Shown: piece after piece, positions 1 to 32,000 of the stretch
Layout: each line of letters opens with the position of its first letter
Position numbering within the stretch: position 1 is the first letter of the stretch
Origin: Desulfotalea psychrophila LSv54
GTDB lineage: Bacteria > Desulfobacterota > Desulfobulbia > Desulfobulbales > Desulfocapsaceae
Assembly (NCBI RefSeq): GCF_000025945.1
Contig: NC_006138.1
Coordinates: 3,330,001-3,362,000 of the forward strand
DNA length: 32,000 nucleotides
Direction of reading: 5' to 3'
Program-made: the position numbers and the translations under genes
The notes under the pieces: model-generated
Told to the model about the DNA's origin: nothing
Databases searched by the model: none
Seen by the model: only the letters and a program-made list of their open reading frames with translations

Positions 1-445
1 TCAAGGTCCCTCTCGGAAAGAGCAGTTCCTGCAGATAAATCGTCGACTCTAGCACCTTAACCCCATCTTTTTCGAGGGCACCAGCAACGGCACGGAGAAT
101 AGCATCATCCTGCTTTATATCAATCTTATTCCATAGGGTCAGAGCCCTAACATCGGGCATGATATCGTGAAATATCCGTGTCTTGGTGATGGTGCCGACA
201 AAGACTGTTTCACCAACCCCCTCCTTTTTGAAAAAGGAGAGGATTTTTCCCAACTGGCCAAGTTTTACCCAACAACAACTATCTGCGGCCTTAGCAACTT
301 CTGGATCCGTTTCGCTACGATGGGCAACAACTGCCACACTACGCCCGGCCCGACGAGCCGCCTCTATAAAGAGTAGAGGGAACTGGCCACCACCTGCGAT
401 AATACCTATTTTTTCCGGAATAATTTGTCTTTTAAAACCAAACAT
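1..445 (-). CDS. lpxI: LpxI (DUF1009) UDP-2,3-diacylglucosamine pyrophosphatase, N-terminal part. The C-terminus runs off the window edge.
   Basis: Absent from the ORF track because it is open at the edge. My reverse translation from the ATG (complement of 443..445) reads MFGFKRQIIPEKIGIIAGGGQFPLLFIEAARRAGRSVAVVAHRSETDPEVAKAAD...LGKILSFFKKEGVGETVFVGTITK. The IGIIAGGGxxP start and overall pattern match LpxI. It lies 24 nt downstream of lpxA on the same strand. Confidence 0.8.
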   Translation of the reverse strand, partial: MFGFKRQIIPEKIGIIAGGGQFPLLFIEAARRAGRSVAVVAHRSETDPEVAKAADSCCWVKLGQLGKILSFFKKEGVGETVFVGTITKTRIFHDIMPDVRALTLWNKIDIKQDDAILRAVAGALEKDGVKVLESTIYLQELLFPRGTL

Positions 446-468
446 AGTTATGAGAAGATCCCCTGTAG

Positions 469-1269
469 CTATTCAGTATCCGTAGTCTGCTTAACAACAC
501 CACGTTTTGATTCTCTAAAAAATGTCACCAGCTTCTCCACTTCAAGATTGTGGGGATACTGCTCATGGGCAAGATTAATGGCATCTTTCATCAGCAGATT
601 AGGCGAGCGAAAGATGAGACGAAAAGCCTCCTTAATCTCGTTGATAGTCTCACGACTAAAACCATTTCGTTTCAGGCCAATCTTATTTATACCAGAAATA
701 CGGGTATTGCCCCGGGTACCGGAGACAATAATATAGGGCGGCACATCAAGGCTAAGCCCAGAAAGGCCGCCGACATAGCTATACTCACCAATACGACAAA
801 ACTGATGAATAGCGACAAGACCACCAATCGATGCCCTGTCCCCCACCTCTACATGACCTGCCAAGGTTGCCACATTGGCCAGAATAATATGGTTGCCAAG
901 GATACAGTCATGGGCAACATGGGTATAGGCCATAAGCAGATTGTTATTACCAATAACAGTTTTACCATGCCCAGAGGGCGTACCACGGTGAATGGAAGCG
1001 TACTCCCGGATCTGATTGTCATTACCTATGATAAGCTCGGTGGGCTCACCGCTATAGCTTAAATCCTGGGGAGCACCACCTATTGTGGCAAAGGAACCAA
1101 TAAAATTTCTCTCGCCAAGGGTGGTGGGACCTGAAACCACTGAGTGTGCTTCAACCCGGCTCCCGGCACCAATCCGAACTCCCTCACCGATAACAGCATA
1201 GGGTCCAACATGTACAGAGGTATCAAGCTCCGCCTTGGGATCAATTACAGCCGTTGGATGAATAGACAT
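469..1269 (-). CDS. lpxA: Acyl-ACP--UDP-N-acetylglucosamine O-acyltransferase (hexapeptide-repeat LpxA)
   Basis: Track ORF 469..1281. The protein MSIHPTAVIDPKAELD... has left-handed beta-helix hexapeptide repeats and an LpxA-type C-terminal helical domain. I prefer the ATG at 1269, preceded by GGAGG with a 5-nt spacer, over the GTG at 1281. Confidence 0.93.
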   Translation of the reverse strand: MSIHPTAVIDPKAELDTSVHVGPYAVIGEGVRIGAGSRVEAHSVVSGPTTLGERNFIGSFATIGGAPQDLSYSGEPTELIIGNDNQIREYASIHRGTPSGHGKTVIGNNNLLMAYTHVAHDCILGNHIILANVATLAGHVEVGDRASIGGLVAIHQFCRIGEYSYVGGLSGLSLDVPPYIIVSGTRGNTRISGINKIGLKRNGFSRETINEIKEAFRLIFRSPNLLMKDAINLAHEQYPHNLEVEKLVTFFRESKRGVVKQTTDTE

Positions 1270-1337
1270 ATAGTCCTCCACTTACCCTCTCCTAACCAAA
1301 GGATCGAGGGAATTTTAACTTTTAGATTAAGGGGAAA

Positions 1338-1790
1338 TTATGAAAACGAAGCCATGAGTTCGGCCTGAACGACGACCTGATCGTCAACATAACCCTTGGC
1401 AGACATAAAAATAATGGAACGTTTTTCTTTTACCAGCTGCACCTTATAGATGAGTTGATCACCAGGCCTTACTGGTTTACGAAAACGGGCCTTATCCACC
1501 CCGGCAAAAAAGGCCAATTTTTTACCAACCGCATCTGGCTCGGTATAAAAGGCATGAACACAGCCAACCTGAGCAAGTCCTTCAAGCATAAGTACCCCTG
1601 GCATAACGGGCTCCCCGGGAAAATGACCCTGGAAATACTGCTCGTTAAAGGTCACATTTTTCAACCCGACAATTTCCTTACCGGGATCAATAGATAGGAT
1701 ACGGTCAACCATGACGAAGGGATAACGGTGTGGCAACAGATCTAAAATCCCTACAATATCTATTTCTCCTGGAGTAATAACATCACTCAT
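1338..1790 (-). CDS. fabZ: 3-hydroxyacyl-ACP dehydratase FabZ
   Basis: Track ORF 1338..1853. It contains LLPHRYPFVMVDRI and FQGHFPGEPVMPGVL, the hot-dog FabZ motifs. I prefer the internal ATG at 1790 (MSDVITPGE...), which has a GGAGAG RBS just upstream. Confidence 0.93.
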   Translation of the reverse strand: MSDVITPGEIDIVGILDLLPHRYPFVMVDRILSIDPGKEIVGLKNVTFNEQYFQGHFPGEPVMPGVLMLEGLAQVGCVHAFYTEPDAVGKKLAFFAGVDKARFRKPVRPGDQLIYKVQLVKEKRSIIFMSAKGYVDDQVVVQAELMASFS

Positions 1791-1868
1791 ATTCTCTCCT
1801 TTATCATTTGCGCAGTGATCTCTGCCCGCAAGGGAACCAAGAGACTTGCGCAAAGTATTTAATGCTTT

Positions 1869-2906
1869 TTAATTTTTTCCTGCAAGCTCTTCTACGCTCT
1901 TTTTCAGGGCACGAATATCTTTTTGCATCTCCGGAAGCTTCGTGGTCAAGACCACGGACTTTCGCCATTGCTTAATAGGCCGGGCCGGAATACCGCCAAC
2001 CACTGCGCCAGCAGACAGATTAGAGAGGACACCAGAACCTCCTGCTATCATCACTCCATCTCCTATCTGCAGATGACCCACAGCCGCAGCTTTTCCACCC
2101 ATGACAACATTACGCCCAAGGCTTGTTGAACCAGAAATACCCACCTGAGAAACAATAAGAGAGTTTTCGCCAACCACAACATTATGGGCAATCTGGACAA
2201 GATTATCTATTTTAGCCCCGGATTTTATCCAGGTCAGACCATAGGTAGCACGATCAACGCAACTATTGGCACCGATCTCGACATTATCATCGACACGCAC
2301 GGTACCTACCTGTGGACGTTTATAGTGAAAGCCCATCTTGTCAGTGGCATAGCCATAGCCATCACTACCAATAACCGTCCCTGAATGGATAGTAACGCCA
2401 TTACCAAGCTGGGAGCCATCGGCAATAGTTACATTGGCCTTAAGAAGACAATCCTCACCAATGGTCACATCATCGCCAATGGCAACCCCGGATTCTATTC
2501 TCGTGCGAGGACCAATAACAACCCGATTACCAATACTCACCAGGGCCTTAATGGTTACTTCCGAGGAGATTTGACAGCCCTCACCCACAAATGCAGAGCG
2601 GTGAATACCCTCGGGAGAGAATTCATCCTCTAGCAAAAATGTGTGGATTTTTGCCGCAGCAAGATAGGCATCATCTACCTTAATAAGGGTAGCAGGACTC
2701 TCAACCTCAACCTTACGATGCACAATAACAGCACCTGCCTTGGTGCTGGTGAGGAGATCCTGATCGCCGGCCTTTACTAAAAAGGTAATATCACCTTCTC
2801 CTGCTGTTTCAAGGGAGACAAAATTCCCCACAAGCACCTCTCCGTCCCCTATTACCTCTCCATCAACCAGCTCAGCAAGCATCGCCACTGTTATGTTTTC
2901 TTTCAT
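1869..2906 (-). CDS. lpxD: UDP-3-O-(3-hydroxyacyl)glucosamine N-acyltransferase LpxD
   Basis: Track ORF 1869..2987. It has long hexapeptide repeats plus an LpxD-type N-terminal domain (MKENITVAMLAELVDGEV...), and sits in the canonical lpxD-fabZ-lpxA order. I prefer the ATG at 2906. Confidence 0.92.
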   Translation of the reverse strand: MKENITVAMLAELVDGEVIGDGEVLVGNFVSLETAGEGDITFLVKAGDQDLLTSTKAGAVIVHRKVEVESPATLIKVDDAYLAAAKIHTFLLEDEFSPEGIHRSAFVGEGCQISSEVTIKALVSIGNRVVIGPRTRIESGVAIGDDVTIGEDCLLKANVTIADGSQLGNGVTIHSGTVIGSDGYGYATDKMGFHYKRPQVGTVRVDDNVEIGANSCVDRATYGLTWIKSGAKIDNLVQIAHNVVVGENSLIVSQVGISGSTSLGRNVVMGGKAAAVGHLQIGDGVMIAGGSGVLSNLSAGAVVGGIPARPIKQWRKSVVLTTKLPEMQKDIRALKKSVEELAGKN

Positions 2907-2943
2907 ATTGGCCCTATTAAAAAATTCACGAAAAAAGCAAGGG

Positions 2944-4113
2944 CTACTGGTATAAAAAGTAGCACCTTCGTCTCCTGTCATAGTCAAGAAGTTCAGCCTG
3001 CCACCCCTGCTCGAGCGTCACCACGGATTCCCCTGCCTCAAGTGCCTCTCGCAAGGCCCTGTCACCAAGAATGAGATCCATGGGCAATTTCTCATATTCA
3101 TACTCGTAGGGTGGCTTTTTATACTCAAATTGTTGTCGATAAACAAGCATCGCTGCCTGCAGGAGGATCATTCCTACCCGATATGAGTTAAAATCTTTTC
3201 TTGACTGTATATGAAGTTGAAAACCCGTACAGGTATTTCCTGCCCATTTCCCCGAGGTTGGCTCAAAAAGTAAAGGCCTGAGCACACAACCGGCCAGTGG
3301 ATATCTTTGCAAAAAGGCCAAGACCTCATCATGTTGCCAATAGGGGGTACCAAAGACGGAAAAGGGCAGGGTGGTACCACGGCCCTCTGAAACATGAGTC
3401 CCCTCCCAAATCACCTGGCCCGGATAATTAATTGCTGCCTCAAGAGTCGGCATATTAGGAGAAGGGGCCAGCCAAGGATGCGGGCAGTCAGAAAAATACA
3501 TATCACGGCGCCAACCCTGGACGGCAACAACCTCCAGATCGGCACCAATAGCGTATTCCTTATTAAAAAAGAGAGCCAGCTCACCAAGAGTCAGGCCATG
3601 GCGCATGGGCAGGGCATACATCCCCACAAAGGACCTGCAATCATCACGAAGGAGATTACCCTCTATCTGTTCTCCACCGAGAGGATTAGGACGGTCAAGG
3701 ATGACAATTTTTTTACCATACTGAGCAGCCGCCTGCAGGCAATAGGCCATGGTATACATAAAGGTGTATACTCGAGTACCAATGTCAGGCAAATCAATAA
3801 GCAGGGTATCAAGTTGGTCAAACATCTCCTCGGTGGGTTTTCGGTGTTCACCATAGAGACTGTAGATGGGTAGCCCCGTTGTCAGATCAAGATGATGAGC
3901 AGACTCTATCATATTATCCTGCTTTTCTGCGTAAAACCCGTGTTGTGGAGAAAAGAGACAGGTCAGTCGTTTAGCCAGTTTCTCCTGAAGAAGATCCTTG
4001 CCATAACGAAAATATCTATTGGTACAGGCCTGATTAGAGAGAAAACCTATCCGATCACCAAAACGAGTGGGAACATCCTGCTGTAAAAAAACTTCCAATC
4101 CTATTCTAAACAT
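2944..4113 (-). CDS. DUF1343 family protein (NamZ-like exo-beta-N-acetylmuramidase family)
   Basis: The 389-aa ORF contains IGFLSNQA, FSPQHGF, DLPDIGTRVYTFMYTM and ILDRPNPLGG, motifs I recognise as DUF1343. It ends 37 nt upstream of lpxD on the same strand. Confidence 0.75.
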   Translation of the reverse strand: MFRIGLEVFLQQDVPTRFGDRIGFLSNQACTNRYFRYGKDLLQEKLAKRLTCLFSPQHGFYAEKQDNMIESAHHLDLTTGLPIYSLYGEHRKPTEEMFDQLDTLLIDLPDIGTRVYTFMYTMAYCLQAAAQYGKKIVILDRPNPLGGEQIEGNLLRDDCRSFVGMYALPMRHGLTLGELALFFNKEYAIGADLEVVAVQGWRRDMYFSDCPHPWLAPSPNMPTLEAAINYPGQVIWEGTHVSEGRGTTLPFSVFGTPYWQHDEVLAFLQRYPLAGCVLRPLLFEPTSGKWAGNTCTGFQLHIQSRKDFNSYRVGMILLQAAMLVYRQQFEYKKPPYEYEYEKLPMDLILGDRALREALEAGESVVTLEQGWQAELLDYDRRRRCYFLYQ

Positions 4114-4295
4114 AAGAGTTTACCAGAGAAAGAGATGAATAAGAGAACCATTTTTACTGTTCACAATAATAGCGCTCTGGCTAAAAGTCAAAACTTCCCT
4201 GAGGCGACTATTGATGTCAAAAGGCTCGTAATTAACATTTATTAGCCTTACATTCCCCATCTCATTAAAATTAATCATTTACCAAGGAAAAAAAC

Positions 4296-5456
4296 ATGCA
4301 AGAAATAACACGACTTATCTGCCAGACAAAAGATTGCCACAGCGAAGGGGAAAAAAGGGTGGAGAGCATAAACCCTCCAATCCACAAGGCCTCCACTCTG
4401 CTCTTTGCAAGCTATGCCGACCTGGCACTTGCCAATGAGGGCAAATACCCGGGGCTGACCTACGGCACGGACCGACTTCCTGCCCAACGTGCCTTCGAGG
4501 AGGCCCTTTGCCAACTAGAGGGCGGAGAGATCTGTCGCGCCTTTCAATCGGGGATCAACGCCATCGTCCATACCCTGCAGGCCTTCACCAAGGCAGGGGA
4601 TCATATTGTAGTCTGTGACAATGTCTACTGGCCCACCAGTAACTTCTGCAACAAGGTGTTGAGCAAGTTTGGAGTTGAAATCAGCTATGCCCCATCTGCA
4701 GTTGGAGCCGACATCGCTGACTACCTGCGAGACAACACCAGCCTGATCTTTATGGAATCTCCCGGTTCCAATACCTTTGAGATCCAGGACATAGAGGCCA
4801 TTACCCAGATTGCCCGGGCAAGAGACATTGTCACCATCCTCGATGGCACCTGGGGAACCCCCCTTTATCACAGGGCCCTCTCCTTCGGCGTTGATGTCTC
4901 CATCCAATCTGCAACCAAGTATATCTCAGGCCATTCTGATATCCTCCTAGGCACAGCTACAGTGAATCACAAATATGCCGACATCCTGGCTAGGTACTAT
5001 CAAAGCCTTGAACTCTTCGCCCCCCCTGCCGATTGCTATGCAGCCCTGCGAGGCCTGAAGACCCTCCATGTCCGCCTCAAGCACCATGAACAATCGGCCC
5101 TGCAGATCGCAGATTGGCTCGAATCACAGCCGCAAACAGGTAGAATCATCCACCCCGCCCGCCCGGATCATCCGCAGCACAGCAGGTGGAAGAAATACTT
5201 CACCGGCTCCTGCGGACTCTTTGCCTTCACCTTCAAAAAAGAACCAAGTGAAAAAGAGCTCGGCGAATTTATCAATGCCCTGCAGTTATTTGGCATTGGC
5301 TATAGCTGGGGAGGCTATAAGAGCCTGATTACCGCAGGCAAATATGTAAGAAATGGATCTGATCTGAATGGTAGTACTGTCATTCGTCTTAATATTGGTC
5401 TTGAGGCAGTGGAAGACCTCTGCCACGACCTGGCCCAGGCCCTGGCAAGGCTATAA
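4296..5456 (+). CDS. metC: Cystathionine beta-lyase (PLP-dependent Cys/Met metabolism family)
   Basis: The 386-aa ORF appears collinear with E. coli MetC as I recall it. The PLP-lysine motif is SATKYISGHSD, with C-terminal YSWGGYKSLI and IRLNIGLE. An AAGGA RBS lies upstream. Confidence 0.85.
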   Translation: MQEITRLICQTKDCHSEGEKRVESINPPIHKASTLLFASYADLALANEGKYPGLTYGTDRLPAQRAFEEALCQLEGGEICRAFQSGINAIVHTLQAFTKAGDHIVVCDNVYWPTSNFCNKVLSKFGVEISYAPSAVGADIADYLRDNTSLIFMESPGSNTFEIQDIEAITQIARARDIVTILDGTWGTPLYHRALSFGVDVSIQSATKYISGHSDILLGTATVNHKYADILARYYQSLELFAPPADCYAALRGLKTLHVRLKHHEQSALQIADWLESQPQTGRIIHPARPDHPQHSRWKKYFTGSCGLFAFTFKKEPSEKELGEFINALQLFGIGYSWGGYKSLITAGKYVRNGSDLNGSTVIRLNIGLEAVEDLCHDLAQALARL

Positions 5457-5575
5457 ACTCTGATAGGAGAGAGAGGAACCATCTCCAAATCTGGAGGTGG
5501 CTGCCCCCCCAGCTTCCAGCAAATGGGCTAGGAAAGCGTCCAAGGCAATTTTTTCGCCTCTTAGAGATGAAATCA

Positions 5576-5604
5576 TTGACAGCATCCGTTTCTATTTATA
5601 GAAT
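5576..5604 (+). promoter_or_regulatory. Near-consensus sigma70-type promoter upstream of trpB (TTGACA - 17 nt - TAGAAT)
   Basis: Read directly: TTGACA at 5576..5581, a 17-nt spacer, and TAGAAT at 5599..5604. It lies 65 nt upstream of the trpB ATG. Confidence 0.55.
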
Positions 5605-5668
5605 CAGAGCCCATGAACATATCATCCTCACGACCCAAGGGTCATGATCTCTTTTTCTGGAGCAAAAA

Positions 5669-6871
5669 ATGAAAAGCATCAACGCAGAAGGTTTTTTTGG
5701 CGAATATGGCGGACAGTACGTACCCGAACAACTCCTCCCCATTCTCAATGAACTGGCCGCCACCTATGATAAGGTCAAGACCGATCCAGAATTCAGGGCC
5801 GAGCTTGATTACTATATGAAAAAATTCTCTGGCCGCCCCACACCACTCTATCACTGCTCCAATCTGAGCCGTGAACTCGGTGGGGCCCAAATTTACCTCA
5901 AACGCGAAGATCTCAATCATCTGGGAGCACATAAGGTAAACAATACCCTAGGGCAGATTCTCCTGGCCAAACGAATGGGCAAAAAGAAGATTATCGCCGA
6001 AACAGGTGCAGGTCAACATGGCGTCGCGGCAGCGGCAACAGCCGCCCTAATGGGAATGAAATGTACCGTCTATATGGGCAAGGTGGATGTTGAAAGGCAA
6101 AAGCTAAACGTTTTTCGCATGCGCATGATGGGCGCTGAGGTAGTTACAGCAACCTCGGGGCAGCAGACCCTCAAAGAGGCCGTTGATGAGGCACTTGCCG
6201 CCTGGATGGCAGATGCAGAAGAGTCCTTCTATCTTTTAGGCTCCGCCGTCGGCCCTCACCCCTATCCTCTCATGGTACGTGACTTTCAATCGGTGATCAG
6301 TAAAGAGGCCCGGGAGCAATTCCTGACCGACACAGGAAAACTCCCCGATTACTGTGTTGCCTGTATTGGCGGTGGTTCAAATGCCATCGGCATGTTTGCC
6401 AACTTCATAGACGACAAGGATGTTCAGCTCATTGGGGTAGAACCCGCGGGACGTGGCCTCAAACTTGGTGATCATGCTGCCAGCCTCTCCTTTGGCTCCC
6501 CCGGCATCCTCCACGGTTTCAACTCATATATGCTCAAGGATGAAGCAGGTGATGCAGCCCCTGTATACTCGATCTCTGCAGGACTGGACTATCCAAGCGT
6601 TGGCCCCGAGCACTCCTATCTTAAGGATATTGGTCGAGCAAGCTACGAATACGCATCGGATGCTGAAGCGGTAAATGCCTTCTTTACCCTCTCGCAAAAA
6701 GAGGGCATCATTCCCGCTCTGGAATCATCTCATGCCCTCGCCCACGTCCTCAAACTCGCCCCCACCCTTTCAACAGAAAAGAGTATCATTGTCTGCCTCT
6801 CCGGTCGAGGAGATAAGGATGTGGCCCAGGTTGCAGAGATGATTGAGCAGGGAATTTTCTCCATGCCATAA
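5669..6871 (+). CDS. trpB: Tryptophan synthase beta chain (TrpB1 type)
   Basis: The 400-aa ORF closely resembles E. coli TrpB as I recall it: [20 protein letters not shown] with the PLP lysine, [19 protein letters not shown] and SGRGDKD. A GGAG RBS sits 6 nt upstream. No trpA is adjacent. Confidence 0.93.
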
Positions 6872-6886
6872 CTGCCCCTCCCCAAC

Positions 6887-6919
6887 CCCACCCCGCCCAG
6901 ATAGCACTGGCCGGGTGGG
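6887..6919 (+). terminator. GC-rich hairpin downstream of trpB (possible terminator, no U-tract)
   Basis: CCCACCCCGCC (6887..6897) pairs with GGCCGGGTGGG (6909..6919). That gives 10 bp with one mismatch and an 11-nt loop. It is not followed by a T run. Confidence 0.3.
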
Positions 6920-7581
6920 ATAGCCCCCCATCGCCCCCTCCTCAGCCCCAACATGACCGTCAAAAAAGATCCCACCCATCTCTTAAAAAAATATTGTCAA
7001 TAACGACAAGCAACAGTACGGTGAAAAATCGCTCCCATTATTTTTATTAAAGACGCAGTGTAATGTCTCTGTTACGGTTCATTACCGAGGCAAGGTCAAA
7101 AGAAAGCAACATTCATCACTTAGTCAGGGTGTGTCCATAATTTTAAAATGGTTAATTGTTTTACCTCACCTATTGTGTTTAAATGACGATTTTCGCAGAC
7201 TCTATCTATAGAAATTGTCCCCTCCAGCCAAAAAGGCAGAGGTCTATTGATGTCATCACTGCCAAGCCTATTAGGCCCCAAAAACTAGCAACAGGAACTT
7301 ATAAATAATTATAAGAGTGTGATTGCAGAGCTCGTCCTTTTGAAACAGAGACAGAGAAAATATCTATGAAGAACCTCGCCAAGAAAACAGGCTTAAAGAG
7401 TTGGCCTGAATAACAATTACGAGGTGAAAATATTATTCGAGGGAAAAGGCAATCATATTAATACTATACAGCTAAAAACTGTAACGAGTTCTAATCTAAG
7501 AACAAGAAAAATAATTTTGTCTCGTCCTACGAAAAATTCTTTCAACCGAGAACACAACTTTTATGGAGTTTCGCAAGGCCT

Positions 7582-8838
7582 GTGAATTATTGTGTAGAAA
7601 AAAAGCATATATACAGAGTGTTCCAAGTGGCACGGCAGCCAATATTAGATCGACAGGGCAAGACATACGGATACGAACTCCTCTTTCGATCCGGTATAGA
7701 TAAAACTTTTGCAGAAATAGACGATCAGGATTTTGCAACCATGTCTGTCGCAACCTGTGGCTTTAGCCGATCACAGGATGCAGTTAGCCAATCCAAAAAA
7801 GTATTTATCAACTTTACAGAATCCCTCATCCTGCAGGGAGCCCCTAGAGCATTGCCAGCCACCCTCGTCATCATTGAAGTACTGGAAGATACCGCACCCA
7901 GCCCGGAGGTGATCGCTGAACTCACCAGCCTAAAAGAAGATGGTTATGTTATTGCCATCGACGATTTTGAGGGAGATATCAATAATGAAGCGCTTCTGGA
8001 TATTGCCGATATAATCAAAGTAGACGTACTGGGAAAAAGCTTTGCAGAGATTGAACAGATCTACAATCTTATTAAGAATAAAAAGGCCATAACCCTGGCG
8101 GAAAAAGTTGAAACCCACAAAGACTATCAATATTTACTAGGATTAGGCTTTGATCTCTTTCAAGGGTATTTTTTCGCCACGCCAGAGAACCTTACCGGTA
8201 AAAATCTGGACACCAACTATGCCTCAAAGTTACGGGTTCTCGCGACCCTAACCACACGTAATTTGGAGTTCAAACACATAGTTGAGGTCGTCAAGGCTGA
8301 TCCAAGCATTACATTTAAGCTACTCAAGCTACTCAATTCAGCCGCCATGGGCGTCGCCATCGAGGTAACCTCCATTCGGCATGCTGTCGTACTATTGGGG
8401 CTTACCCGAATAACACATTGGCTGAGAATGGTTGTCATGTCTGACTTAACGGCATCCAATAAACCACAGGAACTTTTCACCCTGGCCCTCGGTAGAGGAA
8501 AAATACTCGAAGAGTTAGCAAAAGCAGGACAAATCCCAGAACATGACCCCAGCATAATGTTTTTATTTGGCCTGGTTTCCCTACTCGATGTCATGCTGGA
8601 TATGTCCATGGATGTGTTAGTAGACACCCTACCACTCATTGACGCAGCAAAGTTCGGCCTTACAGATCCAAAAACAAAAATGGCCCAATATCTCAATTTA
8701 TTAATTGCAATTGAAACCGTTGAAAAGAAAAATCAACAAGAACTCTGCACAAGCCTTAAAATAAGTGAAGACAGTGTATTAAAGGCAGTACTTGTCGCCA
8801 ACGAATGGACAAATGAGCTTAATGCAATGATGCTCTAG
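7582..8838 (+). CDS. EAL domain plus HDOD domain protein (c-di-GMP phosphodiesterase-like signalling protein)
   Basis: The N-terminal ARQPILDRQGKTYGYELLFRS, EVLED and IAIDDFEG are EAL-type motifs. The C-terminal half (LLKLLNSAA..., RHAVVLLGL...) looks like HDOD. The start is uncertain: GTG at 7582, or the in-frame GTG at 7618 giving MFQVARQPIL. Confidence 0.85.
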   Translation: MNYCVEKKHIYRVFQVARQPILDRQGKTYGYELLFRSGIDKTFAEIDDQDFATMSVATCGFSRSQDAVSQSKKVFINFTESLILQGAPRALPATLVIIEVLEDTAPSPEVIAELTSLKEDGYVIAIDDFEGDINNEALLDIADIIKVDVLGKSFAEIEQIYNLIKNKKAITLAEKVETHKDYQYLLGLGFDLFQGYFFATPENLTGKNLDTNYASKLRVLATLTTRNLEFKHIVEVVKADPSITFKLLKLLNSAAMGVAIEVTSIRHAVVLLGLTRITHWLRMVVMSDLTASNKPQELFTLALGRGKILEELAKAGQIPEHDPSIMFLFGLVSLLDVMLDMSMDVLVDTLPLIDAAKFGLTDPKTKMAQYLNLLIAIETVEKKNQQELCTSLKISEDSVLKAVLVANEWTNELNAMML

Positions 8839-9282
8839 ACTTTCTCAGCCCTTGAGCGGCAAGAGCGCCATCCCCTCCCCAGCCACCAGCCCCCTTGACC
8901 GTAAATAATTTCTCACTCAAAAAACTTTGCCCAAGGTGAAGCGCCCCCTTTTACTCTATCTCGCCAACATTTATCCCTAAAATAAAAACAAGGCCTCAAA
9001 AGCCTATATCTGAACGTCACCTCTTTCCCACATGCGTAACTGCACAGAAAATGGCTAAAAAAGAGAGCCAGACAGACCTGATCCTTAGCAAAGGGAGAGG
9101 CATGGCAATTCTGCAACCTCTATGGGGTGCCCTTAATACTGGTCACGCCCTATAGCTTATTAAAAAATCATCTCATATGACGAAGGACCTATACTATGAC
9201 AAAAAAAATAGGTTACAATTAAAAACATCATACTCCCCATCGCCACCGAGGATGGAGAGCTACTCAAAACCATTGAGGCCAT

Positions 9283-10998
9283 ATGACTTGCAAGAAAGAG
9301 TTCTCCCTCGAAAAGATCTCCAGCCCAGGGCTTAAAGTGGGAGAGAAAGAGCTAAAAGCCCCAGAGGCCAACCTTCAGAAAAACCGCCTGAGCCTACTCC
9401 AGGAGGCCGCCTTTGAGCCCATGGCCATCTTCGACAAAGAGAGGAAATGTCTTGAGGCCAATGACATCCTCCTCGATGTCTTTGGCTACAGCGCAGAGGA
9501 GACAATAGGAGCCAATCTCCATAAACTCTTCGCCCCAAGACCTGAGGGAGAACTTGAACACAAAACAATCGGCCGTTTTTTTGATTCCTATGAGGCTACC
9601 ATGTTGCGCAGGGATGGCTCAAAGTTTCCCGCCCTCGTTCAGGAAAAAGAGCTGAGATACCAAGGAGAAACAGTTCAGGTAATTAAATTCCACGACATCA
9701 GTAAGAGTAAGGGAATACAGGAAAGATTAAAATTTGCCCTGGCCGAACTCGATACAATCTTTACCAACTCCATGGTGGGTATTGCCCTTATTGACGCGAG
9801 CAGAATAATTCGCCGCGCCAACCCCCGCTTCTCTGAAACTCTCGGCTATGGTAATCCCCAGAACATTGTGGGAATGGACATCAAAGAACTTTATTTTTGC
9901 GAAAAAGAGTTTGAGGCCTTTGGCATACACTATATCACCACCCTCAAAGAAAACGGTATCGTCCATACAGATGCTAAATTTAAATGCAAAAATTCCTCTC
10001 CCATATGGGCCCGTGTTGTAGGCAAGGCCATCGACCAAAACGATCTGAATAGAGGCATTATCTGGATAGCCGAAGACATCACAGAACAGAGAACAACTCA
10101 AAAAGAACTACAGCTAGCCTACAATGAGCTAGAAGCTATATTCAACAACAGCTTGGTAGGCATTTTATTGCTAGGCCAGAACCGCAAAATACATCGTGTC
10201 AATAAGCGCCTTGCAACTATTCTTGGATACGATGAACCACTGGAATTATTAGGAAAAGGCGTGGAAAAAATTCACCTCTCTGAAAAAAATTTCAAGGAAT
10301 TTGGCGAAAAGCACTACAACTCTCTCAAACAGAGGGATGTTTTTCAGATCGATTATCAGCTCAAACGAAAGGATGGCTCCCCGGCCTGGGTCACCCTGTC
10401 AGGACAGGCTCTGGATTCAGCCGATCCACCCGATCTTGACAAGGGGGTGCTGTGGATGATGGATGATGCCACCAAGAGAAAAAAGGCGGAAGAGAAACTG
10501 GTGAGGATAGCGGCCACCGACTCATTAACAAAACTGAATAACCGTCGCCATTTCTTCAGCCTGGGTCATGAAGAGTTGGCCCTTCACCTGCACAATGCCC
10601 AACCCCTTTCTGTCCTTATGCTTGACATTGATCACTTCAAAAATGTTAACGATACCCTGGGTCATCAGGCTGGAGACAAGGTCCTGAAGATATTTTCAAA
10701 GATTTGTGCAGTCAACCTGCGCAGTGTTGATATTATTGGTCGCATTGGCGGGGAAGAATTTGCCGTAATACTTACCAACACGCCAAGATCACAGGCTCAA
10801 AGAACGGCAGAGCGCATTCGTCTGGCCATAGAGACCTCTCCAGAATTTACAAAACAGTCCCTGCCAAAAATCACGGTAAGTATCGGCATTGCAACCAATC
10901 AACCGCCAGAGAACCTCGATGCTATCATCTGCCGTGCCGATAAAAATCTTTACCAGGCAAAGTCCAATGGTCGTAACCGAATAGAGCCTAACCCCTAG
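9283..10998 (+). CDS. Sensor diguanylate cyclase with three PAS/PAC-like modules and a GGDEF domain
   Basis: The 571-aa ORF has three repeats of the PAS/PAC pattern (...RRDGSKFPA..., ...CKNSSPIWARV...WIAEDITEQ, ...RKDGSPAWVTL...WMMDDATKRK). These are followed by ATDSLTKLNNRR and GGEEF, with an RSVD I-site 5 residues upstream. Confidence 0.9.
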   Translation: MTCKKEFSLEKISSPGLKVGEKELKAPEANLQKNRLSLLQEAAFEPMAIFDKERKCLEANDILLDVFGYSAEETIGANLHKLFAPRPEGELEHKTIGRFFDSYEATMLRRDGSKFPALVQEKELRYQGETVQVIKFHDISKSKGIQERLKFALAELDTIFTNSMVGIALIDASRIIRRANPRFSETLGYGNPQNIVGMDIKELYFCEKEFEAFGIHYITTLKENGIVHTDAKFKCKNSSPIWARVVGKAIDQNDLNRGIIWIAEDITEQRTTQKELQLAYNELEAIFNNSLVGILLLGQNRKIHRVNKRLATILGYDEPLELLGKGVEKIHLSEKNFKEFGEKHYNSLKQRDVFQIDYQLKRKDGSPAWVTLSGQALDSADPPDLDKGVLWMMDDATKRKKAEEKLVRIAATDSLTKLNNRRHFFSLGHEELALHLHNAQPLSVLMLDIDHFKNVNDTLGHQAGDKVLKIFSKICAVNLRSVDIIGRIGGEEFAVILTNTPRSQAQRTAERIRLAIETSPEFTKQSLPKITVSIGIATNQPPENLDAIICRADKNLYQAKSNGRNRIEPNP

Positions 10999-11117
10999 GA
11001 CACCCTTTCGACCACGGCAAACCCTTGACCAAAGAAGGTCCCTTGCTGTATCATTCTTTCTCTTATCAATTTTTTTGAAAGCAGTCTTTGATATTATTAA
11101 ACAAAAAAGGAATAGCC

Positions 11118-12632
11118 ATGACCACCATCAAGAAAAAAGACTTTGTCGATTCTATTGCTGAAAGTTTACAGCATATCTCCTACTACCACCCCCTCGACTT
11201 TGTAAAGGCGATGCACGCAGCCTATCTGCGTGAGGAAAACCCCGCGGCCAAGGACGCCATAGGCCAAATTCTGATCAACTCCAAGATGGCTGCTGTCGGA
11301 AAAAGGCCTATCTGCCAAGATACGGGCATCGTCAATGTCTTCTTAAAGGTTGGAAAAAACTGTCAATTTGACTGCTCAGAAAGCCTGCAAGAACTGGTAG
11401 ATGAGGGGGTACGTCTTGCCTACGGGCATCCAGAAAACCCCCTACGCGCCTCCGTTGTCAAAAGTCCTGCAACCAACCGTCTCAATACCAAGGATAACAG
11501 CCCGGCCATTGTCTATACAGAGATTGTTGAAGGTAACGGGATCGATATAAGTATAGCAGCCAAGGGCGGTGGTTCAGAAAATAAGACCAAATTGGCCATG
11601 CTCAACCCCAACGACTCAATCGTTGACTGGGTCAAGAAAGTTGTCCCCACCATGGGCGCGGGCTGGTGTCCTCCGGGGATAATCAGCCTTGGGGTCGGTG
11701 GTACTGCTGACAAGGCTATGGTCCTTGCCAAGGAGGGACTCATGGCAGCCGTTGATATGCCAGAGATTCTCGCACGCGGACCAAAGGACAAGGTCGAAGA
11801 GTTGCGAGTGGCCCTCTACCATGCCATAAATGATCTGGGCATTGGCGCCCAGGGTCTCGGCGGACTCACCACCGTAGTCGACGTCAAATTAGCAGAATAT
11901 CCGACCCACGCGGCATCTCTGCCCGTGGCCCTTATTCCAAACTGCGCAGCAACCCGTCATACCCACTTTCATCTTGACGGCAGCGGCCCCGCCGAATTTC
12001 CACGTCCTGATATAACCCAGTGGCCGGACATCTCTCTTGCTGCGGGCGACAAGGTTAAACGTGTCCACCTTAACAATATAACCAAGGAAGAGATTGCCAC
12101 CTGGCAAACCGGTGAGACCCTCCTTCTCAACGGTAAAATCCTCACCGGTCGTGATGCCGCCCATAAACGCATCAAGGGACTGCTCGATGCGGGAGAGCCA
12201 CTACCTGCGGGGGTTGATTTCAACGGACGATTTATCTATTACGTAGGCCCCGTTGATCCAGTCGGCACCGAGGTGGTTGGACCCGCCGGCCCCACAACAT
12301 CTACCCGCATGGACAAGTTTACCGACATGATGCTAGAAGAGGCGGGCCTCTTTGGTATGATTGGCAAATCAGAACGTGGCGATGAAACCATTGAGTCCAT
12401 CAAGAAAAACAAAGCTGTCTACCTGATGGCCGTAGGCGGAGCCGCCTACCTTGTCTCCAAGGCAATCAAAAAATCCCGGGTGGTGGCCTTTGCCGATCTC
12501 GGAATGGAGGCCATCTACGAATTTGAGGTGGAGGATATGCCAGTGACCGTGGCCGTCGACGCCCGAGGAGAGGCAATCCACAAAACAGGGCCCACCTTTT
12601 GGCAGGAACATATCAGGCAGATGAAGAGATAG
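11118..12632 (+). CDS. Class I (Fe-S dependent) fumarate hydratase, fused alpha/beta type
   Basis: Track ORF 11088..12632. It contains RPICQDTGIVNVF, AAKGGGSENK, CPPGIISLGVGGT and a C-terminal beta-type domain (GRFIYYVGP...GPTTSTRMD...KSERG). I prefer the ATG at 11118 (MTTIKKK) with an AAGGAA RBS over the TTG at 11088. Confidence 0.9.
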   Translation: MTTIKKKDFVDSIAESLQHISYYHPLDFVKAMHAAYLREENPAAKDAIGQILINSKMAAVGKRPICQDTGIVNVFLKVGKNCQFDCSESLQELVDEGVRLAYGHPENPLRASVVKSPATNRLNTKDNSPAIVYTEIVEGNGIDISIAAKGGGSENKTKLAMLNPNDSIVDWVKKVVPTMGAGWCPPGIISLGVGGTADKAMVLAKEGLMAAVDMPEILARGPKDKVEELRVALYHAINDLGIGAQGLGGLTTVVDVKLAEYPTHAASLPVALIPNCAATRHTHFHLDGSGPAEFPRPDITQWPDISLAAGDKVKRVHLNNITKEEIATWQTGETLLLNGKILTGRDAAHKRIKGLLDAGEPLPAGVDFNGRFIYYVGPVDPVGTEVVGPAGPTTSTRMDKFTDMMLEEAGLFGMIGKSERGDETIESIKKNKAVYLMAVGGAAYLVSKAIKKSRVVAFADLGMEAIYEFEVEDMPVTVAVDARGEAIHKTGPTFWQEHIRQMKR

Positions 12633-12651
12633 GGTAGAATAAAGTTTAACG

Positions 12652-12684
12652 CTTCGGGTAAAGCCATTTCGGCTTTACCCCGAG
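12652..12684 (+). terminator. Perfect 10-bp hairpin after the fumarate hydratase gene (terminator-like, no U-tract)
   Basis: GGGTAAAGCC (12656..12665) and GGCTTTACCC (12671..12680) flank a 5-nt loop, starting about 20 nt after the stop codon. No T run follows. Confidence 0.3.
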
Positions 12685-12698
12685 CACCATCTGCTCTA

Positions 12699-12782
12699 AA
12701 CAGCTGTGACTACAGCTAACAGCTGTCAGCTATCAGTTAAAAGCAGCAGCAAAAGCAGTTAACCACAGAGAGCACAGAGGGA
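12699..12782. repeat. Low-complexity short-repeat patch: (A/T)CAGCT x4 including two ACAGCTGT palindromes, AGCAG x3, CACAGAG x2
   Basis: Read directly: ACAGCTGT at 12700..12707 and 12719..12726, AGCAGCAGCAAAAGCAG at 12742..12758, and CACAGAGAGCACAGAGG at 12764..12780. Confidence 0.45.
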
Positions 12783-12939
12783 AGGATATTTAAACTGCTA
12801 AACAACAACAGGAAAGAGAATAACTAATCTATAACATCCCCTACGAAGCAACTCCTTTTATTTTCATAGTACAAAAAATCCGTGTTCTCGATGCCCATGG
12901 CAAATGCTTTTTCTATCACCTATCGCTTGGTGCTAGAAA

Positions 12940-12961
12940 GAGTAGCCTGGGCAGGCTACTC
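12940..12961 (-). terminator. Hairpin downstream of the U32 gene (minus strand), followed by TTTCT
   Basis: GAGTAGCC (12940..12947) pairs with GGCTACTC (12954..12961). On the minus strand the hairpin starts 11 nt after the stop and is followed by TTTCTAGC. Confidence 0.45.
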
Positions 12962-12972
12962 CCAACACCCTC

Positions 12973-14247
12973 TTAACGTTTTTGCCGACGAAGAATAGCC
13001 ACCTCTTCAGCCAACTCGGCCAGAGGTGGTTCTGTTTGCAAAAAGAGACGATTACCAGGATTACCCCGACTGATCTCTTCACCCTTTTCATTTGTCATGG
13101 TCCGAACAGTCAGCGGATAGTTTCTATCATCCCGCCCCATATATTCAATCTCATCACCGAGTTCCAGAGGATTACGCAGTTCAACAAGCACATCCTCCTC
13201 CACCCGACGGACAACGGCAACGGGTTCCCACTCCTGATCAAGACGGGTATGATTATAAAGCATTTCAGCACTGCCCGGCCTATCAATGATAAAATTTTCC
13301 GTCTGCCCCCGGGTACCGGTACGTGCTATCTCCATAAGGAGATGCTCCGGCAGACGTATCTCTTCGGGATCGGCCCAGGCTTCAGCAGGTAGGGTCGCCA
13401 GATAATCGAGGGCAGCCCGGTAGATGCGAACAACCCCCCCCACATAAAAAATTGACTTCATCCGCCCCTCTATCTTGAGGGAATCCACCCCCGCCGCCAC
13501 CAGCTGAGGCAGTTTTTCCAGCAGACAGAGATCCTTGGAGTTAAAGATATAGGTGCCACGCTCATCCTCTTCCACCGGAAAAAATTCACCAGGTCGTTTT
13601 TCCTCTACAAGTGAATAGCTGTAGCGACAGGGATGGGCACAGCTTCCCTGATTGGCATCACGACCGGTCAAATAATTGGAGAGCATACAACGACCGGAAT
13701 AGGAAATACAGAGGGCCCCGTGGACAAACACCTCAAGCTCGCCCCTATTTTCCTCCCGTATCTCGGTGATCTCCTTAAGAGAGAGTTCACGAGCCAGATT
13801 GAGGCGGGAGGCTCCCTGCTCAAACCAGAAGGCTGCAGAACCTGAGTTGGTCACATTAGCCTGGGTGGAGAGATGAATGGGCAGGGAGGGGACAACTGCC
13901 TGGGCCCGCCTTAAAATACCAGGGTCTGAAATAATCAAACCATCAACGCCCAGTTTCTCCAGGCCCAACAAGTACTCGTCCAGTTCAGAAAAATCTCTGT
14001 TGTGGGCAATTATATTTGCGGTGATATAGACCTTCACCCCATGCCGATGGGCATAGTCAAGTCCTGCCTGCATGGCATTTTCACTAAAATTACCGGCCTT
14101 GGCCCGTAGACTAAAGTCCTTGCCACCAAGATAAATGGCGTCGGCACCATAATGTACGGCTGTCACTAATTTTTCATAGTTACCCGCGGGGACAAGAAGT
14201 TCCGGAATGGCAGGACAAACGGCTTTATGACTTTTATTTTCATTCAT
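12973..14247 (-). CDS. Peptidase U32 family protein (family that includes the RNA hydroxylases TrhP/RlhA and UbiU/UbiV)
   Basis: The 424-aa ORF contains EVFVHGALCISYSGRCMLS. This fits the U32 signature E-x-F-x2-G-[SA]-[LIVM]-C-x4-G-x-C-x-[LIVM]-S as I remember it. The N-terminus is PELLVPAGN...AVHYGADAIYLGG. Confidence 0.85.
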   Translation of the reverse strand: MNENKSHKAVCPAIPELLVPAGNYEKLVTAVHYGADAIYLGGKDFSLRAKAGNFSENAMQAGLDYAHRHGVKVYITANIIAHNRDFSELDEYLLGLEKLGVDGLIISDPGILRRAQAVVPSLPIHLSTQANVTNSGSAAFWFEQGASRLNLARELSLKEITEIREENRGELEVFVHGALCISYSGRCMLSNYLTGRDANQGSCAHPCRYSYSLVEEKRPGEFFPVEEDERGTYIFNSKDLCLLEKLPQLVAAGVDSLKIEGRMKSIFYVGGVVRIYRAALDYLATLPAEAWADPEEIRLPEHLLMEIARTGTRGQTENFIIDRPGSAEMLYNHTRLDQEWEPVAVVRRVEEDVLVELRNPLELGDEIEYMGRDDRNYPLTVRTMTNEKGEEISRGNPGNRLFLQTEPPLAELAEEVAILRRQKR

Positions 14248-14546
14248 GGTGCATTATCTTTTTTTATGTTTACTTTTTAAAAGAATTTTAACTATAGATG
14301 CTAGTATCTTTTTTTTGAGGCAACAGGGCAATTAACCTACAAAAGAGCAAAAAGGCAAGAATCTCTTCTCGCGCCAAGAAATATTTTGGCCCCGTTTAGG
14401 CAACATTCTCCTGCGACAAGACCCAGCCACCTCCTTGTCAAGTGACCAAGAGCTCTAGCAAAACTGCTTTTTACCATGGGCGACTTGAGACATTACAATA
14501 TTCAAGATTCCCTTATACAAAACAAACACCTTTTTGACACTCTCTC

Positions 14547-15581
14547 ATGATTAAAAATATTACTGGTATTGCCATGAGCGGTGGCGTTGATTCCACAGCT
14601 ACCGCCATCCTGCAAAAACAAAAGGGCCCGGTCCTTGGCTTTTTCATGAAACTTAACCAACCCGACTACGAAACACAGAGGGACAGGGTTTCACAAATTG
14701 CTCAAAAGCTAGATATCAAACTAGAGATTATTGATCTGACAGAAGAGTTTCAAGAGTATGTGCTTAAATACTTCTCTGCCAGCTATTTTAAGGGACTCAC
14801 CCCCAATCCCTGCATCATCTGCAATAAAGAAATAAAATTTGGTCTTTTCCAGCAGGCCATCCTCAGGCAAGGTGTAGAGAGAATAGCCACGGGCCACTAT
14901 GCCCAAATACACAAAACAGCAGCGGGCTATCAATTACATAAGGGTGTAGATCCCCATAAGGATCAGTCCTACTTTCTCTCCCGCCTCAGCCAGGAACAAC
15001 TCGCCCACAGCATATTTCCCTTGGGCGGAATGCATAAGGGTGCTATCTACGATCTGGTGGAGGCACATGGCTTTCACGATTTCAGAGGCACAGAGAGCCA
15101 GGATGTCTGTTTTTTAGAGCAGGACAATGTCGTCGATTTCCTTGAACAGACAGCGGAATTTTCCGCCTCATCGGGAAACATCGTCATGAACGATGGCAAG
15201 ATACTGGGCAAGCATAAAGGTCTACACCGATACACAGTGGGACAGCGTCGAGGCCTTGGCATATCCTATCCGGTTCCCCTCTATGTCATCAACCTCGATG
15301 TCAAAAACAACAATGTCATCGTTGGAGAAAACGAGCAACTCTTTCACAAAACAATGGCAATCTCCGATATCCACTGGATTAGCCAACCAGAGCGTGAAGA
15401 CCTGCTCCATGCCAGCGTCCATATCCGCTCCACCCATAAAGGCGCCCAGGCCTCGGTAATATTAAAAGAGAACAACCGAGCCAGCGTTATTTTTGATGAG
15501 CCACAAAGGGCTATCACCCCCGGCCAATTTGCCACAATCTACAAAGACACCCAGGTCCTTGGCTCTGGGGTTATTCTCTAG
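14547..15581 (+). CDS. mnmA: tRNA 2-thiouridine(34) synthase MnmA
   Basis: Contains the PP-loop AMSGGVDST, then TPNPCIICNKEIKF, ATGHYA and DQSYFL. It appears collinear with E. coli MnmA as I recall it. Confidence 0.92.
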   Translation: MIKNITGIAMSGGVDSTATAILQKQKGPVLGFFMKLNQPDYETQRDRVSQIAQKLDIKLEIIDLTEEFQEYVLKYFSASYFKGLTPNPCIICNKEIKFGLFQQAILRQGVERIATGHYAQIHKTAAGYQLHKGVDPHKDQSYFLSRLSQEQLAHSIFPLGGMHKGAIYDLVEAHGFHDFRGTESQDVCFLEQDNVVDFLEQTAEFSASSGNIVMNDGKILGKHKGLHRYTVGQRRGLGISYPVPLYVINLDVKNNNVIVGENEQLFHKTMAISDIHWISQPEREDLLHASVHIRSTHKGAQASVILKENNRASVIFDEPQRAITPGQFATIYKDTQVLGSGVIL

Positions 15582-15601
15582 TTACAGACAAAGAATATTT
15601 C

Positions 15602-16906
15602 ATGAAAAGAATATCTATCACCACCCTTGGTTGCAAGGTTAACCAATTTGAATCCGCCTCCTTTTCCGACAATTTATCCCAGACAGGGTACAAAATTGTC
15701 GGCCACAATGAAGAGGCCGACTATATTATCATTAACACCTGCACAGTAACCGCGGCCGCAAGCGCGCAATCACGCCATAGCATCCGCCACGCCCTCCGCC
15801 TCAGCCCCACCGCAAAAATCATTATCACCGGCTGCTATGTAGAGATTGGAGCAGAGGAGATCCAAGCCATCGAAGAGCTCCGGGGGCGTGAATACCATAT
15901 TATCGGTAACAGTTGCAAAGACCAAGTGGTCGACACCATCAGGAGCACGGGAGCCGAGCAGCTGATCCTGGGAGATATCCGCAAGGCAAAAGAGATCTGT
16001 CGCCTGCCCGTGCGCCACTTTGGTGATCGTACCCGCACCTACCTCCGTATCCAGGATGGTTGCCAGAGCTTTTGCACCTATTGCATAGTCCCATTCACCC
16101 GTGGCCCCAGCAGAAGTCTGCCCTTGGATGAGGTGATTGCCCAGACAAGGGCCTTTGCCGAGGAGGGCTATCAGGAGACGGTACTCACCGGCATCCACAT
16201 TGGCGAATGGGGACATGACTTGAAAGGAGGAGAGACCTTTACCGACCTACTTGACCGTCTCTCTGCGGAAGTTCCCCAGATGCGTTTTCGTATCAGCTCC
16301 TTAGAGCCCACTGAAATAAATGCCAGAATCCTTGAGCTCATCAAGACCCGTGCCAACATTTTTCCCCATCTTCATATCCCCCTGCAGAGCGGCAGTGATC
16401 AGATTCTCGCCCGGATGAACAGACATTATGACACCGCTCGTTTTGCGGGAATCATCGAGGCCTGCCACCAGGCAATCCCCAACCTCTGCATAGGCATTGA
16501 TGTACTTGCCGGATTCCCCGGAGAGAGCGAAGAGCATTTTGCCAGTGCCTACTCTTTTCTCCAAAAACTTGATTTCACCTATCTGCATGTTTTTCCTTAC
16601 TCTATTAGACCTGGAACCAAGGCTGCAGAGTTTACAGATCAGGTTGCAAGTGATATAAAGGCTATAAGGGTTAAAAAATTACGAGCACTCAGTGACACAA
16701 AGAAGTCCGCCTTCTACCAAAAGCAGATAGGAAAAACCCTACCCGTGCAGGTGGAGGGAAAAAGAGCTAAGGACGGTTTACTGCGTGGTTATACTGACAA
16801 CTACACCCTGGTCCACTTTGCAGGAGCCGATGATCTGGTACGCTCAAGCGTAGACATTACTCTCTTGGAAAACAGAGATGAATACGTATACGGTAAACTC
16901 GTCTAA
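15602..16906 (+). CDS. mtaB: MtaB-like radical-SAM methylthiotransferase (ms2t6A37 type)
   Basis: The N-terminal MTTase domain has TLGCKVNQFES; GCKVN is MtaB-like rather than the MiaB GCQMN. The radical-SAM motif is CQSFCTYC, and there is a C-terminal TRAM-like region. It starts 20 nt after mnmA. Confidence 0.82.
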   Translation: MKRISITTLGCKVNQFESASFSDNLSQTGYKIVGHNEEADYIIINTCTVTAAASAQSRHSIRHALRLSPTAKIIITGCYVEIGAEEIQAIEELRGREYHIIGNSCKDQVVDTIRSTGAEQLILGDIRKAKEICRLPVRHFGDRTRTYLRIQDGCQSFCTYCIVPFTRGPSRSLPLDEVIAQTRAFAEEGYQETVLTGIHIGEWGHDLKGGETFTDLLDRLSAEVPQMRFRISSLEPTEINARILELIKTRANIFPHLHIPLQSGSDQILARMNRHYDTARFAGIIEACHQAIPNLCIGIDVLAGFPGESEEHFASAYSFLQKLDFTYLHVFPYSIRPGTKAAEFTDQVASDIKAIRVKKLRALSDTKKSAFYQKQIGKTLPVQVEGKRAKDGLLRGYTDNYTLVHFAGADDLVRSSVDITLLENRDEYVYGKLV

Positions 16907-16949
16907 GGGTGTCAATGCTACTTCTTAAGGCCAGGGATGGAGGGATATT

Positions 16950-18191
16950 ATGGATATTGAGATAATTGCAATAGGTGATGAACTCACCTCCGGAAGAATA
17001 CTCAATACCACCTCAAGTTTTGCAGCTAAGCAACTCTTTGAGGCAGGTTATGAAATCTATGGAATGAGCACCATTGGTGACACGCCCGAGGTGATAGGGG
17101 AGGCCCTTAAACGCTCCATTGAAAGGGTTGATGCTGTCCTCGTTACCGGAGGTCTTGGCAGTACCGATGACGATCTGACCAACGAGGCAGTTTCCCGGGC
17201 CTTTGGTCTGCCCACCCTGCCAAACCTGGAGATACTCTCCATCGTCCGAGCCCATTTTGCCCAAATCACCGATGCGCCCGTAGGCCAACTGGAAAAACTG
17301 GCCTGGCTCCCCGAGGGCGCTGAGGTCTTTGATCCACAATCCGGGATGGCCGGATATCAGCTCATCTACGAAGATAAGCCGATTTTCTTCCTGCCCGGTG
17401 TCCCCCATCAGATGAAAGCCCTGATGGTGGAACATGTTCTTCCCCGTCTTGCCACCTGGCACACACACCGCCATGTTTCCACCTTTCAGCGAGTGTTTAG
17501 AATCTTCAACCTCCCTGAAAATGAAGTAAACACCCGGGTGTCCCGCCTCAAGCTGACAAATGATGTCCATATTGGTTACTATCCCGTATTCCCTGAAGTT
17601 CACCTCAGCCTACTTATACGGGACACTAACCCCAAAACAGCCAAGAGGCTCTTTGACTCCTCCTGCCGGGCCATCAAAACTGCTCTGGGAGACCATATCT
17701 ACGGATATGACCGTGACACCATGTCCCAGATTGTCGGACAGGCCCTGGTGAAGAGGGGCATGACTCTGGCTGTAGCAGAATCCTGCACCGGTGGCCTCAT
17801 AGCACAAAAATTAACCGACATGCCCGGCAGCTCCAGGTATTTTCTTGGCGGGGTTACCTCCTACCATAACAGCATGAAAACGGCATTTCTCGATGTACCA
17901 GAGAGACTGATTGAAAAAGAGGGGGCAGTGAGCCCTGAAGTGGCCGAGGCCATGGCCTATGGCATACTGGAAAAGACAGGTGCAGATGTCACCCTCTCCG
18001 TTACAGGTATCGCAGGACCTGGAGGAGGAACCCTGGAAAAACCGGTGGGCACCGTCTATATTGCAGCCAGCACCCCCCACGGCGACTGGGTAAATGCCTT
18101 TCAATTTAAGGGCAGCCGCGAACAGATACGTGAACTCAGCGCCCAGCATAGTCTGGATATTCTACGCAGATACCTCCTCCAAGACATCTAA
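16950..18191 (+). CDS. cinA: CinA family protein (MoCF-like N-domain plus PncC nicotinamide-nucleotide amidase C-domain)
   Basis: N-terminus: IIAIGDELTSGRILNT. C-terminus: LAVAESCTGGL...GGVTSYHN...TGIAGPGGG. It sits in the classical cinA-recA arrangement with a GGAGGG RBS. Confidence 0.9.
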   Translation: MDIEIIAIGDELTSGRILNTTSSFAAKQLFEAGYEIYGMSTIGDTPEVIGEALKRSIERVDAVLVTGGLGSTDDDLTNEAVSRAFGLPTLPNLEILSIVRAHFAQITDAPVGQLEKLAWLPEGAEVFDPQSGMAGYQLIYEDKPIFFLPGVPHQMKALMVEHVLPRLATWHTHRHVSTFQRVFRIFNLPENEVNTRVSRLKLTNDVHIGYYPVFPEVHLSLLIRDTNPKTAKRLFDSSCRAIKTALGDHIYGYDRDTMSQIVGQALVKRGMTLAVAESCTGGLIAQKLTDMPGSSRYFLGGVTSYHNSMKTAFLDVPERLIEKEGAVSPEVAEAMAYGILEKTGADVTLSVTGIAGPGGGTLEKPVGTVYIAASTPHGDWVNAFQFKGSREQIRELSAQHSLDILRRYLLQDI

Positions 18192-18214
18192 CAGCCTCGC
18201 TTCTCTGCAAAGAG

Positions 18215-18264
18215 AATTACCGTGGCCCGCAGCCAAGGGCAAGAGGACCACGGTAATTTTTTTC
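18215..18264 (+). terminator. Rho-independent terminator after cinA
   Basis: AATTACCGTGG (18215..18225) pairs perfectly with CCACGGTAATT (18248..18258). The loop is 22 nt, and TTTTT follows immediately at 18259..18263. Confidence 0.7.
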
Positions 18265-18437
18265 TCCCCCGTCAAGACCCAGCTCTTTTCCCAAAAACAT
18301 CCCACAACCATTGTCACCGCATAAGGAGAGGCTCCTGTTTTTGCCCCGACCATTATGATATAAATGAGCATGGTACAGTAAAAATATCTCTCCTTTCCCA
18401 CAATCCATAATCAAAGACAGATGAACGGGAGGCAAAT

Positions 18438-19505
18438 ATGGTAGGTGCAACAGCAAAAGACAAAGCAGGCAGCGTTGAGAATGCAATCAGCCAGATCCAG
18501 AAACAATTTGGTAAGGGCTCCATCATGCGCCTGGGTGAGCAGGCACTGGAGGCAATCCCTGTCATCTCCACGGGCGCTCTCAGCCTCGACATTGCCCTCG
18601 GGGTCGGCGGTCTGCCCAAGGGCAGAATGACAGAGATATATGGCCCCGAATCATCGGGGAAAACCACCCTGGCCCTCCATGTAGTTGCCGAGGCACAAAA
18701 ATTAGGTGGAATAGCCGCCTTCATCGATGCAGAGCATGCCCTTGATACCGCCTACGCAGAAAAACTCGGCGTAAATATTGACAATCTCCTGGTTTCTCAA
18801 CCGGATTTCGGTGAGCAGGCCCTGGAAATTGCAGAGATACTCATTAGATCAGGCGGGGTTGACATCATCGTCGTCGACTCCGTTGCCGCCCTTACTCCCA
18901 AGGCTGAAATAGACGGTAATGTTGGAGATGTCCACGTTGGCCTTCAGGCTCGCCTTATGTCGCAGGCCATGCGGAAATTTGCCGGGGTCCTCAACCGGAG
19001 CAACACCGTTTTAATTTTTATCAATCAAATCCGAATGAAAATCGGAGTGATGTTTGGTAGTCCTGAAACCACAACAGGCGGCAACGCCCTCAAATTTTAC
19101 TGTTCAGAGCGTCTTGATATTCGCCGGATAGGTGCCATTAAAGACGGACAGGAAATTACCGGTAACCGAACCAGGGTAAAGGTCGTCAAAAATAAAGTTG
19201 CCCCACCCTTTAAGATTGCTGAGTTTGACATTATCTACGGCGAAGGCATATCTAAAATTGGCGACATGTTTGACCTTGCCGTTGGCCTGGATATTATTGA
19301 CAAAAGCGGATCCTGGTATTCCTATAAAAATGAACGTATAGGTCAGGGACGAGAGAATTCAAAACAATTCCTTATGGACACACCTGCCATCTGTCATGAA
19401 ATAGAGGAGAAGGTTCGATCTGCCTACGGACTTCCGGACCGGGAAGAGACCAAAAGAGAGGAGACGGCACAGATACCTGACACAGAGAAAACAAAGGACG
19501 TATGA
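18438..19505 (+). CDS. recA: Recombinase RecA
   Basis: Contains Walker [10 protein letters not shown], then [18 protein letters not shown] and [23 protein letters not shown] lies upstream. Confidence 0.98.
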
Positions 19506-19530
19506 TCCCGCAACATCCAGCATAAAAGCA

Positions 19531-19570
19531 GAGAACAGGCCAAAAGTAAAAGGCCTGTTCTCTACCTTTT
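19531..19570 (+). terminator. Terminator hairpin after recA
   Basis: GAGAACAGGCC (19531..19541) pairs perfectly with GGCCTGTTCTC (19552..19562), an 11-bp stem with a 10-nt loop. TACCTTTT follows. Confidence 0.6.
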
Positions 19571-19689
19571 CACCCTTCCCCCTATAATATACAAATATCC
19601 TCACTTTTTTATTAATTATACTGTATAGAAATGGAGAATATACCTAAGACCACTGGCGGGGTCACAGCGGACAAAACAGAACAAAATTC

Positions 19690-19718
19690 TTGACATATAG
19701 CATTTTCACGAATATACT
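19690..19718 (+). promoter_or_regulatory. Near-consensus sigma70-type promoter for the Lrp/AsnC gene (TTGACA - 17 nt - TATACT)
   Basis: TTGACA at 19690..19695, a 17-nt spacer, and TATACT at 19713..19718. An AGGAG RBS and the ATG at 19743 follow. Confidence 0.6.
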
Positions 19719-19742
19719 CTTCAAAAATTACAGGAGAAGCGA

Positions 19743-20195
19743 ATGATAGATCAAAAAAGTTTACGTATCCTAAAAATACTTCAAGAAAAAGCACGTATCC
19801 CCAACGCCGAGGTCTCTCGTCAAGTAGGACTTGCCCCCTCCGCTGTTCTTGAAAGAATCAGAAAGATGGAAAATCAGGGTATCATAGACGGTTACGAAGT
19901 ACGTCTGAACCCCGAACGTTTTAACAGAAAGCAGGTTGCCTTTATTGAAGTTACCCCAAAACCGGATGCCTATATTCCAGATCTGGGTGAAAAACTTGCG
20001 GCAATCGCAGATGTACTTGAAGTTCACTATGTGGCCAATGGTGACGGCTTCCTGCTCAAGGTACGTACAGCCGATACCCTCTCCCTTGGTAATCTCCTCC
20101 AACAGAAGATTAACACCATGAAAGAGGTTCAGAGCACCAAGACCACAACAGTCCTCTCCACTACCAAAGAAACCAGCAGAATAACTATAGAATAA
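19743..20195 (+). CDS. Lrp/AsnC family transcriptional regulator
   Basis: The 150-aa ORF has the HTH_AsnC pattern (LDQKSLRILKILQEKARIPNAEVSRQVGLAPSAVLERIRKME) and a C-terminal RAM/AsnC_trans_reg-like half. Confidence 0.9.
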   Translation: MIDQKSLRILKILQEKARIPNAEVSRQVGLAPSAVLERIRKMENQGIIDGYEVRLNPERFNRKQVAFIEVTPKPDAYIPDLGEKLAAIADVLEVHYVANGDGFLLKVRTADTLSLGNLLQQKINTMKEVQSTKTTTVLSTTKETSRITIE

Positions 20196-20203
20196 AGGGA
20201 AGC

Positions 20204-20225
20204 TTGAAAAATCCTAATTTTTCAA
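20204..20225. promoter_or_regulatory. AT-rich 8-bp inverted repeat between the lrp-like gene and the lysA-like gene
   Basis: TTGAAAAA (20204..20211) and TTTTTCAA (20218..20225) are perfect inverted repeats with a 6-nt spacer. This is either a weak hairpin or a regulator-binding site; I cannot distinguish them. Confidence 0.3.
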
Positions 20226-20261
20226 CTGCCCCTGAGCCCGTTAAAGAAGGAAAAAGAGAAA

Positions 20262-21521
20262 ATGCCTATTTCAACCGATTTCAAAGAGCGCGTTTACCCG
20301 CATCTTCGTCAGATTGCCGACCACTACCACACACCTTTTCATATCTATGATGAGGCAGGAATTAAACAAACTGGCACTCGGTTAAAACAGGCCTTTTCCG
20401 GAATTGATGGTTTTCGAGAATATTTTGCAGTAAAGGCCCTGCCCAATCCTGCTATCATGAAAATCATGCAGGAAATGGGTTTTGGCTTTGACTGTAGCTC
20501 AGTTGCTGAACTGATATTAAGCCGAAAGCTTGGTGCGAAAGGGGATGAGATCATGTTCACCTCAAACAACACCAGTCCGGAGGAGTTTATTGCAGCCGCA
20601 GAAGATGGTGGCTGCATTCTCAACCTTGACGACATCAGCCTTATCGCCAAGGTGCCGAAGATGCCGGAGACAATTTGCTTTCGCTACAACCCCGGAGAAC
20701 GCAGAACCGGCAATGACATTATCGGCACTCCCGTGGAGGCCAAATACGGCGTAAGTCACGAGCAAATTATCGAGGCCTATCGCCTGGCAAAGAAGGCAGG
20801 CGCAAAGAGATTTGGGCTGCACACCATGCTCGCCTCCAACGAGTTGAACTACAGCTACATGGTGCAAACAGCTCAGATGCTATTGGCTCTTGTTGAAAAA
20901 ATTTCAGCGGAACTCGACATAAAATTTGATTTTATCAATATCGGTGGCGGCCTTGGTATCCCCTATCAGCCAGAACAGAATGAGCTTGACCTTGAAAGCA
21001 TGGCAAGAGAAATCACTGCCATCTTTGACCTATTCAAAGAAAAAAACGATTACTGCCCAGCTCTCTATATGGAAAGCGGTCGTTTTATAACAGGTCCCCA
21101 CGGTATTCTTGTTACCTCTGTAATTAACAAAAAAGAAATTTACCGGGATTATGTGGGCGTTGACGCCTGCATGAACGCCCTGATGCGCCCCGCCCTCTAC
21201 GGCTCATACCATCATATAGAGGTACTTGGCAAAGAGACAGGAGCCACGACAAAGAAGGTGGATGTTGCCGGTTCTCTCTGCGAAAACAACGACAAATTTG
21301 CCATTCAGCGAGATCTGCCTATCTGTGAAAACGGTGACCTGCTTATCATTCAGGATACAGGTGCCCACGGACATGCCATGGGTTTCAACTATAATGGCAA
21401 AATGCGTCCCCAGGAACTCCTCTTTGACAGCGAGGGCAACACAGCCCTTATTCGTCGCGAAGAACGCCTCAGTGATTATTTTGCCACCCTTGAATTTGCA
21501 GAAGACAAATTAACTCTGTAA
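20262..21521 (+). CDS. lysA: PLP-dependent Orn/DAP/Arg decarboxylase family 2 protein, diaminopimelate decarboxylase-like
   Basis: The 419-aa ORF contains YFAVKALPN with the PLP lysine, GFGFDCSS, INIGGGLGIPY, ESGRF and a C-terminal GAHGHAMGFNYNG. The substrate assignment is by family resemblance only. Confidence 0.75.
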   Translation: MPISTDFKERVYPHLRQIADHYHTPFHIYDEAGIKQTGTRLKQAFSGIDGFREYFAVKALPNPAIMKIMQEMGFGFDCSSVAELILSRKLGAKGDEIMFTSNNTSPEEFIAAAEDGGCILNLDDISLIAKVPKMPETICFRYNPGERRTGNDIIGTPVEAKYGVSHEQIIEAYRLAKKAGAKRFGLHTMLASNELNYSYMVQTAQMLLALVEKISAELDIKFDFINIGGGLGIPYQPEQNELDLESMAREITAIFDLFKEKNDYCPALYMESGRFITGPHGILVTSVINKKEIYRDYVGVDACMNALMRPALYGSYHHIEVLGKETGATTKKVDVAGSLCENNDKFAIQRDLPICENGDLLIIQDTGAHGHAMGFNYNGKMRPQELLFDSEGNTALIRREERLSDYFATLEFAEDKLTL

Positions 21522-21545
21522 GTCCCTGCCCCTGCTAAAAGCAGC

Positions 21546-21584
21546 AAAAAGGTCATCTTCTGAAAAAGGAGATGACCTTTTTTT
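21546..21584 (+). terminator. Strong rho-independent terminator after the lysA-like gene
   Basis: GGTCATCT (21551..21558) pairs with AGATGACC (21570..21577), followed by TTTTTTT at 21578..21584. An A run precedes the stem, so it could be bidirectional. Confidence 0.85.
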
Positions 21585-21661
21585 ATTCCCTCTATACAGT
21601 GGCGACTCATTATAATAAGAGTCCAAGCTCAAACAAACTTTACCTTCACCCGAGATAGAAA

Positions 21662-22174
21662 ATGAAAAAAATTGCAGACCACTGCATACTGGTCCAAGCC
21701 GAATCCTACAGCTCTGCCTGCCATCAGGTACGTTATTATTTTAAAAAAACCAGCCTTGTCCTCTACGATTACCTGAAAATCTCCAAGGAAAGATCCATGT
21801 CCGCCGCCAGCGAAGGCTTTGAGCAAGAACTCAATGGGCGCCTCAAGGATAACAGGCAAAGCATCCTGAAGCTGATAAAAGAACTGGAAACAGGCGGGCT
21901 AACAAAGACGAGCGAACTGGAGAACCTTAGGCAAGGGCATCTGAGCAAAACACTCCACCTCCTCACCCATTTTCTCGATGGTTTTATCAGTGTTGATTCA
22001 GCATTTTACAGTCTTGTTGATGACTGCCATAATATCACATATCAAACGCAGGAAAGAATGAAGAAGACACCTGAGCACTACTGGATCGTCTCTATCTCCG
22101 GTTACGCTGAAAGCTTGGAGACGGGTTCACTCCTCTCCCTCCAGGGCAGAAACTGGTCAGATCCCTCCTGCTAA
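21662..22174 (+). CDS. Hypothetical protein, 170 aa, no family recognised
   Basis: The ORF lies between a strong terminator and a structured spacer. A perfect TATAAT sits about 40 nt upstream, at about 21617..21622. There is no convincing RBS. I do not recognise any motif. Confidence 0.5.
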   Translation: MKKIADHCILVQAESYSSACHQVRYYFKKTSLVLYDYLKISKERSMSAASEGFEQELNGRLKDNRQSILKLIKELETGGLTKTSELENLRQGHLSKTLHLLTHFLDGFISVDSAFYSLVDDCHNITYQTQERMKKTPEHYWIVSISGYAESLETGSLLSLQGRNWSDPSC

Positions 22175-22365
22175 GGGTCTGTTACAAAAGAAGATGGCCA
22201 AAATTTCGCTCAGGCTTGGGTCAGATTTGGCCGCGCCGATTGAGCAAAACCGCAGACGTAGCAAGGCTACATCGAGGATTTTGCGATGGAGAAGCGGTCG
22301 GAGATGCCCCGGAGCTGAGATGCAAGATGTTCATGTTTTCTGACAGGCCCTAAGGCCTCTGAAAA

Positions 22366-23574
22366 TCATTTTTCAGGAGCACCTTCAAGAGGAGGCTGCA
22401 AACCAAGGGGCCAACTCTTGATATAGACATCCTGTTTAGCATAGGGAATTTCAATACCAAGGGCATTAAATGTCTTGTAAACATCGGTATTGAGGGAATC
22501 GAGCACCCTGCCCCGTAATTCCGGGTCATCCACCCAGCAGAGCAGTTCCAGATCAAGACTAGAGGCACCAAAGGCACGAAAACGCACCCGGGGTGCCGGA
22601 TCAGCAGGCACTCCTGGCTCGGCGGTGGCAATATCAAGAAGTACCTGCTTCACCTGATCAATATCACAACCATAGGCCACGCCTATCTTTACCTTAACTC
22701 GCAACTTGCCAGAGGGACCTCCAGACTGATTGGTCACCGCACTATTGCCGATAACAGCGTTAGGAATAATCACCTCAACATCATCACGGGTAAGAATGCG
22801 GGTACTGCGAAGACCGATTTGCAGGACCTTGCCCCGCCCTCCTCCATCCAAAACGATATAATCCCCCACCCTGTAGGGGGTGTCGGCAAGAATAAAGACA
22901 CCTGAAAAGAGATTAGAGAGGGTATCCTTTGCCGCAAAGCCAATGGCAATACCGGCAATACCAGCCGAGGCAATCCAGGCGGTGAGATCAATATGCCAAA
23001 TAACAAAGAAACAGTAGGCCGCGCCACCAAAAACAACTACCTTGGCACCGTTATCAAAGAGGGTAAGGGTACGGCCCTGAACAAGGGAGTGGTTCCCCGC
23101 CACATACACCATTCGCTTGAGAAGAATGGGCACCAAACGGACAATAAAGTAGATCCAGACAATAAGCCCCAGGGTACGAAGACTTCTGCCACTGAGCTCA
23201 AGAAACCTGTCCCCATGCGGCATAAAATTCAAACCGGCCAGTATACCGCTCATAAGCAGTGAATAGTAAACGGGAGGCCGTATTAAAGAGGATATTTGCT
23301 CATAGAAACTGTCCTGGCTCCGAGCCAGGACCTTTTTTATCAGCGAAAAAACAAGCCCGGTGACAGAAGAGGCCAAGACAAAGGTCAAAAGAATAACAGT
23401 TGCCCCCTGCAACCAACCATTGCCTGCAAAGAGATCTAGCACAGGCTTAAACAGGGTGAGCATTTGTCGATCATAGGAGGCAATAAGCCCCTCTCCCTCT
23501 GCCGCCCAGGAGAGTTGCGGCAGAAAAAGAAATAGGGCAGTACAAAAAAGGGAACACCTCTTATAACGAACCAT
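22366..23574 (-). CDS. Mechanosensitive ion channel family protein (MscS-like) with an N-terminal signal peptide
   Basis: The 402-aa ORF has a signal-like N-terminus (LFLFLPQLSWAAEG) and several TM segments. The MscS core is TLSNLFSGVFILADTPYRVGDYIVLDG..GKVLQIGLRSTRILT.DD. A GGGAGG RBS lies upstream. Confidence 0.88.
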   Translation of the reverse strand: MVRYKRCSLFCTALFLFLPQLSWAAEGEGLIASYDRQMLTLFKPVLDLFAGNGWLQGATVILLTFVLASSVTGLVFSLIKKVLARSQDSFYEQISSLIRPPVYYSLLMSGILAGLNFMPHGDRFLELSGRSLRTLGLIVWIYFIVRLVPILLKRMVYVAGNHSLVQGRTLTLFDNGAKVVVFGGAAYCFFVIWHIDLTAWIASAGIAGIAIGFAAKDTLSNLFSGVFILADTPYRVGDYIVLDGGGRGKVLQIGLRSTRILTRDDVEVIIPNAVIGNSAVTNQSGGPSGKLRVKVKIGVAYGCDIDQVKQVLLDIATAEPGVPADPAPRVRFRAFGASSLDLELLCWVDDPELRGRVLDSLNTDVYKTFNALGIEIPYAKQDVYIKSWPLGLQPPLEGAPEK

Positions 23575-23628
23575 TGGACACCTCCCATTTAAGGGGAAAC
23601 CTAAAAGATGCCCTCAAGCTCTCCCCTG

Positions 23629-24591
23629 TTAATAGCCAATATTATGCTCAAACTCCCTGAGACGCTTATGGATAGAACGCAACTCTGTGATGGTAGTCCA
23701 ATTGGCAATAAAGATAGAAAACGACTCTCGCACCTTACTAAAGGCATTGGAAACCTGCACCAAAACCCCCAGAGTAATCAGACCGGTAAAAAGGCCGGTT
23801 GCCATAATAAGATAGGGGGTAATAATCATTAATTGCTCGAAAAAGTTCACCCAAATATCAAAATATCCATAGTGAAGGAAGAGACGATTATAGTTGAATT
23901 TGAGGCCCACAAAGAGCTCGACCAAGGTACATGTCTTGCCATAGTTTACCTTATCATCTTCGGCATAAACCAGCTCTTTTCTGAAGGCAGCCTCAATTTT
24001 TTGATTATTATACTCGAGCCCCGGCAATTTAATTCCAACAAACCAAGAAATAACAAGCCCACCGAGAGAGACGACCAGAGCCACCCAAACAAGGCTGCCG
24101 GGAATATCTCTAAGATAGGGCAGGTCAACGCCTGAACTCAATCCCCAGAGGATGGGCAAAAAGGCAAAGAGGGTCATAATGGCGCGTGTTACCTGCAGGC
24201 CAAGACTCTCAAAGATCCGGGCGAATCGATAGATATCCTCCTGAATACGCTGACTTGATCCCTCAACCTCCTCTTCCACAGTCTGCCACTTACTGATATA
24301 GGAGAAGGTCATGGCCTCTCGCCATTTAAAGGAGTATATCCGGGTAAAATAAGAGGTCAGTGTGGCAATAAGCACATAAGGAAAGGCAATAAAGGAAAAA
24401 TGTTTCATTGATGCCCAAAACTCATCGACGGTATGCTCCTCTGCCTTTTGCAACAGATCATAAAAGGCACCGTACCACTGGTTTATTTTGACAGTTAATT
24501 CCACCTGAACAAAAAGGGCAAGCAGGAGGAAAATCGCCCCGCCGTAGGCCCACAAGGCCCACTTTTTGTCCATAAAAAAAGACTTAAACAT
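23629..24591 (-). CDS. SbmA/BacA-like family inner-membrane transporter
   Basis: The 320-aa ORF appears collinear with E. coli SbmA as I recall it: MFKSFF..., NQWYGAFYDLLQ, SQRIQEDIYRFA, IKLPGLEYNNQKIEAAFRKELVYAEDD, and NWTTITELRSIHKRLREFE. It is shorter at the N-terminus than E. coli SbmA. A GGAGA RBS lies upstream. Confidence 0.82.
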   Translation of the reverse strand: MFKSFFMDKKWALWAYGGAIFLLLALFVQVELTVKINQWYGAFYDLLQKAEEHTVDEFWASMKHFSFIAFPYVLIATLTSYFTRIYSFKWREAMTFSYISKWQTVEEEVEGSSQRIQEDIYRFARIFESLGLQVTRAIMTLFAFLPILWGLSSGVDLPYLRDIPGSLVWVALVVSLGGLVISWFVGIKLPGLEYNNQKIEAAFRKELVYAEDDKVNYGKTCTLVELFVGLKFNYNRLFLHYGYFDIWVNFFEQLMIITPYLIMATGLFTGLITLGVLVQVSNAFSKVRESFSIFIANWTTITELRSIHKRLREFEHNIGY

Positions 24592-24640
24592 CTAGATCTC
24601 CATATAACTTTTATCTTGGGACCAGGAAGGCAAGAGCCCT

Positions 24641-24928
24641 TTAGTCCCGGGACTGATCATCTATTAAGCCTGATTCGAGTAGTTTTACCGCCACCGCATT
24701 ACCATCCTTAAGCACCTTCGAGCCACGGGTGATTTTACACAGGCTCATGCCATGCTTAGCAGCAATCGCTCGCTGAGATTCTCCTGCCCGCAAACCACGG
24801 AGAATTTGCCAACGCATACAGAGATCATTTATCTCCTTTGGCGTCAGCATCTCGTCAAAAAAGAGCTCCATCTCTTCTGGATCTGTAATTAAAGAAAATG
24901 CTGCAGCAATTTGCCTCTTATAATCCAT
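24641..24928 (-). CDS. Trp repressor family (TrpR / YerC-YecD-like) small DNA-binding protein
   Basis: Track ORF 24641..24991; I prefer the ATG at 24928, giving 95 aa. MLTPKEINDLCMRWQILRGLRAGESQRAIAAKHGMSLCKITRGSKVL parallels E. coli TrpR [48 protein letters not shown]. Confidence 0.8.
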   Translation of the reverse strand: MDYKRQIAAAFSLITDPEEMELFFDEMLTPKEINDLCMRWQILRGLRAGESQRAIAAKHGMSLCKITRGSKVLKDGNAVAVKLLESGLIDDQSRD

Positions 24929-25027
24929 TATTCCCCACCATAGGCTGAATCGACCAGCCCGATATTTTGTTTCTCTACCTACGACATCCAAGTGTCACCA
25001 CAGATGCACTTTATAGACAGGCAATTT

Positions 25028-26110
25028 CTAAAGATTCCAGGCCCGAAAAGAGTCACCCTCCGGGGCTTCGCCCATTATCTTAAAACTTGTCTCCCCCCTC
25101 TTACAGGTCACCATTTCCGGTGGAAAGCCACCATCGATCTTGCGCCCATAACGAACGACAAGAGAGGCGGCAAGGGCAAAGAGCTCCCCTTCCTGCTCAG
25201 CAGACAATGCCCCCAGGGCTCTACGCAACAGTATATTTGGCCCCGAACGATCTTCCATATAAAAGAGGACATCTCCCTCCTCTGCAAGCCCTTCCAGGCG
25301 AAGATTCTCCTCTTCATTTCGGCCGACAATAAGCCAAAATCCAGAATCCCCCTCTCCTCCTGCAGACCAGGTGAAAAAGCCCTGTGGGACAAGTAGCTGC
25401 CGACCGACAAGCATCAGCTCAATGTCAGTCACCCCCACATCATCTATACCAAAGTTGAACTCACCGGCATAAAGACGTTTAATCCTCTTGGAAAGGATAG
25501 GATCGGCAAGAATACAGCCTCCTGCCGGGGCGGGATAATCACTGATGCCATACTCCTTGGCCAAAGCCATCTGCGGAGCCCGACCTCGACCACCAAAGGC
25601 CAGCAATTTTTCCCGATCAACCCAACCCTTCTGTTCAGCCTCGGTTTCCGGCATGAGCTTGGCACTAAGAGGACGGAGAAGGACCGTTTTATTATCAGAA
25701 TCCCGCGAAATCACATTGAGGGCATCCCGGCGCTGCGACATGGGGCGTTGCCCAACCACCTCTCCTGTCACCAGAAAAGAGGCACCAAGCTCTACCATCA
25801 GCTCCTTGGCTCTTTTCAGCATAAAAATTTTACAATCTATACAGGGATTAAAATTTTTGCCAAAGCCATAAACCGGTTTACGCAACAGCTCCATATATCC
25901 CGGACTGATGTTTTCCACCAGAACATTGATACCGTACTTTCTCTTTACCTCAGCCTGATAGGCCTCTACATCCTGCAAAATCTCATAGCTAAAAAATGGT
26001 GTTACAAACTGTACAGCTATAAGCTCAATGCCCTGCTCCATAATCAACCTGGCGGCAAGAATCGAATCCAGACCACCAGAAAACAATGATAATGCCTTTA
26101 TACTCTTCAT
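25028..26110 (-). CDS. PP-loop (adenine nucleotide alpha-hydrolase) ATPase, ThiI/MnmA/TtuA-like sulfurtransferase candidate, with an unrecognised C-terminal domain of about 130 aa
   Basis: The N-terminus has SLFSGGLDSILAA (the SGGxDS PP-loop), followed by NPCIDCKIF (CxxC). There is no THUMP or rhodanese domain. I do not recognise the C-terminal third (LVPQGFFTWSAGGEGDSGFWLIVGRNEEEN...). Confidence 0.72.
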   Translation of the reverse strand: MKSIKALSLFSGGLDSILAARLIMEQGIELIAVQFVTPFFSYEILQDVEAYQAEVKRKYGINVLVENISPGYMELLRKPVYGFGKNFNPCIDCKIFMLKRAKELMVELGASFLVTGEVVGQRPMSQRRDALNVISRDSDNKTVLLRPLSAKLMPETEAEQKGWVDREKLLAFGGRGRAPQMALAKEYGISDYPAPAGGCILADPILSKRIKRLYAGEFNFGIDDVGVTDIELMLVGRQLLVPQGFFTWSAGGEGDSGFWLIVGRNEEENLRLEGLAEEGDVLFYMEDRSGPNILLRRALGALSAEQEGELFALAASLVVRYGRKIDGGFPPEMVTCKRGETSFKIMGEAPEGDSFRAWNL

Positions 26111-26544
26111 ACACTTCCTCTTCCTGCGACAGTAGCCGATAACCGAGTGCCCGGTGCCGTCGTATAAGTTCTACCCCATCGGGCTGTAATTTTTTCTACC
26201 TCTAAGAACGTACGCTCAATATCCTTATTATAATGCCAGTTGCCAAGTAGCACGGGGAGCAGATAAAGATCAGTGAGCCCCTACCCTCCCCTCATACAAG
26301 CTGAAGCCACGACTGAATGAACTTCAGCGAAGATGACAGTATCCACCATCTCCTTTTTAGCAAGGAGGACTTTAAAGGAGCGGCGACAAACAAGACCACC
26401 GGCCACGACACCCCAAAGCCAAGTCAAAACAGTAAGAGTCCTCCCCTCTGAACAAAATTAATTTGGCCAAATCAATAGGAGTAAGACATCTAGGCTCGCA
26501 GGCTCGTAGTTCGCGTAGCATAAATTTGTTTACGCTCTCTTATC

Positions 26545-26588
26545 TTCTTAGCTAACAACTTGACTCAAGACCAAAAGGAAAGTAAGTT
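26545..26588 (+). promoter_or_regulatory. Candidate operator (imperfect palindrome TTCTTAGCTAACAA) abutting a candidate promoter (TTGACT - 17 nt - TAAGTT) upstream of the DtxR-like gene
   Basis: TTCTTAG/CTAACAA at 26545..26558 has 6 of 7 symmetric positions and the core TTAGCTAA, reminiscent of the centre of DtxR/IdeR boxes. TTGACT is at 26560..26565 and TAAGTT at 26583..26588. This is about 150 nt upstream of the preferred start, so it is weak. Confidence 0.25.
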
Positions 26589-26735
26589 AAACCATAGTCA
26601 TAGACTCTATCATTCCTCTAGAAAAAGAGGTTAAGCATACGAATCCACACTACTTATATGCTATCTCCCTGTGCCAATAAGCCACAGTCCGGAGCCTCAT
26701 ATCGGTCAAACCAAAGCCATTTTACTATACTTGAC

Positions 26736-27242
26736 ATGAAAGAGAAAGAAAGCTTAAGTGCAAGCCTCGAAGATTACATTGAAATAATATACCACATCAT
26801 TGAAGATAAGCTCGTTGCCCGTAGTAAAGAAATTGCCGCAGCGATGAAGGTAAGTCGAGCTTCTGTAACCGAGGCATTGCGGGCACTTTCTAAAAGAGGA
26901 CTCATCAACTACGCGCCCTATGAGGCAATCACCCTTACTGAAAAGGGTAAGATCGTAGCCGAAGATGTTATCTTCCGCCACCAATCCCTTAAACGATTTT
27001 TCGTTGAGGTGCTGGCCATTGAAGAGGGTATTTCCGAAGAGGCCGCCTGTCGGATTGAACATGCCGCGCCACCAGAAGTAATTGAGAAGATGGTGAACTT
27101 CATTGAATTTATGCAGGTATGCCCACGGGGCGGAGAAGAACTCATTCGGGGTTTTGCTCAGTTTTGCCAAAATGGCAAGCAAGCCGACAACTGTGATGGT
27201 TGCATTGCCGGCTGTTCGGGACCAATACTACCGCAAAGTTAA
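26736..27242 (+). CDS. DtxR/MntR family metal-dependent transcriptional regulator with a Cys-rich C-terminal tail
   Basis: Track ORF 26658..27242. I prefer the ATG at 26736 (MKEKESLSASLEDYIEIIYHI...), because family members begin close to the S-x-EDY-[IL] motif. It has an HTH and a dimerisation/metal-binding region (RHQSL..., ACRIEHA). The tail has 6 Cys (CPRGG..FCQNG..NCDGCIAGC). No clear RBS is present at either start. Confidence 0.82.
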   Translation: MKEKESLSASLEDYIEIIYHIIEDKLVARSKEIAAAMKVSRASVTEALRALSKRGLINYAPYEAITLTEKGKIVAEDVIFRHQSLKRFFVEVLAIEEGISEEAACRIEHAAPPEVIEKMVNFIEFMQVCPRGGEELIRGFAQFCQNGKQADNCDGCIAGCSGPILPQS

Positions 27243-27463
27243 ATGCTCTCCCCTATTATTCTGACAATTTCGCCGTCTCTTGGAAATCGTTTCAAGCCAA
27301 GCTTAGAAAAAATAAGTTTGCCATCAACGGTAATTTCATAGGCTCCGCCGAGGGACGGCTTTATCTCAACCTCGGCAGCAAATTCCCCTACCAACTCCTC
27401 TTCCAAACTGGAAGCACGGTTCAGATAGTTTCAGCGAGTACAGTATTCAATAGAGACCTTCAT
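27239..27463 (-). CDS. SelW-like / Rdx family selenoprotein, 74 codons, in-frame TGA (Sec) at codon 11 within a CxxU motif
   Basis: My own translation of the minus strand gives MKVSIEYCTR-U-NYLNRASSLEEELVGEFAAEVEIKPSLGGAYEITVDGKLIFSKLGLKRFPRDGEIVRIIGESI*. The ATG is at 27463, with an AAGGAG RBS 7 nt upstream. The TGA is the complement of 27431..27433 and the TAA stop is at 27239..27241. The pattern IEYC-x-x-[CU]...RA..L...L....G.[FY]E[IV].V.G.LI[FY]SK...RFP is the Rdx (SelW/SelT/SelH) fold signature. The gene is missing from the ORF track because of the TGA. Confidence 0.8.
27400..27414 (-). promoter_or_regulatory. Candidate bacterial SECIS hairpin downstream of the in-frame UGA
   Basis: On the minus-strand RNA, 16 nt after the UGA, lies CUUCC-AGUUU-GGAAG. 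It can also be drawn as a 6-bp stem with a GUU loop. The apical loop contains GU, as in bacterial SECIS models. The stem is short and I found no clear lower-stem extension. Confidence 0.45.
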
Positions 27464-27553
27464 ATCTTGCTCCTTATCTTTCAGATTATTCACAACACTT
27501 CAGAGAACTATTCCCTAAAGAGATCTTACAAAATACACCTACTCAGATATACA

Positions 27554-27590
27554 GAGGAGGATTGAACAGAACAAGCTGTTTCTCCTCCTC
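27554..27590 (-). terminator. Hairpin between the GNAT gene and the SelW-like gene (terminator-like, no U-tract)
   Basis: GAGGAGGA (27554..27561) pairs with TCCTCCTC (27583..27590), an 8-bp perfect stem. The 21-nt loop contains an inner AACAG/CTGTT pairing. On the minus strand it begins 5 nt after the GNAT stop. Confidence 0.35.
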
Positions 27591-27595
27591 CCCTG

Positions 27596-28093
27596 CTAGA
27601 TCGAGAATCTCTCCACCGTCGTCCTTTGCGAGCCCGTTGAGCGTTGCTCAGGATCACAATAGCTTGTCACAAACTCAAACCCCGCCTTACGCATCATTCC
27701 TGCCGAGGCAAGGTTCTCCTCGTGACGCCAAGCATAAAGAGAGGAAAAGCCTCCTGCCCGCGCCTCTGCAACGCAGCGCCGGAGCAACTCCGCCCCCAGA
27801 CCATTACCCGCATGGTCGTCACTCACCACAACCTCGGCCACAAAACAGATCCTAGCCAGATCATCATACTCAGCCAGCGCCTCAGGACAGGCCTCACCAC
27901 GAATAAGAAGGGCAAATCCCGCCAACTGAACGCCAGCAAAGACGCAGAGAGCAAGAGCATCGCCTGAGATGATCAGGGCGAACTCTTCGGACAACCCCTC
28001 TGCCGGTAAATAATTCCACTGATTAACACCATGTTCCTGAATAAATTCCTGCAAGAAGGGGATCTCCCCCTGCCTGGCCTCTCTATAATCCAT
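27596..28093 (-). CDS. GNAT family N-acetyltransferase
   Basis: The 165-aa ORF has an acetyl-CoA-binding-type segment, VVVSDDHAGNGLGAELLRRCVAEARAGG (Q/R-x-x-G-x-G/A pattern), followed by ...N..A..MMRKAGFE. A GGGAG RBS lies upstream. Confidence 0.85.
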   Translation of the reverse strand: MDYREARQGEIPFLQEFIQEHGVNQWNYLPAEGLSEEFALIISGDALALCVFAGVQLAGFALLIRGEACPEALAEYDDLARICFVAEVVVSDDHAGNGLGAELLRRCVAEARAGGFSSLYAWRHEENLASAGMMRKAGFEFVTSYCDPEQRSTGSQRTTVERFSI

Positions 28094-28385
28094 TATCGCT
28101 CCCTAAAGTGCTCTTCTCTCGGCCACGGCCGGTCCATTTTTTCCAAAAAATTAACAGAGAAACTGACAATAAGCAAATAGAGGAGTAAAGCTTACCAAGA
28201 GGTAATAAAAAAAATCATTTTTTTTGCCCTACAGGAAAACGTGCTAGCACAGCCTTTTTAGGTTATTTTATCCACGGAGGCCTCTTTTCACCCCTAAAAA
28301 AGAAGAAGAAGAGGTCATTTATCTATTGATATTAAAAACAAATAATGTTATTTCCTCTGGGCAGTTCCAAGAAACAACAATGAGT

Positions 28386-28470
<85 letters not shown>

Positions 28471-28488
28471 TTCGATTTTGCATAGCAA

Positions 28489-28563
28489 GCGGGAATAGCT
28501 CAATTGGTAAAGCATCAACCTTCCAAGCTGAGGGTTGCGAGTCGAGTCTCGTTTCCCGCTCCA
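28489..28563 (+). tRNA. tRNA-Gly (anticodon TCC), CCA encoded, with an irregular T-arm
   Basis: GCGGGAA-TA-GCTC-AATTGGTA-AAGC-A-TCAAC-CTTCCAA-GCTGA-GGGTT-GCGAG-TCGAGT-CTCGT-TTCCCGC-T-CCA. The acceptor, D-arm and anticodon arm fold normally. The exceptions are C13/A22 and A30/C40 mismatches, and a T-loop of only 6 nt. Confidence 0.8.
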
Positions 28564-28581
28564 TTTTTTAAATAGTTCGTT

Positions 28582-28657
<76 letters not shown>

Positions 28658-28766
28658 GTAATACCTCTTAGTACAACATCCAGTATTTCTCAGCGCGGTC
28701 TCTTTTTTCATTCTTATATAGTTTCAAAAACCCCACATTGCATCTCTGCGTCCACTCTCCACTTTC

Positions 28767-28780
28767 TATACAGCTGTATA
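28767..28780. repeat. Perfect 14-bp palindrome TATACAGCTGTATA in the spacer upstream of the SHOCT gene
   Basis: Read directly; the sequence is self-complementary over all 14 positions. It shares the ACAGCTGT core with the two copies at 12700 and 12719. Confidence 0.5.
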
Positions 28781-28964
28781 CTTATTACCCATCCCCTGTC
28801 CAAAAATCAACCAAGCCAGAGCAGAAGCACAAAAGCAAGTCATTAAAATAACGACACAATCCATTCTGGCTCCAAGCTTGCATTTCCCCATCACAGAAAC
28901 AGTTTAAAACAAGGAAAGCGTAAAAAAACGCCCCTTGAAAAGCTCATTACAGAGGGAGAGGCAC

Positions 28965-29198
28965 ATGTGGAATAACACCTGTCCAAATTGGGGCATGGGA
29001 AACGGCATCGGCGGGGGACTCGTGCAGATGCTCCTGTTGGCCCTGGTCATCTATATCGTCTATCAACTAGTTGCGTCCATCGCAGCTCGGCGTAGCACGG
29101 GCAATGGCGAGGCGGCACAAATACTGGCCAATCGCTACGCCCGGGGCGAGATCAGCGCCGAAGAGTTTAGCGAAATAAAAAAAGGCCTGAGCAAATAG
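28965..29198 (+). CDS. Small membrane protein with a C-terminal SHOCT domain
   Basis: Track ORF 28935..29198 starts at a TTG. I prefer the ATG at 28965, which has a GGGAGAG RBS. It has a Gly-rich N-terminus, one TM helix (LVQMLLLALVIYIVYQLV) and RYARGEISAEEFSEIKKGL, the SHOCT pattern. Confidence 0.7.
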   Translation: MWNNTCPNWGMGNGIGGGLVQMLLLALVIYIVYQLVASIAARRSTGNGEAAQILANRYARGEISAEEFSEIKKGLSK

Positions 29199-29216
29199 CA
29201 GGCGACAAGAGAAGCA

Positions 29217-29241
29217 GATGGGCAGGTTCTCTCTGCCCATC
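29217..29241. terminator. Perfect 9-bp hairpin between the convergent SHOCT and DUF364 genes
   Basis: GATGGGCAG (29217..29225) and CTGCCCATC (29233..29241) flank a 7-nt loop. There is no U-tract on either strand. Confidence 0.4.
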
Positions 29242-29256
29242 CCTCCTCACCACAAA

Positions 29257-30000
29257 TCACCAACAGACATTGACCTTGCCTACACTAGGACCAAAGGCCT
29301 GGGTGCCACCCGCCTCGACAACGGTATGGACTACCTTATCCCGATCCCGAACCCGGACACCAGCCGCGCAGGAGACGGGAGTATCCGCATAGCAATCGGC
29401 AAGCAGAGGAGTAGAGGGGCCAAGAACGGTCACATAGCGGCAATCTACCACATGGGTAAGAAGATCATCGAAGGTTTCATTGATAATAGAGGTACCGGTA
29501 ATAATGGCCACCTCACATGCCGGCAGAAGATAGGGAATAGCCTCAGGAGACTGAATACCGGAGAAGGCTGGCGGATGCTCATCAAAAATGATCAGCTCAG
29601 CACCACTCTTGCGGATGGGATTTACCAAGGGCGCAAAATTACCCACCATACCCACCTTCATACCTGGCTGCAGAGAAAAATTCTCAATAAAATCCCCCTG
29701 GGAACTGGGCTGAACATGGGGCGCAAAAACCGCATTAGCCACGGCCAGAGCAACGGAATTAGCCGTGGATCCCTGCCCGGCAAAGGCCAGTAACTCAGCA
29801 ACAGATGAGCCGGCCAGCGGCCGCTTGGGCAAGGGCACATGACAACCTGAACCTAGGGCATCCTTAAAGACAAAGGCCAAACCACAGCTACCATTTTCCA
29901 ACTCTGCTACGCAGTAAGAAAGACCAATAAAAACAGACTTCACCCGCAGATCACCGCCACGCGTCATAGCCTGCTGTGCCACTCTTTCAATAAATTTCAT
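29257..30000 (-). CDS. DUF4213 + DUF364 protein (Rossmann-like, so-called putative heavy-metal chelation domain)
   Basis: Track ORF 29257..30051. I prefer the ATG at 30000, which has an AAGGAGG RBS. The N-terminal part (VFIGLSYCVAELENGSCGLAF...SVALAVANAV) resembles DUF4213. GMKVGMVGNFAPLV...AELIIFD...VAIITGTSIINETFD resembles DUF364. Confidence 0.72.
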   Translation of the reverse strand: MKFIERVAQQAMTRGGDLRVKSVFIGLSYCVAELENGSCGLAFVFKDALGSGCHVPLPKRPLAGSSVAELLAFAGQGSTANSVALAVANAVFAPHVQPSSQGDFIENFSLQPGMKVGMVGNFAPLVNPIRKSGAELIIFDEHPPAFSGIQSPEAIPYLLPACEVAIITGTSIINETFDDLLTHVVDCRYVTVLGPSTPLLADCYADTPVSCAAGVRVRDRDKVVHTVVEAGGTQAFGPSVGKVNVCW

Positions 30001-30060
30001 CACTTCCTCCTTAAAAAAATGCAGGATACATCTCATAGAATAAAGTAGCAAACTAAAATC

Positions 30061-31326
30061 CTAACGAATTTCGCCCACCATCAGGGGAGGATCGAGGAGT
30101 TGCGGGGCGAAAAATTCCTCACCCTCCTCATCGAGGAGAGACTGCATACAGTCAGCAAGCCCCCCACCAATCTCTCCATAGCCCGGCAAGAGCTCAAGCT
30201 GTTTAAAAATATCACGGGCCTCCTGCCAATGATGATCAAGCCAGTAAATCTGGCCCGCCAAGAGAAAAGCCTGAACGCGTAGTCCATCCTTTTTATGGCG
30301 CAAGGCCTTCCCCCCTAACTGCCCGACAGAATTCGGAGCCAAGAGGCAGAGGTATCTCTGCTGAGGGAGAAGGCGCAGACAGGCAAGGGCCAGAGAATTT
30401 TGGCCAAGGGCATAGTGTATTCTGGCCCGGACATAGGAGGATTCCATGTTGGGCGGGTCGCCGAGCAGGTCAAGCCTGACCAAGGCCTGACTATACTGAC
30501 AGGAACGAATCAACTCCTCAACCTGAAGGAGGGTGGGCGCACCCACCTCCTGCACCCGAACCTCCTCGTTGAAGGCATGCTGAATGCCATAGAGGCGGCT
30601 CAGCATCTGAGTATTGCCGGGGCGAGAGACCAGGGCCTGAGCCACCTCAAGATAAGCCGTAGCACGAGGATATGCTCGCCGGTTCACTGCAATCTGGGCA
30701 AGAAGCTGCCAGTTACTCACCACAGTGGGAGCAAGACGGACCAGTTGCCTGCCACTCTCTTCTGCCGCTTTCCACCTCTGACGGGCTATCTGACAATGAA
30801 TCTGCAGGAGAAGCCAGTGCCCTTTAACAGCCGCACCGCTGGTCAGCCTGGAAATTGCCTCTTCCGCAGAGGAGAACTGGCCCAAACGATAATAGGCAAA
30901 GGCAAGATAGTAATAAGCTGGACTAAGCCCCCCTGCCTCGCCCTCAAGAGCAATCACCCTCTGAAAAGAGTTCAGGGCTGGCGCAAAGAGCTCCTGACCC
31001 ATCTGGGCCATGCCCAAATTATAACAAAAGTTTTTCTTAGCAGGATAGAGAGAAACAGCCTGCTGCCAGGTCTGCAGGGCCTTTGCGTCATTGCCGAGAA
31101 GGGCATAGGCAAGGCCTGCATAGGAGAGGGCAAAAGAGAGAGGCCTCTTCCTCGCCAGAAGGGGACGAAGCGTCTCCAGAGCCTCTGCCGGGGCCTCTTT
31201 CTGCAAACAGGCCTGGCTCTTTTCTAAAAGAGCATAGTCCCTTTGTGAGACATGCTCCTGGCCATAGAGGAGAGGAGCTGAAAGAAAAAAAACAAGAAAC
31301 ACAGTGAGAATGCGCATGGAGACCAT
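30061..31326 (-). CDS. Secreted/periplasmic tetratricopeptide-repeat (TPR) protein
   Basis: Track ORF 30061..31401 starts at a TTG that overlaps tonB. I prefer the ATG at 31326 or 31317. MRILTVFLVFFLSAPLLYGQE looks like a signal peptide. Multiple TPR-like A-x-x-x-Y/A-x-x-x-G helices follow (YYYLAFAYYRLGQFSSAEEA and others). Confidence 0.78.
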   Translation of the reverse strand: MVSMRILTVFLVFFLSAPLLYGQEHVSQRDYALLEKSQACLQKEAPAEALETLRPLLARKRPLSFALSYAGLAYALLGNDAKALQTWQQAVSLYPAKKNFCYNLGMAQMGQELFAPALNSFQRVIALEGEAGGLSPAYYYLAFAYYRLGQFSSAEEAISRLTSGAAVKGHWLLLQIHCQIARQRWKAAEESGRQLVRLAPTVVSNWQLLAQIAVNRRAYPRATAYLEVAQALVSRPGNTQMLSRLYGIQHAFNEEVRVQEVGAPTLLQVEELIRSCQYSQALVRLDLLGDPPNMESSYVRARIHYALGQNSLALACLRLLPQQRYLCLLAPNSVGQLGGKALRHKKDGLRVQAFLLAGQIYWLDHHWQEARDIFKQLELLPGYGEIGGGLADCMQSLLDEEGEEFFAPQLLDPPLMVGEIR

Positions 31327-31327
31327 C

Positions 31328-31987
31328 CTAGTCAAGGGTGAAGGAGAGGGGAATATCAACATAGACGGCCACCTTTTTTCCCTGATACCTGGCCGGAGCA
31401 AATTTCCACCTCTGCACCGTTTTCAGAGATACCCTTTCAAAGTAGCCCGGAGGATCAGCACTGATTATCTGCGCATCCCGGACAAGACCCGTAGCAGTCA
31501 CCAGACAACGAACAAGCACCTTGCCTTCCACCCCCTGGCCCTTGGCCTTTGCGGGATAGAGAGGTGGATAGTAGCGCAATAACTTAGGTGCCTGATCAAC
31601 ATTTGCCAGATCAAATATGCCGCCTGCGCCCATACCACTGAGCCCCGCTTTTCCCTGAGAAATATCCAGCACCGGCAGGCTGGCCGCCTGCATGGCTGGC
31701 AAGTTCATCTGCAGCGGGGCAAGGGCGATATCTATCTGCTCCATCTTCGCAGGAGGCCGGGGCAGAGGCTTTTTCAGCGTAGGCAGAGGCTTCACCTTCT
31801 CTCTTTTAATAATTTTCCTCTTTTCTGGCGGAGTATAGATGGAGGCCATAAGCTCTATGGGAGAGATGGGCTCCTGAGGGGGTGCCTGGGCACCACTCAT
31901 CATAAGAGGGGCAACAGAACAGAGAACTACTGTCACCAGAAGGGCACCCAAAAGAGCCAGACCATAACGTAAACAAACCTGCATCAT
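31328..31987 (-). CDS. tonB: TonB family energy-transducer protein
   Basis: It has an N-terminal TM anchor and a Pro/Lys-rich linker (KVKPLPTLKKPLPRPPAK). The C-terminal TonB domain is YPPLYPAKAKGQGVEGKVLVRCLV...G.V.DAQII...PGYFERVSLKTVQRWKFAPA. A GGGGAGG RBS lies upstream; the second ATG at 31984 is equally possible. Confidence 0.85.
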   Translation of the reverse strand: MMQVCLRYGLALLGALLVTVVLCSVAPLMMSGAQAPPQEPISPIELMASIYTPPEKRKIIKREKVKPLPTLKKPLPRPPAKMEQIDIALAPLQMNLPAMQAASLPVLDISQGKAGLSGMGAGGIFDLANVDQAPKLLRYYPPLYPAKAKGQGVEGKVLVRCLVTATGLVRDAQIISADPPGYFERVSLKTVQRWKFAPARYQGKKVAVYVDIPLSFTLD

Positions 31988-32000
31988 AGACCTCCCCCTA

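Follow-up and report, generated by a model that had tools for sequence, protein, structure and literature searches.

A SelW-like (Rdx family) selenoprotein gene with an in-frame UGA and a covarying SECIS-like hairpin in Desulfotalea psychrophila LSv54

Background

In mammalian SelW, a CxxU motif follows the first beta-strand of a thioredoxin-like fold, and eukaryotic SelW relies on a SECIS element in the 3'-UTR together with SBP2/eEFSec, instead of on a hairpin within the open reading frame and SelB. Bacterial SelW-related proteins of known structure, namely Atu0228 (PDB 2fa8), SAV_2001 (3dex) and those of P. fluorescens (2obk) and V. cholerae (2p0g), share the Rdx family and fold with the protein discussed here and carry a CxxC motif at the place of its CxxU. 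Being of the Cys type, they differ from it in having Cys for Sec, are approximately 25-30 residues longer, and need no SECIS.

The closest described system is the SelW-like selenoprotein that was published for D. psychrophila without coordinates (Zhang, Romero, Salinas and Gladyshev 2006, Genome Biol 7:R94). Additional file 4 of that study prints, under "#SelW-like", the exact 74-aa sequence treated here with U at position 11, and the two are identical residue for residue and represent the same gene. Table 3 of the same paper credits D. psychrophila with 12 selenoproteins (SelD, four FdhA, GlpC, Prx-like, SelW-like, FrhA, FrhD, HdrA, and ArsC-like), while Additional file 3, which collects the sequences for SelA, SelB, SelD, and YbbB, holds four entries for this organism; Sec decoders were defined there by the presence of SelA and SelB. 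The authors also remarked that, in Sec-containing organisms, Cys homologues of SelW-like proteins are scarce or absent.

The locus that we analyzed lies in a window of 32,000 nt, by which we mean the whole stretch of LSv54 DNA under study. The original prediction, made from the letters of this window, described a hidden selenoprotein gene. With its sequence in print since 2006, the selenoprotein gene is already known, and only to automatic annotation does it remain hidden. The prediction had further proposed that the organism probably decodes Sec, which agrees with the 12 selenoproteins documented for it as a Sec decoder (Zhang et al. 2006, Genome Biol 7:R94). The window itself contains no sel gene and no tRNA-Sec, so for the Sec machinery we rely on published work. 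Since the family, the recoding mechanism, and the exact protein have all been in the literature since 2006, the scientific weight of the locus is small, and its residual value lies in the curation of a faulty database entry and in a comparative dataset on the SECIS of the family.

The gene and its in-frame UGA

The following features define the gene and its immediate surroundings:

27239..27463, minus strand: complete reading frame for the SelW-like (Rdx family) selenoprotein, 74 codons followed by TAA (27241..27239), as given by its translation, the span of the Pfam Rdx match, and the published sequence
27431..27433, minus strand: in-frame TGA at residue 11, predicted to be read as selenocysteine from the TGA at 78 of 80 loci, the Cys of PDB homologues, and the U of the published sequence
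27440..27442, minus strand: TGT codon of Cys8, with which the CxxU redox motif opens; across the 80 sequences of alignment A2 its column does not vary (TG-)
27470..27475, minus strand: Shine-Dalgarno-like AAGGAG, read directly from the sequence, with a spacer of 6 nt (27469..27464) to the ATG at 27463

Read on the minus strand from 27463 to 27239, the LSv54 window translates as MKVSIEYCTR*NYLNRASSLEEELVGEFAAEVEIKPSLGGAYEITVDGKLIFSKLGLKRFPRDGEIVRIIGESI*, where the asterisks stand for the TGA and the TAA. NYLN follows directly after the TGA, and the product ends in GESI before the TAA. This is the open reading frame as it had been decoded in the original prediction, and the 63 codons for which the frame was said to stay open correspond to the 63 sense codons that we count between the TGA (27433..27431) and the TAA (27241..27239), with downstream family sequence also in frame in relatives. 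The claimed ribosome-binding site AAGGAG is present, but its spacer measures 6 nt and not 7 nt, which is a trivial difference. As had been noted, the mechanically derived list of open reading frames offers no credible gene at this locus, consisting only of a 55-aa ORF that begins with TTG on the minus strand (27239..27406) and a 121-aa shadow ORF on the plus strand (27200..27565). A promoter scan found no sigma-70-like promoter beside the gene, and no terminator was detected directly after it.

Family membership and predicted fold

Profile searches were run on the 74-aa product with Sec replaced by Cys. The Pfam Rdx profile (PF10262) matched with E = 5e-20 and 71.9 bits, compared to a cutoff of 22.6, and its alignment covers residues 2-70 of 74 on both sides of the TGA. 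The NCBIfam model TIGR02174 (CXXU_selWTH) scored 62.8 bits against a cutoff of 34.2, while the closest model, the Campylobacter equivalog NF041051 (SelTWH_Campy), reached 83.9 bits and falls below its cutoff of 88, leaving the protein outside that equivalog. A search of PDB sequences gave 2fa8 as the best match (4.2e-11), followed by 3dex, 2obk, 2oka, 2p0g, and 2ojl, which are bacterial SelW-related proteins from structural genomics; it also matched MIEN1 (2ljk) and gave a weak match to mouse SelW (2npb, E = 0.01). The redox motif of the window protein is C8-T-R-U11, and the CxxC that the query has after the replacement aligns exactly on the CxxC of the SelW-related PDB proteins (e.g. 2fa8 and 3dex). 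At the level of sequence, these matches strongly indicate that the protein belongs to the Rdx / SelT-SelW-SelH family.

The fold was modelled for an unedited full-length homologue (P0004, 56% identical), so that a thioredoxin-like fold for the window protein is suggested by homology. The model of P0004 has a pLDDT of 91.7 and the order beta-alpha-beta-beta-beta-alpha, with beta1 at 2-8, alpha1 at 14-28, then beta2-beta4 and alpha2. Its best structural match in the PDB is 2fa8 (TM 0.92), and SelW-related proteins as a group score 0.89-0.92, ahead of MIEN1, mouse SelW, and thioredoxins. The Cys-type bacterial structures introduced above superimpose on the model with a TM of about 0.9 at approximately 26-35% sequence identity to P0004, whereas mouse SelW and MIEN1 have the Rdx superfamily in common with the window protein and are distant from it (E = 0.01 by sequence, TM 0.69). 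In the P0004 model, residue 8 is the last of beta1 and residue 14 the first of alpha1, so that the CxxU motif is predicted to lie where beta1 meets alpha1 in a thioredoxin-like fold. The beta1-CxxU-alpha1 layout of Rdx/SelW proteins that had been recognized in the original prediction is therefore matched both by profile scores above their cutoffs and by the position of the motif in the P0004 model.

Conservation of the UGA codon among relatives

One genome per species was scanned for relatives, which yielded 147 loci, and the best 80 of these 147 were examined; the counts in this section refer to those 80. The codon aligned with the TGA of the window is TGA in 78, TGC in one, and TGT in one. 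In all 80, one reading frame takes in both the N-terminal pattern M-K-x-x-I-x-Y-C-x-x and the family sequence downstream of the codon, as would be expected from the earlier proposal, which called for a downstream frame kept in relatives. Most of the hosts are Desulfobulbales, and there are also members of Neomarinimicrobiota/Fidelibacterota, Gemmatimonadota, Planctomycetota, Nitrospirota, Acidobacteriota, Zixibacteria, and Firmicutes. Only two relatives have the Cys form, L066 from a Dormiibacterota MAG (TGT) and L045 from a Desulfofustis MAG (TGC).

A stop codon that is kept at one position across distant phyla between conserved coding flanks, and that is replaced only by Cys, is a signature of Sec and excludes a pseudogene. 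It had also been proposed that the TGA should align with Cys or Sec in homologues, and the aligned position is indeed the second Cys of CxxC in the solved SelW-related proteins and TGA in nearly all of the examined loci. This branch of the family appears to be almost exclusively Sec-containing across many phyla. The near-exclusive use of Sec agrees with the view, put forward earlier, that SelW-like proteins originally contained Sec, and the 78:2 ratio of TGA to Cys agrees with the remark on Cys homologues by Zhang et al. (2006).

Representation in sequence databases

The gene has been stored in public databases in truncated or altered form, as had been anticipated for standard gene callers. 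The RefSeq entry for the locus is:

27239..27424, minus strand: truncated RefSeq product WP_083819000.1 (P0001), 61 aa, "Rdx family protein", starting MNRASS; an annotation artefact and not a separate gene

Since this product starts with MNRASS, its implied start is a CTG at 27424..27422, just past the Sec codon, and it lacks beta1 and the CxxU motif. Homologues from metagenome-assembled genomes show a different error. P0002 (from a contig of GCA_002754885.1, locus L001), which is 81% identical, is stored as CTRW, and P0004 (GCA_041555935.1, locus L002) is stored as CSKW, each with Trp at the Sec position. The DNA of both close homologues has TGA at this codon, so the Trp probably derives from gene callers that applied genetic code 4 or 25 to MAG contigs. 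In addition, P0002 has a spurious N-terminal extension of 35 residues, and P0003, P0005, and P0006 are fragments truncated at the 5' end. We also observed that a 432-aa sequence from Logan (P0016) shares a 90% cluster with the 55-aa fragment P0003; it could be a fusion or a readthrough call on a short contig.

The practical use of these observations is a curation fix, in which WP_083819000.1 needs a transl_except (Sec) correction and extension to 27463..27239. More generally, the locus and its MAG homologues, with Trp in place of Sec or with a start past the UGA, are examples of small proteins with N-terminal Sec that are still mis-annotated.

A candidate SECIS element

The original prediction had pointed to a hairpin with a GU-containing loop that begins 16 nt past the UGA:

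27400..27414, minus strand: core of the candidate SECIS hairpin, within the ORF, with a stem of 6 bp (CUUCCA/UGGAAG) and the apical loop GUU (27408..27406), based on covariation and RNAalifold

Its position was found as described, with 16 nt between UGA and hairpin and 22 nt between UGA and loop in the window sequence, and the proposed role as a SECIS fits the covariation across relatives. When folded as a single sequence the hairpin region is ordinary (z = +1.04; an equal or better fold was obtained for 170 of 200 shuffled sequences). The window hairpin alone is thus not thermodynamically unusual, and the evidence for a SECIS comes from comparison with relatives.

For this comparison, alignment A2 was built with MAFFT from the window and 79 TGA-containing relatives, each contributing 72 nt (9 before the TGA, the TGA, and 60 after), and it is gapless. 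In the stem, where columns 28-34 face columns 38-44, 86.6% of the cells form a standard pair, a share that falls to 28-48% if the 3' side is displaced by 1-3 columns. Double-sided changes number 86 in the stem and 29.9 +/- 8.9 in shuffled alignments, and the covariation score of 0.430 (0.210 +/- 0.012 in shuffles) was reached by none of 500 shuffles. The two central pairs alternate among C-G, U-A, G-C, and U-G. Given no structure, RNAalifold returned this helix for its inner five pairs (columns 30-34 with 38-42), with compensatory change at four of them, and over the 60 nt that follow the UGA it gave no other conserved structure. In 61 sequences the distance from the UGA to the start of the apical loop is 21-22 nt, and most loops have G first (GU or GG). 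Substitutions in the stem shift the encoded peptide along with them, for instance from A-S-S-L-E to A-A-S-L-A, which makes constraint on the protein improbable as the sole cause of the pairing, although in a hairpin that lies within coding sequence such a constraint could account for part of the conservation.

We conclude from this comparative evidence that 27414..27400 probably forms the core of a bacterial SECIS, to which SelB would bind. With bacterial SECIS elements as represented by the E. coli fdhF prototype and the bSECISearch consensus, it has in common an in-ORF hairpin directly 3' of the UGA and a G or GU that opens a small apical loop. It differs from the fdhF type in its very short stem (6 bp) and 3-nt loop, with no bulged U evident and no sequence similarity to fdhF. 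The bSECISearch consensus allows 16-37 nt between UGA and loop, a range that includes the 22 nt of the window. A permissive Rfam scan of 27200..27520 returned no SECIS family, only chance-level matches to mir-4766 and YenS; the covariation-supported alignment presented here is a possible seed for a covariance model for annotation.

The two Cys-form relatives differ in this region. L045 has lost the two central pairs and the GU loop, while L066 retains a 6-bp stem at the SECIS position with the loop CGC, which may be a remnant after Sec-to-Cys conversion; two Cys forms are too few for a conclusion on hairpin loss.

A separate observation concerns the Firmicutes. In approximately 50 nt from the TGA, MAGs of Gudongella/Tissierellaceae and Soehngenia (L047, L053, L059, L064, L067, L068, L072, and L073) have a hairpin in a different register, with a loop of AGUU or GGUU that starts about 17 nt after the UGA, compared to 21-22 nt. 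At several of these loci, the UGA is itself base-paired within a long lower stem (UGAGGGUAUC...GAUACCCUCA). This shift in register points to two SECIS layouts within one protein family.

Proposed decoding and alternative explanations

We propose, with a probability of about 0.95, that the locus is a SelW-like (Rdx family) selenoprotein gene whose UGA is recoded via a SECIS to give a small redox product. Translation would start at the ATG at 27463 and would not terminate at the UGA (27433..27431). The hairpin 16 nt further on, acting as a bacterial SECIS, would recruit SelB with GTP and Sec-tRNA(Sec), and with this complex bound as the ribosome reaches the UGA, selenocysteine would be inserted as in the established SelA/SelB/SelC/SelD pathway. 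The predicted product is a thioredoxin-fold protein of 74 residues (beta1, CxxU, alpha1, beta2-beta4, and alpha2), in which Cys8 and Sec11 at the beta1/alpha1 junction may form a reversible selenenylsulfide that cycles with the selenolate/thiol state. Judging from the family, its function is most likely that of a small thiol/selenol oxidoreductase. Sec insertion in vivo, the binding of SelB, and the redox role are in this sense what we infer for the gene.

Two other readings of the TGA itself can be weighed against this one. If the TGA were a genuine stop, the real product would be a downstream ORF of 55-61 aa or the locus would be a decaying pseudogene, and both the 61-aa RefSeq Rdx family protein that starts past the TGA and the 55-aa TTG ORF would fit such a reading. 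We consider it exceedingly improbable, because the ten codons upstream (MK-SIEYC--) and the TGA are kept in 78 of the best 80 of 147 loci and across distant phyla, over which a pseudogene would not preserve an identical stop codon; moreover, the ATG at 27463 is preceded by a strong ribosome-binding site whereas the RefSeq start is a CTG with none, and the truncated product would be deprived of beta1 and the entire redox motif. There is a similarly minute chance that the UGA is decoded as Trp or Cys, by near-cognate readthrough or under an alternative genetic code. The Trp stored at the Sec position of P0002 and P0004 would suggest as much, but this residue is most likely the product of gene callers using code 4 or 25, given the TGA in the DNA, and the hosts span many phyla with the standard code. 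Homologues have Cys at this position and never a Trp codon, a covarying hairpin of the SECIS type stands at a fixed distance from the UGA, and the organism has documented Sec machinery with 11 other selenoproteins.

It is also conceivable that the selenoprotein gene is real while the hairpin at 27400..27414 is kept only for its peptide, A-S-S-L-E, the true SECIS being elsewhere. The hairpin does lie entirely in codons 16-21 of a conserved helix, its single-sequence z-score is unremarkable, and the Cys-form L066 retains a similar stem. Against this, the paired columns covary while the residues change (UUCCA/UGGAA to CGCCA/UGGCG to CGUCA/UGACG), the double-sided changes (86) exceed the roughly 30 expected, and pairing drops to 28-48% on a slide of 1-3 nt. 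G comes first in most loops, the Cys-form L045 is without the two central pairs and the GU loop, and RNAalifold gives no other conserved structure over the 60 nt past the UGA, all of which makes a role confined to the peptide highly unlikely. The pseudogene, the Trp readthrough, and the hairpin explained by coding constraint only were accordingly rejected on the grounds of TGA conservation, replacement by Cys only, and covariation.

Genomic context

The SelW-like gene sits between DP2968, which encodes a GNAT protein (CAG37697), and a convergent repressor gene:

26658..27242, plus strand: gene for a DtxR/MntR-type metal-dependent repressor (Fe_dep_repress and Fe_dep_repr_C domains), convergent with the SelW-like gene and overlapping it by 4 nt at the 3' ends

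A convergent DtxR-family neighbour is found at 25 Desulfobulbales loci, the window included and the others lying among L004-L044. We regard it as very unlikely that this pairing goes beyond inherited gene order and reflects a functional link, for example in metal or redox homeostasis or by mutual interference in transcription; if true, such a link could offer a first clue to what SelW-like proteins do in bacteria. Within Desulfobulbales, RecN and an HD-domain protein also occur often as neighbours and are absent from the window, while the relatives in Firmicutes (Gudongella group) sit upstream of dnaX-ybaB. The neighbour analysis found no partner gene common to phyla, synteny extending to the order level only, and without a cross-phylum partner the gene context gives no functional clue.

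Elsewhere, the window carries lpxA-fabZ-lpxD and recA along with regulators and three tRNAs (for Tyr, Gly, and Thr), and its encoded proteins include MnmA (CAG37684), CinA (CAG37686), Lrp (CAG37688), an SbmA-like protein (CAG37692), and a U32 peptidase (CAG37682). Three further features were noted:

21662..22174, plus strand: 170-aa ORF without a Pfam match, between genes of the Orn/DAP decarboxylase family and an MscS-type channel
25028..26110, minus strand: 360-aa protein with a ThiI-like domain and an NFACT-R_2 RNA-binding domain
28386..28657, plus strand: cluster of tRNA-Tyr, tRNA-Gly, and tRNA-Thr

The approximately 600 nt that follow the tRNA cluster (28658..29256) contain only small ORFs of less than 90 aa and no convincing gene, and the approximately 550 nt between the genes for the ThiI-like/NFACT-R_2 and DtxR-family proteins (26111..26657) contain no credible ORF. 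A homologue of the 360-aa ThiI-like/NFACT-R_2 protein is encoded co-directionally with, and downstream of, the SelW-like gene at approximately 21 related loci.
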